Assembly (NCBI GenBank): GCA_965207375.1
Contig: OZ242274.1
Span: forward strand, 1,024,001-1,088,000
Length of the DNA: 64,000 nucleotides
Source of the DNA: Nitrosopumilaceae archaeon
GTDB lineage: Archaea > Thermoproteota > Nitrososphaeria > Nitrososphaerales > Nitrosopumilaceae
Reading direction: 5' to 3'
The notes under the pieces are model-generated. The model did not search any database. It was given only the letters and a program-made list of their open reading frames with translations, and was not told the DNA's origin. The position numbers and the translations under genes are program-made. Shown here piece after piece: positions 1 through 64,000 of this stretch. Numbering within the stretch: position 1 is the first letter of the stretch; each line of letters begins with the position of its first letter.

Positions 1-758
1 AGGGATAAGTCATTAATTTCCTTTTGAGTTATTTTAGAAAAGCATGTATTATGTTTTTTAGGAGAAATGCAAAACTCGTAAGGATACGAAGGGGCCCAAG
101 GTGTAAATGCTATAAATCCTTCAGTTTGAAGTATTTGTCTGGGTCCGCCTATTTCTTCATTGACTGTCTGACACATGGGACACACGCCTTTCTCATTAAG
201 GATTTTATGCGATGCCTCTGCCTCTTCTTCAATAACCGGCGGGATGGTAGAGAAGGTGACAATATTTAGATGTGGGTGAGAATTAAAGCTGCCTGCCTGC
301 TTGCCGTGGTCTGCATAAATTGAGACATACGTTACACCTTTTTGCGTATAAAGCCATCGTAATCTGTCTTGGACTACGACTAGAATGTTTGACCATTGCT
401 CCATGTCTAGTATTGCAAAATTATCTTTTTCGTTGGGTGATGCAACAACTACATAATGATATCCATAAGCGGGTTCGCTATAATGCGGCCTTTCACTGTA
501 GGTGTTTTCAGAATTAACTGATACAACAGGAATCTTGCTCTCAAAAACCCTGATTGACCAGCCCTTAACATAATCGTCCTCACTATCTTGCAATCTTTGT
601 AGCATGCCATCTTTTGCCACTAGTGACAAAACCGAAAGATTTGTCTTGGATTCGTGCCCTGGTGCATATGGTGATTTTTTTGCATCCTTGATTATTTTAT
701 CAGTAGAGTTGACAATCATGAATCTTTCAGAGACATAGTCCTTTCTCATATCTCCCAT
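1..758 (-). CDS. galT: Galactose-1-phosphate uridylyltransferase (HIT superfamily), 3' end outside window
   Basis: Manual translation from ATG 758: MGDMRKDYVSERF...YADHGKQAGSFNSHPHLNIV...CPMC...FIAFTPWAPSYPYE; HxH motif; absent from ORF track because truncated. Confidence 0.8.
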   Translation of the reverse strand, partial: MGDMRKDYVSERFMIVNSTDKIIKDAKKSPYAPGHESKTNLSVLSLVAKDGMLQRLQDSEDDYVKGWSIRVFESKIPVVSVNSENTYSERPHYSEPAYGYHYVVVASPNEKDNFAILDMEQWSNILVVVQDRLRWLYTQKGVTYVSIYADHGKQAGSFNSHPHLNIVTFSTIPPVIEEEAEASHKILNEKGVCPMCQTVNEEIGGPRQILQTEGFIAFTPWAPSYPYEFCISPKKHNTCFSKITQKEINDLS

Positions 759-1033
759 GGTGTTTTTTCAATTTTTGTGCGTTAAAACGTTTACTTTACA
801 GTTTTCTTATGCTGCAAAAACTGTATCTTTTTCTCATCTACTGCCAAACATTTCTGTTGATATTCTTTGTTTTTAAAAAACACCAAAAATGCCAAGTTCA
901 ATCAATTAGGCAATATGTTGTCATGCCAAAAACTGACATGTTTTTCGATCGCAATTGCAAATGAAACTTTAAAGCATCAATTATTTGAGAACATACAGGG
1001 TAGATCAAAATTTCTGATAATTCAAAGATTCAC

Positions 1034-2299
1034 ATGGTTTATGTTCTATTAGACGGCGTAGGTGACCTGCCACATCCTGATTTGGAGGGAAAAACACCCC
1101 TTGAGGCTGCAAATACCCCCATTATGGATGCACTTGCACAAAATGGAGCACAGGGAGAGGTCATATCTGTTGGAAAGGGAATAGCACCAGAATCTGATAT
1201 TGCAGTCTTTAACATGTTGGGATACAAATTTGCACATGCAGATTATGTTGGCAGGGGTGTAATAGAGGCAATTGGAATAGGGGTGGATTTTAAAAATGGG
1301 GATTTGGCGTTGCGTGGAAATTATGCAACACTTGATGATCAGGGAATCATAATAGACAGAAGGGCAGGGCGACACATTGAAAAACAAGATGCTGAGGAAA
1401 TCGCAAAAGAAATAGAGAACAAAATAAGATTTTCACACCCTAGTACATCTGTAGTCATTGCACCAACGATAGGCCACAGAGTCACAGTACGAATTAGATC
1501 TGAGAATAACAGTTTATCATCAAAAATAACCAATACGGATCCTGCTTATAGCAACATAGGGGGGATGGGAGTTGCAAAAGCCGTGGGAGATTTTTTAAAA
1601 ATTGAAAAATGTTTGCCATTAGAGGAGGGAGATCAGGCCAGACTTGCCTCTGATTTGGTAAATGAATTTAATACACAGTCGATCAAAATTATGCAAGACA
1701 GCCAAATAAATAAAAAACGAAAGGAGGACTCGAAAAAATTACTTGGCTGTATTCTGTTAAGAGACGCAGGAAACAGGTATCCTGATGTGGTACCAATTAA
1801 TGAAAAATATTTGATGAATTTTTCGTGCATTGTGGATATGCCTGTAGAACTAGGTATATCGCAAGTGTTGCAAATGAAGGCATTTGAGGCGGGGGGACTG
1901 ACTGATTATGAACAAAAAGCAAAGATTGCAGCCAAAGCAATGGATACCCAAAATGCAATATATGTACATCTCAAGGGACCTGATGAATTTGGTCATGATG
2001 GCGATGCAATAGGTAAAAAAAACAATATTGAAGAAATCGACAAAAGGTTTTTCAAAACGCTACTAGACAACATTGATACAAGCAAGGTGGCAGTAGTTAT
2101 TTCAGCAGATCATTCTACTCCGTGTATTAACAAAGGACACAGTGATGACCCTGTCCCCGTGCTAGTTTCAGGAGACATGATTCACAAAGACGACACCGTA
2201 CGAGTAACAGAGTCTGAGGCAAAGAAGGGAAGTATAGGACTATTGCAAGGCGCACAGGTGGTTCAAACTGCTTTGGATCTGATTAAAACCTCCAATTAA
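1034..2299 (+). CDS. apgM: 2,3-bisphosphoglycerate-independent phosphoglycerate mutase, archaeal type
   Basis: LDGVGD, KTPLEAA, PESD, HLKGPDEFGHDG and SADHSTP motifs. Confidence 0.95.
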   Translation: MVYVLLDGVGDLPHPDLEGKTPLEAANTPIMDALAQNGAQGEVISVGKGIAPESDIAVFNMLGYKFAHADYVGRGVIEAIGIGVDFKNGDLALRGNYATLDDQGIIIDRRAGRHIEKQDAEEIAKEIENKIRFSHPSTSVVIAPTIGHRVTVRIRSENNSLSSKITNTDPAYSNIGGMGVAKAVGDFLKIEKCLPLEEGDQARLASDLVNEFNTQSIKIMQDSQINKKRKEDSKKLLGCILLRDAGNRYPDVVPINEKYLMNFSCIVDMPVELGISQVLQMKAFEAGGLTDYEQKAKIAAKAMDTQNAIYVHLKGPDEFGHDGDAIGKKNNIEEIDKRFFKTLLDNIDTSKVAVVISADHSTPCINKGHSDDPVPVLVSGDMIHKDDTVRVTESEAKKGSIGLLQGAQVVQTALDLIKTSN

Positions 2300-2700
2300 G
2301 AAAAATTTGGCTTGGCTGTTGGAGTGGACCTCATAAAATGATAGTAAGTGTTAATGTCACACTTGAATTTTTATTCTATCTTTTGACAGCAAAGTAATTT
2401 CGTGCCTAAAATTATTATAAATTCAAAACAACGTTAACAGATACAAATGATTTTTTTTACCCTATAATTCATACGGTAGGCTTTGCCTTTATTTGGATGC
2501 CAAACTTGGCAGCTGTAAGTTATCTTGTGGTTATGTGAATTTTTACTGTATCATGATTTTCAAAGGCTTCTAGGACAGATTCTGCATCGTGTCTATGTTG
2601 GTCTTGATTGACTCTACGTTCTGTGTCCATTTTGGTTTTGAAGTAAACTTGCTTTTTATCCTGGTTCTCTCTACAGTATTGATTTTAAAGGAGTATGAAT

Positions 2701-2837
2701 GCCAAGCGTTATACTTGTAGATGGGTTCGCACCACTCTCACAGAGGTCGCTCCATCGCCGTAACTACGCGGGAGTGATTATCATAATGTGGATCCTGATG
2801 CTACAGGTATGTTGCCTGCTAGAAAGCAGGTTAGGTT
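2701..2837 (+). ncRNA. Candidate structured non-coding RNA, family unknown
   Basis: Nested helices with G-U pairs valid on the + strand: 2711-2720/2801-2810, 2723-2731/2787-2795, 2746-2754 region or 2733-2739 pairing with 2770-2779; then hairpin GCCTGCT-AGAA-AGCAGGT; upstream TTTTAAA. Confidence 0.45.
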
Positions 2838-2917
2838 ATCAAAAAATTTCCCTCGTTTCTGATTCAAGATTTATGATCACATGTGTCTAGCGTTGATTTT
2901 AACTTTTTTTGTATGAA

Positions 2918-3478
2918 CTAAACCTCAAATCTGACTAGTTTTTTGTCATGCTTCATTTTGGCTACTCTGTATTTGATGCTATCGATGTTGATTCCGTGAT
3001 ATGAACCTGTGCTGTTACCAATTTTTTCTTCGACTCGGTCTAGCATGCCCAAACCAATCGTGACATCGTTTTTTTGACAATGTGCAAATGATACTGCCAA
3101 CAAGATGAGTCCCTGCACCAGGATTTTTTCTGATCCCTTGCATTTTTTCCAGACGCCCTCCCATGCTTCGTGTGCCTCCCAGTATCGTTCATGATTGAAA
3201 TAAAAGATTCCGTCTCTGATGCCGTCATCCTTTGAGGTGTCTTCTTCTACTACATGTCGTGCGTTGTCTAGTTTTCCAATAGGTTCTAGGCAAGCAACTA
3301 TGGCATCAAAATTATCTTTATCTACGGACACATCAAGTTCTACAAACTTGCTTGCTATTCTACATACGCGAATAGAGGCAATAACTCCTTTGCATAGTTC
3401 TCTGGCCTTGTGTACCACGTCGCGAGAGTTATGCGGCAGGTATTGCTCATTTTCCAAATGCAACATGTATCGTTCCAT
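2918..3478 (-). CDS. DUF309 domain protein
   Basis: FNHERYWEAHEAWEGVWK...QGLILLAV signature. Confidence 0.85.
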   Translation of the reverse strand: MERYMLHLENEQYLPHNSRDVVHKARELCKGVIASIRVCRIASKFVELDVSVDKDNFDAIVACLEPIGKLDNARHVVEEDTSKDDGIRDGIFYFNHERYWEAHEAWEGVWKKCKGSEKILVQGLILLAVSFAHCQKNDVTIGLGMLDRVEEKIGNSTGSYHGINIDSIKYRVAKMKHDKKLVRFEV

Positions 3479-3560
3479 AAAAATTCCAAGATCCTATTTC
3501 TTAAATTTCTTATTGACATCAATCAAGATTTATATGCACTATGGCAAGGATTTTGGATAC

Positions 3561-3953
3561 ATGTCTGTGATCAATGCAGTAAGTGATGTAAATAATACGT
3601 TCCTGTCAAGACGGGAGATTATATGTAATTTTGCAGGTCTTGGTGGAAAGCTCAAAAAATTAGATGCAATAGATATGATAACTAGGGAGTTTAAACTAGA
3701 TGGCAAAATCGTCATTCCGATTAACATGACATCTCATGTTGGAAAGCCATTGATGTCAGGTACCTTTTATATTTACGATGATGAAGTGCTTGCAAGAAAG
3801 CAGGTAAATCCAACAATATTTGCCAGACTAGAAAAGGCAAAAAAGAAGTTAGATGAGGAACAAGCTGCACAAACAGAAGATAAACCCACACAAACAGAAG
3901 ATACGCCAGATGCCAAAACAGATGCACCTGCACAAGGGGAGAAATCTGAATAA
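3561..3953 (+). CDS. rps24e: 30S ribosomal protein S24e
   Basis: NTFLSRREI...SGTFYIYDDE; likely start ATG 3561; coupled to rps27ae. Confidence 0.9.
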   Translation: MSVINAVSDVNNTFLSRREIICNFAGLGGKLKKLDAIDMITREFKLDGKIVIPINMTSHVGKPLMSGTFYIYDDEVLARKQVNPTIFARLEKAKKKLDEEQAAQTEDKPTQTEDTPDAKTDAPAQGEKSE

Positions 3954-4126
3954 TGTCTAGAAAAAAAGGCTCTAGTCCCAAAATCTCTAGTTATTATGCA
4001 ATAGACGGCGAGAAGGTAACTAAAACAAAAAGAATCTGTTCAAGATGTGGAAAAGGAGTTTTCATGTCCGAACACAAAGACAGACATACCTGTGGAAAGT
4101 GCGGACTTACAGAATTTAATCAGTAA
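3953..4126 (+). CDS. rps27ae: 30S ribosomal protein S27ae (eS31)
   Basis: 57 aa manual translation: ...KRICSRCGKGVFMSEHKDRHTCGKCGLTEFNQ; TAATG overlap with rps24e. Confidence 0.95.
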   Translation: MSRKKGSSPKISSYYAIDGEKVTKTKRICSRCGKGVFMSEHKDRHTCGKCGLTEFNQ

Positions 4127-4827
4127 AGTTTCTTTTTACGTATTTTAGTACTCTTTGACTCTAACTGGTTAATTTTTTCAACAAATTTTGGATCCAGTTT
4201 AATCTTGGACATGGATTCGGCTGAAATTTTTACTGTGTTGGTATCCAAAGCTATGTTGTTTTTGGGAAGCTTGGTGTCGATCCAATTTTTTACAATCTTG
4301 TCCTCCAACCTGTAATCGCGAAATCCTGCAGGAAATTTTTTTGTAATGTGTGACAACAGTGTCCTGTCATTAAAAACTGCCTTTGGTTCAAACAATCTGG
4401 TCTCGTCTGCATATATATTTTCAAATAGATTTCCAGAAATCTCGTCTGAGAGAACCTCCATCTTTGAAACCTTCCGTATGAGCTCCAAATAGTGTAAAAA
4501 TTCGTGGGCCAAAATGGCATGAATGGTTCCTTTGAGTCCGTATGCTACCAATGGTGCAGAAATCTGAATAACCACCTGCAAATTCTCCTCATGAATCAAT
4601 GGAATAGTGCGCGCAAACAAAATCCCATATTGATACGAGCTAGGATCTGATGCTGTTACGGTGATACTGGGTTCAACGTAGGCAATGGGAAATCTGATTC
4701 CTGATGCCTTTTCAATACGATTTATTCCAGAAACAGTAATTGGGAATCGTTTCTTGATTAACGAGTATACTTTTTCGGGTATGCTGTGTTGTTTGTATGC
4801 CTCTTTAACCTTAATCAGTGGATCCAT
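4120..4827 (-). CDS. Hypothetical protein with HExxH (zincin-like) motif
   Basis: 235-aa ORF, ILAHEFLHY. Confidence 0.8.
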   Translation of the reverse strand: MDPLIKVKEAYKQHSIPEKVYSLIKKRFPITVSGINRIEKASGIRFPIAYVEPSITVTASDPSSYQYGILFARTIPLIHEENLQVVIQISAPLVAYGLKGTIHAILAHEFLHYLELIRKVSKMEVLSDEISGNLFENIYADETRLFEPKAVFNDRTLLSHITKKFPAGFRDYRLEDKIVKNWIDTKLPKNNIALDTNTVKISAESMSKIKLDPKFVEKINQLESKSTKIRKKKLY

Positions 4828-4865
4828 AGAATCAACTCAAGTTAGCAACTAGTAAAATTAAACCA

Positions 4866-4967
4866 TTATCTAGAGCGAGCCTTACCTGACTTTGATTTTT
4901 TACTCTTTCGTCTTTTTTCACGCTGATCTGCCCACCGTTCATGTTTGCCTGTTTTTCTTATTGGCAT
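4866..4967 (-). CDS. Very basic 33-aa microprotein
   Basis: MPIRKTGKHERWADQREKRRKSKKSKSGKARSR*; intact ATG-TAA frame co-oriented with the downstream gene. Confidence 0.55.
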   Translation of the reverse strand: MPIRKTGKHERWADQREKRRKSKKSKSGKARSR

Positions 4968-5172
4968 GATAAATCACTATTCTGTAGGACTAGTTAATTG
5001 TTACCATTATTTGGAACTAAAGTTAACGGGATCTGGGTGAATCTCAACCTATTGCTATTATGGTATCCTTTGTCATCTTAGTTGTTTATTCTTAAACTCA
5101 TTTTGTATGTCATTCTCTTTTCCTCCTAGGTCAGGGCAGGTCTGTCAAACTTGTCATCAAAATCAAAAATCT

Positions 5173-5840
5173 GTAACTGTTTTGCTTTTTGAAGCTCTCT
5201 CAAATGGTCATGCGCAACATTCCCTATCATTTGCAATTTGTTATTCCTTAGGATATAATACAGAAATAAAATAATGCTATCGGGCGCTACTAGGAATTTC
5301 TTAGAATATCATAAAAGATGGTATCTTGAATCTTGCTAATATGGTAAACAGTATGGAATTGGTCTCCATGTCTGTAGCAGAACGGTTCCCGCCTCCATCG
5401 TACCGTATCGATACAAAACGCCGGTTCATTATCTCCACTCTGTTATTGTCAGGTTCTGCCCCCTCCATTGTCCGAAACGTAGTATACCCTTCCTTCTCCA
5501 TCTCTTTTGGAATCTGCGTATCGTATCGTGCTTGTCATCGGTCCACTCTGCGTTCATAATCTGATGTATTTGACTGTCAAGACAGTTGATTGACACCTTT
5601 TTTGAGTGCGTGTCTGTTACCTTGTCTGCAAAATAGTGTTGCTTGCATAGATGCACAAGTTCGTTTAGAAATTTCAGCACGTCTCACTTGAGATTGCCGT
5701 ATTTAATCTCCTTTTTTGGCAGCCGAAGAATGCATATTTTAGATAGGATGTGACAGAAATTAGATCAGCAGGTACAAATTTCTTGGCAAACAAATGGGGG
5801 CATGTAACTAGGCTGAAGCGTCAAAAAGCGAAACAATTAT
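5173..5840 (-). mobile_element. Internally deleted IS66-family element
   Basis: Ends GTAACTGTTTTGCTTTTTGA and TCAAAAAGCGAAACAATTAT form an imperfect TIR; internal fragment EPDNNRVE...GGGNRS...NSILFTI resembles an IS66 transposase C-terminus; homologous to 49042-49288. Confidence 0.8.
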
Positions 5841-5959
5841 GAAAACATCTTCTTGATTTTGAATCCCATGGATAATCTGACTATATTCACAAACTTTTGA
5901 ATACGCTCATCTAAGAACTGCATAATTTGAAAACAGTTCTGTTGTGTCTGTTATAGGAA

Positions 5960-6169
5960 TTATTTTTCTAATTTATCTAGGGGTGTATCAAGTCTACCCT
6001 TCCATCCAAAAGAGCATTGGTTACAAAACCATTTATCTTGAAATGGTGATACCATGCAACCACCCATAATAGTTCTCCCATCTTCTAGTTCCTTGGAGGG
6101 AATTATGTAACCATATAATATCTTTGCAACAGAGTTGCTGCCACATTTGGGACACTTGCGTCTGCCCAT
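5960..6169 (-). CDS. Small zinc-ribbon protein
   Basis: CPKC...GGC...WFCNQC. Confidence 0.65.
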   Translation of the reverse strand: MGRRKCPKCGSNSVAKILYGYIIPSKELEDGRTIMGGCMVSPFQDKWFCNQCSFGWKGRLDTPLDKLEK

Positions 6170-6302
6170 GTGAACTGTTCAATATTTTGTAAAATATAAT
6201 ATTTGATAGTAAATATTTTTGATGTATTACTAGGGGAGCACGATTCTTACCTTTTTTGGAAATGATTTCTGTATTTTTGCCACTTTTGATATATTCTACG
6301 AC

Positions 6303-6644
6303 ATCTCTTCTTTTTGTCTTTACAAATCTACCATTTGATTTGCTAGTTTTACCATTTTTAATCCAAGTCGACATTGCTAATACTGATATCGCTAAAATCA
6401 AATTGCACACAGGTACAATTTACACCTAAAATGGCAGAAACGTTGGGCTCTATACCTCAGCCTTCGACTAGTTTTTTTATGGGAACACCGCCATCAGTAA
6501 ACAGTAGTGCAACTCTGCCTAAGCTAGTGAAAAGGGTGATGAATTTCGTGCCTGAAATTTGGACTGTGCTACTATCTAACCATCCTCTACTATATTTAAG
6601 GTAAAAGAGTCAGGACCAGTCTTTGCATAAGATACAAAATGAAT
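6303..6644 (-). repeat. Displaced duplicate of the pus10 3' end (253-bp direct repeat of 8349-8601) with an 89-bp insertion
   Basis: Direct comparison: identical apart from 4 substitutions and the insertion at 6498-6586. Confidence 0.95.
6498..6586. mobile_element. 89-bp insertion, probable degenerate MITE
   Basis: Absent from the 8349-8601 copy; imperfect inverted ends TAAACAGTAGTGCA / TGTGCTACTATCTA; flanking 8-mers GCCATCAG / ACCATCCT (5/8) may be a decayed TSD. Confidence 0.5.
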
Positions 6645-6927
6645 AATCAATCTAGTAGGTTAGGTGTGAATTTGAACGGATTAAGTTGTACCACCTGCCC
6701 ATTATTGCAAATTTATTAGTAACCGGTTTCTAGAAACTATAACTTTGATTGGAGTCAGGTTATGTTCTTGTGATTGTTTTGTAAATTCAAATATTGTAAT
6801 ACATTCATCTGACATGTCTATATGTTGCATGTATTTCAAACCCGTGTTGTTTTGCGATAATTATACCACACTGGACATCTCAAATCTAAAAGTACGTTTA
6901 TAATGATAAAATTAGATTTATTGCTAC

Positions 6928-7230
6928 GTGAGAAATAAATTGACTAAACCAAAAAATCAATTACGTAATGCATTTGTGTTAATTCGTTGTACTAAGAAAA
7001 GTCACAAGAATTGCAAACCTGTTCGTAATGCGTTGATGAATAACTTCAACAACGTATTACAATCATATACCACAAATGCAGTTGTGGAGGATATTGAGTA
7101 CTGTGTTGCAGGAAAGGCACTGATAAAGGATTCAGAGATTAATAAATTTGAGAAAAATCTCAAGAGCCTAAAAACGGATTCCTCAAATCCCATCGGTGTG
7201 GCAGAACTAAAACTGTTAATTTCAAATTAA
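6928..7230 (+). CDS. Small protein, possibly Lrp/AsnC ligand-binding-like fold
   Basis: 100-aa ORF; NAFVLIRC resembles GYVLINC of the AsnC-type ORF at 56438. Confidence 0.6.
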   Translation: MRNKLTKPKNQLRNAFVLIRCTKKSHKNCKPVRNALMNNFNNVLQSYTTNAVVEDIEYCVAGKALIKDSEINKFEKNLKSLKTDSSNPIGVAELKLLISN

Positions 7231-7249
7231 TCTAATCGATCTGTTACAT

Positions 7250-8212
7250 ATGGATATATTTCTAAAGACATCTGAAAAACACCAATCAAATGTCATAAAT
7301 CAAATCAATAAAAGAAAAACTACATATGCCAACATTGAAAAAATAAACCGTCATACAGACAAAAAAGGCAATTATTATATCCTAATTTGTCACAAGAAAT
7401 TACTGGTATCACATACGGAAAAAATCAAGATCAAAAAATCCTATGAAAAACTAGAACACGTCAGCGATGTTTCCATAATCCAAACAAATCCAGACAATTT
7501 TATGAAAAATTACAAAAATAGGGATTGTAGGTTCATTTTTGACATTGATAGTACATTGACTCCAGGGGAACCGGGTATCCTATCTAGGGAATCAAGATCC
7601 GTTTTAGAAGAATTACGTTCATCAGGTCACTGGATTCATTTTGCTACAGGTCGCAGTGATGGTGATTTATATGATCTTATTTCAGAATGCAATACTGAAC
7701 CACAAGGTATTGCAGAGAATGGTGGTTTGCTAGTATTAAGTAAAACAAATATTCAAGAGATGGGTAGTAGGAAGGAACCAGACATGGCATACCAGTATCT
7801 GAAAAAGAAATTCAAACGACGTTTAATTCAAGATATCAAACAGGGCTCACGGATAACCGAACGCATAATCAAAAAGAATTTGACACGGAGTGAAGTTGAT
7901 TTATGTACTAAAAAATACAGCGTTAAAGTGCTATCTAGTAAGAATTCATATCATATAGTTGATAAGCATGTTAACAAAGGAATAGCTCTTCGAAAACTGA
8001 GCAATATGCGACATTGGGACAAAGATTTAATCATATCTGTAGGGGATAGTGATCTAGATGTACCAATGTTTCAAGAATCCAACTTCAGTTTTGCCGTGTC
8101 CAACGCATCTAAACTGGCAAAAAAACATGCATCTGTTGTGCTAGATAACAGTTACGTCGAGGGTGTGCAAGAAATGTTTCGTACCTGGTTTATGTTTTCT
8201 AAATTACAGTAA
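7250..8212 (+). CDS. HAD-IIB (Cof/phosphoglycolate phosphatase-like) hydrolase with extra ~90-aa N-terminal domain
   Basis: DIDSTLT, ATGR, ENGG, NKGIAL, VGDSDLD motifs. Confidence 0.85.
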   Translation: MDIFLKTSEKHQSNVINQINKRKTTYANIEKINRHTDKKGNYYILICHKKLLVSHTEKIKIKKSYEKLEHVSDVSIIQTNPDNFMKNYKNRDCRFIFDIDSTLTPGEPGILSRESRSVLEELRSSGHWIHFATGRSDGDLYDLISECNTEPQGIAENGGLLVLSKTNIQEMGSRKEPDMAYQYLKKKFKRRLIQDIKQGSRITERIIKKNLTRSEVDLCTKKYSVKVLSSKNSYHIVDKHVNKGIALRKLSNMRHWDKDLIISVGDSDLDVPMFQESNFSFAVSNASKLAKKHASVVLDNSYVEGVQEMFRTWFMFSKLQ

Positions 8213-8403
8213 TTGTCTAGATGGTTAGATAAAACGTTAACTTTGCATAAGATCATGATAGTAAAAATCTGATAGCATGATTCCGTCATTGCAAAAAGAT
8301 ATTTTTGCTACCCCTTGTTGAAATAAATTCCTCACCTGTACAGAACCTATCTCTTCTTTTTGTCTTTACAAATCTACCATTTGATTTGCTAGTTTTACCA
8401 TTT

Positions 8404-9585
8404 TTAATCCAAGTCGACATTGCTAATACTGATATCGCTAAAATCAAATTGCACACAGGTACAATTTACACCTAAAATGGCAGAAACGTTGGGTTCTATA
8501 CCTTCGCCTTCGACTAGTTTTTTTATGGGAACGCCGCCATCAGCTACTATATTTAAGGTAAAAGAGTCAGGACCAGTCTTTGCATAAGATACAAAATGAA
8601 TCACTCGTTTTGTAGTCTTTGAACCATCTGATATTGTAATTGGGTTTTTTACCAACAGTTTTAATCTTGATAATGACTTTATTTTGGAATTGGCATGAAC
8701 CTGTATTGATATCGTGGACTGAAATCTAATGGGCACTGTAGGTATCTGCCCAATTTTGCGCAATCCAAAAAGAGTAACAGGACCTAGTCTGATTTGTTTT
8801 TTAACGCCTGAATTTCTTTTTTTGGGATTGACAAGCTTGGCAAAAAACAATCTGCCAGAGCCAGAAACCAGACTGTCTTTATCCTCGCCTCCTATCCATG
8901 TGAATTTTGCCTGAATGCAATCGTAATGTTTGTAAAAATACTGTGCAATTATGCCCTCTATACTGTTGAATTTGACAATGCCGCAATTATTGCAAAAGAT
9001 GCACCCTCGGCCACTACAATCAGGACACGGTTTTTGTTTCTGTGGCAGACCTCGTGTGTTTTTGATATATCTTCCAAAAACAATCAGGGATTTGAGGCGC
9101 AGCTTGCATGTATCAATTCTAAAGTTTACCAAAAATGTAATGTCTGGGTCGTGGGGCTCTGGTATTTTTTGGGATTTTTTAGCAAATGATTTTGTAATGT
9201 GTCTTGTAATCTCGGTTTTAACACTATCAATTCCGCGAGTTTTGAATTTTGAGCGAATAAAATCATCTCTGTCCATAAAAGACGGCTTTAGTATTGCACC
9301 GACCAAAAAAGATGAATATGCCGTATTTTTTGATATGTCAAGCAGCCTTTCAACATAAGGATCTAGGTGATCAAGTAGATTTTTACAAATGTAGCATTTT
9401 TCATCTTTTTTATAGTTAATCTGGAATTTGATTTTTTTACCTAGCAGTTTAGCAGAGATTAGATGCAGTTTTTTCACATATAGTCTTCCAAGACAGGAAT
9501 CACACAGAGAAAACTCTTTTAGAATTTTACGAGACTCTTGCAGTATGACGTCATAGGCAGGTTTTTGGTTCAATGTTGTTTGCAA
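8404..9585 (-). CDS. pus10: tRNA pseudouridine(54/55) synthase Pus10
   Basis: LCDSCLGR, CYIC, GRYIKNTRGLPQ, GGEDKD (catalytic Asp), ADGGVPIKKLV; start approximate (TTG). Confidence 0.85.
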   Translation of the reverse strand: MQTTLNQKPAYDVILQESRKILKEFSLCDSCLGRLYVKKLHLISAKLLGKKIKFQINYKKDEKCYICKNLLDHLDPYVERLLDISKNTAYSSFLVGAILKPSFMDRDDFIRSKFKTRGIDSVKTEITRHITKSFAKKSQKIPEPHDPDITFLVNFRIDTCKLRLKSLIVFGRYIKNTRGLPQKQKPCPDCSGRGCIFCNNCGIVKFNSIEGIIAQYFYKHYDCIQAKFTWIGGEDKDSLVSGSGRLFFAKLVNPKKRNSGVKKQIRLGPVTLFGLRKIGQIPTVPIRFQSTISIQVHANSKIKSLSRLKLLVKNPITISDGSKTTKRVIHFVSYAKTGPDSFTLNIVADGGVPIKKLVEGEGIEPNVSAILGVNCTCVQFDFSDISISNVDLD

Positions 9586-9608
9586 TTTATCTGTCTTGGA
9601 TTTTAAGA

Positions 9609-10934
9609 CTAACCAATTCCCATTCGTCTTAGGGTGCCTTGCATCTGTCTTCCTTTTGATGCCTTCATCATGTTTTTGGAATTTTGATAATTTTTGACTA
9701 GTTCTTTGACGTCTTGCTGAGACCACCCTGAACCTCGTGCAATACGTTGAATTCTAGATGCGTTTAACACCCCCGGCTCTGCCTTTTCCTGTCGGGTCAT
9801 ACTTTGTATGATGAATCTCCATCTGTCTATTTTGCCTTCCATTTGGTCTAGCTGATCATCTTTTACCATTCCAGACAAACCAGGCATACTGTCTAACAAT
9901 CCTCGAAGAGAGCCGACCTTAGTTACCTCCTCTAACTGGTAGAAAAAGTCTTCAATGTTCATCTTTCCACTAGAGATGCGTTTCATTCTAACATCGTCTG
10001 CCTCATTTTCAAGTTTTTTTGCCAAATCTAGTACTGCTTGAATATCTCCCATTCCTAGCATCTTTCCTACAAATCGTGTAGGTGAGAATTTTTCCAAATC
10101 ATCAATTCGCTCTCCGGTGCCGATGTACATTATTTGTGCGCCGGTGGCAGCAGATGCTGCAATTGCTCCGCCTCCCTTTGCAGAGCTGTCCAATTTGGTT
10201 ACGACAATTCCTCCTACTGCAATAGTCTTGTGAAATGCTTCGGCCTGATTGTAACATTGTTGGCCAATTGTGCCATCAATTACTAACAAAGCCAGATCAG
10301 GATCTGCTACCTTGTTGATTTGTTTCATCTCATCTAGCAAATCGTGCTCTTCTTTGTGCCTACCAGCAGTATCTATCAACAATATGTCAAGATTGGAATT
10401 TTCAAAATGTTTCAGGCCATTTTTGACTATATTAGGAGAATCCTTGTTATTTTCTTCGCCATAAACTTCGACATTTGTCTTTTCACACATGGTCCGAAGC
10501 TGAACTAGTGCACCGGGACGATACGTATCTGCACCAATGACGCCCACCTTGTATCCCTGCACTGTTAGAAATTTTGCAAGCTTTGCAGAAACTGTGGTTT
10601 TTCCACTTCCTTGGATTCCGAGCATTACAATTTTGTTTGTTTTGCCTGGTTTGAATGTGAATTCTGTTTCATTTCCTAAAAGTTTTGCAAGTTCATCATA
10701 TAGAATTTTAACAATGTGATCCTTTCTAGGTAATCCTGGGGGAGGAGTTTCAGTCATTGCCCTTTCCTTGAGGTTTTTAGTAATTACTAAAACTAGTTTT
10801 GCATTTACATCTGATAGCAATAATGCATACTGAACATCTTTGACAAGCTTGTCAATAAGTTCCTCATTGATACCCGAAGATTTTACAATCTTTTTGATTG
10901 CCGATCTAAGATTGGTTCTAAGTTCATCAAGCAT
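9609..10934 (-). CDS. srp54: Signal recognition particle protein Srp54
   Basis: GIQGSGKTT, DTAGRH, TKLDSSAKGGGA, M domain SRIQRIARGSG. Confidence 0.97.
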   Translation of the reverse strand: MLDELRTNLRSAIKKIVKSSGINEELIDKLVKDVQYALLLSDVNAKLVLVITKNLKERAMTETPPPGLPRKDHIVKILYDELAKLLGNETEFTFKPGKTNKIVMLGIQGSGKTTVSAKLAKFLTVQGYKVGVIGADTYRPGALVQLRTMCEKTNVEVYGEENNKDSPNIVKNGLKHFENSNLDILLIDTAGRHKEEHDLLDEMKQINKVADPDLALLVIDGTIGQQCYNQAEAFHKTIAVGGIVVTKLDSSAKGGGAIAASAATGAQIMYIGTGERIDDLEKFSPTRFVGKMLGMGDIQAVLDLAKKLENEADDVRMKRISSGKMNIEDFFYQLEEVTKVGSLRGLLDSMPGLSGMVKDDQLDQMEGKIDRWRFIIQSMTRQEKAEPGVLNASRIQRIARGSGWSQQDVKELVKNYQNSKNMMKASKGRQMQGTLRRMGIG

Positions 10935-11616
10935 GGTTGTCTAATTCAGCCTCTAGTATTTCAAATCTTCCTCTGTATCCGTCCCATATTTTTTTTGCAT
11001 CTTTAATAGTGATTGGTTGGCAAAAAAGAGGACAATTTAGCACAAATGTCTCAGCCTCGCCCCCCTCAAAACTAATGTTAAAGCCATATTTTGACGATAA
11101 TTTATCCAGCTCATACAAATCATTTTTTGTTATTTTTCTTGATAGCCATGAATCATCTAATCCATCTGTGGTAACACTAGTCAAAATGAATTCAAAGTTC
11201 GAATCAAGCAATTTATGCATGTATTTGCCTTGATCAATATTCCACAGGGGGGAAATTACATCTAATTTTAGGTCATTGCAGACTGTATCAAAATTATTCT
11301 TTTGGAATATGCTTAAAATTCCTCCATGTACTACACCCCCAATACCGTAATTGTCTTTTGCACAAAGCAGCACACTATGCAGTAATGACATTTCGTCTTT
11401 TGTATCTGCACTGTTTGCTCTGTAAATCAAATGCGGTAGGTCCATGGATTTTGCTTGCAACGCAGTATATTTTATATTGCAATGATGTAACATGTGACTT
11501 TCATCGGATTTTGGATATATTGTAATGAGACACTTTACGCAATGGCCTAATTGTTTGGCTGCATAGATTGCAAAGGTACTGTCTTTTCCACCAGAGAACA
11601 ATGCTGCAAGCTTCAC
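10927..11616 (-). CDS. dph6: Diphthine--ammonia ligase
   Basis: SGGKDS PP-loop; EGGEAETFV. Confidence 0.9.
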   Translation of the reverse strand: MKLAALFSGGKDSTFAIYAAKQLGHCVKCLITIYPKSDESHMLHHCNIKYTALQAKSMDLPHLIYRANSADTKDEMSLLHSVLLCAKDNYGIGGVVHGGILSIFQKNNFDTVCNDLKLDVISPLWNIDQGKYMHKLLDSNFEFILTSVTTDGLDDSWLSRKITKNDLYELDKLSSKYGFNISFEGGEAETFVLNCPLFCQPITIKDAKKIWDGYRGRFEILEAELDNHA

Positions 11617-11661
11617 AATGTAAAATAAATCTTAGATTAGATATTTCTTGTTAATGAAAAA

Positions 11662-11726
11662 GGATGCCTCAACACTCATAATCCTCATCAAAAATCAGAT
11701 GGCTTTTCCGCTTCTCATCAGCATCC
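11662..11726 (-). ncRNA. Box C/D guide sRNA, predicted tRNA-Met Cm34 guide
   Basis: GGATGC-TGATGA-gaagcggaaaagccat-CTGA-tttt-TGATGA-ggattatgagtg-TTGA-GGCATCC with terminal stem; D guide complementary to CUCAUAAUCC. Confidence 0.85.
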
Positions 11727-11837
11727 GCTTTAGATAAATATATTTCAAGATATAAGTTATAGACGTGTGTAACATTGCGCACAGTAGATTTATCTAGCTA
11801 TTTAGATAAAAAAAATTCACTTAATTAATTGTTGGGC

Positions 11838-11907
11838 TGAAAAAAGATTACAAATTACAAACTTTAATTATCATTTGAAAAAAGATTACAAATTACAAAC
11901 TTTAATT
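11838..11907. repeat. Perfect 32-bp direct repeat x2, 38-bp period
   Basis: TGAAAAAAGATTACAAATTACAAACTTTAATT at 11838 and 11876. Confidence 0.9.
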
Positions 11908-12039
11908 GATTCTGTTTTGAAAAGTAATTTGCTGTTCACGATTATACTACAACACACTAGTATAATAATTTTTCAAAAATAAAATTTTGTTGGTACACAT
12001 GAAATAATTTATCAAATAGTACATACGATACAATACAGG

Positions 12040-12228
12040 TTGCAAAAACAAAAAAACCACAAAACAAAAAGTAAACTTGCTACCAAAGAACAAAGATTGT
12101 ACAAAAAAATTGCAAACGCAGATCCTACAGTAATACATCATGTAAGAAAACATTTGTCTGCTAAACAAAGAAAGCAAATAGCAAACATACTGCACAAAAA
12201 GATTTCAGTGTTGGGAGATATGCGATGA
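12040..12228 (+). CDS. Basic hypothetical microprotein, first of coupled chain
   Basis: 62 aa, TTG start, ATGA overlap with next ORF. Confidence 0.55.
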   Translation: MQKQKNHKTKSKLATKEQRLYKKIANADPTVIHHVRKHLSAKQRKQIANILHKKISVLGDMR

Positions 12229-12503
12229 GTACCAGACGACCACGGTCAACCTATATGGACCCAATAAAGAAATTATGTATCACTTGCAGACATGAAGATT
12301 TCCTACATGATGATACTTGTGCTGTCCAATTTTGTAAATGTGAGGGATTGGATAAAATTAGATGTAAGACCTGTAATGTACTGTTCAAACGAAGAACTGC
12401 TGCTATGGCACAGACATGTTCAAAAGAATGTCGTAATAAAAATAGTTACAATACTCAAAAATTAAAAAAACAAGAGGAAATAAAATGGAGGTTGCCTGAA
12501 TGA
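12225..12503 (+). CDS. Cys/His zinc-finger protein (virus-like)
   Basis: CITCRH..H..C..CKC and CKTC...TCSKEC; GGAG upstream. Confidence 0.75.
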   Translation: MSTRRPRSTYMDPIKKLCITCRHEDFLHDDTCAVQFCKCEGLDKIRCKTCNVLFKRRTAAMAQTCSKECRNKNSYNTQKLKKQEEIKWRLPE

Positions 12504-12658
12504 ACTGTCCTGAATGTAACAAATCAATGCAAGTAGAAGAATCAAACTTTAGATGTTTTGATTGTCATGTGAGTTATAATAATGACATCTGGTATTATGA
12601 CAAACTAGATGCAAATCAAATGAGACAAATTAAATTAAGTGAGTTGATGCATGAATGA
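12500..12658 (+). CDS. 52-aa zinc-ribbon microprotein
   Basis: MNCPECNKSMQVEESNFRCFDCH...; GGAGG upstream; ATGA overlaps at both ends. Confidence 0.75.
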   Translation: MNCPECNKSMQVEESNFRCFDCHVSYNNDIWYYDKLDANQMRQIKLSELMHE

Positions 12659-12825
12659 ATCTACTTGAAATTCAACTAAAAGCAAGAGACAGACAAATCA
12701 CATATTTGGCAGACAGACTAATAACAACAGTTCCAAAACAAGAACGTGAAAAACTTAGAGACGAATTAATTAAAGATTGTATACAGATTGCCAAAAATAC
12801 ATTAGACAAGGAGATGTCTGAATGA
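12655..12825 (+). CDS. 56-aa helical microprotein
   Basis: MNLLEIQLKARDRQITYLADRL...DKEMSE*; ATGA overlaps. Confidence 0.7.
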   Translation: MNLLEIQLKARDRQITYLADRLITTVPKQEREKLRDELIKDCIQIAKNTLDKEMSE

Positions 12826-12854
12826 CTAAATGTGTAGATTGTGGACATGAAGAA

Positions 12855-14168
12855 TAGCAGATCTAACTAATAATCGATAGCAAATTTGTCAATTAAAGTC
12901 AACTAAAAGATCTATATGTCGATCTTGTTCCAAGATGGTTACAATGGATAAATTCCTACCAGATACAAACATGAAGAAATTGTACAAACTCAAAAAAGAA
13001 GAAAAAAATCCAAAGGTTGTACAGAGAATTACTGCATACATGTTAAAAAAGGAGGGCAAAACATTGTGGGAAATTTCAAATTCCATAAAGATACCGTACA
13101 CCACGGTTCAAAATTGGATAGACAGAATCAACAAGGAAGGCATTGATGCTAGATACGATAAGAAGCAACCTGGTGCACAGTGTAAGCTGGACAAGAAGCA
13201 GATAAACAAGCTAATACGTGATTTGAAAAAAGGACCACAAAAATGTGGTTATGATACTAATTTGTGGACATCACCCATAATACAAAGACACATCAAAAAA
13301 ATATTCAAGACAGATTACAATGTAAGTTCGGTATGGGCATTGATCACTAGACTTGATCTTCATCTAGTTGCACCTAGACCTAGAAACGACAAGGCAGCAA
13401 CCCCTGAGGAAATCGCAGTGTTCAAAAAAAAAGCTCACCGCAAGGTAAAATACTATAGCGACAAAGGACACACAATTATGACCATGGATGCTGCTCACAA
13501 GCTGGTGGCATCAGTGCCCAAAAAGGGCTGGTTTTTTGAAAAACGTCCTGTATTTATCACAGGCAAGAAAAAACCAAAGAAAAAATCCGCAAAAAATAAA
13601 TCTAAAAAATCCAAGAGTCTCACGATTATAGGTGCTATTGGCGCAGAGAAAGAATATTACTTTAGGTTTTACGATACAGGAAACTGGGTTAACGTGGAAA
13701 ACTTTTTGCAGGGTGTACACAAGAAATTCGGCAAGGTTCTGATGTTTATGGACAATGCAGCTTATCACAAAAAAGATGAGCTAAAACGTATCACAAGGGA
13801 GACAGGTGGTCAGATGCAGTTTGAGTTTTATCTAAAATATACTCCTGAACTCAATCCGATTGAGCCTGAATGGTCGGTCATGAAAAAGAGTATTGCAGGT
13901 ATTATAGCTACAAATGCTGAGCTCAAACGTATCATAGCTCGATCAATAAAAAACAAAACTATTCCAATAGTAAAAATGTTCGACTATTTGATACCGTAAT
14001 TTTGTTCTTTGATTCTTTTGTTTGTAACTATCAGATAATATGCTGTAATATTTTGTGCATTTCATGTTTAGTTGCTTTGATCGCAACTGTTGCAAGTGTC
14101 AATGTCAGGTCACGACTTTGTTTTTTAAAATATGTAGAAAAACTATTGATTATTAGTTAGATCTGCTA
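12855..14168 (+). mobile_element. IS630-family insertion sequence, apparently intact
   Basis: 26-bp TIR TAGCAGATCTAACTAATAATC(G/A)ATAG; flanked by AA on both sides. Confidence 0.95.
12935..13999 (+). CDS. IS630-family transposase
   Basis: HTH domains, DNAAYH, YTPELNPIE. Confidence 0.95.
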   Translation: MVTMDKFLPDTNMKKLYKLKKEEKNPKVVQRITAYMLKKEGKTLWEISNSIKIPYTTVQNWIDRINKEGIDARYDKKQPGAQCKLDKKQINKLIRDLKKGPQKCGYDTNLWTSPIIQRHIKKIFKTDYNVSSVWALITRLDLHLVAPRPRNDKAATPEEIAVFKKKAHRKVKYYSDKGHTIMTMDAAHKLVASVPKKGWFFEKRPVFITGKKKPKKKSAKNKSKKSKSLTIIGAIGAEKEYYFRFYDTGNWVNVENFLQGVHKKFGKVLMFMDNAAYHKKDELKRITRETGGQMQFEFYLKYTPELNPIEPEWSVMKKSIAGIIATNAELKRIIARSIKNKTIPIVKMFDYLIP

Positions 14169-14268
14169 AATCATTTCATACTCAATACAACTGTAAGTAT
14201 GTAGTTGAGACTATAGACGACATAGTAAAAGAATGTGGCTGTGAAGGATACTTGGAGTTAATGCCAGA

Positions 14269-14421
14269 ATGAAATGTGATTTATGTGAAGAACCAATCAA
14301 AAGTTATGATGAGTATTATACCGAACATAATTTACCAATAATTAAACAAAGAACATTATGCAAAAATTGTGTTATGTGCAAAGCACAATTTACTTATCAA
14401 GAGGCTAGAGCATACAAATGA
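14269..14421 (+). CDS. 50-aa zinc-finger microprotein
   Basis: MKCDLCEEPI...LCKNCVMCK...*; GGAG upstream; ATGA overlap. Confidence 0.7.
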   Translation: MKCDLCEEPIKSYDEYYTEHNLPIIKQRTLCKNCVMCKAQFTYQEARAYK

Positions 14422-14434
14422 GGAAGATACTTGA

Positions 14435-14542
14435 ATGAAAATTTGCCCTAGTTGTAATTATCCCATGTCAGAATCAATATCAGATGATACATTATTTGAA
14501 TGCCTAACATGTAATTTGAGTTATGAGGGAGATCCTGATTGA
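14435..14542 (+). CDS. 35-aa zinc-ribbon microprotein
   Basis: MKICPSCNYPMSESISDDTLFECLTCNLSYEGDPD*. Confidence 0.7.
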   Translation: MKICPSCNYPMSESISDDTLFECLTCNLSYEGDPD

Positions 14543-14588
14543 CCAAGTTCAACATCTACACTTGCCAACTTTGTTTTGGGGCTAAATC

Positions 14589-14846
14589 ATGAAGATACAA
14601 ATCGATTGTGATGTCAAGTTCAAACGAACACATGCCATCTTAATACTGGCCATAGGTCTGGTAATAGTTACTGCAATTGGATTACATGTAGGTATGAATC
14701 CGCCATGTGTTGATGGCCAATACAAATACGTACACAGTGCAAATGATATGGGAATAGTAGTACAGGCGATGGATGGCAAGACCATAATTGATTTTAATCT
14801 AGAACCAGGTAACTACTGGGCAAAATACTATGAAATATGCAGATAA
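14589..14846 (+). CDS. Single-TM small protein, end of coupled chain
   Basis: AILILAIGLVIVTAIGL hydrophobic segment; ATGA overlap with 17-aa CxxC ORF 14539-14592. Confidence 0.7.
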   Translation: MKIQIDCDVKFKRTHAILILAIGLVIVTAIGLHVGMNPPCVDGQYKYVHSANDMGIVVQAMDGKTIIDFNLEPGNYWAKYYEICR

Positions 14847-14943
14847 AAGAGAACAAAAATTTAACCAGTTGTTCAAAATCTGTTAATCCACAAAGTCCTT
14901 ATTATATTAAATGCAATAGTGAGATTTATGGTCCCACTATTTT

Positions 14944-15347
14944 TTACGATTTTGTATGTTTCGCTTTAAATCGTTCCTGTTTTTCATACGTTTCTTTTAG
15001 CAGTTTTTGATGGTCGATTAATTTCTCAACTTGCAACATGGTACGCTGCACCTCACAACCGATATCTCTAAATTTATCTTCTATTTCGTTTAGATATTGT
15101 ACAGTAATTCTATCCATCTTTTGGTGTTTTCCACATACAAACTTTAGCACATCAAGACGATCTTCATGCAATATCCTCTTTCACGCCATTTTCGGTCGCG
15201 CACTTCTTGTTCAGCCCACTGTTCTTTTGTAACTGCCGCATATTGCAATTGCTTATAGTCCTCTATCAAGTCAAGTATAGTCTGACTCATATATTCAAGA
15301 TCGTCATAAGTCTTGTGAAATCTCTTGAGATTTAGTTCTACTTCCAT
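14944..15347 (-). pseudogene. Coiled-coil protein, probably one gene frameshifted near 15180
   Basis: Two overlapping helical ORFs join as ...KWRE/RILHEDRL... with a 1-nt correction. Confidence 0.55.
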
Positions 15348-15440
15348 ATACCTATACTGTACACACCATAATTTATGTTTGAAAGCATTCAGGGCTCATG
15401 GTATCACAAACAAGTTCAAAACCAATTATGAAAACACATG

Positions 15441-16082
15441 TCATGTCTTGTGTATTATCATTTCAAGTTGTTGCCATGTCCCGCTTTTTGGCTTTTTACG
15501 CGGTTGGCTTGTTTCCTTACAGTGCAGTATCGTCATACCGTTACCTAGTATACTGCATATTTCTGATTCAGTAAAAAAGTGTATTTTTAATCCTTGTTTT
15601 GGCCCATCATGGTACTGTATAGTAAATCCACCGTGCTTGTTTTTTTCAATAATTTTGTGGGCATGCCAGGGTACAGTAGATGCTGAATTGATGCGTAAAA
15701 ACAGCAAGCCGTTTTTGCGCAAAATTTGTACAGTTTTTGTAAAATAGCGATACACCGTACTATAATCACCATGCTGATATGATTGTATTGATACCACATA
15801 ATCATAATTTTCTGAAACATTCAAAATGTTTTTGCATGAAACTCTTTTTGTTTTTTTGAGCAATTGAGATATGGCAACCTTTGAGACATCTATACCCTTT
15901 ATGTCAAGTCCTGATAAAACCAACGGAAGATAGTTTCTCCCGTTACCACATCCTACATACAATCCTTCTCCTCGTGGTTTATATTTCAATATCGTCTTTA
16001 CAAATTTCACAGGTGCTTGGTGCTGATATCTTCCGGCTGCATATTGTCTGTCCCAACTGTGAGAAATTAAAACATCATCCAT
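15441..16082 (-). CDS. Class I SAM-dependent methyltransferase
   Basis: LYVGCGNGRN motif I, GIDVS, LRKNGLLF. Confidence 0.9.
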   Translation of the reverse strand: MDDVLISHSWDRQYAAGRYQHQAPVKFVKTILKYKPRGEGLYVGCGNGRNYLPLVLSGLDIKGIDVSKVAISQLLKKTKRVSCKNILNVSENYDYVVSIQSYQHGDYSTVYRYFTKTVQILRKNGLLFLRINSASTVPWHAHKIIEKNKHGGFTIQYHDGPKQGLKIHFFTESEICSILGNGMTILHCKETSQPRKKPKSGTWQQLEMIIHKT

Positions 16083-17553
16083 TTTTCATCAATTCAGATT
16101 TTTGTGGGAAAAACTGATCCCAGAATGAGAATGGAGGAGAGGCAATCACAAAACACGAAAATGATTTGTCAGATGTGACAATTACCTTGTGAGCCGTCTT
16201 TGTTGGTATTGTGAGATAATCGCCCTGTTTGAGATGATAGGTATGTTGCTTCTTAATCTGTTCTGGATCCCATGTAATAATATCTGCCTCGCCTGATTCG
16301 ACAAGATATGCCTCTTCAGATGTTGAATGGTAATGCCCACGCGTTGTAGAATTAGATTCAAACACGGCACGTACTACTGAAAAATTTCCAAGATCATGTT
16401 TTGAAGTAAATCTATATAATTTCCCCCATGGTCGGTTTTCCTCCTGTAACATATCTTTTGAAATATGGTAAGGCACAAGGTTGTTGTTAGGTAACATTAT
16501 TGATGCTATCTCTGTTTCTATGTTTGTAGCAAGTTTACAAATCCCTCCGTCGAGTTCTTGTGGAATCGTTTTTATCATAGTTAACAATATTCCTGAAAAT
16601 ACTATTTCCATTATGGTAGTTGATGTTCCATTACCACACATCAAGTTTATTGGTTTGGCCGAACCAATAATACCAATGCGTTTCTTTAGTTTTGCTTTAC
16701 TAAAGTTGCATTGTATAAGTGTCCCTGTTCTAGTTATTTCTATGTGGGCATCATCAAATTCAAATGTTCCAAGAGTCAACATACGTTTTGAAATTTCGCC
16801 TGTTCCACTACCTGCATTTATTACTATTGCACCATTTTTCATCAGTAGAAATTGGCGCACATCAATACCTTTACCGTCCGTACTTGTGGTACATGATATT
16901 ATCACATCCTGAATTTGAATTACATCTCGTATGTCATCTACAACTGTAAATCCATGTGCCGAGGCAATCGCCCTTTTTATGACATCTGAATCCATTATTG
17001 TGACATGACTTTTGTGCGATTTACAAACTTCTGCCAGTCCTTCACCCACATGTCCATAACCGATAATCAAGACATTTTTACCAATTAAAGAAATTGATGA
17101 TTCAGACAACAAACATGATATGATTGATTCAGGTGTGGCTAATTTGTTTTCTATTCTTGTTTTTAAACTTGATTCGGCCATGTTTATGACAGGATATGGT
17201 AATAATGCATCTTTTGCTTTCTTAATACCACCAGTGGTCTGTTCTATCGAATATATGGTACTCTTTAAACTTGGAGTATTCTTACAAATTAATTCTGTGA
17301 CACAGTGACCGTCTTCTACAATGACATCAATGGACTCGATTATGGAAAAAATTTGATTTTGATTAATTATTGTAACCTTGTTTATTTTTGATACTGTATC
17401 ATTTCTGTAGCTTTTTGGAAGATAATATACTCTGACACCCAACAAAACTAGATTTTGAAGAAAAATTTTTGTGGCATGGGTGTTGTGCGTACAGACAAGA
17501 ATATTTCTTTCATTTAATGAATTTGGATATCTTTTTACAATTGATGATATCAT
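16075..17553 (-). CDS. Divergent adenosylhomocysteinase-like protein fused to C-terminal cupin
   Basis: CTH, EDG, EQTTGG, KTRIEN, GYGHVGEG, NAG, PINLMCGNG match the SAHH layout; RPWG and HYH-x4-E...H cupin motifs. Confidence 0.85.
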   Translation of the reverse strand: MISSIVKRYPNSLNERNILVCTHNTHATKIFLQNLVLLGVRVYYLPKSYRNDTVSKINKVTIINQNQIFSIIESIDVIVEDGHCVTELICKNTPSLKSTIYSIEQTTGGIKKAKDALLPYPVINMAESSLKTRIENKLATPESIISCLLSESSISLIGKNVLIIGYGHVGEGLAEVCKSHKSHVTIMDSDVIKRAIASAHGFTVVDDIRDVIQIQDVIISCTTSTDGKGIDVRQFLLMKNGAIVINAGSGTGEISKRMLTLGTFEFDDAHIEITRTGTLIQCNFSKAKLKKRIGIIGSAKPINLMCGNGTSTTIMEIVFSGILLTMIKTIPQELDGGICKLATNIETEIASIMLPNNNLVPYHISKDMLQEENRPWGKLYRFTSKHDLGNFSVVRAVFESNSTTRGHYHSTSEEAYLVESGEADIITWDPEQIKKQHTYHLKQGDYLTIPTKTAHKVIVTSDKSFSCFVIASPPFSFWDQFFPQKSELMKNG

Positions 17554-18769
17554 TGTAAAATCAATACATATTTGGAATATAAAGTCTATTTAATACATCA
17601 GTTAACCCACCAGCAACGCAGAATCTGCCGCAATGTTTCGGTGGGGGCTTTGGATTGATCTGATATTTGGTTATAATTGTAATTTTAAACTAAATCATTT
17701 ACTGTATCATCTCAAATTAAATTCTCCTTTTAAATTCAAATTAAAATTATATCGTCCTCTCAAAATTTAAATTCAAAAATCAAATTAAAAATTAAAATCA
17801 AAATAAAATGATTCTATAGCTAAAGCATTATTTTTATGCACAAGATCAAAAAAATTTGTCCCATACATTAAGAGATCAGTCCTGCATACACCAAAATATG
17901 AAACCAATCAAACGCATGGAACATGATCTCAAGCCCCGCAAGACTCACTATGACGCACAAATGAGACTCAGAATGATATACGCCATTGAACATGGAATAC
18001 ACGTAGACGATGTGGCTGAAATCTTTGGCGTATCAAGACGCGTATTATACGAGTGGAAGACCAAATACGAACAACATGGTCTTGAGGGGCTTGAGGAGGC
18101 TCCCCGTACAGGAAGGCCGTCGTTTCTTTCAGACAAGAAAATAAAACGATGCATGGATAACATCCAAAAACCAGGCAAGATACCAAATGCAAAAAAATTG
18201 CGAGAAGAGATCCACAAAAGTCACGGCATCTGGTACAGCAAATCAGGAATACGAAGGATATTGGCCAAAAACGGTCATACCTTCAAAAAAATTATGCCGG
18301 TTCATGTACGTGCAGCTACAAACGAGGAGGCAGACATTTGGCGTAAAAAGAATCTTCCAAAGATTAGGAGACTGCAAAAAGAGGACCACAAACTTGTTGC
18401 CCTAGATGAGGCATCAGTTGAAATTGATTCAAATTCTAGATATGGATATTGCAAACGCGGTACGAGACTGTATGCCACATACAACGGTACAAAGCAAAAA
18501 GTGCCTATAATTGGCGCCATGGTAGAAGACGGACGATCTATGTTTCGTACAAAACCCAAATTTAATTCACCTACGTTTATAGAATTTTTATGAGATATGC
18601 AACGGACAATGGGGCCCACAGTAATTGTGATGGATAAGGCATCATATCACAGGTCCAAAGATATAAAACAATGGTTTAAAGGATTCTTCTGCTTTATCTG
18701 TTGGTCAAAGTCAATATGCAAATTTTCTCCGAATTGCCCGTGCCTAGATTACTGCCTGTACCAGCAGAT

Positions 18770-18839
18770 CAATCACACATTATCAAAGCAATCACACATT
18801 ATCAAAGCAATCACACATTATCAAAGCAATCACACATTA
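18770..18839. repeat. 19-bp tandem repeat, ~3.6 copies
   Basis: CAATCACACATTATCAAAG units. Confidence 0.95.
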
Positions 18840-18902
18840 GCAGAACATAATCTTCTCCGAGTTGTCACTGTTTCATCACACATGTAACTTTGACATTAGA
18901 GT

Positions 18903-20270
18903 TTATTGCACGTACAGTGCAGCGTTTGATATTACTGTCCTCCATTTTTGTCCGTGTATAGTTATACCTGCAGCCTCTGCAGGCGTCTTGCCTCCAAGAC
19001 TCGAGTGAGGTCGCATGAAATTGTAATAAATATCACATCCTGCAAATATTGGCGAGTTTTTACTTTTAATGCCGCGTCTGGGTCGTTGTATAGCACGTAA
19101 TGTCCCGTTGAATCTTTCCTGGACATTGTTGTTGTTCTTTTTGGAAATTCCTGCATTTGATATGTGTGTGCAATGTTGATGTATCGCGTTTGGTGCAGCA
19201 TACACTGATTCAAATGCTTGTGCATATGAGGGCAGGCCATCGCTTACAAATTCTGTAGGTTTCTTTCCGGCACGGGCTGCTGCAGCTTTGAGTAGGTTTT
19301 CTGCATTGTGTCCGTCCTTGCAGTTTGCAACCTCCCATGCTAGTAAAAATCTGGTATCATAATCAGTCTCTGCAAAAAGATAATTTTGTTTACCTCTTAT
19401 TGAAATGTATTCCTCGTCTGCACAGAATCGATTGCCTGTATTAATTGAAAGTGACATCAGGTATACATACACCATTGTTACAAATTTGATTATCCATCTG
19501 TATATCGTAGATACACACACATACACTCCCTTTTGTGCTAGCGTGTCTTGTATTGCACTAGGTGTATGTCCCTTATAGTAGGCATCAAGTGCATCTAGAA
19601 TCGCCCATGATTCTATTCGTGTGTGTTCCATGCCGCCCCTGTACCCAAAGACACGATTGCAATTTTTGCATTGGTATCGTTGCGTAGTGCCATGTCTACG
19701 CTGTATATGACCATATTTTATGATGTGTTCGTCACCGCAATGCATACAGTGTGATGGAATCTCTATTAGAACTATTTCTGTGGTTTTTTTCTCAGTATTG
19801 TCATCTGCATCTTTGGGCTGTTTGTCCTGGCAAGGCAGCTTAGCTGCATCTTTGGATTGTTCATCAATTATTGTCTCTGCATCCCTGTCTACAGTATCTG
19901 CAATTACTGCTAGGATATGCTTGCATTGAGCCTGTCTGTATTTGTGATCTGGACAGTCACATGACCAGGAATTTTTTTTCTGTATCACGGTATATCTGAT
20001 GTTGTCCTTAGATTGGGACTGTACTGTGTAATGGTTATGCCTGACTTTTTTTATTGCATTTTGTGTTTCTAGTATTTTCAAGGCACGATTTCCGCGTCCT
20101 TGTGCACCCTTGCTCCAAGATACACGTGTACTCATCCATCTAGTAACTCTTGTCATTTTGTCAGTACTGCGCGTAAGCAGTACCGATGTCTTGTTTCGTA
20201 TAGCCTCAAATTTTTCGTGTAGTTTAAATTTTGATCTTGTATATGATTTTTGATATGTTAGTCCCATCAT
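18903..20270 (-). CDS. IS6-type DDE transposase with N-terminal SWIM and zinc-ribbon domains
   Basis: CDCPD..CKH (SWIM), CMHC..YQCKNC, ADE, SDGLPSY, NNVQERFN, YNFMRPHSSLGGKTPA. Confidence 0.9.
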   Translation of the reverse strand: MMGLTYQKSYTRSKFKLHEKFEAIRNKTSVLLTRSTDKMTRVTRWMSTRVSWSKGAQGRGNRALKILETQNAIKKVRHNHYTVQSQSKDNIRYTVIQKKNSWSCDCPDHKYRQAQCKHILAVIADTVDRDAETIIDEQSKDAAKLPCQDKQPKDADDNTEKKTTEIVLIEIPSHCMHCGDEHIIKYGHIQRRHGTTQRYQCKNCNRVFGYRGGMEHTRIESWAILDALDAYYKGHTPSAIQDTLAQKGVYVCVSTIYRWIIKFVTMVYVYLMSLSINTGNRFCADEEYISIRGKQNYLFAETDYDTRFLLAWEVANCKDGHNAENLLKAAAARAGKKPTEFVSDGLPSYAQAFESVYAAPNAIHQHCTHISNAGISKKNNNNVQERFNGTLRAIQRPRRGIKSKNSPIFAGCDIYYNFMRPHSSLGGKTPAEAAGITIHGQKWRTVISNAALYVQ

Positions 20271-21108
20271 TGCGAAATACGATGGGACTACATGTCGTGT
20301 GTATTTGGATCATGTGGGTTAACAAATTTTGAAAAAATGGTTAAATTTTTGATCTCTTTTACCGGTACAAAAGCAAATTATGCTGCAATTGAAGAAATTT
20401 TAGGCACGCGCAATCCGGAGAAAATTTGCATAGTGACTTTGACCAACAATTAACGCTGGAGAATCGTTTAAAGATAATCCAAAAACCGTGCCAATATATC
20501 TGCCCACTGGTTCTCCCCACATGAATGACATAGAGGGTAAGTGGGGTGTTACAAAATCTGAGATAAGTGATATCGTATATCAAAATATTAATGAATTCAA
20601 GGCAGGTCTATACAAGGCACTGCGTCACAATAACTATCCAACAAACATTTACCAAAAATTATTCAAGCGTCTAGATAATGCTGCAGAAGCATGTATCATC
20701 CATGCAAGACACAAACTTGGATCATGCTGATCTGTTTTAGTAACAAGTTACGCACATAACAAAATCGTATCATCTAATTGATATGGATCATTTCATAAAT
20801 TCGATCTGACACTGTACGTCTGTTTGTACTTGATTCTTATACAAAACATGTGATCGGCCAAGATATCCCAATACAATTGTGAATCCACTTTGTATGACTG
20901 AATTTTGTTATTTTATTTACTTGCAAATTAGTGCAGAAAAATAATGCTTTAGCTATATAGTATATGGGGGCATTATTTTAATCTAGTAAGATAAGGTGTC
21001 ACTTTGAAGCGACAGTCTATTTTACTATTTTAGTCAAACACAAACTTGTCATCAGGATTGACAAAATATTGAAAAATGGTCAAGGTCTTTGTAGATCTGT
21101 TGATTGTT

Positions 21109-21453
21109 TTAGGAATTTTTATGCATGAATAGTTCTAGCATGGTTCTTCCCTTGTCTGTAATTGAATAAATTACGTTTACCCCGACAGCCTCTTTTTCAA
21201 TAAAGTTGTAATCCACGCATAGGTGCAGGTAATTAAGAAATGACCTTTTCATTCTGATCTTTGATTTTGAATACAGCTCTGAAAACGTCATAGGTCCACC
21301 CCTTACCTGATACAAGAGTTTTAAGAGAGATAATGTGCTATAATCTCTGGCTCTTGCCTTTACGGCATCTAGGACTTGTTCATCACGCTTTATGATAAAG
21401 TCATCAAATTGATCTGCTACCTCTAATGGTATGTATGTGAGTCTTGCTTTCAT
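21109..21453 (-). CDS. Winged helix-turn-helix transcriptional regulator
   Basis: FSELY...YSITDKGR. Confidence 0.8.
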   Translation of the reverse strand: MKARLTYIPLEVADQFDDFIIKRDEQVLDAVKARARDYSTLSLLKLLYQVRGGPMTFSELYSKSKIRMKRSFLNYLHLCVDYNFIEKEAVGVNVIYSITDKGRTMLELFMHKNS

Positions 21454-21529
21454 ACTGTACAGTACCGTACTTTACCTTATTAACGTTAAGTTGATTTTTG
21501 TTGATCAATATGGTTGAATTTTGTACACC

Positions 21530-21931
21530 TTAATTGTGGAATTCTCTGAGTCCCTTACTTGTGGGGTGCAGTTCCACCTTTTGTCCCAACATTCCCTGCT
21601 TGTGTTCGACCCTGATCATCTGTCTTGATTCTAGATCCTGCAATGCTGCATCTAGCTTTTCAGAGGGCAGACCGGTGTATTTTTGGATACTCTCAAATGT
21701 TTTTGCACCTGCGATCATTTGTCCTAATATCATCATGTCGTTGCTTTGTAGTTTTGTCGATTTTGTAGGTTCTTGTGTATTTTGGACATTCCAGTGTCGT
21801 GTTGTCTCCTCTGAATACTCTTGCTGAATGGGTTGCCTCTCTCTTATCTTACGTATTATTCTAGGCAGTATTCTGACTAGAGGAATTGTAAGAAATATGA
21901 TGATGTACAACCATACAAATTCATTTGCCAA
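21530..21931 (-). CDS. Membrane-anchored winged-helix protein
   Basis: N-terminal TM; LQDLESRQMI...TSKG. Confidence 0.75.
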   Translation of the reverse strand: MANEFVWLYIIIFLTIPLVRILPRIIRKIRERQPIQQEYSEETTRHWNVQNTQEPTKSTKLQSNDMMILGQMIAGAKTFESIQKYTGLPSEKLDAALQDLESRQMIRVEHKQGMLGQKVELHPTSKGLREFHN

Positions 21932-22081
21932 TTGTATGTGTTAATCCTAGAGTTGCATAAACCTATTGTTTAGAGTCCTTTAATCAGATAACACTCTTTA
22001 TGTTTGGTCTAGTTTAACTAAAACATCGATGTGCAAGCGATCATCGCTTAATATAATAACAGGAAAAAACGCGTAATTTTA

Positions 22082-22945
22082 TTGTCAAAGTACCAGTCTC
22101 CGAAAATGAATGTTAACATGGGAGCAGCCAAGGGCGCTGCAATTGGAATTCTTGTCTTAATTATTATAGGTGTAGTAGCATACTCGTCTGTGCAAATTGT
22201 GGATGCAGGACACCGTGGCGTATTACTGCACTGGAATGCAGTCGATACTAGTGTCCCACCACTTGATGAGGGACTGCATTTTGTCACTCCCTTTGCAGAT
22301 TCTGTAGTTAATATGGAGATTAGAACCCTAAAGTATGTCAAATCCACATCCTCTGCATCAAAGGATCTTCAGACCGTATCTACTGCAGTTACCGTAAACT
22401 ATCAACCTTCTCCTGAATCTGTGCATCATCTGTACAAAAATGTAGGACTTGACTATGAAAACAGGATCATTCAACCTGCAGTAGAGGAGGTAGTAAAGCA
22501 GGTCACTGCAAACTATAACGCCGAAGAGCTCATTACAAAACGACCTCTGGTAAAAGCAGACATTGAGCGCGAAATCACAATGCGTCTTAATGATTTTAAC
22601 ATTTTAACTGAGGTAATCTCAATTACCGATTTTCAGTTTTCTCCACTGTTTGCTGCAGCAATTGAGGCAAAGGTAGAGGCAGAACAAAAGGCACTAAAGG
22701 CAGAAAATGATCTTCAACGAATCGAGGTAGAAGCACGACAAAATGAACAACAGGCAAAGGGAATCGCTGCTGCAAACATTGCAGAAGCCTCAGGTGAGGC
22801 AGAGGCAATTCGCATAATCAATGACGCATTGGCACAAAATCCAAATTATCTGGAATGGCTCAAGACACAAGCATGGGATGGCAAGCTGCCTCTAGTTGTA
22901 GGTGAAGGTGGAACTCCATTTATCCAGATTCCTACAACTCCATAA
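22082..22945 (+). CDS. Prohibitin/SPFH family protein
   Basis: TM, GHRGV, SKDLQ, AIEAKVEAEQ, WDGKLP. Confidence 0.92.
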   Translation: MSKYQSPKMNVNMGAAKGAAIGILVLIIIGVVAYSSVQIVDAGHRGVLLHWNAVDTSVPPLDEGLHFVTPFADSVVNMEIRTLKYVKSTSSASKDLQTVSTAVTVNYQPSPESVHHLYKNVGLDYENRIIQPAVEEVVKQVTANYNAEELITKRPLVKADIEREITMRLNDFNILTEVISITDFQFSPLFAAAIEAKVEAEQKALKAENDLQRIEVEARQNEQQAKGIAAANIAEASGEAEAIRIINDALAQNPNYLEWLKTQAWDGKLPLVVGEGGTPFIQIPTTP

Positions 22946-22957
22946 TCAATTGGATTT

Positions 22958-23293
22958 TTAATCCTCTCTTATAGCATCATACATTGCTAGAAACTCGTCT
23001 GGGTCTGTCTGTCTGTATTGTTTTTCTAGATTTCTGATCTCCTTTTCTGAGAGTGACTCTCCCTTTTTCTTGTAAAACTCTTGTACAATCTCAAACGGTG
23101 TTTTTCGTATATTGTATTTTTTCAAAGTCTTATTTACAGAACTTTTGCACATGGCATCAAAAAAGGCGTATCTGTATACAAGATATCCTCCTAGTCCTAA
23201 TATTGCCACGATTACAATTGGAATTATGATAGCAGAGGCCATGATTATGTACGGATTTTTTAATATTTCATTGCTATTTGTTATTTTCGTCAA
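22958..23293 (-). CDS. Hypothetical membrane protein
   Basis: Single TM segment, 111 aa. Confidence 0.7.
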   Translation of the reverse strand: MTKITNSNEILKNPYIIMASAIIIPIVIVAILGLGGYLVYRYAFFDAMCKSSVNKTLKKYNIRKTPFEIVQEFYKKKGESLSEKEIRNLEKQYRQTDPDEFLAMYDAIRED

Positions 23294-23386
23294 TCCTGCC
23301 CGTATTTTATGCCTAGACCAGTCAAAAATTAGCTCTTATTGTTACAATGGTAAAAGAAGAGTAAAACGTCCACTTTAAACTAAACC

Positions 23387-24343
23387 TTGTTTGAAAATTA
23401 TCTCATGGAGCTTGCCATTAATGTACTTTTGACAGTTGTAGGCCTAGCCATGCTGTGCTTTGGAGGCAATTGGCTTGTGGGCGGCGGAGTAAACATCGCA
23501 AAGCGGTTGGGCATTGGCAATATGATAATCGGAATGACCGTAGTTGCATATGGGACCTCCACTCCTGAACTAGCAGCTAGTATGGCTGCAGCAGGTCAGC
23601 ATTCGCAGATTATTCTGGGAAACGTTGTTGGAAGCAACATTGCAAATGTGGGAATGGTCATTGGCATGTCTGCAATTCTGACCCCCTTACTTGTCAACCG
23701 AACCGGTATCAAAAAGGAGCTACTTGTCATGCTTGGTGCATCTGTACTGTTGATTGCATTATCTATTGATGGTGAAATTTCCCAATATGACGGCATATTG
23801 CTGATATTGCTTTTGATAGCGTTTACTGCTCTTATGTACCGCTCAATTAAAAAACAAAAAAACTATAATGAAAACAAGACAGATTCTTACTCTAAAAGAT
23901 TTTATCTAAAATCCTTTGGACTGTTGGGAATTGGAATTGCATTTTTGTATGTAGGCTCTGAGCTAACAGTTGATAATGCAGTAAAGATTGCCCAGTCATT
24001 TAACATATCAGAAAAAATCATCGGCATAACAATTATTGCAATAGGTACGTCACTACCTGAGCTTATCACATCTGTAATTGCAATACGAAAGGGTCACACC
24101 GACATTGGAATAGGCAACATCATCGGAAGCAACATTTACAACATTTTGATGATAATGGGTGTTGCATCAACACTTGCAGGTATTATGATAATTGATGCAA
24201 TTTATCTAGATTATATAATTATGATTGCATTTAGTCTGGCACTGTTTGCTGTACTAAAAACCGGCGTGGTTTCGCGTAAAATCGGAGCCGGACTAGCCAT
24301 AGCATATCTCACTTATCTGATAATGTCTTTTTTGTATCTATAA
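23387..24343 (+). CDS. Ca2+/Na+ antiporter (YrbG family)
   Basis: Two GTSxPE...GSN alpha repeats. Confidence 0.93.
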   Translation: MFENYLMELAINVLLTVVGLAMLCFGGNWLVGGGVNIAKRLGIGNMIIGMTVVAYGTSTPELAASMAAAGQHSQIILGNVVGSNIANVGMVIGMSAILTPLLVNRTGIKKELLVMLGASVLLIALSIDGEISQYDGILLILLLIAFTALMYRSIKKQKNYNENKTDSYSKRFYLKSFGLLGIGIAFLYVGSELTVDNAVKIAQSFNISEKIIGITIIAIGTSLPELITSVIAIRKGHTDIGIGNIIGSNIYNILMIMGVASTLAGIMIIDAIYLDYIIMIAFSLALFAVLKTGVVSRKIGAGLAIAYLTYLIMSFLYL

Positions 24344-24344
24344 T

Positions 24345-25688
24345 TTAGATTGAATTTACCATGATATCATCAAACCGTACCGTTGGCACAATTGAGGGCA
24401 ATGAATCCCACTGTTGCACATTTTTTACGTCATCTGCAATGTCTACAGTATCTTGCAACAGTTTTTTTAAATTGTGGATTATTCTTATCGGTCTTCCTGC
24501 TGCCTTAATTTTGCCATTTTCAATTATCTGAATTCCGCTTCTTGCAGTACATGAAAAATCCCCGCATATTGGGTTTAGTGCATATGTGTACCATAGTCTT
24601 CCGATTCTAATTCCCTTTTTTACATCTTTGAGTATATCCTCTTTTTTGCATGTGCTTTTCTCGATTCTGATATTGTGTGGTGCACAAATCGGATTTGGAT
24701 CCGCACTTGTTCCCATGGGTGAGCCTAGCCTGCTTGCATTTCCTGTAGGTGTAGAGTCAAACCTGTATGCATCATGAAGATTTGTGTACATATCTCTGAA
24801 GATGCCGTTTTCAATAAGAGCAAGTTTTTTGGTTGGAACTCCCTCGTCATCGATGCTCTTGGAACCAATGCCCTCTGCAACAAAGGGGTCATCAGTAATT
24901 GTAAGTATGTCTGATGCAATTTTCTTGTTTTGCTTTTCAGAAAAGCAGCTTTTTCTCTCCTCACATGTCTGTAGATTAAAGTTTGCAGCAAATACAAATG
25001 CTAGAATCTCCCCAACCGAATAAGGCTCAAAAATTATCGAATATCTGCCTGACTCTGTTTTTATCGGATTTTGAGATTCTAGGCACATGTTTTTTGCATC
25101 CTGGCCTATTTTTTGGGCGTCAAATGAATCAAGTGTCCTGCAACAGCTGTGTCCCATTCCTGACACCGTGCCTGAATCTGCGTTGATTATACCTGAAATG
25201 TATGAATTTTCATCCCTAAATTCTAGCCCGCTGCTGTTTGCAATTTCAAATGTTTCAGACACTATGTTCAACGAGCCTGTAACTGTAGAAATTTTTGCAT
25301 CTAGTGACTCGTTTATCATTGACTGTGCAATGTCTGCAGCACATCTTCCAGAAATATTTCTTAATTTGACATCAAATGTACTCTCCACCTTGGCCCTTGA
25401 TGCCTGATGCGGAAACTGCTTCCAAAATTCTTTTGGCTTTAGGTATTTTGTTATACTGGTACTGTCTTGCAGACATTTTGATATTTTATCTGGCTGTGTT
25501 TTTACAGAAAATATCTTTTTATCCTGAACTAGTCTGGCAGAGATTCCCTGATCAAAGATTTCTTTGATCTCTGCAATTTCAGAGTCAGTTATTCTGATGG
25601 TGGTGATCTTCTTTTTTGAATAAACTGCCTCTGCCTCTGATATGCCTAGTCCTTTTGCAGTGTGTAAGATGTCTTGACAGTACGACAA
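24345..25688 (-). CDS. TldD/PmbA family protein (PmbA/TldE-like)
   Basis: DDEGVP, LIENG, TGNA, GDFS. Confidence 0.9.
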   Translation of the reverse strand: MSYCQDILHTAKGLGISEAEAVYSKKKITTIRITDSEIAEIKEIFDQGISARLVQDKKIFSVKTQPDKISKCLQDSTSITKYLKPKEFWKQFPHQASRAKVESTFDVKLRNISGRCAADIAQSMINESLDAKISTVTGSLNIVSETFEIANSSGLEFRDENSYISGIINADSGTVSGMGHSCCRTLDSFDAQKIGQDAKNMCLESQNPIKTESGRYSIIFEPYSVGEILAFVFAANFNLQTCEERKSCFSEKQNKKIASDILTITDDPFVAEGIGSKSIDDEGVPTKKLALIENGIFRDMYTNLHDAYRFDSTPTGNASRLGSPMGTSADPNPICAPHNIRIEKSTCKKEDILKDVKKGIRIGRLWYTYALNPICGDFSCTARSGIQIIENGKIKAAGRPIRIIHNLKKLLQDTVDIADDVKNVQQWDSLPSIVPTVRFDDIMVNSI

Positions 25689-26945
25689 TTACTGTTTTCT
25701 GGGATTTTTGTATCTGTATTTGTCAATCTTTATCAAATCAAAATAAGAGCCAAACCGTCTTTTGTCTACCGTATCTAGTAATTCGTCTGTATCTTCGTCT
25801 TTGAACTCTTTTAGAATTTGATATTTCGTACTTCTTTGTGCAGGCACTCTTCCTATCTCTCTTACTGTCTGTCTGATTTCTTTTGGACGTAAAAGCTGCC
25901 CGTGTCCTGACCCTGCCGACGTTGAAATGCTCTCGTTGATTAGGGTGCCTCCAAAGTCGTTTGCCCCCCACATTAGCAGCAACTGTGCCATTTTCTGACC
26001 CTCCTTTACCCATGACATCTGAATATTGTCAATTTGATTGTTTAGCATTATTCTAGAAACTGCATGCGTCAGCAAAACATCTTTTGCACTGCTACCTTTT
26101 CTGATGTTTTCATGCATCTGATGCTTGTACATGGGAGCCTCTGCATGCACAAAGTTTAGAGGAACAAATTCTGTAAATCCTCCAGTCTCTTTTTGTATCT
26201 CTCTAATTTTTGCAATATGTTTTACTCTGTCCTCTGCAGTCTCTATGTGTCCAAACATCATTGTGGATGTGGTGTTTATGCCGATTTTGTGTGCAGTTTT
26301 TATTATATTCGTCCAGTCCTTTACGCTGATTCTTCCAGGCGAAATTTTATCCCTTATTTTATGATCAAGGATTTCTGCTGCTGTTCCAGGCAAAGTGTCT
26401 ACGCCTGCCTCCTTTAATCTGAGCAGATACTCTTTGATTGATACCTGTGATCTTGCAGCCCCGTACAGTATCTCCTCTGGTGAAAATCCGTGAATGTGAA
26501 TATCTGGAATTTCGTTTTTTATGGCCTTGCAAATGTCCTCATACAGGCCCGCATCCATGTCAGGCGGCAATCCTGCCTGTATGCAAACCTCGGTGGCACC
26601 TAAATCGTATGCCTCTTTTGCCCGCCTTACTACCTCCTTAGTTGGCAGAAAGTACCCTTGCTCTTCTCTAAAATCCCTGCTAAATGCACAAAATCCGCAC
26701 TGTTTGATACATACATTGGTAAAGTTGATATTTCGATTTATTACGTATGTCACGCAGTTTCCAACCCTTCTTCTTCTTAGTTCGTCTGCTACTAGTCCTA
26801 CTAGATGAAAATCACGTCCATTTACATTGTATAACTCTAGGCCCTCTTGCGGGGTTATCTCCTTTTCATCTAGGGCACGATTTAGTATGTGTGAAATTAT
26901 AGCATCTGTATTTTTAAGCAATGATTCAAGGTTATTTGCCTGCAT
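25689..26945 (-). CDS. cofH: FO synthase subunit CofH (radical SAM)
   Basis: NRNINFTNVCIKQCGFCAF, PGTAAEIL, GANDFGGTL; adjacent to cofG. Confidence 0.95.
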   Translation of the reverse strand: MQANNLESLLKNTDAIISHILNRALDEKEITPQEGLELYNVNGRDFHLVGLVADELRRRRVGNCVTYVINRNINFTNVCIKQCGFCAFSRDFREEQGYFLPTKEVVRRAKEAYDLGATEVCIQAGLPPDMDAGLYEDICKAIKNEIPDIHIHGFSPEEILYGAARSQVSIKEYLLRLKEAGVDTLPGTAAEILDHKIRDKISPGRISVKDWTNIIKTAHKIGINTTSTMMFGHIETAEDRVKHIAKIREIQKETGGFTEFVPLNFVHAEAPMYKHQMHENIRKGSSAKDVLLTHAVSRIMLNNQIDNIQMSWVKEGQKMAQLLLMWGANDFGGTLINESISTSAGSGHGQLLRPKEIRQTVREIGRVPAQRSTKYQILKEFKDEDTDELLDTVDKRRFGSYFDLIKIDKYRYKNPRKQ

Positions 26946-26947
26946 TT

Positions 26948-28120
26948 TTACCTCCAGTATTTTTCTCTGACATAATTTTGCTCATCTGAAATTTCTTCTA
27001 ATCTGTTCCTTAAATCCTCATCGACCCATGTAAAGTATTCAGGATACACCGGAAATCTGCATTTTAGGTTAAATCCTGCCTTTTTACATCTAGTCTCCAC
27101 CTTGTCGATTTGGGGCCAGGCAAACTCGGGGTTTACAAAATCTGGTGTTAGCGGAGATATACCTCCCCAGTCATTGATTCCTGTTTGAAGAAAACTCTGG
27201 TATGATACAGGCGACAGATTTGGAGGAATTTGTATATTCATGTGTGGCATGACTAGTCGTGTTATTGCAACTATGATCTTAAAATAATTCTCGTTTGCAG
27301 ACGGGTATTTGCTCATTGCAGTGTCTGGTTTTGGTTGAAAGTTTTGTAAAATAACTTCTTGAATGTTTTGATACTTGTCATGCAGATTCTTTATTGTTAC
27401 AATAGAGTCTATGGTTTCTTTGGGAGTTTCTCCTATGCCAATTAGCAGGCCCGTAGTCATTGGAATTGCCAGTCGTCCAGAGTTTTCTAAAACCTCCAGT
27501 CTTGTCTTTGGTTTTTTGCTTGCTGCTAAATAATGAGGCATATCCTTTTTGGTCAGTCTGTCACTTGCATTTTCTAGCATCAGACCCATGCTGACATTTG
27601 TTTTTTTGAGCTGAATCAGCTCATCTGTTGACAGGTTGCCTGCATTTGTGTGCGGGAACAGGCCTTTTTCTAGTGCCATCTCTGAGCAATGAGTTATGTA
27701 TTCTACAGTACTTGAGAATCCGTTTTCTTTTAGCCATCTTCTTGCCTCAGAATATCTGTCTTCGGGTCTTTCTCCTGTGACAAACAATGCTTCTACACAG
27801 TGATATTTTTTTGCCATATTGAGCAATTCTGAAACGCTGCGTTTTGACATTAGTGATAGTTTTTTTTCTCCAGGCTCTGCCTTGTATGTGCAGTATGAAC
27901 ACGAATCTTTGCACAAATTTATCAAATTAAAAAATGCTTTTTTTGAGAATGTGACAATTTTTTTTTTATTTTTTTTGCGTAGTTTCTGTGATACTTTGAA
28001 CAGCTCTGTTGGATTTTTTTGCGCCTCTTGAAAAATCGTATACCATGTGTCTGGTGATGTGCCTTTACCATCTAATACTTGATTCAAAGATTCTGAATTT
28101 AGAATCAGCTCACTCAACAT
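26948..28120 (-). CDS. cofG: FO synthase subunit CofG (radical SAM)
   Basis: CKDSCSYC, PHTNAG, GINDWGGISPLTPDFVNPE. Confidence 0.95.
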   Translation of the reverse strand: MLSELILNSESLNQVLDGKGTSPDTWYTIFQEAQKNPTELFKVSQKLRKKNKKKIVTFSKKAFFNLINLCKDSCSYCTYKAEPGEKKLSLMSKRSVSELLNMAKKYHCVEALFVTGERPEDRYSEARRWLKENGFSSTVEYITHCSEMALEKGLFPHTNAGNLSTDELIQLKKTNVSMGLMLENASDRLTKKDMPHYLAASKKPKTRLEVLENSGRLAIPMTTGLLIGIGETPKETIDSIVTIKNLHDKYQNIQEVILQNFQPKPDTAMSKYPSANENYFKIIVAITRLVMPHMNIQIPPNLSPVSYQSFLQTGINDWGGISPLTPDFVNPEFAWPQIDKVETRCKKAGFNLKCRFPVYPEYFTWVDEDLRNRLEEISDEQNYVREKYWR

Positions 28121-28153
28121 GAATCATGTCAAAATCAAGTATTTATTCTTGTA

Positions 28154-29278
28154 TCACGCATCGGGCCGCTCTTCTAAAACTATGGCAAAACTACTAGTCT
28201 GTCCATTGCGGAGTATCTCAAGCAGCATCTCATCACCTACTGTCTTTTCTCTTTGTAAATGAATCAATATGTCGTCTATTTTTCTTACCTCATTGCCATC
28301 GACTGCAAAAACAATATCTCCACCTATATGATATGTCTCTCCGTCTTTATCGATTGTCTCTGTTGCACCTTGAAGTCCTGCTCTAGCTGCTGGACTATCT
28401 TCTAAGACTGATATGATCAAAAATCCTCTTGTATCATTTAGATTTAAAACATCTGCATAATCGGGGCCAATGTCTACGCCTCTTACCCCCAACCATGGGT
28501 GCTTGTACTCTCCATTTGAAATTAAAACCGGAATTATTTTTTGTACCGTATTTGAGGGTACTGCAAATCCGACACCTGTAAACTCTCCTGTAGCTGATTG
28601 TATTGCAGTATTGATTCCTACCACCTCACCTCTCATGTTGATTAGGGGACCTCCAGAGTTTCCTGGATTAATGGCAGCATCTGTCTGTATTATGTCCGGT
28701 ATTGAGAATCCTGAGGCTTGAGGTAGCAATCTGCCCATCTGGCTTACAATTCCTGAGGTCATTGAACCTGAGAGTCCAAACGGATTTCCAATGGCTGCAA
28801 TTGATTCTCCAATTTTTAGTTTTGAGGAATCTCCTATAGCTAATGGGTGCAAAGTCGATCTTGTTGCATCTACTTTGATCACTGCTAAATCTGTGTCTTC
28901 ATCGGCTCCAATCAATTTTGCATTGTATGAGCGCCCATCCAAAAATGTAACGACGATTTTTTCTGCGTTACTTACAACATGTGCGTTAGTAATTATGTGC
29001 CCCTTGATATCATATACAAACCCTGACCCTAGTCCGGTTCCTGTGGTGTCTGTTGCTCCCTTTTTGACATTTATCTGAATTACTCCCGGCTCTGATCTTT
29101 CAAAAATCTGCACTAGTGACAGTTTGTCAAATTCTAAATTTTGTGCATTTGCAATAATGTCATCATTTTCTGTGATCTCTTGCTTTATGTCAAGTGGCGG
29201 AATCAATAGTATTGTAAAAGCAACTATTGCAATTGATGCTCCAAAAATTCCTCCTAAAACAAGACCTGATTTCTCCAA
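28154..29278 (-). CDS. HtrA/DegP-like serine protease with PDZ domain
   Basis: TNAHVV, DLAV, GNSGGPL. Confidence 0.93.
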   Translation of the reverse strand: MEKSGLVLGGIFGASIAIVAFTILLIPPLDIKQEITENDDIIANAQNLEFDKLSLVQIFERSEPGVIQINVKKGATDTTGTGLGSGFVYDIKGHIITNAHVVSNAEKIVVTFLDGRSYNAKLIGADEDTDLAVIKVDATRSTLHPLAIGDSSKLKIGESIAAIGNPFGLSGSMTSGIVSQMGRLLPQASGFSIPDIIQTDAAINPGNSGGPLINMRGEVVGINTAIQSATGEFTGVGFAVPSNTVQKIIPVLISNGEYKHPWLGVRGVDIGPDYADVLNLNDTRGFLIISVLEDSPAARAGLQGATETIDKDGETYHIGGDIVFAVDGNEVRKIDDILIHLQREKTVGDEMLLEILRNGQTSSFAIVLEERPDA

Positions 29279-29477
29279 TGGTTCGTAGAGTAAAATTTTC
29301 TTTAAAAAGCATTTCTATACCTAGTTTTATTGGTTATAGAGACCTAATCTGAATTTTCTTTGTAAGGTGAGGTAATTTGATCAAGTGCAATCCACCTGTT
29401 CTTACCATTCTGTTTTTCATTCTTTTTTAAAACTATTATGTATAGACATCAAATCTAATACCTAGTTTAATTGTTTT

Positions 29478-29999
29478 TTATTTGATCCATGCTGTACCAA
29501 AATAATACCCTGCCAAGATGGTTCCAGCTGACCAAACAAATGATCCTCCAAAAGTATACAAAATAAATTTTGGAATTTTCATACCTAATAATCCTGCAGG
29601 AATTGAAATCATCTCTCTTATGACTGGTATTATACGTCCCAAAAACACTGCCCGGTCTCCGTATTTTTTAAACCATTTTTCCACCATGTCTAACTTCTTT
29701 TCAGATATTTTTAGAAAACCTAGATAGCGCAACATTACATTTCTACCAAGTTTTAGTGCTATTAGATAAATCACCGTTGTGCCAACAGTTGCACCAAGGG
29801 CTCCTAGAATTATCATGGGAATTACCTCAATTATTGAAAATCCTTTTTGTGATGCTACAAATCCTGCAGTAGGAAATACTGCAAGTGTTGGAATCGGTGG
29901 AACTATAGTCTCAAGCAGGGCTGCCAAAAAAACTCCGGCATACAGGTATTCTCCCAAAATTTCACTAATCCATGAAATTGCCGAATCAAAGGGTTCCAA
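29478..29999 (-). CDS. DedA family membrane protein
   Basis: LETIVPPIP, GRIIPVIR, PAG. Confidence 0.9.
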   Translation of the reverse strand: MEPFDSAISWISEILGEYLYAGVFLAALLETIVPPIPTLAVFPTAGFVASQKGFSIIEVIPMIILGALGATVGTTVIYLIALKLGRNVMLRYLGFLKISEKKLDMVEKWFKKYGDRAVFLGRIIPVIREMISIPAGLLGMKIPKFILYTFGGSFVWSAGTILAGYYFGTAWIK

Positions 30000-30053
30000 T
30001 TAATACAATGTAGATCTTTGCCCTTAAATTTAGCTATTCTTCAAATATCTGAC

Positions 30054-30446
30054 ATGAGTAACGCTATCGTGGCAATTTCTTTGGATCACATCAATATGCA
30101 AGTTAAAAACTTGGAGCAGAGCATATCTTTTTACAAAAACATGTTTGGATTTACAGTACGTAAAGAGGACAATTCTACAAACTCAGGTGTTCCATCTCAA
30201 ATAATTGGAAACGATGCCATCAAATTGTGTCTGTACGAACACCCTGAAATGTCTCCTGAGGGAGGAATTGTTCATTTTGGTTTTCATGTCAAAAACTATG
30301 ACGATATTTTGTCCAAATGCAAAAAACACAAAGTACAAGTTTTGTATGGGGGACCTGTCAAATTTGAAAAGTCCGAATCTGTATACATCAAAGACCCAAA
30401 TGGTTACGATATAGAACTAAGTAAAATATGTGGAGGTGGGTTATAG
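30054..30446 (+). CDS. VOC/glyoxalase family protein
   Basis: DHINMQV, HFGFHV, KDPNGYDIEL; ATG 30054 preferred as start. Confidence 0.9.
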   Translation: MSNAIVAISLDHINMQVKNLEQSISFYKNMFGFTVRKEDNSTNSGVPSQIIGNDAIKLCLYEHPEMSPEGGIVHFGFHVKNYDDILSKCKKHKVQVLYGGPVKFEKSESVYIKDPNGYDIELSKICGGGL

Positions 30447-30842
30447 AAATTTGTGTTGCACATGCGTTTAACCCTTAATCTGCCTAAATCTTTGATAATC
30501 CGAGTTTTTGCAATGTGCGTTACTGTACAAGTCTTGTAATTCAAAATTATATTACGTACAAGATTTAACGTATACAAATTAATTTCATAATCTAGATTAC
30601 AAATTCCTGTGTACAATTTGTCTATTGCAGAAATTACATACATTAAACTCCCGGCGGCACTCTCCAGCATACTGCACCGTACACGTACAGACATCCGTAG
30701 AAGCTTAGAATAAATCCTGATACTGTTCCTGTACCAAATATCAGAAAATATGTCCTCGTTCTCATATTTTTTAATATTTTAAAAACGTCATGCTGACTAG
30801 TGTGTTTTTTGTAATATATATCGGTATTTTTTTTACACATTA

Positions 30843-31214
30843 ATGCCTGAAAGCAAATTTGATTTTGTTGCTCACAAAGTCACGATTCATCGTTGGCCTC
30901 ATGATACCCCACAATGGAGTGATCAAAGAAAAAAACAGGTTGAACAATATAGTCAAAGCAGTGAACCAAAACATGTGTATGTACGTGGCAAAACGGTACA
31001 TCTTGACAATTTCAAGTTTGACTCTATTTGCAAAATTGGAGTCACAATTCCATTATTCAAAAGACAAAGTACTGTTATCTTTGAGGGACGTTGTGAGGAA
31101 TTTTATGCACACGTTCACATTACAACCAAATCAAACGATTATCTTCAGATCTTTAACAATTTGATGAATTGGAGAAAAAATCAATTCCCAGACGCGTTTT
31201 ATATTGACAAGTGA
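30843..31214 (+). CDS. Hypothetical protein
   Basis: 123-aa ORF with protein-like composition. Confidence 0.7.
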   Translation: MPESKFDFVAHKVTIHRWPHDTPQWSDQRKKQVEQYSQSSEPKHVYVRGKTVHLDNFKFDSICKIGVTIPLFKRQSTVIFEGRCEEFYAHVHITTKSNDYLQIFNNLMNWRKNQFPDAFYIDK

Positions 31215-31690
31215 TTTTTGAATTATCGAATATGTTTGTGACATAATATGTATAAAATACACTTTGTATTTTTGGACATCAAACACAATGAGTGTTTTAA
31301 AAAATTATTCTATCTGTTATTACCATTTATTCTTTTATGATGACTCTGATTTGTAACCAAAAATTACAACTTTTACTAAAATTAAATGCCAGGAAATTAA
31401 TCAAGGATTCAAACCTTGACTGTTTTACTTTTACAGTAATGGCATTTTATCATGTTTTTGAATTTTATGGCATCTCTTTTCATAGGTGCGTAGTAATCGC
31501 AAAAAAGAATGGAACGCTTTCTGGCTGTAGCCTGTGCTATTAGATTTCAGCCACAGGTAAAACGCAAAATCATGACAGAATATGGGCAAATTCATAAAAT
31601 CAAACATGTTGTGGCATGTTTTGGTATATTGGTGCAGTTTTGAGCTTAGGTTACCCTGAAAAGACAACCCTTGAAATCCTGATATGTTTT

Positions 31691-32800
31691 TCAGATTACA
31701 GATGTCTGAAGGACGTTTTTGGCCTGATCTATTGCATCAAGCATGTATTTGAACAGCTTTACAGTTGCCACCTCGCCTGATTTTATGAGTTGTTTTATGG
31801 TATCATGCATTTTTTCAAAGCTGCCAAAGTATCTTCCTGCAATGGCCCGTTTGATCTCACGCCACATCATCTCTATTGGATTGTGCTGTGGGGTGTACGG
31901 TGGAAGGTACCACAGGACAACATCGCCGCATGCCTTTTCCAAATACTCTTTGATCTTTTTGGATTTGTGGCCACTTGCATTATCACATATCACAAAGACT
32001 CTGCCATGCTTTTTACGTATCTGTTCAAGTAAATCTATGACACTATCAGATCCAACGTCGTCATAAAAATCCAAGACTAGTCCGTCTTGACCGAGTGCGC
32101 CTATTGCCTTTGTGGTAGCAGTCTTAAAGTTAGACTTTACAGTTTCATGTCCACCTATGGGACGAATCCCACGAGCAGAAAACGGCGAGTCGGCAAATCC
32201 TACAGCATCCAAACAACATATGGCATAATCAGCAGATGCATGTGACGTAATTGCTTGTATGGTGTTTGACACGTATTTGTCAATTGTCTCCTTGTCAGGT
32301 GTATTGTATGGTACGGATCTAGGCACTCTGATGGAATAACCCATGCCATACGCAAGTGCAAGAGCTCCTGATGCACTGTATTGTGTACCATAATTGTTCT
32401 CAATGTGTACTCCAAGCAGTCTAGCAGTCCAGTTTGAGCGCTCAAAACCGCTGCACATTGGATCCTGGGCAAGAGATATTCTGACTGCCTCCTGTTGTAC
32501 CTTTGAGAGCTTGCAGGGTCTTCCGGTACTCTTGCCGTCAAGTATCGCATCAGGTCCTTCTTTTTGCATCCTGTTGAGCCATCTTGAGATGCTGCCCTTA
32601 CCTCGTCCTAGAATTTTACGTATAGATTCTAGATCTAGGCCCTGTCTGCGCAGCAGTGCTGCCTGTAGCCGCTCACGCGACTTGCCTGAGTGCTCTGCCT
32701 TTAGGCGATGTTCCATCTCAGACGTAGTGGTACCTTTGAGAAACTCTATTCCTCTCTTTACCCCTGAGGATGGCTTCATAAAATATCGTCCTCCCAACAT
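31691..32800 (-). mobile_element. IS630-family transposase, third type, intact ORF
   Basis: GRPCKL, WTARLL, DNASGH, LPPYTPQHNPIE; ends not resolved. Confidence 0.93.
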
Positions 32801-33309
32801 GGGCAGTTAAATATGGCATTATCAAGTGTATCTTGATGTGCCTTTAGCTGTTGTATCATAATTGCTTCTAGGCACGTCAATCTTTTGTATCGCAAGTTCT
32901 AATTTCATTGATCCCATACGTTACCAAATATGACAAAAATGCAACTAAGCAGGCACATTCCTGTCCAATTTGGCCCAAGATATGGGCATGCAGGCTCTTT
33001 TTTTCAGGAATTTGGGTTCCATTCTTTTTTCAAATTACTATGCGTAATTCAAGGCTGGCCGTACCAGTCTTTTTTTCGCGTCATCTCAAAGCATTCCAAA
33101 CCATTTGACTTCCTCAAAGAACAATTTAATCACATCAAGTATTTTTGTGGTGTCTGTGTTGGTCCACCAAAGTATCCATCCCACTCATCTCTTGAAAATA
33201 TCGGCACCTCTACATACCATCTTCTCCTGTCCTGCATCGTTACGTTTGGTGAGGACCCTGCTAGAATAGGACCGATCAAAACCGAATGCTTATGGGCGTA
33301 GGAGGTAGT

Positions 33310-33575
33310 ATCAAGGACATGAGTAAGATGCGTAGCCCACAAGAAAAGGCCAGACATCATTGTAGAGTTTTTAATACCTGCATATCTGCAGCCGAATTGT
33401 GCCGTAGATACAATGTGTCACATGCGACATTTCAGGATTGGAAGGACAAGTTCTTGCAGGGAGGCGAGCAGGCACTTGATAGCAGGGAGATGCGGCAAGA
33501 AATCAAGCTAGGGAAATAGAGAATCTCAAGAATCATAGGCGAGATAACAATAGCTAACGACATTTTAAAAAATTA
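33310..33575 (+). pseudogene. IS3-family OrfA remnant
   Basis: AELCRRYNVS...WKDKFLQGG then, frameshifted, IGEITIANDILK. Confidence 0.7.
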
Positions 33576-33597
33576 AAAACAGAGAAAATTTTTATGA

Positions 33598-33723
33598 TTA
33601 ATTTTTTGTACTTCCTTCCAAAACACCAGAATCACCATGAATTCTATCTATGTGTCTTGAAAGATCGCCATTGTTTTCAAAAATAGAGTCGCAATAAGGA
33701 CATTTTGGATTGTCTTCAGACAT
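33598..33723 (-). CDS. 41-aa C2H2 zinc-finger microprotein
   Basis: MSEDNPKCPYCDSIFENNGDLSRHIDRIHGDSGVLEGSTKN*. Confidence 0.75.
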   Translation of the reverse strand: MSEDNPKCPYCDSIFENNGDLSRHIDRIHGDSGVLEGSTKN

Positions 33724-33765
33724 GTGTTTGATACTTGTAATCCCTGTTATATCTTCTTACAGATC

Positions 33766-33864
33766 CAGCTAAACGAAATGTGGGTAAAATAGGCCAAAAT
33801 CTACCTCAAAATGCAGAGCGCAATAGGGGCAGGTTAAGAATTTGGGCCACATTTTGCTTAGCTG
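33766..33864. mobile_element. 99-bp MITE built from the two ends of the ISH3-like element
   Basis: CAGCTAAACGAAATGTGG...CCACATTTTGCTTAGCTG; interior aligns with 38705-38773 and 35781-35810. Confidence 0.88.
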
Positions 33865-33889
33865 ATAATACAGAACGTGGCCTCCTGCT

Positions 33890-34573
33890 CTACAAGACTC
33901 ACTATGACGCGCAAATGAGACTCAATGATATACGCCATTGAACAAGGGATACACATAGACGATGTGGCCAAATCCTTTGGCGTATCAATACGAGTATTAT
34001 ACGAGTGGAAGACCAAATATGAACAACGTGGTCTTGAGGAGGCTCCCCGTACAGGAAGACCGTCGTTTCTTTCAGACAAGAAAACAAAATAATGCATGGA
34101 TAACATCTAAAAAAATAACGAGATACCAACTGCAAAAAGATAGTGAGAAGAGATCCACAAGATTCGTGGCATCAAGTATAACAAATCAGAAATACAAAGA
34201 ATGTTTGCCAAAAACGACCATACCTTCAAAAAAATTGTGCCCATTTATGTACGTGTAGCCACAAACGAGGAGGCAGATATTTGGCGTAAAAAGAATCTCC
34301 AAAGATTAAGAGATTAGAAACAGGGCCACAAACTTGTTGGCCTAGATGAGGCATCAGTTGAAATTAATTCAGATATGGATATTGCAAACGCGATACGAGA
34401 CTGTATGCCATATACAACGATACAAAGCAAAAAGTGCCTATAATTGGCGCCATGGTAGAAGACAGACGCGCTATGTTTAATACAAAACACAAATTTAACT
34501 CAACTACATTTATAGAATTTTTACGAGATATGCAACGAACCATTGGTCCCACAGTAATTGTGATGGATAAGGC
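33890..34573 (+). pseudogene. Degenerate second copy of the 17.9-kb IS630 transposase
   Basis: Long near-identity to 17940-18640 with indels and stops. Confidence 0.92.
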
Positions 34574-34878
34574 GCGGGGGTTGTAACACAAAGTGTTACT
34601 GTAATTTAAAATGTATTCGTCTGTCTGGTACAAGTTGTGGACCTATAGAGACCGACGAATACGATATGTATCAGAATATGCTATAATTTAAGGTATAAGT
34701 TTTTAATTTTAAAAGGGTGTTTAATTTTTAAGTGGCAGATTTTGATTTTTTGTCTTTCATGTTCTGTGTTGCCTCCTATTGCTAAAGTGTGCATTGATGA
34801 TCGGTCTCCTTCTAGCGTGGTCCACACCAACCTTGTGCATAGTGATTTTAAAATCACTAGACAGATGGCGGATTTGAT

Positions 34879-35250
34879 TTGCAAAAGATATTATGTAAAA
34901 AGCTAAACATTACGTCATACATCAGAATAGACCATAATGCAGTTACGCGTTCAGACGGTGCCAATAGAGATCGTACTCTTGCAGCCATTGATCATCTAGG
35001 TGATGGCGTATCAGATCCTAAAAAATTTGCACAGCTGACAAAAGAAGAACGTGAGGCAAACAGGAAGGTCTGGAAAAAAAGGGTACAATATGGCAAAAGA
35101 TGGATAGTTGAGATAGTAATATCATCAATTAAGCGACTGTTTGGTGATTCGGTATCTGCTGTAACGTGGGAAAACATCATACAAGAGATTAATCTCAAGG
35201 TACACATCTACAACAAGATGTTACAGATGCAAAGAAGGGCAATAGCGTAA
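34879..35250 (+). pseudogene. IS5-family transposase C-terminal fragment
   Basis: WKKRVQYGKRWIVEIVISSIKRLFG. Confidence 0.8.
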
Positions 35251-35319
35251 ACATACGACTTGATTATTGGTGCACTATGTCCCCACTTGGAAATATGGAG
35301 GGGTTATAACACAAACTAG

Positions 35320-35705
35320 TACGTACACATCTTCTAAATGCTTTACCTGACATGTTTACATTTTTGTTGTATCCTGGCATGCCTGCACACAACAACGATA
35401 CAGAGCGTGAGATACGCGATGCAATAATACCGCAGCGCAACATAAGACACAAACTGACTACGATACAAGGACGGGAGGTATTTTCAACAAATCTGACATT
35501 TGTCAGAACTGCCCACAAGCAAAAGATTTCTTCTGCTAGAGCATTATTAGAACACATTCTAGATTCTGATTGGAGCTTTGAGAATGTCAAAGATACTCCG
35601 TATTCGCTTACCAACTCTGATGGCTCTAGGTATTCTATATTTGAAGGACTAGACCCTCCCTATACAGTACGTCAGGATCAGGCAGCTGGCGTGGCTAGTG
35701 CATAG
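35320..35705 (+). pseudogene. IS66-family transposase C-terminal fragment
   Basis: FTFLLYPGMPAHNNDTEREIR. Confidence 0.8.
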
Positions 35706-36382
35706 TTTCTACCTGACGCACACGGGACGGCGTCAACCCGTAGCCCTATATCGGCGACCTGAGTATGTACAGCTGACATACAGCTAAGCGAAATGTGGCC
35801 CAAATCCTACCCTGGTGGCGGCTTGGACTGACGTATCAACTCAAAATCCATTTGTACTTTGAAAACTAGCATGGTCATAATACTCTGACTTGCTGTATCA
35901 TCACAAAGAATAGCCCTGATAATTATCCACTCGTTGTACAGTATCAGCGAATAATAAAAACACAGCATTCTTGATACGTTATCTTTGATTCGTGTCTTGG
36001 CCCTGCATTGTTTCATCTTGCTGTATCCTGATTCTATTCCCCACCTACTTGCATATTCTGTAACATCGACAGTATCACAGTTGGTTGCAAAGCCAATGTA
36101 TTTTTCCTCGGCAACATCAGTATCCTTTGATCCTTTTCTTCTTTCTATTATCATTGTATACGGTACAGAATGACAGTCGTTTTGTAGGGTACACTCTGAT
36201 GTTACATCACGTTTTTTACGACTATACTCGTCTAGTGCAGATTTTACATTTGGTGTATTTCTGCAATGTATCAAAAAGGATACGTCGTTTTGAATCAGCA
36301 TTTGTATTGTATCTACTGAGAAAAACTCACGATCACACAATGCCAGACGAACTTTTACTCCCAAATCCTACAGTGTTTTGAG

Positions 36383-38119
36383 GTAACAGATCGACTTTCT
36401 GAAGTTACTCTGGGATTTAGATGACCCATGAAACTGCATGCAAAACCCCGGTGCAGTTTACGTCAATGAACCAGTATACAACAGATTCAGATTACAGAAA
36501 TGATCATACAGTAACAAATTTTGTGTATCACACGGTATACATTTGATGGTATCATGCAGCAACTGTGACTTTTGGCATGGGAATTTCTTTGATATTTCCA
36601 CGCAGATACTCCTTGACGAAATGATACGGATTTACATCGCGCCTTTCACATGTGGCAAATATGCTTTGACGTATCTCTGTGGTTTTTAGGCCTCTCTCTG
36701 AGCGACTACCGTAGAATATCTTCCTCATTATAGCAAATATGCGCATTGCCTGCTCGCTTGCATTGTTGTGGTACGGCACACCATCATATTTTAGAAATGT
36801 TAGCAAAGAGTTACCCTCGCGTTTTAGTCGCTTTACATATCTGAGACAATCTGTATCCTCATATGTTCCTGTAGCAAGTGCATTGATTCTTTTTTGCAGT
36901 TTAGTTATGCTGCGCTTTGGAATGTCCTGTACTGTGTCGTGTTTTTTGCCAAGCTTTATTGCAGATTTTAGTATCTTGTATAGTTCATCAAAGAATGTTT
37001 GAAATTCTTTTTTGTCATTTTTTTCAAGCGTTCTATACATGTCTCTGAAATAGTGTAGCAGGCATTTTTGAAGTATGTCTGCAACACTCCATCCAGGATG
37101 AGAGTCACCCATTAGTATGCCCTCAAAATCCTTTAGAAACGTCTCAGATACCATTTTGCTTCTAGATTGTGAGATGTGATATACTACCGTGTATATCGAA
37201 TGAAACACCCATGCCCAGCATAGTTTGCCGTTTAGATACCATCCTGTTTCGTCACCTCCTAGGATTTTTGCCTTGACAATCTCATCAAGAAGCGAATAAT
37301 ATACAGGTTCTAGGCATTTTGAGACGCGTGCATCAAGTTTTTCAAGTGTGGATATGGCAATATTTTTGCCGTAAAACATCTGCAAGAGTTTTTGTATTTT
37401 GCCATACGATATAGTCAGGTTTCTCATTGCAGAAATTCTTGCCATTATTGTGATGCTAAAATGCTCTTCTGGCATAAAGTCAATAGGTTTTGCATATTGC
37501 ATGCGTGCACATTTTTTGCAGTATCTGCCCACAATAGTCATGTTGACACCAGACCATTTGCCGTCTATTATCGATTCACCGTTTCTAGTGTATTTGCTTG
37601 ACGAATCTGCAAGCGGATTACCACATGATGGACAAAACTTGTGATCTACAATTACATCTGTGGTCTCATGGTCTTGTTGCGTATATTTTGGCTGCGTCTT
37701 TTGTTTTTTGATCTCTGGGTATCCCTTGTACTCTCTGGTGTTATAGCTACTGACATGACTGGATCTTGTTTTTTTCTTTTGCAGTTTTGCTATGAGTTTT
37801 TTTAGTTGAACGATTTCTTCTTTTAGCTGTTTGTTTTCTGTGATTACTTGTTTATTTTCTGCAATCACTTGTTTATTTTCTGCAATCACTTGTTTGCTTT
37901 CTACATCTTTTAGCTGATTGTCTTTTTGCAGATCTTTCATTTGTTTATCCATTTGATCAAATTTTTCAGTAAGAACCTCGAAAAGCTTGTTGACATCGGG
38001 ATTCTTCCAGTCTATTTCTTCAAGATCAAATCCCGGCATCATAATTTTATGCTGATGATAGTGATCCTTATGCTTTACTGCCTGACTATATAAGGAACTT
38101 CAGAGAGTCGGAATGTTAC
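36383..38119 (-). mobile_element. IS66-family element with a single ORF
   Basis: TIR GTAACAGATCGACTTTCTGAAGTT / GTAACATTCCGACTCTCTGAAGTT; 8-bp TSD GTTTTGAG. Confidence 0.95.
36552..38042 (-). CDS. IS66-family transposase
   Basis: Leucine zipper (ENKQVI x3), CPSCG..CKKC, DETGW, CLLHYFR, HNNASEQAMR. Confidence 0.95.
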   Translation of the reverse strand: MMPGFDLEEIDWKNPDVNKLFEVLTEKFDQMDKQMKDLQKDNQLKDVESKQVIAENKQVIAENKQVITENKQLKEEIVQLKKLIAKLQKKKTRSSHVSSYNTREYKGYPEIKKQKTQPKYTQQDHETTDVIVDHKFCPSCGNPLADSSSKYTRNGESIIDGKWSGVNMTIVGRYCKKCARMQYAKPIDFMPEEHFSITIMARISAMRNLTISYGKIQKLLQMFYGKNIAISTLEKLDARVSKCLEPVYYSLLDEIVKAKILGGDETGWYLNGKLCWAWVFHSIYTVVYHISQSRSKMVSETFLKDFEGILMGDSHPGWSVADILQKCLLHYFRDMYRTLEKNDKKEFQTFFDELYKILKSAIKLGKKHDTVQDIPKRSITKLQKRINALATGTYEDTDCLRYVKRLKREGNSLLTFLKYDGVPYHNNASEQAMRIFAIMRKIFYGSRSERGLKTTEIRQSIFATCERRDVNPYHFVKEYLRGNIKEIPMPKVTVAA

Positions 38120-38988
38120 GTTTTGAGCAGAAAATTCACCGATTTAGGCACGGAATCTAGGCATTTTGAGATGTATTGCAGCTAGAACTACTCTCATTGT
38201 ATCATCCACACAGTGAACCGTCATGTAACGCTCAAAATATGTCGTACCGTTTTTGTATTTAGAACTAGTCAGCTCCTCCCCATATATCCTGTCATAACGG
38301 CATATGAGGTGTAGGTCCATTGCAACTGTAAGCCCCTTCTTTGGAATCTTTCCCATTTTTTTGAGAATCTTAACCTGTCTTGCTATCTGTAATTGGAAAA
38401 CGTCCTGTACTGATTCCTCTGGTATGCCCTTGATTGCAGATGCATACCATCTGTCTGATGGCGTGTTGCTGTTTTTTTGTTTTACTGCATTTGCACATCC
38501 TCCTACGGAGGAGTCCATGATGGCAGCCCTCAACATTCCGGTGCTGAGATCATCAACTCCATATATCGTATTGTCACTGACTGACCAAGTAGTGCATGCA
38601 AGCATGTTTTTGGCACCAGATGCGGCATCTTGATATAATCGCGGATTGTTTAATAGTTCACGGCTCTGTTTGGTTTTTTGTTTAGTCACTGAAAATCATC
38701 TGGAGCCGCCCCTATTGATCTGTTTGCATTTTTGGTGGATTTTTGCCTATTTTGCCCACATTTCGCTTAGCTGACATATCAAAAAGGTTAAATTAACTCC
38801 TAATATGGAAATAATGTGATATTAGAGAAGGAATTTACTTTATGTGATATGCCTTTTCCAAAATACTTGTATGTCAGATTTGGCCTAAATCAGAATATTA
38901 TTTACTTTAATACTATTGACAAAGATTGTATATGTAATAATTTTTCAAATAAAAATTACGTTGAAAATTATTTTAGAGGGAATTTATT

Positions 38989-41900
38989 TTGAATAAGACA
39001 CATGTCGTTCTTTTATCGATAATTGTAGCAGTAGTTACAATGGCCGTATCAAGTCAGGAAGCAAACGCACAAACTGTTCATCTATCTACCAGTGCAACTA
39101 ATGGTACTAATCTTGATTCAATTCCGTTTAATGTTGTATTTAATGACCCTGCACATCAATTACAACATAGCCATATTGCTGTAGAGCGTGGCACCGCTAG
39201 ACAAGATAGTACTGCAAGTACCCCCATATCAAAGATGTCATTTTATATCGGCGCCTTTAACGAACGTGGCATTGGAATACTTGGTTCAGGTGATGGCCAG
39301 TTTTATTATCCGCGTGCAATAGCAGTAAACTCTACAGGTCACATCTATGTGGCAGATTCAAACAACAACCGTATTCAGATATTTGACCTTGCTGGCAATT
39401 ATGTATCACAGTTTGGTATTGGCGCCCCACATGGAATGGTAATGAACGACACCCACATCCACATAACAGACACCGCAAATCACCGAATCCAAATATTTGA
39501 CAACTCTGGAAATTACATCTCACAGTTTGGCAGTGGTCCAGGTAATGGCAATGGCACCTTTAATAGTCCTCAGGCAATAGCAATGAACTCTACTCGCATC
39601 TTGGTAGTAGACGCAGAAAATTATCGCATACAAGTCTTTGATCATTCTGGTAATTATGTCAGCCAGTTTGGCCAGCTAGGTACAGGTGACCATCAGTTTC
39701 TACGCCCCTCTGCAATAGCACTAAACTCTACACACAACATCTTTGTAGCAGACTTTCTCAGTGATAAGATAAAGATTTTTAATCAAACAGGTCATTATAT
39801 GGACTCGTTTGGTACAGGCATTGACGGTCCAAGTGCAGTTTTTGAGTATAACGATTTCATTTACGTGGCATCCCAAAACAATGGTAAGATAATAAAGTTT
39901 GATCAAAACTCAACCGGTACATATGTCGATGTAGGTCTTGGTGATGATATGAGATTACAGGGCATATTAGATAATCGTAAAAATCATGTTGCCCCATCTG
40001 CAATTTTCATTGATGAAAGTACTGATATAGTTTATGCGGCTGATGGGCAACGTCATCAAGTTTTCGTAGATCGTAAGGTATGGTCCTTTAATGTGAATCA
40101 AGGAACAGGTGAGATTAAAGTATGGATAAATACTAACAATCCCACTGGTGCCGATTCAAATCGCATATACCTTACAATTGACAAAACAGGACCAATCCCA
40201 ACAATTTCTAGCTCGATACAGGAAGCGACAAGTACCAAACCTATCCCCTTTAATGTAGAGTTTAACGAACCCATGACCGGCTTTGAAGCATCTGATATTG
40301 TGGCCAGTTCTGGTACAGTACAGAATTTTCGTTCTCCAATAGAATACTATGACACTGGTAGAACTCATCCTACCGATTTCATAAAGGGCCAAATAGCAGT
40401 AAATGCTACAGGCTACATTTATACAACAAATCCTAGCTGGGGAGTTGTTGAAGTTTATGACCCTTATGGCAATCATGTTTTAGACTTTAATCATCCAATA
40501 GTCACTGGCCTCAAAACCGGGTTTAATGATCCACAAGGCATTGCAATAAACGGTACCGGATACATATACGTAACAGATACAGCACACAGCTCCGTACACA
40601 TATTTGACCCATCAAACAAACATGTCTCATATTTTGGTACACATGGCACTACAGGTAGCAGCAGCCTCGGTGACTTTTCCAGACCAATTGCAATAGACAT
40701 AAACGCTACAGGACATGTATTTGTAGCAGATGCGTGGAATCACCGTGTCCAAATATTTGACCCATCAGGAAAATACTTGGATCATATTGGTGGTGACGGT
40801 CCAGGGAGTGGTGGTAAAGGTACAGGCGACGGCCAGTTTGACCGTACAGCAGACGTTGCAGTAAACTCTACAGGCTACATCTATGTCCTAGATGATAGAA
40901 ACGACCGTGTCCAAATATTTGATCCATCCGGTAATTATGTGGGTAAGTTTGATAGTGCAGGTGACAGTTCGTTTGACATACTAAGGTCAATAGCAATAGA
41001 CTCTGATGATAATGTCTATGTCACCGACATTGGTAACCTTGTTTCGCCTGAAACTCGAAATATAATACCTGATCCTACCTGTGAACCGGGAATACCTCCA
41101 GGCGGTACACTTGCAGATCATATTATCTGTACGGTACGCACTGCATATGAAAACGCTGGTATTCACAAATTTGGTCCATCAGGAAACTATCTTGGTGATC
41201 TTGATATTGTAGGTCAGGACAAGATTGCTGTACCATCAGGAATCTATTTTGATGATACAGACGACATTTACGTAACAGATGGCGGAAATAATCAAATCTA
41301 CATAGAGCGTGATGGATTCACTTTTGAAGTAGTAAACGCACCAAACGGTCATTTGGAAATCACCATACCTGCAAATTCCGTACATGATGCAGCAGGTAAC
41401 GGCAACACTGCATCTACTCATACAGTGAATGTCGCTATAACTCCAGAACCACCAACGAGTCTAATTGCAGAACCTAGAAACGAATCAGTCCAACTGTCAT
41501 GGACTGCACCTGCAAATACCTATGGAACTCCAATTACTGATTATATCATAGAACGTAATAACGGTAACAGTTGGATTACTGTTAGTGATGGTGTATCTAC
41601 TGATACAGTTACAACTGTAACTGGTTTAACAAACGGGGTCACCTACCAATTTCGGGTTCATGCCGTAAACAGTATAGGAACCAGTCTTTTATCTAATGTT
41701 GCTAGTGCCACTCCTAACGCTGCACCCACATCACCTGGAATCCCAACTGATCTAGCTGCAACAGCAGGTAACACACAGGTGGTATTAAGTTGGACTGCAC
41801 CAGATCCAAACAGGTCGCCACTTACTGATTATACCATACAATACAAACTAACTACAGCAAACTCTTGGACTACATTTAATGACGGTACAGTTAATCAAAC

Positions 41901-44652
41901 ATCTACAACAGTAACTGGTATAACAAACGGTGTACCATACCAGTTTAGAGTAAGTGCAACAAACGGTATAGGAACAGGCCTTGCATCTACTCCTCTTGAT
42001 TTTACCATACCTAGTACAATTGATACTGTAGCACCATCTGTGGTATTATCTACTGTATCATCTAGTCCTACATCTCTTTCATCTATACCATTTAGTATAA
42101 CATTTAGTGAGAATGTCACCGGATTTGAAGCATCAGATATTACAGTATCTTCTGGAACTGTAACGAAATTGGTTGGCTCTTTTACTGGCTTTTTTGGTGA
42201 ACTAGGCAGTAGAGACGGACAGTTTAACACCCCAAAGTCAATAGCAGTCAATAGTACCGGTCACATATTCGTACTAGAAAACCACAACAGCCGCATTCAG
42301 ATACTAGAGATAATTGACGGTGAGATACGTCATGCAGCCAATTTTGACATTACTCAATTTAATGATCCTCAAAGAATGGCAATGAACTCTACAGGCCACA
42401 TCTTTGTAACAGATGAAGGCAGTGATGGTGTCCATGTGATTGAACCATCTGGCAAGTATCTGACTACACTTGGCAGTACTAGAGGCTCTGGCGACGATCA
42501 GTTTGATAACCCAGTTGGAATTACAATAAACGGTACTGACCATATCTTTGTAGTAGATACTTTTAACGAACGTGTCAAGATACTTGATTCTTCTGGAAAA
42601 TACTTGGATCAGATTGATGATAATAGTACTGGGGACGGCAGGTTAGGTAGTGCAAGTGACATTGCAATAAACTCTACAGGTCACATCTTTGTAACAGACC
42701 CTGGGTTTGAAAGAGTTCAGATCTTCAATGCTCTAGGTCACTATGTCGGCACGTTTGGCAGTCAAGGCTCAGGTGATGGTCAATTCAATGATCCACTGGG
42801 AATAACAATAAACAGTGAAGACCAGATTTATGTGGTAGATCAGAGAAACAGCCGCGTTCAGATATTTGATAGTGCGGGAAACTATCAAAGTGAGTTTAAC
42901 GGTCCAGGTTCAGGTGATGATACGTTGAGATGGCCCACAGATATTGTGCTAGATTCTATGGGTGGCATTTATGTAACCAGTCTTACCAGTTATCAAATCT
43001 ATGTAGAACGTGACACGCACTCTTTTGAAGTACAAAATCCTGTCAATGGTAGACTTGCCGTCAGCATACCTGCAGGCTCGGTACATGATGCAGCAGGTAA
43101 CGGCAACACTGCATCAAATACGGTATCCCTGACGGTAACCGGTTCTTCTACTGTATTGCCAACTGTAACTGCACCTGGTGCACCAACTGGTCTGACTGCA
43201 ACTGTCACAAGTAACACCGCAGTCACATTATCCTGGACTGCACCAACAAATATTGGCGGCTCTGCAATTGCTAGTTATACTATACAACAAAGTATTGATG
43301 CCGGTACCACTTGGACTGCTTCTACTCCTTCAACATCTACTGGAACAACAGTTACAGTAACAGGACTCACAAACGACACACCATACAGCTTTAGAGTAAA
43401 TGCAACAAACACACAAGGAACAGGAGCAGCATCTGACGTTGTTATCGCAACACCTACTGCATCTGCACAACAGTCAACTGCACCTGGTGCACCAACCAAT
43501 CTTTTGACTACTGTAGGTGATGGTACAGTCTCATTATCTTGGACTGCTCCAACAAATACTGGAAACTCTGCCATCATCAGGTACAATATAGAACAAAGCA
43601 CAGATGGCACCACTTGGACTGCTTCGACTCCTGCTACAGCAACAGGATTGACACAGACTGTGACAGGTCTTACAAACGGTCAAGAATATCAATTTAGAGT
43701 CAGTGCCACAAATGACCAATTGACAGGTGGTTGGTCTGCAACTGTATCTGCCACACCAGCGACTGTACCAGATGCACCAATGTATCCTTCATTCTGGCTA
43801 ACAGATGATGCAACTGAAGTAAGAATATTCTGGGATGTACCTGCAAGTGACGGCGGCTCTGCAATTACAAACTATAAACCACAATACAAAATCGTATCCT
43901 CTCCTACTTGGATAGATGGTCCAACTGGACTAGCAATACCTGCAACTGTATCAGGTCTTACACCGAATCAGCATTATGAGTTTAGAGTATTTGCAGAAAA
44001 TGACATAGGAAGAAGTGACGCGTCTCAGATCACATCTATAATTCTAGTACCAAGACAGGCTACATCAGCACCTGGTGCACCAACAAACCTTTCAGCAGTA
44101 GCAGGTAATGGTATTGTTACATTATCATGGACTGCTCCAAGCACTGGTGGTTCAGCAACAGGCTACAAGGTACAGCAAAGTACTGATGGTTCCACTTGGA
44201 CTGCTTCTGCCTTTACTGTATCTGGAAATACTGCAACAGTAACGGGTCTAACAAATGATGTACAGTACAGTTTCCGAGTACTTGCAACAAACTCTGCTGG
44301 AGACAGTGTAGTATCTAATGTTGATACTGCAACACCTAGAACACAGCAAACCACAACTGTACCTGGAGCACCAACGTATCCTTCCTTCTGGCTAACAGAT
44401 GACGCAACTGAAGTCAGACTATACTGGGACGCACCAGCAGACAATGGTGGCTCTGCAATTACTGGATACAAGACACAATACAAAATCGTATCCTCTCCTA
44501 CTTGGATTGATGGTGAGACAGTAACATCAGTACCTGCAACTATATCAAACCTTACACCAGGACAGCATTATGAGTTTAGAGTATTTGCAGTAAACGTTGA
44601 AGGAGACAGTAAAGCATCTCCTGTTACATCTGGTACACTTACACCAAGATAA
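38989..44652 (+). CDS. Giant secreted protein: three NHL beta-propellers, Ig-like domains, about seven fibronectin type III domains
   Basis: Signal peptide; repeated GDGQF..P..IAVNSTGHIYV.D..N.RIQIFD; LSWTAP...GLTNG..YQFRV.A.N. Confidence 0.93.
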   Translation: MNKTHVVLLSIIVAVVTMAVSSQEANAQTVHLSTSATNGTNLDSIPFNVVFNDPAHQLQHSHIAVERGTARQDSTASTPISKMSFYIGAFNERGIGILGSGDGQFYYPRAIAVNSTGHIYVADSNNNRIQIFDLAGNYVSQFGIGAPHGMVMNDTHIHITDTANHRIQIFDNSGNYISQFGSGPGNGNGTFNSPQAIAMNSTRILVVDAENYRIQVFDHSGNYVSQFGQLGTGDHQFLRPSAIALNSTHNIFVADFLSDKIKIFNQTGHYMDSFGTGIDGPSAVFEYNDFIYVASQNNGKIIKFDQNSTGTYVDVGLGDDMRLQGILDNRKNHVAPSAIFIDESTDIVYAADGQRHQVFVDRKVWSFNVNQGTGEIKVWINTNNPTGADSNRIYLTIDKTGPIPTISSSIQEATSTKPIPFNVEFNEPMTGFEASDIVASSGTVQNFRSPIEYYDTGRTHPTDFIKGQIAVNATGYIYTTNPSWGVVEVYDPYGNHVLDFNHPIVTGLKTGFNDPQGIAINGTGYIYVTDTAHSSVHIFDPSNKHVSYFGTHGTTGSSSLGDFSRPIAIDINATGHVFVADAWNHRVQIFDPSGKYLDHIGGDGPGSGGKGTGDGQFDRTADVAVNSTGYIYVLDDRNDRVQIFDPSGNYVGKFDSAGDSSFDILRSIAIDSDDNVYVTDIGNLVSPETRNIIPDPTCEPGIPPGGTLADHIICTVRTAYENAGIHKFGPSGNYLGDLDIVGQDKIAVPSGIYFDDTDDIYVTDGGNNQIYIERDGFTFEVVNAPNGHLEITIPANSVHDAAGNGNTASTHTVNVAITPEPPTSLIAEPRNESVQLSWTAPANTYGTPITDYIIERNNGNSWITVSDGVSTDTVTTVTGLTNGVTYQFRVHAVNSIGTSLLSNVASATPNAAPTSPGIPTDLAATAGNTQVVLSWTAPDPNRSPLTDYTIQYKLTTANSWTTFNDGTVNQTSTTVTGITNGVPYQFRVSATNGIGTGLASTPLDFTIPSTIDTVAPSVVLSTVSSSPTSLSSIPFSITFSENVTGFEASDITVSSGTVTKLVGSFTGFFGELGSRDGQFNTPKSIAVNSTGHIFVLENHNSRIQILEIIDGEIRHAANFDITQFNDPQRMAMNSTGHIFVTDEGSDGVHVIEPSGKYLTTLGSTRGSGDDQFDNPVGITINGTDHIFVVDTFNERVKILDSSGKYLDQIDDNSTGDGRLGSASDIAINSTGHIFVTDPGFERVQIFNALGHYVGTFGSQGSGDGQFNDPLGITINSEDQIYVVDQRNSRVQIFDSAGNYQSEFNGPGSGDDTLRWPTDIVLDSMGGIYVTSLTSYQIYVERDTHSFEVQNPVNGRLAVSIPAGSVHDAAGNGNTASNTVSLTVTGSSTVLPTVTAPGAPTGLTATVTSNTAVTLSWTAPTNIGGSAIASYTIQQSIDAGTTWTASTPSTSTGTTVTVTGLTNDTPYSFRVNATNTQGTGAASDVVIATPTASAQQSTAPGAPTNLLTTVGDGTVSLSWTAPTNTGNSAIIRYNIEQSTDGTTWTASTPATATGLTQTVTGLTNGQEYQFRVSATNDQLTGGWSATVSATPATVPDAPMYPSFWLTDDATEVRIFWDVPASDGGSAITNYKPQYKIVSSPTWIDGPTGLAIPATVSGLTPNQHYEFRVFAENDIGRSDASQITSIILVPRQATSAPGAPTNLSAVAGNGIVTLSWTAPSTGGSATGYKVQQSTDGSTWTASAFTVSGNTATVTGLTNDVQYSFRVLATNSAGDSVVSNVDTATPRTQQTTTVPGAPTYPSFWLTDDATEVRLYWDAPADNGGSAITGYKTQYKIVSSPTWIDGETVTSVPATISNLTPGQHYEFRVFAVNVEGDSKASPVTSGTLTPR

Positions 44653-44772
44653 AATTTAATCGTGCATTGTATGCTTGATTGTAAGAATTCAATTATCCTA
44701 AAAAATTTGATCGTAAATAGTCAAAATTTAAGCACGACGTTAGCACTTGCAATTTCTCATATGCGAGTTAAT

Positions 44773-45168
44773 TCAGAATTCCTCTGTTACCTGATTTACG
44801 ATGTTTGTTGATGTGATAATGCCTATTATTTTGCCATTATCTGTGGCAGCAAGCTTTCTAATCTTTTTTGCCTTCATGATGTTTGCAGCCTTTATGATAT
44901 TTTCATTAGAGTCTATTGTGATAAGTGGCGATGAGGCTATTTTTTCTACAGGAGTCTCTAATGATTCGCAGTTGACTGCCACCTTTATTGCATAATCTCT
45001 GTCTGTAATTATACTTACAGGAGTTTCATTTTGTTTAACAAACACTGCGCCTATTCTTCCCTGCTCCATCATCTTTGCTATCTGTAGCAGTGTGGTGTCT
45101 GCTGGTACAGTTACTAGTCTTGTAGACATGACATCTCTTACCAAGATTTCATTTAGCGGCTTGCCCAT
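44773..45168 (-). CDS. CBS domain pair protein
   Basis: VRDVMS, IITDRD, GIIT. Confidence 0.9.
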   Translation of the reverse strand: MGKPLNEILVRDVMSTRLVTVPADTTLLQIAKMMEQGRIGAVFVKQNETPVSIITDRDYAIKVAVNCESLETPVEKIASSPLITIDSNENIIKAANIMKAKKIRKLAATDNGKIIGIITSTNIVNQVTEEF

Positions 45169-45202
45169 GATTTATCAAACCGGTTCTTGGTAAAAAAGGG
45201 TT

Positions 45203-45568
45203 TTATTGGTTCCAGATGGGTTGCTCTTTTAGCCATTTGATTAGGCTGTAATACAGATGACTCTTTTGTACATTTATCACCCCTATCTCTAAATTTGTAG
45301 ATGATTTTACAGTTCTTGAAAAATCTACCTGTTTTGCAAAGATGACCTTGTCTATGTACGTTTCACCTAAAATCTCCTTTTTTGCAAGCTCCTCTGAATC
45401 TGTCATTGCAAAGCTTGCAAAAAGCACACCATCTGCCCAGTATGCAATACCTGATTCCAGAGTTGACATCATGCTTATCAGATCATCAAGTGTAAGCTTT
45501 ATCGTATCTCTGACATGCACCCTTGTGTATGGCTCGTAAATAAAATCAGTCAACTGTACAATTTTCAA
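45203..45568 (-). CDS. Hypothetical protein
   Basis: 121-aa ORF. Confidence 0.75.
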   Translation of the reverse strand: MKIVQLTDFIYEPYTRVHVRDTIKLTLDDLISMMSTLESGIAYWADGVLFASFAMTDSEELAKKEILGETYIDKVIFAKQVDFSRTVKSSTNLEIGVINVQKSHLYYSLIKWLKEQPIWNQ

Positions 45569-45646
45569 CCAGTCTTTATTTAATGCAATCTTTTGCGATC
45601 ACGATAAGCAGAAATCTATTTAACCAAAAGTTACGACAATTATACC

Positions 45647-46492
45647 ATGGTAAAGGATCACCAGGCAACAATCACACATATTAGATTGCTTAGGGAGGAT
45701 ATGATGATTATTCGAATTGTTCCTGATGAGGGAGTACCGCAATATATAACGGGTCAGTTTATGACTCTTGCCCTGCCAGTAGTTGCAGAAGGATACAAAA
45801 TTGTAAGACGGGCATATTCAATTGCATCTCATCCAGAAAACAGAAACTATTTTGAGTTTGTAATCCGGTGGGTGCGAAAACCGCTTCCCGGACGCGTCAC
45901 TACAATGCTGTTTTATGCAAGCGAGGGCGACAAGATAGGCTTTGGAATGCCTACCGGCAATGCACTAACAATTGATGACACCCTGCCAACCGGCAAACCT
46001 GATAGACGCCGTATTGTATGTGTAGGCGGCGGTACCGGAATTGCACCCTTTGTTGCATTTGCAAAACATCTTAGGGCAGTCGGAGACACTAGAGAAATCA
46101 TCGTATTTCATGGTGCAAGCTATGTTGATGAGCTAAGCTATAAAGAGGAATTTACCGATCTAGAGAATCTTAGCAAAAAGGAGGGCAAAGACAGATGGAA
46201 CTTTACATATCGTGCTGCCATTAGTAGACCAAAGGAGTGGTTTAATCGTACATGGACAGGCCATACCGGGCGGGTTGAATCATTTTTCAAGCCAAAAGGA
46301 AAGGGCAAACCATCTCCATTAGAGGAGCTAGTAGGCGAGGAGGTCACCCCAGAAAACACAATGATTTACATCTGTGGATACCAGGGTACAATTGACGGGG
46401 TAATTGACTTTGTCAAGGACAAGGGATTCGTTACGCTACATGACAAAAAGCCTGATGGCAGCTATGCAGTAAAATACGAGTCATACGGCTAG
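45647..46492 (+). CDS. Ferredoxin--NADP+ reductase-like FAD/NAD oxidoreductase
   Basis: RAYSIAS, GGTGIAPF, YICG, C-terminal ESYG. Confidence 0.9.
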   Translation: MVKDHQATITHIRLLREDMMIIRIVPDEGVPQYITGQFMTLALPVVAEGYKIVRRAYSIASHPENRNYFEFVIRWVRKPLPGRVTTMLFYASEGDKIGFGMPTGNALTIDDTLPTGKPDRRRIVCVGGGTGIAPFVAFAKHLRAVGDTREIIVFHGASYVDELSYKEEFTDLENLSKKEGKDRWNFTYRAAISRPKEWFNRTWTGHTGRVESFFKPKGKGKPSPLEELVGEEVTPENTMIYICGYQGTIDGVIDFVKDKGFVTLHDKKPDGSYAVKYESYG

Positions 46493-46506
46493 ATAATTTA
46501 CAAAAA

Positions 46507-46671
46507 TCAACCCTGTTTTCTTAGGATAAACTGCATTAGTACCTCCTTGGAATACTCTATACCGTGTTCCTCATCTGTATGTCTTCCAAATTCTGCAATG
46601 ACGGTCTCAGTTTCACCCTCAGATACAAACTCACATTCAAATCCATAGTCTGCACAGCGCAACTTGGGCAT
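46507..46671 (-). CDS. DUF1059-type small metal-binding protein
   Basis: MPKLRCADYGFECEF...HTDEEHG; 54 aa, below ORF-track cutoff. Confidence 0.85.
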   Translation of the reverse strand: MPKLRCADYGFECEFVSEGETETVIAEFGRHTDEEHGIEYSKEVLMQFILRKQG

Positions 46672-46740
46672 GATTTTACGTTTAACTGTCCCAATATAAA
46701 CATCGGGTTAAATTTTTGATAGATCCAGCAAAATCACAAA

Positions 46741-47994
46741 TTAAGATTCTTTTTCAGATTTTTCTGGCACAGTTACAATATTTTCTACAACTGATTTTGT
46801 CAGCTGCTCTATAACCTTGATCTTTTCTTTGTCAATGTCTCCTAGCTGCTCTAGTGCCTTTTTTAATTCCTGCTGGCGCAGCTCGTCTACTTTGGCAAAT
46901 ACGTCTTTTGCCTTTGATACTGTATGTATCCTATTCATGGTGGCCTCTACTATGGGAACCTCCTTTACAATTGCCTTTTGTACTGCGGGGATTTTTGATT
47001 CAGATTCTCGCTGTATCTCGATGTACTGTTCCTCTATCTGGTCTCGGAACATTAGCTTTACTCCAGGACTCAATGAGACATCTTCTGCTACTGCTCTAGG
47101 ATCTGAAATGTCTATTATCATGGTTCCTGTTTTCTTTGCATCCATCTGCCTTTTTATCTGACTGTGTTGTAGTATGAAATAGTCTGCCGTAGTTGCCACA
47201 AAGACAATGTCAAATTTATCAAAACACGCAATTGCCTCCCCAAAGTCAACAGGTTCACCCTTTAGGATTTTTGAAAATCCATGCGCCCTTTGGATCTGCA
47301 TGCTTGCTATGTCAAATCCTATCTTCTTTCGATTCAATGCCTTTGCAACCCTTGCTGCAGTCTCGCCGGTACCTAATAGCAGAACCTTCTTTTTTGCATC
47401 AATTCCTGCGTTCTCATCTGCAATCTTTACTGCAATGTCTCCAATCGACCTTACATAATCACCCATTCCAGTCTCGTCTCTTATTTTGGATGATATTCTA
47501 ATTATTGTATCAAACAGCTTGTTTAACACGCTGCCAGAGTGACCTGCAGCCTTTGCGTTTGCAATTGATTCTTTGATCTGGTCTAGAATCTCTCTTTTTC
47601 CTACAACTACTGATTGCAGACCTGTTGCTAGTTTGAGCAAATTCTCATAAATTTGTCTGTCTGTGTATACCTCCATGTTCTGATCAAAGTGGTCCACCTC
47701 CCACTCTGAAAGCTCTGTATTTTCTGCCCATACTTTTTTTACTTCGTTAATTGTCAGTGCTGCGCCTTCTGGTCTTCTTGCATCTGGTACATCACCTACA
47801 TCTAAATTGGCAACTAGAAACACCTCTACTCTACTTGCAGTTTGTACAACTACGCACTCTGTCACATCGGATATTTTTTTAAATTCCCTACAAATTATAT
47901 TGATATCTTTGAACTGGTACTTTTCTAACTTGTGCATTGGAACGTTTCTAAATGTAAAACGTGCATTCATTATCTTGAAATTATTTCCAGTCAT
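46741..47994 (-). CDS. Glutamyl-tRNA reductase (HemA)-like protein lacking the catalytic Cys
   Basis: QTASRVE in place of TCNRxE; GLQSVVVGKREILDQ; GTGETA; DISDPR. Confidence 0.85.
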   Translation of the reverse strand: MTGNNFKIMNARFTFRNVPMHKLEKYQFKDINIICREFKKISDVTECVVVQTASRVEVFLVANLDVGDVPDARRPEGAALTINEVKKVWAENTELSEWEVDHFDQNMEVYTDRQIYENLLKLATGLQSVVVGKREILDQIKESIANAKAAGHSGSVLNKLFDTIIRISSKIRDETGMGDYVRSIGDIAVKIADENAGIDAKKKVLLLGTGETAARVAKALNRKKIGFDIASMQIQRAHGFSKILKGEPVDFGEAIACFDKFDIVFVATTADYFILQHSQIKRQMDAKKTGTMIIDISDPRAVAEDVSLSPGVKLMFRDQIEEQYIEIQRESESKIPAVQKAIVKEVPIVEATMNRIHTVSKAKDVFAKVDELRQQELKKALEQLGDIDKEKIKVIEQLTKSVVENIVTVPEKSEKES

Positions 47995-48003
47995 CTATGT
48001 CCC

Positions 48004-48702
48004 CTATCTTATCTTGTCTCTTCCGCCCTTTGCAGTCCTAAAAACATTCATTCCAACATAATAATTCTCATATAATGAATCCATTTTGTCAAGATCTTCT
48101 TGTGCCTTTTTGATTTCCTTTTCAGTAGATTCTGGATCCGCCCTTAATCTGTCAAGGGCCTCTTCTAACTCGTCTCTGTATGTATTTATTCCTATTTCGT
48201 AATTTGAAATTCCTCCGTATTCGGGACTGAGCATGTGTTGCGGTTTGTAATCTGGAATCTGATCCGTTGGAATCTCTACCCTTTTAGTAATTTCATCTTC
48301 CTCCTCCTTTGTCAAAATAGGTCTAGGCGGAATCAATCCTTCCTTTGTCAGCCAAAATTCAGGCTCCTCCATCTCTCGTCTAAAAATCTGTTCTCCTGCA
48401 CGCTTGTTGGTAAATTTACTGTCTGCTGTAGCAGCTGAGGCCTCTTTTGCTGCTGCCTCGTATTCTTCTTGGGCCTTTGCATCTGCTGCCGCCTTTGCCT
48501 CTGCGGCCTTTTGTGCAGCTTTTTTAGCTTGTGCCTCGGCTAGTGCTGCAACCTCTGCTGCGGTCCACTTTTGCTCAGCCGATTTTGCCTCGGGTTCTGT
48601 ACCCTCTATACTGTCAACCTTTTTGGCATCAGACACTGAAATTATCTCAAATGAGTTAAATTTTAAGGTTTTATGTTTGATTTTCTTGGCAAAGTCTTGC
48701 AA
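48004..48702 (-). CDS. Hypothetical protein with Ala/Lys-rich helical segment
   Basis: 232-aa ORF directly upstream of the hemA-like gene. Confidence 0.75.
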   Translation of the reverse strand: MQDFAKKIKHKTLKFNSFEIISVSDAKKVDSIEGTEPEAKSAEQKWTAAEVAALAEAQAKKAAQKAAEAKAAADAKAQEEYEAAAKEASAATADSKFTNKRAGEQIFRREMEEPEFWLTKEGLIPPRPILTKEEEDEITKRVEIPTDQIPDYKPQHMLSPEYGGISNYEIGINTYRDELEEALDRLRADPESTEKEIKKAQEDLDKMDSLYENYYVGMNVFRTAKGGRDKIR

Positions 48703-48769
48703 ATTTTACCTTTCTCAAATTTCCAAACCTATAGTTAATATTTAACGTAAATTGCGTGTATATAACATC

Positions 48770-48964
48770 ATGGAACAAGGCACCGTAAAATGGTTCAATC
48801 GAACTAAAGGCTTTGGTTTTATCGAAAGAGGAGAAGGACAAGAAGATCTGTTTGTTCACAAATCAAATGTTGATGGATTTCTCAGAGACGGCGATAAAGT
48901 AGAGTTTGAAGTTGGAGATGGACCAAAAGGACCAAGCGCTGTTAACGTCAAGAAAACAGAGTAA
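48770..48964 (+). CDS. cspA: Cold-shock protein
   Basis: GTVKWFN, KGFGFI, DLFVH. Confidence 0.95.
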
Positions 48965-49041
48965 AAACAATATCTAATTTAAGCATCATCAGTATCTTAA
49001 ATTATGACTCTTTTCTTTAATTAAAAATTTTACAAGCAATG

Positions 49042-49530
49042 GTAACTGTTTCGCTTTTTGAAGCTCTCTTAGATGGTCATGCGCAACATCCCCCATCATC
49101 CAATTTGACATTCCTCAGGATATGATATACAGAAATGAAATAATGCTATCTGGGGCTGTAGGAATTTCTTAGAATGTCATAAAATATAGTATCTTGAATC
49201 TTACTGGTTGCTAGTATGGTAAATAGTATGGAATTGGCCTCCATGCCTGCAGCATAACTGTTCCCTCCTCCATCGTGTCGTATTGGTACTATCAATTCGT
49301 CAAGGAATATCTGCGTGGCACTAAAAGAAATTTCCATGCCAAAAGTCACAGTTGCTGCATAAATTATCAAATGTATACCGTGTGATACACAAAATTTGAT
49401 ACTGTGTGATCATTTCTGTAATCTGCATCTGTTCTGTACTGATTCATTGTCGCAAACTGCACACGTATTTTGCATGCAGTTTCATGGATCATTTAAAAAC
49501 CAAAGTAACTTCAGAAAGTCGATCTGTTAC
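49042..49530. mobile_element. Chimeric remnant made of the 3' ends of two different IS66 elements
   Basis: 49042-~49288 matches 5173-5415; ~49288-49530 is an inverted match to 36383-36625. Confidence 0.9.
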
Positions 49531-49650
49531 ATTTTTTACACATGCAACTTTTACACTTGTACAAAGAACTATTGTATCAAGTTACTGTATCACGTTTGAA
49601 AAACCTATTTCTTGTAAACAATTAAAAAACGACTAGTAAACTAAAACCTA

Positions 49651-49983
49651 TTGCAAATTTTTCATAAAAATACCTGCATTACATGCAAAAGAGCAATATC
49701 AGAATTAGAAAGAATGAAAAAGGATCTAATTGTGCGCGATTTCTTTAAAGATCCCTTTTCAGAAAGCGAGCTTGAAAATATAATAGCCAAGGCAAAAATC
49801 AATCCACAGCAAATGTTGCGAAAAAGAGACAAGATGTATAGGGAATTGAATTTGGAAAATTCCAAAAAAACTGATTCACAATTAATTAAATTGATGATAA
49901 AACATCCGGGACTGATAAAGCGACCTATAATTGTCTCTGAAGATAAAATTATAGTTGGCAAGGCAGACCTAGAAAATCTTTAG
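49651..49983 (+). CDS. ArsC/Spx family protein
   Basis: CITCKRA, HPGLIKRPI. Confidence 0.9.
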   Translation: MQIFHKNTCITCKRAISELERMKKDLIVRDFFKDPFSESELENIIAKAKINPQQMLRKRDKMYRELNLENSKKTDSQLIKLMIKHPGLIKRPIIVSEDKIIVGKADLENL

Positions 49984-50222
49984 GAATTTTCTTGGCAGTA
50001 AATTCGAATCGCCTCTAAATGGGAACAGTTTGCTTTGAGCCCTTTTTTATGATGCATCTTGTAAAAGTTTTTGAATCCTAGGCAATCACACGAATCATGT
50101 GTGGTCATGTATGATTTTTGAGGATCACTTGAGGATTTTACCTGATACAAATCCTCATCTATTTTTACCACTCCTCCATTTTGTACTAATTTTTTGGCTT
50201 TGCGTATGGTACTAGCACTCAA
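49980..50222 (-). CDS. Stand-alone SWIM zinc-finger protein
   Basis: CDC...CSH. Confidence 0.8.
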   Translation of the reverse strand: MSASTIRKAKKLVQNGGVVKIDEDLYQVKSSSDPQKSYMTTHDSCDCLGFKNFYKMHHKKGLKANCSHLEAIRIYCQENS

Positions 50223-50322
50223 TGACTGTATTATCCTAAAACCCCTTAATTTTTCTATAGTTTAATGTCAATCACACATCGGGGCCCTACAAATATTATA
50301 ACCGATTGTTGCATTAAAATTT

Positions 50323-51378
50323 GTGGGATACAGGCGCTTTATTTCTACACGACTAGCAACAATGTTTGGGGTCTTACTTGTGACGTTGCTTATCACCACA
50401 CTTTTGGTAGGATCCAACATGGACACTATACTAAAACAGGGAGTTACAATTCAGGTAAGAACAGAAATTACAGAAAATCCTACAATTGCACAAAGCTTTG
50501 CAAATGCCAAAGAATTTGAGGCATATGTCCAAGAACAAATAGATCAAAGAACAAAGGCACTAGGACTAGACGAGCCTTGGTACTCGCCACAAAGGGTGGG
50601 GTTGACAATGTACAAAATTCTGCTTTTAGATTTTGGTCATGCCACATTTTTGACAAGTGATTCAGGCTCCTCTGATGTTAGAGACATTTTATATGAAAAA
50701 CTACCAAGAACTATTTTGTTATTTACCACTGCCACGATAATTATTTCACTGATTGGAATTTTTTTAGGAGCTCTTTCTGGAAGCAAGCCTGGCTCTAGCA
50801 TTGATAAAATTACATCTACGTTTGCAATAATTAGTTCTAGTTTTCCCGTATGGTGGATAGGCTTGTTAATGATATTTTTATTTGCATTTACATACCAAAT
50901 ATTTCCTGCAAGGGCAACGCCTTCAATACCTGCTGATGATCCAAATTATATCGTATCGCTGTTATACCATATGGCTTTACCCCTCATTACAATTGTCATG
51001 ATAGGATTTGGATCATGGGCGTATTTGGTCAGAAACTTTATGGTCGGAATCATGCAGGAGGATTTCATATCTGCAAAAAAAACAATAGGGATTGGTAAAA
51101 AAAAGATAATCTACACACATGCATTAAAAAATGCAGCACCTCCAATTGTTACAATTTTGGCACTCAGTCTGTCAGGCTCTCTTGGAGGTGCTATAATTAC
51201 AGAAGCAGTTTTTGACTGGCCCGGCATGGGTAGACTGTACTTTGAGGCAATCTCTGTGATGGATTTGCCAGTAATTATAGGTGCGACATATGTACTGACG
51301 GTATTTTTCCTAGCCAGTATTTTTATTGCTGACATTCTTTATGGCTATCTAGATCCACGTGTGAGGACCAAAAGTTGA
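50323..51378 (+). CDS. Peptide ABC transporter permease (OppB/DppB)
   Basis: LDFG, HALKNA, EAVFDWPGMG, LDPRVR. Confidence 0.93.
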   Translation: MGYRRFISTRLATMFGVLLVTLLITTLLVGSNMDTILKQGVTIQVRTEITENPTIAQSFANAKEFEAYVQEQIDQRTKALGLDEPWYSPQRVGLTMYKILLLDFGHATFLTSDSGSSDVRDILYEKLPRTILLFTTATIIISLIGIFLGALSGSKPGSSIDKITSTFAIISSSFPVWWIGLLMIFLFAFTYQIFPARATPSIPADDPNYIVSLLYHMALPLITIVMIGFGSWAYLVRNFMVGIMQEDFISAKKTIGIGKKKIIYTHALKNAAPPIVTILALSLSGSLGGAIITEAVFDWPGMGRLYFEAISVMDLPVIIGATYVLTVFFLASIFIADILYGYLDPRVRTKS

Positions 51379-52736
51379 GCATCACACCTGATCAAATAAA
51401 AAAGGAATTTATCCGAAACAAAATAGGAATTGCAGGAATCAGCATTTTGTCAGTTCTTATAGCAATGTCGGCTATAACTATAATTGTAATTCCGGGTGAG
51501 ACCTTTGAGCAGTGGAATAATCCTAGTAAATGGATATCGTATCCTAAAACTGCAATGCCTTCATGGGTAAATGCATTTCAAATAGAAAAAATTCCAGAAC
51601 ACAAAATCATTGACGCCTATGATTTGGGAGAGCAAAACACCGGCTCAATCTTTGTCAAAACAATACGGCACTCTGTTGATTTTGACTATGATCAGTTTCC
51701 AAATGATTTTATTTACAATCTCAACCTACAATATGTCTCTAGCCCACTGATAGAAATAGATGTAATAAGACCAGATGGCCAAAGTCTCAAGATAATACAA
51801 ACGTCGCTTCCACATACTGTAAATCATTCACAACATGATGAGAGAATATTTTCCACAGATTCGGCAATTAAAAAAAACATATTTTTACAATCTGACCAAT
51901 TTGAGTTTGATATAGGCAAGCTGCCATCAGAGGAGATTGTTTTTTCAAAAATAACAGATCATGCGGTTTTAAAGGGACATTATGTTTTTGTCATTACCAT
52001 ATACAACGATGCAGAGGTTACAGTGGATAAATCACAATTAATTTTGGGCGGCAAGACATTTGGACTAATGGGTACTGATGAGTTACGCCGGGATTTGGCA
52101 ATAGGACTGCTTTGGGGAACACCTTTGGCGCTGTTTATAGGAATTGCAGTATCTGTAGGCTCTGTAGTAATGGGATTAATTTACGGAGTTTATGCCGGAT
52201 TTAAGGGCAAAAAAACAGATGAAACTATGATGAGATTCAACGATGTCATATACGCGCTACCTGCACTGCCATTTTTGATAATTCTAGCAGTTACCATAAG
52301 TAACAGCATATTTGTCATGATTGGATTTTTGATGATATTTGGATGGGTTGGAATAGCCAAGGTTTCAAGAAGTATGGCACTACAGATTAAAACGCGAGGA
52401 TATGTGGATGCGGCAAAAATCATGGGTCAAAAAAACTCAAAAATCATCTTCAACCACATACTGCCACAACTGCTCCCATATGCGTTTGCAAGTATCGCAA
52501 TTTCTGTTCCTGCAGCAATTACTACAGAGGCAGGTTTGAGCTTTTTGGGTTTGGGAGACCCGTCATTTCCAACCTGGGGCCAAATATTACACGATGCAAG
52601 CACATACGGAGCTGCCTCCCAAGGACTGTGGTGGTGGATAATGCCTCCTGGCATAATGATTGCAATTACGGGCCTAGCATTTGTATTTATAGGAAATGCC
52701 TTAGATACGGTTGCAAATCCCAGACTCAGGCGATAA
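51375..52736 (+). CDS. Peptide ABC transporter permease (OppC/DppC)
   Basis: GTDELRRD, HILPQ, EAGLSFLGLG. Confidence 0.93.
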   Translation: MSITPDQIKKEFIRNKIGIAGISILSVLIAMSAITIIVIPGETFEQWNNPSKWISYPKTAMPSWVNAFQIEKIPEHKIIDAYDLGEQNTGSIFVKTIRHSVDFDYDQFPNDFIYNLNLQYVSSPLIEIDVIRPDGQSLKIIQTSLPHTVNHSQHDERIFSTDSAIKKNIFLQSDQFEFDIGKLPSEEIVFSKITDHAVLKGHYVFVITIYNDAEVTVDKSQLILGGKTFGLMGTDELRRDLAIGLLWGTPLALFIGIAVSVGSVVMGLIYGVYAGFKGKKTDETMMRFNDVIYALPALPFLIILAVTISNSIFVMIGFLMIFGWVGIAKVSRSMALQIKTRGYVDAAKIMGQKNSKIIFNHILPQLLPYAFASIAISVPAAITTEAGLSFLGLGDPSFPTWGQILHDASTYGAASQGLWWWIMPPGIMIAITGLAFVFIGNALDTVANPRLRR

Positions 52737-52737
52737 C

Positions 52738-53052
52738 TTAGAGACTAAAATCACGCAATATCTGTATTGTAGAATCGGTTAGTTTGATGGTATATGTGGC
52801 AGCATTGGGATCTTGATCCTTTATCTGTGCTAAAACTTCAACAAAATCTGTCTTTTCCTGTTCTACTGCACCTGCCTCATGAGCACACAGAGTAAACGCC
52901 TTGAGGTTTAGGTTATTTTTTAGCAAGTATGAAATGAATTTTTTGTAATTATCTGGACTGTTCCAATCAATTTCATTATCCTCGCATATTGCTATCCATA
53001 CATCTATGCTATTTTGAAATATGACCCTTTTACGTAAGGCTTCTAAAGACAT
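52738..53052 (-). CDS. Hypothetical protein
   Basis: 104-aa ORF. Confidence 0.7.
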   Translation of the reverse strand: MSLEALRKRVIFQNSIDVWIAICEDNEIDWNSPDNYKKFISYLLKNNLNLKAFTLCAHEAGAVEQEKTDFVEVLAQIKDQDPNAATYTIKLTDSTIQILRDFSL

Positions 53053-53054
53053 GA

Positions 53055-53375
53055 TTAAAAGTCTGCACGCTGCATTTTAGAACCGCAGCGTGGACATGAA
53101 CCGCCCTTGTGCTTCCAATTGCATGAAAGGCAGACATATTTTATAGAATTTCCTCCACCTTGACCCATGCCAAAGAATCCTCCTCCAGAGCCAGAATCCG
53201 AACCTCCATAACCTCTCATTCTACTCATGTAACGTCTTCTCAAGAAAAGGGGAAACATGATAAAGATGGCCAAGGCAGCTCCTAGTCCATATGGAAACGG
53301 AAGTATCATTTGTAATCCAATGCTGACGGCAAGTGATGCGCCCAGAAAAATCAGATAATTTTTGTAATTAATCAA
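53055..53375 (-). CDS. Two-TM protein with Gly linker and C-terminal zinc ribbon
   Basis: CLSC...CPRCGS. Confidence 0.78.
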   Translation of the reverse strand: MINYKNYLIFLGASLAVSIGLQMILPFPYGLGAALAIFIMFPLFLRRRYMSRMRGYGGSDSGSGGGFFGMGQGGGNSIKYVCLSCNWKHKGGSCPRCGSKMQRADF

Positions 53376-53602
53376 AGCAATTTATTTTACTGTAAAAACC
53401 TTATAAAGCTTGTTGATTTTTTTGCATTCGCCTTTGCTAATTCCCAATAACAATTTACTGCTCAAGAATGTAGCAGAATGTGTTTATGCCGAGTCGTTTT
53501 TATCAAATGCCTGTTGTATAAAATCTTTTGATATATTATACTGGTTTTGTAATGATTCAGTCGTACTATTACAGGCGTAACTTTTACCAAACTAGTCTCA
53601 AA

Positions 53603-54007
53603 TCAACTATCTACAAAAATTACCGGAATTGAATCACCGTTACTATCCCATGCAAAAATATCCTCATTTTCATAAGGGGATTTTACTATAACTGAGACTA
53701 GCCCATAGAAATTGTGCAGGTCTGTAACTGATGGTTCAGCAGAACCTTGAGGGTGGGAATGAATCGTGCCTACATAACTGCTATCAAAAGGCAAAAACGA
53801 GTTTGGAAATCCTGCAAACGTTGTTCCTGTTTCTGCAAATGGGGGAATGACTAAATTCTCAACTAGTATGTTGCCATTTTTTGATTTTCCCTTGAGAATT
53901 AAAATTGCTTCATTTGGGTGATTCATTTTGCAATATGATAGTATCCCGTCACGAGTTTTAGGAAGAAACGACACCTTGCGTTCAAATTTTTTTGATTTAA
54001 AAATCAT
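53603..54007 (-). CDS. JAMM/MPN+ metalloprotease
   Basis: PNE...HSHP..SAEPSVTD. Confidence 0.9.
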   Translation of the reverse strand: MIFKSKKFERKVSFLPKTRDGILSYCKMNHPNEAILILKGKSKNGNILVENLVIPPFAETGTTFAGFPNSFLPFDSSYVGTIHSHPQGSAEPSVTDLHNFYGLVSVIVKSPYENEDIFAWDSNGDSIPVIFVDS

Positions 54008-54032
54008 AATATTGGCATATGATTATACAATA

Positions 54033-55307
54033 TTACTCTTTTAGGACATAGCGGACGGTGCCTGTATTGTTAAGGGCAGACTCTATATCTGAAATGTATC
54101 CAGATCTGTTTGAGGACAATGCATCTATTTCATTTTGCAGTTCGACAATTCTAGATTTGGAGAATTTTATGTCATCTTTTGCTTTAGCATGATATTTTTC
54201 ATAATTTTCCAATGCAGACATGTCTAGTTGAGCAAGTTGTTCTTTGAGAGTATTTTGTTTGGTTAGAAACGACTCAATTGAGGCAACAAAGCCGTCAAGT
54301 TTTGAGATTATATCATCAATGTATCCGATAGTTTTTTCTGGTTCTTTAACTGACATGTGTCCTAAAGAAATTGCCTTTTTTACATTTTCAAGAATTGTAA
54401 CTAGTTCGGATTTATTTTGGGATAAAAATACGTCAAACGGCGAGGAAAGGAATTTTTCAACTAGAATTTTTTGTTCCTTGTCTAGCGCGGAGCCGTACTC
54501 ATACTTGGATATTGGCCTTGAAATCAAGATGGTTTGGTTGTTTATGTCGTGTTCGATATCTGATTTTTTTGACTCTAACATGTCAAGCTCATTTTGAATA
54601 CCTTGGAATTTTTTGTAATTGTCAGATTCCTTGAACCGTACAATTTGTTTCTCAAGTGATGATGCCTCTTGGGATAATTTTTCAATGTTTTGGTTTGTAG
54701 ATGATATTTTTCCAGTCTTGCTTTGAATTGTGTCTTTTTCCTTTTCAAGTTTGGACAGCAAAAGTGTGATTTTTGCATAGTTTTCTTCAAATGTGGCATA
54801 TCTATTTAACAATCGTTTTAGATGTGAATCATCTTCTGCGTATTTTGCCAAAATGTCTTTTAGTTTTCCTGCATATTTTTTTGCAAAAATGTGGATTACG
54901 TTGGTCTGCTTGCCAAGTATGTCTCCTATTTTCGTCAAGGTCTGCGAAGATTGACGATGAAATACCTTTACATCCTCTACCGAATTTAGTTCTGGAAAAC
55001 TCCGTTCAGATTCTTTGTGTATTGTTGCTAGCACCTGTTTTTTTCCACGTTTCACAATTGTTGCAATATTGACATCAATGTCGTCAGTTTTTAGCGGATC
55101 TTTTTCTAACTGTATTGCAATTTTAAGAAGATCTGCAATATGATGAGTTATGGGCGGCCACAGCTTTTTTGCCTGTATAATCAACTGCTCTGACTGTTCC
55201 TTTTTAATAGAATCTGTTATGCTCCGAACCTCGGTTAGGCCTAGTTCTGTAAAAGTAACCTCCTCAACCCCTTTGATCTCTTTTTTCTTACCCCATCCAA
55301 AGACCAT
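54033..55307 (-). CDS. Coiled-coil hypothetical protein
   Basis: 424 aa with heptad-rich segments. Confidence 0.8.
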   Translation of the reverse strand: MVFGWGKKKEIKGVEEVTFTELGLTEVRSITDSIKKEQSEQLIIQAKKLWPPITHHIADLLKIAIQLEKDPLKTDDIDVNIATIVKRGKKQVLATIHKESERSFPELNSVEDVKVFHRQSSQTLTKIGDILGKQTNVIHIFAKKYAGKLKDILAKYAEDDSHLKRLLNRYATFEENYAKITLLLSKLEKEKDTIQSKTGKISSTNQNIEKLSQEASSLEKQIVRFKESDNYKKFQGIQNELDMLESKKSDIEHDINNQTILISRPISKYEYGSALDKEQKILVEKFLSSPFDVFLSQNKSELVTILENVKKAISLGHMSVKEPEKTIGYIDDIISKLDGFVASIESFLTKQNTLKEQLAQLDMSALENYEKYHAKAKDDIKFSKSRIVELQNEIDALSSNRSGYISDIESALNNTGTVRYVLKE

Positions 55308-55385
55308 TTTCTTGATTATGGTTATAGGGGATTAAATGTGTTAGACATCTGTAAAATTTAATACTTGTAAAATACCAAAAAATCT

Positions 55386-55835
55386 ATGAGAAAATCATTT
55401 TATTCTGGATCGGTAAAAAAATCCATCATAGTCAATGTCAGCAGAGAAAAGGTTTGGAAAAACATGAGCAATATTGTAGGATTGCCAAAATGGGCAGCCA
55501 ATGTCAAAAGTTGTAGATTTTGTACAACGGCAAAACATGGAGTAGGGGCAGTACGCCAGCTTACCTTTGTTGATGGAAACAAGATAGAGGAGCACATCAT
55601 ATCGTGGAACAACGGAGAATCTTTTTCATACGTTGCAGTCTCTGGCCTGCCATTGCGAGCATATGTTGCAACAATAACTCTAGATGTGCAAAAAAAGAAT
55701 CAGACGATAATTACCTGGCAGTCATATCTTAACAGTAAAAAAATGACACAAAAAGAGTTTGCAGAATTTTTGGCATTTATGGGCGTCTTTTATCAGATCT
55801 CTTTGGAAAACCTCAAAGCGCTGCTAGAAAAATAA
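55386..55835 (+). CDS. SRPBCC (polyketide cyclase-like) family protein
   Basis: EKVW..., GVGAVRQL, IEEHI. Confidence 0.85.
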   Translation: MRKSFYSGSVKKSIIVNVSREKVWKNMSNIVGLPKWAANVKSCRFCTTAKHGVGAVRQLTFVDGNKIEEHIISWNNGESFSYVAVSGLPLRAYVATITLDVQKKNQTIITWQSYLNSKKMTQKEFAEFLAFMGVFYQISLENLKALLEK

Positions 55836-55873
55836 CTCTTAAAATGTAAATACTGTAATTTATACATCAAGGT

Positions 55874-56212
55874 ATGAGTGACATGCGATTTACATTAATT
55901 GGTGTAGGTTTGATTTTTGTAGGATTTGTATCATTGGGAGTATTTGGTCCTGCATTTGTCACTGTTACCATAGAATCACAACAATTTGGAGACTGTTATG
56001 AATATTTTGAGGACAGACCCCCTGTTAAGACAAGCTGTGATTCTGAACTATTTGACAAGGTCTTATTTTTTGGGCTAGTAATAGGACTAGTTGCATCAGG
56101 TATAGTCTCTTTGATAAAGGGAGTAAAAGGAGGATGGGATCAACAAGTAAATCCACAAGACATGGTGGGACCGGGCAAGACTGACAATGACAGTACAGAA
56201 TCTGAGAAATGA
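55874..56212 (+). CDS. Two-TM hypothetical protein
   Basis: Two hydrophobic segments. Confidence 0.75.
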   Translation: MSDMRFTLIGVGLIFVGFVSLGVFGPAFVTVTIESQQFGDCYEYFEDRPPVKTSCDSELFDKVLFFGLVIGLVASGIVSLIKGVKGGWDQQVNPQDMVGPGKTDNDSTESEK

Positions 56213-56213
56213 C

Positions 56214-56297
56214 CTACTTTGATTTTTTTATGATTCTTTTAAACTCTTCAGGATCGTCTTGCTCAAGTCGTTGAATGTATACTTCTTCGTAAGGCAT
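56214..56297 (-). CDS. Candidate 27-aa microprotein
   Basis: MPYEEVYIQRLEQDDPEEFKRIIKKSK*; TTAAATA about 25 nt upstream. Confidence 0.45.
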   Translation of the reverse strand: MPYEEVYIQRLEQDDPEEFKRIIKKSK

Positions 56298-56437
56298 AGC
56301 AGTGTTTGCTTACAAAATTGATATTTAAGATAAAGTATCGTTTACAGATTTTGCAAAATTGACTCTTTTTTGCCTAAAACTCGTGTGATTTTACAATCTC
56401 AGTCTATGTAGTAAATTTATCTGTGATTTTAGTTATT

Positions 56438-56671
56438 TTAGACATCTTTTTTGACCAAAGTAACAGTAGAGCGTATTTTTTTTAATTTTTGAATTTCCCA
56501 CGCAATAATGCCTCGCAAATGCTCTAGATGATCCCCTTCTACTTTTACCATAATGTCATGTGCACCAAAGGTTCCAAATACATCTTTGACCTGTTCTATT
56601 GCTTTGATTTGCTCAATTAAATCAGCCTCTGCACCTAATTCACAATTAATCAAAACGTAACCAATAGTCAT
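56438..56671 (-). CDS. Lrp/AsnC ligand-binding domain protein
   Basis: GYVLINC, FGAHDIMVKV, IRSTVTL. Confidence 0.9.
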   Translation of the reverse strand: MTIGYVLINCELGAEADLIEQIKAIEQVKDVFGTFGAHDIMVKVEGDHLEHLRGIIAWEIQKLKKIRSTVTLVKKDV

Positions 56672-56765
56672 GTTACATTATGACAAAAATTATGGTATTT
56701 CAAAGTTAGGATAAAACATTAGGCTATCCTAAAACGGTTAAATCAAACTATACAATATTGCAATT

Positions 56766-57404
56766 ATGGATAACAAAGATGAACGAATTTATCCACTAGG
56801 ATACGAACCGCAGCAATCTGTAAAAAAAGAGGATCCAAACATCCGAAATCAATTATTGGATGTAATTTTCAAATCGGTGCCAAGCGAGTTTGTTGATACG
56901 GATATCTTTGCAGTGATGGCAAAGCGTCGCTCCACGCGAAAGTTCAAAGATGATCCCGTTGAGGCATCAAAGGTAGATAAAATTATTGCCGCAGCAGATA
57001 CGGCTCCTACTGCTGGCAACTTTCAGGGATTTGAGATTTTTTATGTCAGGGATCCTAAAAAGAAGGAAGCCTTAATTGAGGCCTGCAACAATCAAAAGTA
57101 CGTAAATGCTCCAATAGTTTTGGTATTTTGTAAAAATCCAAAAAGGGTAAAATTCAAATTTCCAGATGACATTCTCAAGAAATTTGCAATTCAAGATGCA
57201 ACTTTGGCTGCAGGATATTCTCAACTAGCAGCACAGGCGTTAGGCCTGAGTTCTATATGGATTGGGATGTTAGATGAGAAAAAGGTGATGAATATTATTG
57301 GAACTAATTTGATACCATCATCAATTTTGTGTATCGGCTATCCAGAAAAACAAAAGTATCCAAAACCTCGAAGAAATCTCAAAGATTTGGTGCATGTGTC
57401 ATAG
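56766..57404 (+). CDS. Nitroreductase family protein
   Basis: KRRSTRKF, APTAGNFQ, ALGLSSIWIG. Confidence 0.92.
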   Translation: MDNKDERIYPLGYEPQQSVKKEDPNIRNQLLDVIFKSVPSEFVDTDIFAVMAKRRSTRKFKDDPVEASKVDKIIAAADTAPTAGNFQGFEIFYVRDPKKKEALIEACNNQKYVNAPIVLVFCKNPKRVKFKFPDDILKKFAIQDATLAAGYSQLAAQALGLSSIWIGMLDEKKVMNIIGTNLIPSSILCIGYPEKQKYPKPRRNLKDLVHVS

Positions 57405-57427
57405 GTATGGTATTTTAAGCCAAACAA

Positions 57428-57790
57428 TTGAGCAAAAATATGACAGAATTAAAGTTGCAAGGTTCAGGCGGATATGTGATGGCAGATCTGACTGAGCAAC
57501 AGGCAAAAAAAGCAGATTTGGGCGTGGGAAAATTATTTCTTGCACCAATAGGCAAACTTGAACCAGACAAAATGTTCAAGCATTATTGCAACATCTGCGA
57601 AAAGGAATTTCCAAATCCTCCACGGATTCGCATTGAAGAAAGCACCAATGAAACAGTTGCAGACAATCTGGTACTAGTTGAAAGAGGTCAGTACACGTGT
57701 GAATCCTGTGATGGTATAATTGGAGAATACAGGGTATTTCAAAAACAAGACGAATCAGCAGATGCAGGTCAAGCAAAACCTGGCAATTAG
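57428..57790 (+). CDS. Hypothetical zinc-binding protein
   Basis: CNIC...CESC. Confidence 0.75.
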   Translation: MSKNMTELKLQGSGGYVMADLTEQQAKKADLGVGKLFLAPIGKLEPDKMFKHYCNICEKEFPNPPRIRIEESTNETVADNLVLVERGQYTCESCDGIIGEYRVFQKQDESADAGQAKPGN

Positions 57791-57851
57791 ACCTAGTGCT
57801 ATTTTGAGTGCAGATAATGACACTTTTTTTTGGCAATTATCGTAATATCTA

Positions 57852-57933
57852 CGCCAGGTAAGGGATTTGAACCCCTGCACGCTTGCGCGTAGCCGTTTTC
57901 GAGACGGCCGCCTTACCGCTTGGCTAACCTGGC
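57852..57933 (-). tRNA. tRNA-Ser(CGA)
   Basis: GCCAGGT acceptor stem, GCCGT-CT-CGA-AA-ACGGC anticodon arm, long variable arm, GGTTCAAATCC. Confidence 0.97.
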
Positions 57934-58009
57934 AATGAGAATATCAAACAGTCCTTAATATAGAAAATGACCACAAGTAAAATACGGGAACAATGAGAGG
58001 TTAATCAAA

Positions 58010-59032
58010 TTGGGATTAGATCTAAAACCACTAGTAATCAGAGACAAAACCAAACTAGAATCATTTACAACAAAGATAGTTGCAATTGATGCATACAATG
58101 CAATCTATCAATTCCTATCTATAATAAGAGGACCTGATGGTATGCATCTATCTGATTCAAAGGGGCGGGTTACAAGTCACCTTAGTGGACTGTTGTACCG
58201 AAACATTAATTTTTTATCATTGGGAATAAAGCCTGTTTATGTCTTTGATGGCAAGTCACCGTCGTTAAAATCTGCAGAAATTGAAAGAAGGCGCCAAATC
58301 AAAAAAGATGCTACAGTAAAATATGAAAAGGCAATTGCCCAAGGAAATATGGATGATGCAAGAAAATATGCACAGCAGACTACTGCAATGAAGGATGGAA
58401 TGGTACAAGATTCAAAAAAACTATTAAGCTTTTTTGGAATACCATACATTGATGCACCCTCAGAAGGTGAAGCTACTGCAGCACATCTGACAAATACGGG
58501 ACATGCATTTGCATCTGCTAGCCAAGATTTTGATTCGATTTTGTTTGGTGCCAAAAGATTGGTTAGAAATTTTACAAACAGTGGAAAACGAAAAATTCCA
58601 AACAGAAACTCGTATGTAGAAGTTGAGCCAGAAATTATTGAAACTCAAAAGTGTCTAGATGCATTAAAACTTACTCGGCAAGAATTAGTCGATGTGGGCA
58701 TACTGATTGGAACTGATTTTAATCCTGATGGATTTGAACGCATAGGACCAAAAACTGCACTTAAACTGATAAGAGAACACAAAAGATTAGAGGATATTTC
58801 ATCAATTCAGGAAAAATTATCCGAAATTGATTATGAGCAAATTAGGAAAATATTCCTAGAACCCGAAATTGGAGATCTCAAAGAGATCACATTTGGGGAG
58901 ATAGATTATGAAGGAATTGCAGATTATTTGGTAAAGCAAAGAGAGTTTTCTGCAGATAGGATATCTTCATCCTTGAACAGATTAAAAAAAGCACTGGAAA
59001 AAAAGAGTCAAACCTTAGAACAGTGGTTTTGA
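58010..59032 (+). CDS. fen1: Flap endonuclease 1
   Basis: [27 protein letters not shown] box QTLEQWF. Confidence 0.97.
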
Positions 59033-59221
59033 TAAAAATGTGTATTTTTCTCTAATAGTTTTCTTACTCTCTTTTTTTAAACTGCTGTCTGCCTTTTCTT
59101 AACGAAATTTGCAATTAAATCAGGACATCAATTCAGAGTTTGCATGGTTTATCAAATATCTGCTAATCCGATACATTTTACTTTAGATTGGTTTTTTTAC
59201 AGAGACTATACCAAACATATT

Positions 59222-60838
59222 ATGATGGGTGCAATTCTTGCGGTTTTCCTTGTGCTCCTTGTCCCGCTTTTTCTAATTCCTGCTACAGCACAAGATGTCC
59301 TTATAGCAAGTGTAGAATCTAATCCTGAAGGTACCGATGCAGGATACGAGTGGATCACACTGTTTAATTCAGGTGAAAAATATATCGATCTGTCAGGATG
59401 GCGTGTTGTTACTGAAGACGGTGATGATTATTTATTACATCAGAGAATTCCTGCATGTGACAGTCTCACGGTTATTTTTCCAACACAATTTATTGACAAC
59501 AAAGATGCGATACTTGAACTCTTTGATGCTAGTGGTACCAAAATAGATGTCACCCCATCTATATCTGACACTAAAAATGATGATTCCATTTGGAGTGTTT
59601 CTACACCGCAATGCGGCAATGAGATTTCATATCTTGCTCCAAAACCTGTTTTGCCACAGTCCTCTGCTATACCCGGAGACATACTTGAAGTCACATTTGT
59701 GGATCTGGGCCGTGCAGGCGAATCCATATTGCTTATAGCGCCTGGAGATACTGCCATGCTTATAGACGGTGGTCTTGCAAGCTCTCATGACCGGTTAATG
59801 CGTATCCTAAATGATAACCATGTAGATTCTATAGATATCATGGTAGCCACACATGCAGACCAGGATCATATAAGCGGTCTTACATCTGTAATACAAAATC
59901 CAAACGTCGATGTAAAACGCGTACTGTTATCACATGTAGGTGCCACCACCAAGACCTATGAAAAATTTCAAAGCTCCATTGTTTCCTTACAAATCCCATC
60001 TGAAATCGTTTATGCAGGCCATACCATAAAACTGACAGATTCGCTTACGGCACGGGTAATATCGCCTCCATCTCAGGGGATATCTGACAGCTCAAGCCTG
60101 CGAAACACTAACTCGCTTATAATCCATATAGAATATGGTGCAGTCTCATTTCTTTTTACTGGAGATGCAACTGCAAAGACAGAACAATGGATTGTACGTA
60201 ATGTATCTGGACTTGACATTGATATAATGAGCGGTCCACATCATGGTTCGCGCCATTCTAGTACTGTGTCCTTTATTGATCATGTAACCCCGCAGCTTGT
60301 TGTATTTTCTGCTGATGTTGACAACAGATATGGACATCCACACCCTGACGTCATATCAAAATACGATAACAGAAGAATTGTCAACTATCAGACAGGTACA
60401 GACGGCTCAGTTGAGATAAGAACCAACGGTGTCGAATGTTCGCTAATATTGATTGGTGAAAAACCAATACCATGTTATGATGGGATCGCAACAGTTGGCT
60501 CTTCTGACATGACACCTGAAAATGCCAAGATACCATCAACTCCCAAAACCACACAGACCTTCAGTATTCCCAAATGGATCAAAGAAACTGCCCAACTGTG
60601 GCACCAAGGTCACATTACTGATCAACAGTTCATAGATGGAATTCAGTATTTGATACAACACAAGGTAATAATTGTCCAGTTACCTCAAGACAATACTTTT
60701 ACATCATCAGATAAGATCCCAGAATGGATCAAGACCAATGCCAAATTGTGGACAGACGGACATATCTCTGATGAGGTATTTATGCGCGGCATTGAGTTTC
60801 TCATAAAACACGGAATAATTCAAGTTACTTTTGCATGA
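59222..60838 (+). CDS. Secreted lamin-tail domain plus ComEC-like metallo-beta-lactamase nuclease with C-terminal IPxWIK repeats
   Basis: EWITLFN..IDLSGW; THADQDHISG; FTGD; HHGS; YGHPH; start approximate. Confidence 0.88.
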   Translation: MMGAILAVFLVLLVPLFLIPATAQDVLIASVESNPEGTDAGYEWITLFNSGEKYIDLSGWRVVTEDGDDYLLHQRIPACDSLTVIFPTQFIDNKDAILELFDASGTKIDVTPSISDTKNDDSIWSVSTPQCGNEISYLAPKPVLPQSSAIPGDILEVTFVDLGRAGESILLIAPGDTAMLIDGGLASSHDRLMRILNDNHVDSIDIMVATHADQDHISGLTSVIQNPNVDVKRVLLSHVGATTKTYEKFQSSIVSLQIPSEIVYAGHTIKLTDSLTARVISPPSQGISDSSSLRNTNSLIIHIEYGAVSFLFTGDATAKTEQWIVRNVSGLDIDIMSGPHHGSRHSSTVSFIDHVTPQLVVFSADVDNRYGHPHPDVISKYDNRRIVNYQTGTDGSVEIRTNGVECSLILIGEKPIPCYDGIATVGSSDMTPENAKIPSTPKTTQTFSIPKWIKETAQLWHQGHITDQQFIDGIQYLIQHKVIIVQLPQDNTFTSSDKIPEWIKTNAKLWTDGHISDEVFMRGIEFLIKHGIIQVTFA

Positions 60839-61050
60839 TGGCATGTGAGATAATTTGACAGATGTGTCTTTTGAGATAATTGAAATGACATGTACATTTA
60901 TTACAGTTTTTTTATGCTAGATTATTGCGTTTTAACTGCACACTATTCAATTTTGATGAGGAAAAACTGTGTAATGTGCCTGTAAGATAAACTATTGACT
61001 TGCAAATTAAGATGAATAGGTTATATAATGTCATGACTTAAAATCACAAA

Positions 61051-61437
61051 TTGAGCTCTTTTTCGGTATCAAAATCTAGGCTGGTTTTGGAAATTAAAGG
61101 AAAATCAAGAATCCAAATAGAACTAAAACGTCATTTGGCACCAAAGACTGTGGGGATTTTACTGCGTTGTCTTCCATTAGATGGCAATGCCCACTTTTTA
61201 GGAAAAGGTATCATTTACTTTGAATCTGCAATTGATTCTGGAATTGAGCGGGCCCGTTCTGATTTTAAAAAGGGAGATATTGCGTTTTCTCCTGCACAGG
61301 CAAGCCTGTGCTTTTTTACACATGATGTGTCATTGGGAAAAAAACTATCACTTATCGGCAAGATAACCTCTAATGTTGATGAGCTAAACTGTGTAAAATC
61401 TGGAGATGTGCTAAGTCTTTATCAGGAAACAGGTTGA
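61051..61437 (+). CDS. Cyclophilin-like fold protein
   Basis: APKTV, KGDIAF. Confidence 0.75.
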   Translation: MSSFSVSKSRLVLEIKGKSRIQIELKRHLAPKTVGILLRCLPLDGNAHFLGKGIIYFESAIDSGIERARSDFKKGDIAFSPAQASLCFFTHDVSLGKKLSLIGKITSNVDELNCVKSGDVLSLYQETG

Positions 61438-61724
61438 TATATGCGATGTCCGCTATTTCCGCCAACAATTTTTACTAGGCCACTTTTTGTTGCCTGTTTA
61501 AGAAATGCATTTGCTGCAGAAATTTTAACCCCTGTCTGTCTTGCAAGCTCTTGAACCGTAATGACTTTGGAATTTTTTAAGATTTTAGCTGCCTGCTCCT
61601 CTTTGAGAATCACGGTAATCTCTGCTTTAGGCGATCCGCCCCCTTCACCCTTGTCTTTTTTGCCTTTTGATTTTGCTTTGTTAGGTTTGTCCTTTGATGC
61701 TGCGGGTTTGTTTTTTGCTACCAC
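61422..61724 (-). CDS. rps25e: 30S ribosomal protein S25e
   Basis: Lys-rich N-terminus, KVITVQELARQTGVKISAA, RIY. Confidence 0.85.
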   Translation of the reverse strand: MVAKNKPAASKDKPNKAKSKGKKDKGEGGGSPKAEITVILKEEQAAKILKNSKVITVQELARQTGVKISAANAFLKQATKSGLVKIVGGNSGHRIYQPVS

Positions 61725-61812
61725 GTCCTGTTTGAAAATCCGTCCCGTTATAAACTATAAGAACAAATCCATGTTTTTTCAAACATAAATAATATCTATA
61801 TGATGACAAATT

Positions 61813-62025
61813 ATGGGAATCGTATCAAAGGGTGCCAAATGCAATGTTGAAGGCTGTGACGATGATGGTGCTCGTTCATTAAATACTGCCAAGGTAGAAG
61901 CCGCTAATTTGAGAGTAAATTCTACTGGCAAGAAGACTGTCTTGTGTAAGATTCATTACAAAGAATACAAAAAAGAATCCAAAGAAGATCGTGAACTTGA
62001 ACGTGCACGATTTGATAAATTCTAA
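61813..62025 (+). CDS. Small hypothetical zinc-binding protein
   Basis: CNVEGC...LCKIH. Confidence 0.8.
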   Translation: MGIVSKGAKCNVEGCDDDGARSLNTAKVEAANLRVNSTGKKTVLCKIHYKEYKKESKEDRELERARFDKF

Positions 62026-63098
62026 CCCCTCATTTTCTTGATGTTTTTGAAATAATCGTCACTTAGTTTGTCATAATATGTGTCAAGCTTTTTGTATAGT
62101 CTTTTTTGATTTCGCCTCTTTTGGTTGCTTAAAACGTACAGTGCAAGAATTGGAAATGCAATAGTTGCGTCTGCATATACTGTGACGTTGTCTTTGTGTG
62201 CATCTTGTATTTTGCCCCAGCTTTTGCCTTCTTGCAATGTTGCACCTGAAAGGCCGCCTGTATCTGGCCTTGCATCGGTAATCTGTATGATGTAATCCTG
62301 ACCTCCGTCATTTTTACGTAAAATTTGATCAAGCAATGGACCTGTCTGTTGTGCTGTATTCTTTGGAACCCCACCTCCAAGCTCTATGATTCCTGATTTT
62401 TTTGAATTGTACACGATTGCGCCCTGCTCTAGAATCTCCCTTACAAAATCCAAACTGTATACCTTGTTTTGAAGTCTGTGTACTGCTAGATTCAATGCAA
62501 GCGATGAGTCCTTTAAGGTGGATATGTAAATTGGGACATCGTGTTTGTATGCAGATGCCACAAAACTTTTTTCTGGATATTTTGATTTGTCAGTGCTCAT
62601 TTTCCCTAAAAAGTTGCAAAACTGTGCAGTTGTAAACGGTCTATCTGTAAATTTATCCTTGTACAAATTTTGTATAATTTGATCCTCTGCCTCTAGTGTT
62701 TCATAAAATTTTATGTAAACATCTCTAATTCTTACGATTTCATTTTCGTATAGTTTGGCATCATCAACATCAAAATGCCCCTGTTTTACGGGAAGTCCCC
62801 AAGCAAAATGATCTTCATGATACACATTTGCACCAGTTGTGATAATCCAGTCTACAAAACCCCTTTCTATTAGAGTCTTAAATATTCCTCCAAATCCTAC
62901 TGGAGTCATAGCCCCTGAGACCGTAAGACATATGGTTGCATCCTCTTTGATCATTTTTGCATAAAGTTTTGCAGCCTCTCCTAGTTGTCTTGCGTTGAAT
63001 CCGGATCCAGAAAACACCTCGATAAGATCCTCGATATTCATTTTGGGATCAAGTTCTATGTGCGGGATGTTTTTGCCCTCAAATCTGTGATGATCCAT
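62022..63098 (-). CDS. dhs: Deoxyhypusine synthase
   Basis: GFNA, TTGAN, LGGGVPKN, GGLSGATLQEGKSWGK, DATIAFP. Confidence 0.93.
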   Translation of the reverse strand: MDHHRFEGKNIPHIELDPKMNIEDLIEVFSGSGFNARQLGEAAKLYAKMIKEDATICLTVSGAMTPVGFGGIFKTLIERGFVDWIITTGANVYHEDHFAWGLPVKQGHFDVDDAKLYENEIVRIRDVYIKFYETLEAEDQIIQNLYKDKFTDRPFTTAQFCNFLGKMSTDKSKYPEKSFVASAYKHDVPIYISTLKDSSLALNLAVHRLQNKVYSLDFVREILEQGAIVYNSKKSGIIELGGGVPKNTAQQTGPLLDQILRKNDGGQDYIIQITDARPDTGGLSGATLQEGKSWGKIQDAHKDNVTVYADATIAFPILALYVLSNQKRRNQKRLYKKLDTYYDKLSDDYFKNIKKMRG

Positions 63099-63175
63099 GC
63101 ACTTTTGGATTATTTTCGGCTACATAATAATTCCTATGTGTAAAATCCAAAATACTAGACACATCTATAATTATT

Positions 63176-63514
63176 ATGAAGTTCGTTGATGTTTCTTGTC
63201 AGGACAGAACAGACAGCAAACCGGATCAAACTATAATCGTATTTGAAAATGCTAGCTTTGCTCAACAGGATTTTACAGTTAACAAAGTTGAGCTGTGTTT
63301 GTACCGTGAAAAAACCGATGCTAATTTAGGGATTTATTCACTGATTACATCAGTTGTTCATACAGACAAGGGCTGCATCGAAATGACATATGATGAAGGG
63401 TTTCGTGGCACAGACTCACTCAAAAGTGCGGCTCAGTTTTTATCCTCCACCCTAGGTGTGTCCGGAGTGGTACTTCGCTCCATCATTGCCCTCAATGATC
63501 TGATAAAGACATAG
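63176..63514 (+). CDS. Hypothetical protein
   Basis: 112-aa ORF. Confidence 0.72.
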   Translation: MKFVDVSCQDRTDSKPDQTIIVFENASFAQQDFTVNKVELCLYREKTDANLGIYSLITSVVHTDKGCIEMTYDEGFRGTDSLKSAAQFLSSTLGVSGVVLRSIIALNDLIKT

Positions 63515-63549
63515 TGTTACAACCCTTTCTAAAGTTTGAATGGTGGAGC

Positions 63550-63664
63550 TAGGATTTGGGCCACATGTCGCTTAACCTGTGGATAAAATAGGCTAAAATC
63601 TGACCCAAAATGCAAAGAGATCAATATGGGTGGGGTAGGATTTGGGCCACATGTCGCTTAGCTA
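63550..63664. mobile_element. Degenerate ISH3-derived MITE with duplicated end
   Basis: 25-bp direct repeat TAGGATTTGGGCCACATGTCGCTTA at 63550 and 63636; interior aligns with 33766-33864. Confidence 0.85.
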
Positions 63665-63704
63665 TTTACATAACATTTAATTCCAAAATTTTTTGTGTGT
63701 AACT

Positions 63705-64000
63705 ATGCGAATCTTACAGCTCCATTGCGACAGCATTGACTATACTCCTACAAAAAAAGAGATTACAGATGCAGAACATGTCAAAAACCCCGAATCTGTA
63801 CATCTCAAAGAGCTCGTAGTCGCATTTGTTGCAATAGAGGATGGTGATGATTCATCTGTGGCACAAAATGCAATGGCTCAAATCAAATTGTATATGAAAC
63901 AAATTGGCTGTAAGAAACTATTATTGTATCCGTATGCTCATCTTAGCTCCAATCTGGCATCACCTTCTACTGCCTTGTCGTTGATTTTGGAGATAGAGTC
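63705..64000 (+). CDS. thrS: Threonyl-tRNA synthetase, archaeal N-terminal editing domain (runs off window)
   Basis: MRILQLHCD...LLLYPYAHLSSNLA. Confidence 0.93.
   Translation, partial: MRILQLHCDSIDYTPTKKEITDAEHVKNPESVHLKELVVAFVAIEDGDDSSVAQNAMAQIKLYMKQIGCKKLLLYPYAHLSSNLASPSTALSLILEIE

Follow-up and report, generated by a model that had tools for sequence, protein, structure and literature searches.

What do ten very short, head-to-tail overlapping open reading frames (ORFs) encode in the genome of a Nitrosopumilaceae archaeon, and from which kind of DNA were they derived? They lie at positions 12040-14846 of the window, i.e. the whole stretch of 64,000 nucleotides that we analysed (contig OZ242274.1, positions 1,024,001 to 1,088,000). 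A previous sequence-only reading had proposed that they form an unbroken chain once an IS630 element is removed, and had considered this chain either as the remnant of a thaumarchaeal virus or as a shuffled cassette array. The ORFs and the insertion sequence (IS) that interrupts them are as follows, with positions referring to the window.

12040-12228, + strand: o1, 62 aa, basic, TTG start
12225-12503, + strand: o2, 92 aa, nine Cys
12500-12658, + strand: o3, 52 aa, C4 zinc-ribbon-like, sub-threshold matches to zinc-ribbon Pfam families
12655-12825, + strand: o4, 56 aa, charged, codon score 0.365 per codon
12822-12854 and 14171-14272, + strand: o5, 44 aa after removal of 1316 nt
12855-14168, + strand: IS630-like insertion sequence, 1314 bp, not part of the putative operon
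12935-13999, + strand: 354-aa DDE_3 transposase within the IS (Pfam DDE_3, E 1.6e-15)
14269-14421, + strand: o6, 50 aa, C-x2-C ... C-x2-C-x2-C
14418-14438, + strand: o7, 6 aa
14435-14542, + strand: o8, 35 aa, C4 zinc-ribbon-like
14539-14592, + strand: o9, 17 aa, TTG start, one CxxC
14589-14846, + strand: o10, 85 aa

A chain of ten overlapping micro-ORFs

The ten same-strand ORFs (62, 92, 52, 56, 44, 50, 6, 35, 17 and 85 aa) have the sizes and coordinates originally proposed, and are linked by eight ATGA and one TTGA overlaps. At all nine junctions the ORFs are co-directional, the stop codon overlaps the next start by 4 nt and each start codon is the ORF's own, placed exactly over the stop. Even the 6-aa (14418-14438) and 17-aa (14539-14592) ORFs keep these stop-start overlaps, as had been claimed. 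The statement that the overlap is often GAATGA holds for five of the nine junctions, and the broader motif GA[AT]TGA is present at six (P = 4e-7 to 1e-5). This motif occurs at 4.2% of sites overall and at 7.4% of long ORFs, and the resident integrated element described below has it at only two of 14 junctions. Most starts had also been reported to follow GGAG-like motifs; indeed, GGAG or GAGG occurs at -18 to -5 of seven of the nine junction starts. Across all ATGA/TTGA sites, the background is 4.2% (binomial P = 8e-9). These Shine-Dalgarno (SD) motifs lie inside the preceding ORF, at its 3' end, and the 3' end of the 16S bears the anti-SD CCTCC.

Such an arrangement would let ribosomes travel down the chain by termination-reinitiation, one ATGA/TTGA overlap after another, aided by the SD that the preceding ORF carries at its 3' end, with the tiny o7 and o9 acting as relays in the coupling. 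Termination-reinitiation at ATGA overlaps with an intragenic SD has been demonstrated experimentally in an archaeon and in a bacterium (Huber et al., 2019; PMC6728339). As far as the accounts of such ATGA gene pairs describe them (Huber et al., 2019; PMC6728339; PMC10666635), they share with the array the co-directional orientation, the 4-nt overlap and the SD in the upstream 3' end. The array differs from them by its nine consecutive junctions, by ORFs of 6-92 aa and by the extra GA before the overlap; moreover, its coupling is predicted from the sequence, whereas that of the pairs in PMC6728339 was established by experiment.

The ten-ORF chain is far beyond chance. NTGA-coupled chains of at least eight ORFs and at least 900 nt were found at only four loci of the 4.3-Mb genome (this array, two loci within the resident element and one spurious-looking locus), and three 2-Mb Markov simulations produced no chain of at least five ORFs spanning at least 900 nt. 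The codon usage of the array is intermediate, with a score per codon of 0.18 against 0.32 +/- 0.16 for real genes and 0.05 +/- 0.21 for antisense ORFs; the score of o2 is about zero and that of o9 is negative. On the + strand, the array (IS excluded) contains no T run of five or more, and the first T6 run 3' of it is a candidate archaeal terminator:

14940-14945, + strand: candidate archaeal terminator, T6 run

From this organization we infer that the ten ORFs are transcribed as one polycistronic operon of lineage-specific micro-proteins.

The IS630-like element split o5 very recently in the assembled lineage, leaving a 5' part of 11 codons and a 3' part of 33 codons plus the stop. Its transposase also matches HTH_33/32/29/23, its ends are reverse complements of each other (terminal inverted repeats), and four full copies with 100% identity are present in the genome. 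The duplication of a TA target site is typical of the IS630 family; three of the full copies are flanked by TA/TA, and the copy in o5 by AA/AA, positions 14169-14170 being the duplicated AA at its 3' flank. In the sister run X1, a 4360-nt contig joins 12852 to 14169 with zero differences, whereas run X3 carries the IS. Because X1 thus holds the empty site, with exactly 1316 nt skipped, the insertion is recent and the 44-aa o5 is real; this IS-free contig also bears out the continuity of the array that had been deduced by removing the IS630 on paper. The insertion should also be polar on o6-o10.

Predicted products of the micro-ORFs

Cysteine represents 33 of the 499 residues encoded by the array, and the CxxC motifs previously noticed in six ORFs are all there (o2, o3, o5, o6, o8 and o9). 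Paired CxxC knuckles, providing four ligands, are found in o2, o3, o6 and o8, and o5 carries C-x2-C-x-H...C-x-C. In o2, an N-terminal module C-x2-C-x-H-x4-H...C-x-C is followed by a C-terminal module C-x2-C...CS-x2-C. The motif C-x2-C-x-H-x4-H...C-x-C-E-G that o2 and o5 had been said to share is recovered by their alignment (z = 4.0), and o3 aligns with o8 with z = 8.8, a score reached by none of 300 shuffles; both o3/o8 and o2/o5 look like paralogous pairs. The best Pfam matches to curated zinc families scored 13-17.5 bits against cut-offs of 21-28, NCBIfam and PADLOC matches were likewise sub-threshold, and PADLOC returned nothing meaningful for the array. At least o2, o3, o6 and o8 appear to be zinc-ribbon or zinc-finger proteins that would bind metal, and Cys motifs are recognizable in o5 and o9 as well. 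Residues 45-76 of o2 gave a weak match to small proteins of related elements (hhalign E 8.9e-4, probability 23%).

The weakest ORF is o1, which has a TTG start, no SD and a weak HTH_38 match (E 0.08). Its first 31 codons fall in DNA that is preserved in a second, decayed copy (locus L006), which has two frame-breaking 1-nt indels in its first 94 nt, and o1 may partly be a 5' leader rather than coding. By our reading, o4 is helical; it stands as a called 56-aa protein in a collection of 5.8 billion entries, where its sole match is itself, and o10 is likewise a called protein in this collection. We consider o7 either as a relay micro-ORF or, equally, as a 13-nt spacer carrying the SD of o8, while o9, with a GAGGGAG SD ending 7 nt upstream, is probably a relay into o10. 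The latter is predicted to cross the membrane once and to have a small, beta-rich part at its C terminus, from its hydropathy (2.68 over residues 16-34) and an AF2 model with a helix at 3-36 and three strands (pLDDT 62.6), both AF2 models of array proteins being of low confidence. As no homologue of any ORF was found, half of o10 is the only part in which conservation could be examined, by comparison with the relative represented by runs X4/X5. In this half, 9 of the 20 changed codons listed are synonymous in the o10 frame; the two other frames give 3 of 21 and 2 of 18, and the substitutions favour the o10 reading frame.

No homologue of any array ORF was found in any collection searched. DNA searches did not recover the array in 20 relatives, including four genomes of the same genus, nor in 400 genomes of the family, 28 of which gave only noise matches of 25-76 nt. 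The o2 protein was not found in 300 family genomes, of which 11 gave marginal matches of at most 21.7 bits. The survey of Nitrosopumilaceae genomes suggested by the sequence-only reading thus yielded no homologue among the genomes sampled, and the search of IMG/VR that it suggested likewise yielded no viral relative. Protein scans of IMG/VR with o1, o2, o3, o4, o6 and o10 gave only two kinds of spurious matches, one to a tailed-phage contig through a run rich in lysine and one through a generic zinc knuckle; a pattern scan of IMG/VR with a promoter 20-mer gave nothing, and neither did tblastn with o2 and o10 against a phage database.

An IS-rich island and its regulatory DNA

The array lies in a 9.4-kb island (11729-21100) that contains three ISs. 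The relatives match the window up to about 11734 and again from about 21117, with nothing between in the DNA search of 20 relatives. The features that surround the array are listed below.

11667-11728, - strand: host C/D-box sRNA, the last host-conserved feature of the left flank, outside the array
11735-11810, + strand: degenerate copy of an intron-containing tRNA gene, comprising the promoter region and the initial ~25 nt
11838-11869 and 11876-11907, + strand: two identical 32-nt direct repeats, 38 nt start-to-start, from a repeat search
11908-11985, + strand: conserved promoter-like block, shared with L006/L043 (87%) and L041 (89%)
11962-11969, + strand: TATA-like TATAATAA, assigned by eye
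14838-14892, + strand: 55 nt that resemble (89%) the region upstream of a multi-copy SWIM/DDE IS
14944-15347, - strand: convergent gene split into ORFs of 67 aa and 75 aa

The sRNA, a sub-threshold match to Rfam sR41 (29.3 bits, E 4.4e-4), adjoins the diphthamide synthase gene in relatives too. The tRNA fragment, also compared in a three-way alignment, shows 82% identity over 60 nt with C1:1996833-1996892, and this stretch of contig C1 leads into a tRNA at C1:1996875-1996975 (43.8 bits, gathering score 29). We read the truncated copy as a putative att-like remnant at the left edge of the island. Neither a flanking direct repeat nor a second att copy of the island was found, and searches for an integrase or a replication gene within 11729-21100 were negative. 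The earlier remark that no integrase, capsid or Rep gene is visible was therefore correct, with zero matches in the island. In this genome, the eIF5A gene that neighbours the left flank in a relative is located ~950 kb away.

On the other side of the array, the 55-nt IS-like stretch overlaps the end of o10 and is also present in contigs of the X4/X5 relative. The convergent gene that follows is a single frame in the same relative via two 1-nt differences, at 15168 and 15172. The neighbourhood of the array is full of decayed DNA.

The iteron- or operator-like 32-nt repeats and the promoter block recur in an integrated element resident elsewhere in the genome and in its deletion remnant, and this regulatory region is common only to mobile-element loci. 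A related 37-nt unit forms 4.8 tandem copies in the resident element (L041, 5956-6132), and one promoter-leader stands before three different downstream gene sets. The resident element (L041/L042) encodes replication proteins (D5_N/DUF5906/Pox_D5 helicase, PolB, PriL, PriS), methylases (N6_N4, MT-A70 and Eco57I-type), an XPD-like helicase, a SNF2/PLD helicase and an HNH protein. It also contains long ATGA-coupled chains that include micro zinc fingers, among them a 31-aa C2H2 finger with a TTG start, and in a genome of the same genus the D5-like genes are followed by six coupled ORFs for Cys-rich micro-proteins. The array and the resident element have only the regulatory DNA in common, with no match between their proteins, and this sharing could reflect promoter capture rather than common descent. 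The operon would be transcribed from an archaeal TATA-type promoter just downstream of the two iteron-like repeats and, because its regulatory module is shared with the PolB/D5-helicase element, it is probably under the regulator of that element.

Origin of the array

The array is rather probably an accessory operon, outward-facing and now orphaned, from a family of plasmid- or virus-like integrated elements that also resides elsewhere in the genome, and its products would most likely be small nucleic-acid- or protein-binding regulators, or host-interference factors acting for the element. In the earlier suggestion of a thaumarchaeal virus remnant, the mobile-element origin is supported by the shared repeats and promoter, the tRNA fragment, the IS-rich island and the lack of matches in relatives. 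The viral part is not, as we found no capsid or packaging gene in the island or in the stretches of the resident element that were read, and no relative in the scans of IMG/VR and phages. We consider it unlikely that the array represents the early region of a true, as yet undescribed provirus whose remaining parts were lost or moved away by IS-mediated rearrangement. Small zinc-finger ORFans in tight same-strand arrays do fit the general picture of archaeal viruses, a tRNA fragment borders the island and the displaced eIF5A neighbour testifies to rearrangement. In a survey of the dark matter islands, an enrichment of small proteins and of integrated elements was also noted (Makarova et al., 2014; PMC4158269). 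However, capsid, portal, terminase and integrase matches number zero in the island (no ORF of the array or its neighbours matched Pfam or PHROG profiles for the first three), the viral database scans were spurious or empty, and the element that shares the promoter has replication and restriction-modification genes with no virion or packaging gene seen in the 32 kb read in a non-exhaustive survey. Still less probable is a cellular operon of small zinc-binding proteins, e.g. stress or regulatory proteins, with no tie to mobile elements. We regard it as very unlikely: such proteins are common as cellular genes in archaea, the array adjoins host genes (the C/D sRNA and diphthamide synthase) and it was intact until the very recent IS insertion, but it was found neither in the relatives nor in the family genomes, and the only loci with the same regulatory region are mobile elements.

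The other original suggestion, a modular array whose micro-genes are swapped between elements at SD-GA[AT]TGA junctions with an integron-like logic, is distinctly doubtful. It draws on the enrichment of GA[AT]TGA relative to the resident element, on the single promoter-leader found before three gene sets and on the o3/o8 and o2/o5 modules within one array. Moreover, contigs of the X4/X5 relative match o1 (~98%) and o3-o4 (~95-97%), with a gap at o2 in which matching ends at 12248 and resumes at 12487, exactly at the SD of o3. Against these hints, no site-specific recombinase was found and the junctions have no attC-like inverted repeats; such a motif would also arise by selection for reinitiation or by tandem duplication of units. 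Moreover, the contigs from X4/X5 are short, of low depth (4-12x) and clipped at 85% likeness, so that o2 may be diverged rather than replaced. A currently working exchange of micro-gene cassettes at SD-N-GA[AT]TGA, behind a portable iteron-promoter-leader module and without a dedicated integrase, is equally doubtful. Finally, the ORFs could be non-functional, having arisen either by chance or from one or two larger genes broken up by frameshifts, as might be argued from the absence of homologues, the poor codon scores of o2 and o9, the shortness of o7 and o9, too short to judge, and the abundant decay around the array. We find this highly improbable in view of the start placed over the stop at every junction, the well-placed SD at seven of nine, the absence of such chains from simulated sequence, the ordered Cys knuckles, the internal paralogy and the excess of synonymous changes in the o10 frame.

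Integron cassette arrays consist of a single promoter followed by a string of small, unrelated and exchangeable ORFs. The array likewise has a single promoter and small, unrelated, exchangeable-looking ORFs, but it has no integron integrase or attC, and its ORFs overlap instead of being separated by recombination sites. It can also be compared with the cryptic integrated elements of ammonia-oxidizing archaea, whose replication modules comprise PolB, a primase or a helicase, and in seven of which transposon insertions were noted (Krupovic et al., 2019; PMC6563490). As those elements are presented in that account, the array resembles them by its edge tRNA fragment, IS insertions, lack of matches in the relatives searched and regulatory DNA shared with a resident that encodes PolB, a D5-like primase-helicase, PriS, PriL and methylases; unlike them, it is a 3-kb accessory operon with no replication gene, integrase or second att, and no array protein matches theirs. 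Its narrow spread, small and membrane proteins and tie to integrated elements recall the dark matter islands as outlined by Makarova et al. (2014; PMC4158269), from which it differs in being one compact operon whose junctions follow an unusually regular pattern. Similar to the early or anti-defence genes of archaeal viruses that were discovered by means of a common regulatory sequence, in the part of the work that concerns them (Bhoobalan-Chitty et al., 2024; PMC11065993), it comprises small ORFans behind a conserved, recurring mobile-element promoter. Unlike those genes, it comes without an identified virus, with nothing meaningful from PADLOC, and is known purely as sequence.

The accessory operon proposed here would be an ordinary kind of mobile-element cargo composed of new protein families. 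It offers a very clean natural case of what would be extreme translational coupling, with nine consecutive overlaps, some of them via ORFs of 6 and 17 codons, and because gene callers easily miss most of its micro-proteins, it is a useful test case for small-ORF annotation in ammonia-oxidizing archaea. If the junction motif and the portable promoter mediate exchange, they would provide a route by which archaeal mobile elements diversify small effectors, i.e. an integron-like shuffling of host-interference or anti-defence peptides among archaeal elements with no dedicated integrase. The sister samples, which differ in the presence of the IS, amount to a natural knock-out pair, and the role of the operon could be tested with no need for genetic tools, few of which exist for these organisms.

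Anatomy and coding status of the array

The chain of ten coupled micro-ORFs described by the sequence-only reading was recovered at the same coordinates, with every start codon lying over the preceding stop. On the forward strand, o1 to o10 comprise 62, 92, 52, 56, (11 + 33), 50, 6, 35, 17 and 85 codons, o5 being split by an insertion sequence (IS). Eight junction overlaps are ATGA and one is TTGA, and GAATGA occurs at five junctions. The locus contains the following features.

11667-11728, reverse: C/D-box sRNA-like element
11735-11810: degenerate tRNA gene copy
11838-11985: repeat and promoter module
12040-14846, forward: the array
12855-14168: IS interrupting o5
14944-15347, reverse: two overlapping ORFs
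17856-18887: second IS630-type transposase, seemingly split
~18676-20470: SWIM/DDE-transposase IS copy

The array exceeds chance expectation. NTGA-coupled ORF chains were scanned across the whole genome, with the array locus in its empty-site form. Chains of at least eight ORFs and at least 900 nt were found at four loci: the array (nine ORFs from o2, ten with o1), two in the resident mobile element (12 and 11 ORFs), and a fourth that seems spurious. With TTG/GTG starts, no Shine-Dalgarno (SD) motif and hydrophobic junk as product, the chain at C1:1961327 was not accepted as a further array. Three 2-Mb first-order Markov simulations, read on both strands, gave no chain of at least five ORFs spanning 900 nt; the longest simulated chains spanned 756-819 nt. 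GGAG or GAGG lies 5-18 nt upstream of 7/9 junction starts, compared with 4.2% of all 108,838 ATGA/TTGA sites (P = 8e-9), and the 3' end of the 16S rRNA carries the complementary CCTCC. In addition, GA directly precedes the overlap at 6/9 junctions, compared with 4.2% of all sites (P = 4e-7) and 7.4% when the 487 long ORFs with an [AT]TGA end are taken as reference (P = 1e-5). Owing to this GA, the last residue is Glu in five upstream ORFs and Asp in one, and for o3, o4, o5, o8 and o9 it also puts a TGA directly ahead of the start codon, in the new frame.

The codon score of the array (0.18 per codon overall) is intermediate between those of 60-codon pieces of long ORFs (0.32 +/- 0.16) and of antisense ORFs (0.05 +/- 0.21). 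Individually, o4, o5 and o10 score like genes, o2 close to zero and o9 below zero. Among the differences listed (at least 25) between o10 and its counterpart in a relative (sequencing runs X4 and X5), 9/20 changed codons are synonymous in the o10 frame, with no stop, as compared with 3/21 and 2/18 in the other two frames. The first o1 codon is TTG and lacks an SD motif, and the first 94 nt of this ORF recur at 87% in a second, decayed copy with two frame-breaking 1-nt indels; the first part of o1 may be a leader rather than coding. o7 may be a mere 13-nt spacer bearing the SD of o8. The strong GAGGGAG of o9, which ends 7 nt upstream of its TTG start, compared with GGGG alone before o10, fits a role of o9 as a relay. 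T runs of five or more are absent from the forward strand inside the array and the first T6 occurs at 14940, a placement compatible with a single transcript.

Cysteine accounts for 33/499 residues of the products. These would include at least four zinc-knuckle micro-proteins (o2, o3, o6 and o8), and o5 and o9 also bear Cys motifs; o4 is a charged protein, read as helical, and o10 a predicted single-pass membrane protein. Clear paralogy links o3 with o8 (z = 8.8, a score reached by 0/300 shuffles), and o2 and o5 have a Cys/His motif in common (z = 4.0, reached by 2/300). Single-sequence AF2 models were of low confidence (pLDDT 53.6 for o2 and 62.6 for o10) and too poor to use.

The array proteins form new families, in a kind of locus that is already known. 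A phmmer search with o2 against 1.84 billion representatives returned 0 matches at E <= 0.001, and o10 and o4 found only themselves in a 5.8-billion collection. In 300 other family genomes, o2 gave marginal matches in 11 (best 21.7 bits), with stops inside 7/12 rows, and at the DNA level 11837-12852 found matches of 25-76 nt only (<=46 bits) in 28 of 400 other family genomes. No match was found to o4 or o10 in JGI metagenome contigs, or to o1 or o4 in GTDB genome contigs. In Pfam, PHROGs, PADLOC and NCBIfam, the only matches were to zinc knuckles and lay below threshold. With all micro-ORFs, tblastn against the host genome and related element loci recovered nothing except the incomplete second copy of o1 and the similarity of o3 to o8; BLASTP of o2 against an 84-aa resident-element ORF gave E 1.6.

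Insertion polymorphism and a mosaic relative

The IS that interrupts o5 is 1314 bp long, with inverted ends and a 354-aa DDE_3 transposase. This IS630-like element has four full, 100% identical copies in the genome, flanked by AA/AA at the array copy compared with TA/TA at the other three. The two halves of o5 come into frame once the element and one AA (1316 nt) are removed, and precisely this arrangement is found in a 4360-nt contig of run X1, where 12852 is joined to 14169, with 1316 nt skipped and otherwise no difference. In X3, a run from a sister sample of the same organism, contigs enter the IS from both flanks. Since X1 lacks the IS and X3 carries it, the insertion is polymorphic between sister samples and very recent, and the empty site in X1 means that the unbroken ten-ORF chain exists in nature. 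Where present, the IS cuts o5 short, and a polar effect on o6-o10 is to be expected.

The contigs of X4 and X5, from another study, are short and of low depth, and were compared with an 85% likeness cut-off. They match 11837-12248 at ~98%, 12487-12793 at ~95-97%, and 14670-14956 and 15079-15390 at ~84-89%. The match of one contig ends at 12248, 23 nt into o2, and that of another begins at 12487, the SD of o3; the o2 body and 14169-14669 are uncovered, which low depth may explain. Such a patchwork is in keeping with recombining mobile DNA and gives a hint that o2 was exchanged, although divergence of o2 below the 85% cut-off gives the same picture.

A regulatory module shared with the resident element

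The module upstream of the array consists of two identical 32-nt repeats and a block of ~75 nt that contains a TATA-like box. A copy with 89% identity lies in a stretch of the resident integrated element (L041, C1:1474001-1494000), where a related 37-nt unit is repeated 4.8x in tandem and the module points away from the rightward genes, and one with 87% identity at a further locus (L006/L043). The latter is a deletion remnant of the resident element: it retains a D5 C-terminal fragment (85% identity) and, by eye, a PolB N-terminal fragment. At each of these three loci, the shared promoter precedes different small ORFs. The rightward genes encode an N6_N4 DNA methylase, a 670-aa D5_N/DUF5906/Pox_D5 primase-helicase, a 796-aa PolB, an XPD-like helicase and PriL, followed in the adjoining stretch L042 by MT-A70, PriS, an Eco57I-type methylase, an SNF2/PLD helicase and HNH. 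The element is large (C1:~1467000-1506000), with three DNA methylases besides the Eco57I-type one, and no capsid gene was seen in the parts read.

The gene style of the array returns in the resident element, where 12 ORFs are chained by ATGA/TTGA overlaps, GGAGG motifs are present and some ORFs have as few as 17, 18, 25 and 31 codons; the 31-codon ORF begins with TTG and encodes a C2H2 finger (zf-met, 22.1 bits against a cut-off of 21.2). Only 2/14 resident-element junctions bear the GA motif. Homologues of the D5-like helicase were found in 25/300 other family genomes. In a same-genus genome (locus L058), a coupled chain of ORFs for Cys-rich proteins (49, 28, 66, 56, 43 and 102 codons) comes after the replication genes. 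Several of these, and small ORFs of the resident element and of locus L056, contain C-x2-C...CS-x2-C, which resembles o2 residues 45-76, although at the profile level the similarity is weak (E 8.9e-4, probability 23%).

We read the array as an orphaned accessory operon of the family of the resident element. One promoter would probably drive one mRNA, under control of a resident-element regulator acting via the repeats, and ribosomes would reinitiate at every ATGA/TTGA overlap, aided by the upstream SD. Reinitiation at overlapping pairs was shown experimentally in Haloferax volcanii and E. coli (PMC6728339). If the small zinc-finger proteins of archaeal mobile elements are taken as a guide, the products would be expected to bind nucleic acids or proteins, in regulation or host interference. 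The array resembles accessory cargo of integrated elements of ammonia-oxidising archaea (PMC6563490) and the 'dark matter islands' of archaeal genomes (PMC4158269).

Genomic context and rival origins

The host genome, in which the window occupies C1:1024001-1088000, comprises 4.3 Mb in four contigs and is two to three times larger than most in the family (0.8-1.8 Mb in other genera, up to 3.2 Mb in its own). The thaumarchaeal assignment of the sequence-only reading agrees with genome-level facts and with an archaeal amoA (E 8.9e-115). The left flank is conserved in relatives (SRP54, diphthamide synthase, C/D-box sRNA), host-conserved DNA returns only at ~21117, and the intervening 9.4 kb had no match among the 20 relatives searched. 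Besides the array, this interval contains a split 134-aa gene, a methyltransferase, an AdoHcyase-like/cupin protein and three ISs. The locus sits at a rearrangement point, since its flanks belong to different synteny blocks and eIF5A, a neighbour in a relative, lies ~950 kb away here. No att-type direct repeats were found flanking the island. The degenerate tRNA copy includes the promoter and first ~25 nt of an intron-containing tRNA gene, and is read here as a putative att-type scar; a tRNA beside the sRNA is absent in the relatives examined. The intact gene (C1:1996875-1996975; positions 10875-10975 of locus L061) has a 17-nt intron and a long extra insert, and scored 43.8 bits with Rfam in a 400-nt search only, being missed by ARAGORN and a larger Rfam search. 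A second truncated 5' copy lies at C1:~1370253-1370340, between T2SSE ATPase and VirB4/TraG-like ATPase genes. As an integrated element, the array is a fragment only.

That the array is a remnant of a virus, or a provirus early region, seems unlikely: it fails the tests for a provirus, and searches found no virion genes and no viral relatives. The proposed IMG/VR peptide search, run with o1, o2, o3, o4, o6 and o10, returned no true relative. Its o1 match (L044) is a lysine-rich stretch without an ORF on a tailed-phage contig, and the o3 matches (L045-L047) have only a generic knuckle in common (L044 and L046 were inspected). The promoter 20-mer had no match in IMG/VR, a DNA search of a phage database gave 65-nt Lactococcus-phage noise only, and tblastn of o2 and o10 against that database gave no match. 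The alternative of a shuffled cassette array draws on the GA-junction motif and the mosaic hint at o2. It fails the tests for an integron-like array, however, with neither a recombinase nor attC sites; that micro-gene cassettes are exchanged via the junctions seems to us quite improbable. A sigma-70-type promoter scan, whose consensus is not applicable to archaea, gave fewer sites than shuffles. The orphaned accessory operon is the preferred reading.

Several other observations concern the surroundings. The genome is full of near-identical ISs, including four IS630-like copies and at least 10 ~1.79-kb copies of the SWIM/DDE-transposase IS. C1:1366001-1376000 resembles a conjugative element, with a T2SSE ATPase, an AAA_10/TraG P-loop ATPase and an N6_N4 methylase. 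The C/D-box sRNA-like element adjoins the diphthamide synthase gene, is a sub-threshold sR41 match and is 81-93% conserved across the family. In relative G009, positions 3281-3316 of locus L013, near SRP54/diphthamide synthase, match a CRISPR-repeat family at 37 bits (cut-off 50). The reverse-strand ORFs at 14944-15347 (67 and 75 aa, no family match) share 28 nt, their frames being offset by 2; 1-nt differences at 15168 and 15172 in the X4/X5 relative would give one ~134-aa gene, either split here or fused there. Over the end of o10, 55 nt (14838-14892) are 89% like the region just upstream of the SWIM/DDE IS transposase gene (20313-20361), and are not a recent scar since they also occur in the contigs of the relative. 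The split IS630-type transposase comprises ORFs of 245 and 96 aa, and a 19-nt unit is repeated ~4 times in tandem at its end (18765-18840).

Follow-up and report, generated by a model that had tools for sequence, protein, structure and literature searches.

The stretch of DNA analysed here, referred to as the window, comprises 64,000 nucleotides from a Nitrosopumilaceae archaeon (contig OZ242274.1). It carries two adjoining genes, which we call SC and MT. In the SC protein an SAH-hydrolase-like NAD enzyme continues into a cupin at the C-terminal end; MT codes for a methyltransferase (Table 1). The initial annotation had described this 492-aa reading frame and its 8-nt overlap with a class I methyltransferase, and both frames are confirmed, with the overlap at 16075-16082. 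The fusion is genuine and no product of assembly: contigs from three public runs of two studies, one of which may be the assembly's own source, cross both the SAHH/cupin and the SC/MT junctions with zero differences.

Table 1. Features of the SC/MT locus in the window.
Feature	Position	Strand	Description and basis
SC gene	16075..17553	-	492-aa SAH-hydrolase-like NAD enzyme with C-terminal cupin; ORF/translation, Pfam, NCBIfam, AlphaFold2
SAH-hydrolase-like part of SC	16459..17553	-	Residues 1 to ~365; substrate-binding and NAD-binding domains; profile match to solved SAH hydrolases
Cupin domain of SC	16099..16446	-	Residues ~370-485; predicted metal ligands H407, H409, E414, H455; Cupin_2, profile, Foldseek
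FSFWDQFF tail motif of SC	16108..16131	-	Residues 475-482; invariant C-terminal tail motif, conserved in the family tally
MT gene	15441..16082	-	213-aa class I SAM methyltransferase, TehB / Methyltransf_11-like; Pfam; single copy in the genome
IS630-family insertion sequence	12855..14168	+	Transposase ORF 12935-13999, DDE_3 and HTH; 26-nt inverted ends, 96% complementary
Second IS630-family element	17815..20957	+	Split at 18675-20472 by another IS; inverted-repeat pairs; truncated DDE_3 transposase ORF 17856-18593
IS interrupting the second IS630-type element	18675-20472		rve/DDE_Tnp_IS240 transposase, 18903-20270 (-)
Dispersed repeat, ~100 nt	17596..17694	unstranded	Just upstream of the SC start codon; repeat copies in the genome

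The SC/MT pair sits between the two IS630-type elements. A composite transposon is not supported, since these elements have no long DNA repeat in common. A compositional island was likewise set aside, because the GC content of SC (35.0%) and MT (36.6%) lies too close to that of the window (38.0%) to argue for a foreign origin. The repeat upstream of SC has ten other copies in the genome (72-89% identity), and contigs from the public runs break at it. It is unmatched in Rfam, and its fold is not significant (z -1.6). Surface proteins, a TFIIB-like protein, a Fic protein, an FAD oxidoreductase and similar proteins are encoded around SC.

At the level of domains, SC matches the Pfam families AdoHcyase_NAD (58 bits, cut-off 27) and Cupin_2 (33.7 bits, cut-off 27.2), and 2-hydroxyacid dehydrogenase NAD domains are matched as well. 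Profile positions 1-372 of the SC family align with solved SAH hydrolases in the PDB at an E value of 1.3e-44. Searching with the AlphaFold2 model of SC (mean pLDDT 87) by Foldseek also returns solved SAH hydrolases as top matches (E ~1e-24). By sequence and structure comparison, SC is a member of the SAH-hydrolase fold superfamily. The pTM of the model is 0.61, at which the relative position of the domains is uncertain, and residues 486-492, just past the FSFWDQFF motif, fall below a pLDDT of 50 in the monomer model. The N-terminus is shortened, as the initial annotation had noted, by ~24 residues relative to the genome's own AhcY, with internal deletions as well. The C-terminal segment of canonical AhcY, whose tail lies over the NAD of the adjacent subunit, is replaced in SC by the cupin and the conserved tail.

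SAH hydrolase is a textbook enzyme with one reaction. The initial annotation held that SC does not serve housekeeping SAH recycling, and suggested a check for a canonical ahcY elsewhere in the genome. We found two such genes outside the SC locus, and one canonical AhcY in each of two other SC-bearing archaeal genomes. SC scores 127.1 bits against NF004005 (cut-off 275) and 115 bits against TIGR00936 (cut-off 497.6). In a tree of 74 rows, obtained by a quick search and rooted at the midpoint, the 26 SC rows all cluster together (SH-aLRT 99), and a branch with a support of 98 splits them from the side holding both AhcY genes of the genome. SC also has a sister clade that lacks the cupin (P0059, P0063 and P0065). 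On the basis of the two canonical genes, the scores under the curated cut-offs and the separate clade, SC is distinct from canonical AhcY and is not a housekeeping SAH-recycling enzyme.

Aligning SC with canonical SAH hydrolases revealed a kept part and a replaced part of the active site. We tallied 46 SC family proteins at the key positions H23, D81, Q105, T106, K131, E135, N136, G165/G167/G170, D188, S249 and T310. The catalytic set of canonical AhcY, which we take to be His55, Asp131, Lys186 and Asn191 in human numbering together with the NAD GxGxxG motif, has counterparts throughout the family: H23 is kept in 38 proteins (with 6 gaps), D81 in 41, K131 in 43 and N136 in 44, and T106 is found in 43. 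Each of the three NAD motif glycines, and an acidic residue at position 188, occur in 46/46. The residues contacting the ribose diol in SAH hydrolases are all kept or conservatively changed. The putative ribose-3'-oxidation core, composed of His, Asp, Lys, Asn and the NAD motif, is kept family-wide, as judged from the alignment.

In the replaced part, canonical E156 becomes Gln in 43 and D190 becomes Glu in 44 of the 46 proteins, while H353 becomes Thr in 40. The gate His301-Phe302 of canonical enzymes reads Ser-Gly in SC; both gate residues are replaced in 46/46, the histidine by Ser or Thr. The nucleobase fingerprint is HxTxE(Q) in enzymes that prefer SAH and HxExK in those that prefer SIH (PMC10978960). 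The corresponding residues in SC of the window are H-N-T-H-A, and the family pattern is Hx(T/K)x(A/S). At the fifth fingerprint position we count Ala in 26 sequences, Ser in 11, Glu, Leu and Pro in one each, and gaps in 6, so that E, Q or K occupies it in 1/40 non-gap sequences. By alignment, the nucleobase fingerprint, the gate histidine and the two acidic residues are replaced uniformly across the family, as expected for an activity that is changed, not lost. The SC family is under purifying selection, with dN/dS of 0.19-0.36 in six unsaturated pairs.

All the motifs quoted in the initial annotation are located in SC, namely EQTTGG (residues 104-109), KTRIEN (131-136), GYGHVGEG (165-172), NAGS (246-249), GTS (309-311), RPWG (374-377) and HYHSTSEE (407-414) with H455, and the changes it had listed are real and uniform across the 46 proteins. 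Canonical AhcY (TIGR00936, NF004005; PDB 3x2e, 7r39) shares with SC the two-domain fold, the NAD motif, the catalytic His/Asp/Lys/Asn and the Thr-rich loop. In contrast, it differs in the fingerprint, at Glu156, Asp190, His301-Phe302 and His353, and in having a longer N-terminus and no cupin.

The cupin domain was modeled with a pLDDT of 84. By sequence, its best matches are bicupins of the oxalate-decarboxylase type (profile match to oxalate decarboxylase 7e-11). By structure, the best match is CapF, and the Foldseek matches at TM 0.60-0.74 comprise CapF, Ni-quercetinase and cupin-type phosphoglucose isomerase. The initial annotation was right in describing a metal cupin with an intact HxH-x4-E...H motif. 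Its assignment to the mannose-6-phosphate-isomerase type needs some qualification, since phosphomannose and phosphoglucose isomerase cupins appear only among the weaker matches. The predicted metal ligands are present in 43-44 of the 46 family proteins, the remainder being gaps, and the tail residues W478, D479 and Q480 are present in 43-44 as well. The domain is a generic metal cupin with a double-stranded beta-helix, in which two cupin motifs are predicted to provide a metal-binding 3His-1Glu site. Neither its sequence matches nor its structural matches separate the isomerase, epimerase and dioxygenase types.

The fusion recurs beyond this assembly. Besides the window, the SC family comprises 36 protein clusters, distributed patchily in Nitrosopumilaceae and candidate-phyla-radiation (CPR) bacteria, and decayed copies are often seen (L011, L012, L017, L019, G181 and G223). 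Literature searches found no publication on an SAHH-cupin fusion. A protein-atlas search yielded nothing beyond short, generic clusters of the SAH-hydrolase family, whose scores of 0.76-0.77 lie under the level that the tool counts as meaningful. SC is a rare, unstudied enzyme of an ammonia-oxidising archaeon.

MT resembles the TehB/TPMT-type small-molecule SAM methyltransferases in its class I fold, its motif I (VGCGNG) and its weak matches to solved TehB. It exceeds the Pfam cut-offs for Methyltransf_11 (30 bits against 21.2) and TehB (27.1 bits against 20.4), but falls far short of the equivalog cut-offs for TehB (30 against 303, 28.6 against 219.5 and 25.1 against 218 bits). Its own family, separate from TehB and as yet without a name, has proteins of ~225-250 aa that share a distinctive set of invariant residues. 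This family contains at least 581 clusters, most of them without SC, so the substrate of MT need not be a nucleoside.

As the initial annotation had supposed, the link between the two genes is conserved. Members of the MT family (type A) adjoin SC at 10 intact loci, window included, with MT before SC in seven and SC before MT in three; the type A gene has decayed at two further loci. An unrelated subfamily of CmoM/BioC-like methyltransferases (type B) stands beside SC at L016 and L028. The SC-linked MTs are scattered over the MT tree, and at least five changes are needed to account for this. Among 301 related genomes, SC-level matches occur in six, all with MT, whereas 16 of the 22 genomes with MT are without SC; SC without MT was never seen in this set. 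The description of the pair as a compact pathway overstates the mutual dependence, because the MT family greatly exceeds the SC family in size and is usually found in its absence. The observations of the initial annotation are confirmed, and its interpretation is partly supported. The predicted SC-MT complex (score 0.00, mark 0.32) counts neither way on binding.

Other than MT, no conserved neighbour of SC was found among the loci compared. A TauD-family protein adjoins SC at five loci (L013, L014, L025, L027 and L029). At two of these, L013 and L014, no methyltransferase adjacent to SC was found. We also notice, downstream at L013 and L014, a 207-aa protein with neither a Pfam or NCBIfam match nor similarity to MT.

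Two characterised enzymes provide points of comparison. AgmF of angustmycin biosynthesis is an SAH-hydrolase homologue that acts as an NAD-dependent dehydratase and does not accept SAH (PMC8599513), and so offers an example of the SAHH fold performing other chemistry. Transient NAD oxidation of a nucleoside sugar is there put to a different use, as we propose for SC. The same study gives H56, D129, K184, D188 and H299 as essential by mutagenesis. Mapped through the canonical-enzyme alignment, three of these five are identical in SC, D188 corresponds to Glu, and H299 corresponds, in 46/46, to Ser or Thr. SC has a cupin and AgmF has none. CapF (Cap5F) of the UDP-L-FucNAc pathway in Staphylococcus aureus consists of an NAD(P) Rossmann domain with a cupin at its C-terminal side, and catalyzes C3-epimerisation next to a keto group and then keto-reduction (PMC3699295). 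It has the same order of a Rossmann enzyme and a cupin as SC, and among solved structures its cupin (PDB 3st7, 2zkl, 4yrd) ranks first in similarity to the SC cupin, at TM 0.70-0.74. The N-terminal domain of CapF, in contrast, is a short-chain dehydrogenase, that of SC has the SAH-hydrolase fold, and the cupins share 19% identity. Because Ni-quercetinase and oxalate decarboxylase score equally well, we treat the likeness as analogy, not membership.

From the kept and replaced residues, the metal ligands and the gene pairing, we infer an accessory two-enzyme module, in which SC and MT would work on a metabolite with a ribosyl group, combining transient NAD oxidation with metal-cupin chemistry; this is the reading we favour, at a probability of about 0.45. 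The module appears to be small and horizontally moving, and its substrate is most likely a carrier of a ribofuranosyl-type, nucleoside-like group, not bulk SAH. By analogy, bound NAD+ in the SAH-hydrolase-like domain would transiently oxidise the 3'-hydroxyl. Lys131 would serve as the base, Asn136, Thr106 and Glu135 would hold the sugar in place, and the adjacent C-H, now acidified, would then be the target of His23 and Asp81. Canonical enzymes are tied to adenine/hypoxanthine, homocysteine and water addition by three features that are replaced here, namely the nucleobase fingerprint, the gate His-Phe and Glu156, which suggests that both substrate and outcome differ from those of SAH hydrolysis. 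The fused 3His-1Glu cupin could then provide a metal centre for the resulting keto or enediol(ate) species, leading to epimerisation or keto-isomerisation, as in sugar-pathway cupins, or to O2-dependent cleavage. We propose that MT would methylate either the compound that SC consumes or the one that it forms, and that the TauD-type dioxygenase may add a hydroxylation in some bacteria. The idea of the initial annotation that the pair may produce or detoxify a methylated sugar or nucleoside is a reasonable guess.

Several points weigh against this module. The oxidised intermediate would have to leave the NAD site with NADH still bound, which is unusual for the SAHH fold. SC lacks an adjacent methyltransferase at L013 and L014, and the cupin matches leave isomerase, epimerase and dioxygenase chemistry side by side.

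More tentatively, SC may found a new enzyme class, which unites 3'-oxidation and a metal-cupin centre in one polypeptide and converts a thioether or methylated ribonucleoside, possibly the MT by-product SAH, into a product outside known routes. A rearranged or cleaved keto-sugar and a non-canonical nucleoside are possible examples. If so, it would represent a previously unrecognised branch of SAM-derived metabolism in ammonia-oxidising archaea and CPR bacteria, groups without Pfs and LuxS. The active site of this family has been remodelled in a consistent and conserved way and is joined to a fused metal domain, and the hosts belong to two abundant, poorly cultivable groups, the marine and terrestrial ammonia-oxidising archaea and the CPR bacteria. 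Defining the activity could add a new reaction type to nucleoside or SAM-derived metabolism, and might explain an accessory trait of some Nitrosopumilaceae. As a small family forming a two-gene pair, the system is readily testable by expression and LC-MS.

The co-occurrence data also fit a role for SC in handling the by-product of its partner, SAH or a close thioether nucleoside (SIH, MTA) released by the methyltransferase. SC would either remove the inhibitor locally or convert it to something other than adenosine and homocysteine, leaving the fragment derived from the sugar to the cupin. Types A and B have SAM and SAH as their only certain common ground, and a shared link to SAH accounts for two unrelated subfamilies beside SC no less well than a common substrate would. 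The presence of MT in 6/6 SC genomes and of MT without SC in 16 others is what one would expect of an SC that relies on the output of MT, and the ribose-binding and catalytic core is intact. Yet the adenine/hypoxanthine fingerprint is lost, gate His and Phe are replaced in every family member, canonical AhcY is retained in the archaeal SC hosts, and L013 and L014 have no methyltransferase alongside, so we hold this explanation to be unlikely. We also considered that SC stands in for AhcY and Pfs in CPR hosts, both being missing in three SC-bearing CPR genomes. This was ruled uninformative, because among 40 sampled relatives in the same CPR order, whose genome completeness is not established, AhcY was unmatched in 37 and Pfs in all 40.

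The TauD-family neighbours raise a different picture, in which the SAHH fold would serve as an ordinary NAD dehydrogenase for a polyol, a sugar or an onium compound of the trimethylammonium or sulfonium type, alongside MT and joined in bacteria by a TauD-type hydroxylase. The closest named relatives of the TauD-type protein are TmpA, gamma-butyrobetaine dioxygenase and trimethyllysine dioxygenase (weak matches, 4.7e-8 in NCBIfam and 7.6e-6 to PDB 6npb). The similarity of SC to 2-hydroxyacid dehydrogenase NAD domains and the loss of the base-binding motif point the same way. However, the ribose-diol contacts are all kept or conservatively changed, the TauD-type gene is found neither in the window nor at any archaeal SC locus, and the TauD matches span the C-terminal part only, far under curated cut-offs. 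A pathway of this kind seems quite improbable to us.

The initial annotation had also raised antiviral defence, in which a modified nucleoside produced by the pair would keep viruses or competitors from replicating. The patchy distribution (6/301 related genomes), the IS-flanked copy in the window and the frequent decay would suit such a module, and an SAH-hydrolase-like domain fused to a SAVED sensor exists (P0110). Against this, SC matches none of the PADLOC 2.0 families (0 at E up to 0.001), and MT matches only mad2, itself a methyltransferase model, weakly at 2.6e-7. The neighbouring genes listed above are not defence genes, and 2.9 million viral contigs contained no SC family member, merely two weak NAD-domain matches. 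We therefore judge a defence or antagonism function very unlikely. For symbiosis, the other role suggested in the initial annotation, the analysis turned up no evidence. That SC is a catalytically dead scaffold or regulator akin to the eukaryotic AHCY-like proteins, as its four altered active-site positions and the solved human AHCY-like proteins among its best structural matches (3gvp, 3mtg) might hint, is hardly credible, given that distant lineages all retain the catalytic His/Asp/Lys/Asn, the NAD motif and the four cupin metal ligands, dN/dS is 0.19-0.36, and the same replacements run throughout the family.

SC, the SAH-hydrolase-like NAD enzyme with a fused C-terminal cupin, is best supported as a non-housekeeping, accessory enzyme. 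ORF calls return SC and MT, the class I methyltransferase gene next to it, exactly as the initial annotation placed them, with an overlap of 8 nt, and every motif it quoted lies at its given place in the SC translation. SC matches the Pfam models AdoHcyase_NAD (58 bits) and Cupin_2 (33.7 bits), and MT matches class I methyltransferase models. The AlphaFold2 model of SC, built from 21 family sequences, reaches a mean pLDDT of 87, and Foldseek ranks solved SAH hydrolases highest for it; how the domains are arranged is uncertain because pTM is only 0.61. Contigs from two studies, three public runs in all, span both the SAHH/cupin and the SC/MT junctions without differences.

Features of the window and of related loci
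Feature	Position	Strand	Remark
SC	16075-17553	(-)	ORF, 492 aa
MT	15441-16082	(-)	ORF, 213 aa
IS630-type element	12855-14168		one flank of the SC/MT pair
Second IS630-type element	17815-20957		other flank; split by a third IS at 18675-20472
Inverted ends of the inner IS	18675-18746, 20401-20472		72 nt
Tandem array	18765-18840		19-nt unit
Solo copy of inner IS end	14844-14892		49 nt
Dispersed repeat	17596-17694		about 100 nt, just 5' of the SC start codon
Second ahcY paralogue of the host	L002:1489-2655 (G000:C1:1771505-1772722)		outside the window
MT-SC pair copies	L006:2719-4967, L007:9237-11485		different contigs of one thaumarchaeal MAG
Split chromate-transporter (CHR) pair	L013:8800-9944, L014:8746-9839		divergently upstream of SC, two Saccharimonadia genomes
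Run of small same-strand ORFs	L005:7000-17600		one Nitrosopumilus genome
Region with related small ORFs	L019:7000-15000		
SC in L011			split by IS
SC in L012			in three pieces
SC in L017 and L019			remnants

The initial annotation raised the matter of a canonical ahcY elsewhere in the genome, and the host carries two. On TIGR00936, these score 542 and 493 bits and SC 114 bits in the same genome search. Against NCBI equivalog models, SC reaches 127 bits (cut-off 275) and 115 bits (cut-off 497.6). In a 74-row tree, all 26 SC-family rows form a single group (SH-aLRT 99), and a branch of support 98 parts them from the side with both host AhcY genes; the tree was built by a quick search, its root set at the midpoint, with long branches on several rows. 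The sister group, P0059, P0063 and P0065, contains cupin-less or cupin-bearing proteins that have the EQT, ATPE, NAGS and PINL..GT motifs in common with SC. P0086 also bears a cupin and is placed elsewhere on a long branch. The second host ahcY has Gln for the catalytic His (CLQLTKET versus CLHITKET in the first copy), retains the DDG, EETT, TKHxFDN, NVGHFD and EGHPPE motifs, and at 492.8 bits falls slightly below the 497.6 required by TIGR00936; this copy could be a pseudo-enzyme or a partner that lacks the histidine.

We tallied key positions over an alignment of 46 family proteins, fragments among them, with residue correspondence taken from alignment with the host's own AhcY genes. Canonical positions carry human residue numbers (e.g. 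Glu156, His301). The three NAD-motif glycines and the acidic residue for the NAD ribose are present in all 46 proteins. Asp81 (41/46), Thr106 (43/46), Lys131 (43/46) and Asn136 (44/46) are retained, as is the catalytic His in 38 proteins (6 gaps, 2 Tyr). Uniform replacements run throughout the family: Glu156 to Gln (43/46), Asp190 to Glu (44/46), the gate residue His301 to Ser or Thr (46/46), Phe302 to Gly (43/46) and His353 to Thr (40/46). PMC10978960 describes a nucleobase fingerprint, HxTxE/Q in SAH-preferring and HxExK in SIH-preferring enzymes. The first host AhcY shows a normal HITKE, and the SC family reads Hx(T/K)x(A/S).

The four metal ligands of the cupin are conserved in 43-44 of the 46 proteins, the remainder being gaps. 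Its profile matches oxalate-decarboxylase-type bicupins (7e-11), quercetinases, cupin-type phosphoglucose isomerases and CapF, the S. aureus UDP-L-FucNAc enzyme. In the cupin domain model (pLDDT 84), the top structural match is CapF (TM 0.70-0.74), and Ni-quercetinase and oxalate decarboxylase score alike; therefore the domain is a metal cupin whose chemistry is not narrowed to one type. An invariant FSFWDQFF tail follows the barrel and occupies the place of the canonical C-terminal tail, which covers the NAD of the neighbouring subunit (PMC10978960).

In the best-supported reading, SC would activate a ribose in the manner of SAH hydrolase, through a brief NAD-dependent oxidation at C3'. What fits canonical enzymes to adenine or hypoxanthine, to homocysteine and to the addition of water would have been dropped, and the metal cupin gained could act on a keto or enediol intermediate. 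Two published precedents make such a reading plausible by analogy. The angustmycin dehydratase AgmF, a SAH-hydrolase homologue, dehydrates a nucleoside and rejects SAH (PMC8599513). CapF, like SC an NAD(P) enzyme fused to a cupin, epimerises and then reduces a keto-sugar (PMC3699295).

The MT family is the sole neighbour conserved across SC loci. In L005-L010 and L015 it directly precedes SC on the same strand; in L025, L027 and the window it directly follows SC; L011 and L029 hold it as fragments. These partner counts leave out L012, L024 and L028 (cut at the SC start), L026 (ending 470 bp past SC) and L023 (390 bp after SC, unrelated genes before). The SC end overlaps another class I methyltransferase gene, closest to CmoM and BioC models, in L016 and L028. 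A TauD-family protein adjoins SC in L013, L014, L025, L027 and L029, its nearest named relatives being TmpA and carnitine-pathway dioxygenases with weak scores. L013 and L014 have no methyltransferase adjacent to SC; downstream of it lie the TauD-type dioxygenase and a 207-aa protein without any family match. No SC-methyltransferase fusion occurs among 39 listed proteins (searched range 270-861 aa).

The dependence between SC and MT is one-sided. At an E value of 1e-10, no fewer than 581 clusters belong to the MT family. Among 301 genomes of the host's family, 22 carry MT, including all 6 SC-bearing genomes; the other 16 have no SC-level match. Of 25 MT loci fetched, 18 show changing neighbours and lack SC within 1.5 kb of MT, L037 being uncertain as its contig ends 200 bp past MT. 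On a 37-row MT tree, SC-linked MTs demand at least five changes, the window MT and SC differ in nearest relatives, and the window and L005 have different gene orders. The pairing was therefore assembled or lost repeatedly, which argues for a functional link and shows MT to work without SC. The main rival explanation, in which SC processes the methyltransferase by-product SAH by a new route, draws on this one-sided dependence and on the two different methyltransferase subfamilies that partner SC, but is weakened by the loss of the nucleobase fingerprint and by the canonical AhcY of the archaeal hosts. For the role in defence proposed initially, we found no support. P0110, a 709-aa protein unrelated to the SC family, combines a weak AdoHcyase_NAD-like domain with a SAVED sensor domain of the kind found in cyclic-oligonucleotide defence systems, which shows the fold in use as a possible effector.

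The fusion is not unique to this assembly, a point the initial annotation had left to a search for the architecture. Among 5.8 billion clustered proteins, 36 SC-family clusters besides the query (336-538 aa) match at E 7e-156 to 5e-71, and ordinary adenosylhomocysteinases start after a gap, at 1.5e-16. Among 1.84 billion representatives, 27 proteins including the query match at E 1e-30. No curated Pfam or NCBIfam model spans the whole protein, and we found nothing relevant on a SAH-hydrolase/cupin fusion in the literature; sources name these proteins 'cupin domain-containing protein', 'adenosylhomocysteinase' or a SAH-hydrolase/cupin composite.

A one-genome-per-species set holds 14 SC-family loci. 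CPR bacteria account for three of them (two Saccharimonadia, one Berkelbacteria), and the other 11 come from Nitrosopumilaceae or Thaumarchaeota MAGs; one source names Uhrbacteria as the origin of an SC member. SC is decayed in 4 of the 11 archaeal loci (L011, L012, L017, L019). A single-protein query at E 1e-30 finds SC in none of 60 relatives. The family profile gives SC-level matches (197-689 bits) in 6 of the 301 genomes, among them the host, G203 and G114, which has two loci, as well as G181, whose copy has three in-frame stops, and G223, whose copy is a fragment. A further 163 genomes match at 1e-40 or better and hold none at SC level; among the matches listed for them, scores are 141-154 bits across the SAH-hydrolase portion, which is what canonical AhcY reaches (144-146 bits for the host's two genes). 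Five genomes flagged as unpublished are part of all 301-genome tallies and enter only the denominator. For six unsaturated SC pairs, dN/dS is 0.19-0.36. The SC copies of L006 and L007 share 92% protein identity (dS 0.19), and their pairs reflect either a duplication or two strains in one bin.

The host is an ammonia-oxidising archaeon with a 4.3 Mb genome that contains an archaeal AmoA gene; archaeal genes for Pus10, SRP54 and diphthamide synthase are found near the pair. The dispersed repeat before SC, perhaps a miniature mobile element, is where public-run contigs break; it has 10 further copies in the host genome (72-89% identity), no Rfam match and no significant fold. In L005, the MT-SC pair sits within the run of small ORFs, TFIIB-like and ATP-grasp-like ones included. 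L019, where a 277-aa ORF joins N- and C-terminal SC remnants, has two of these small ORF families, and the region may be an integrated element with an MT-SC pair.
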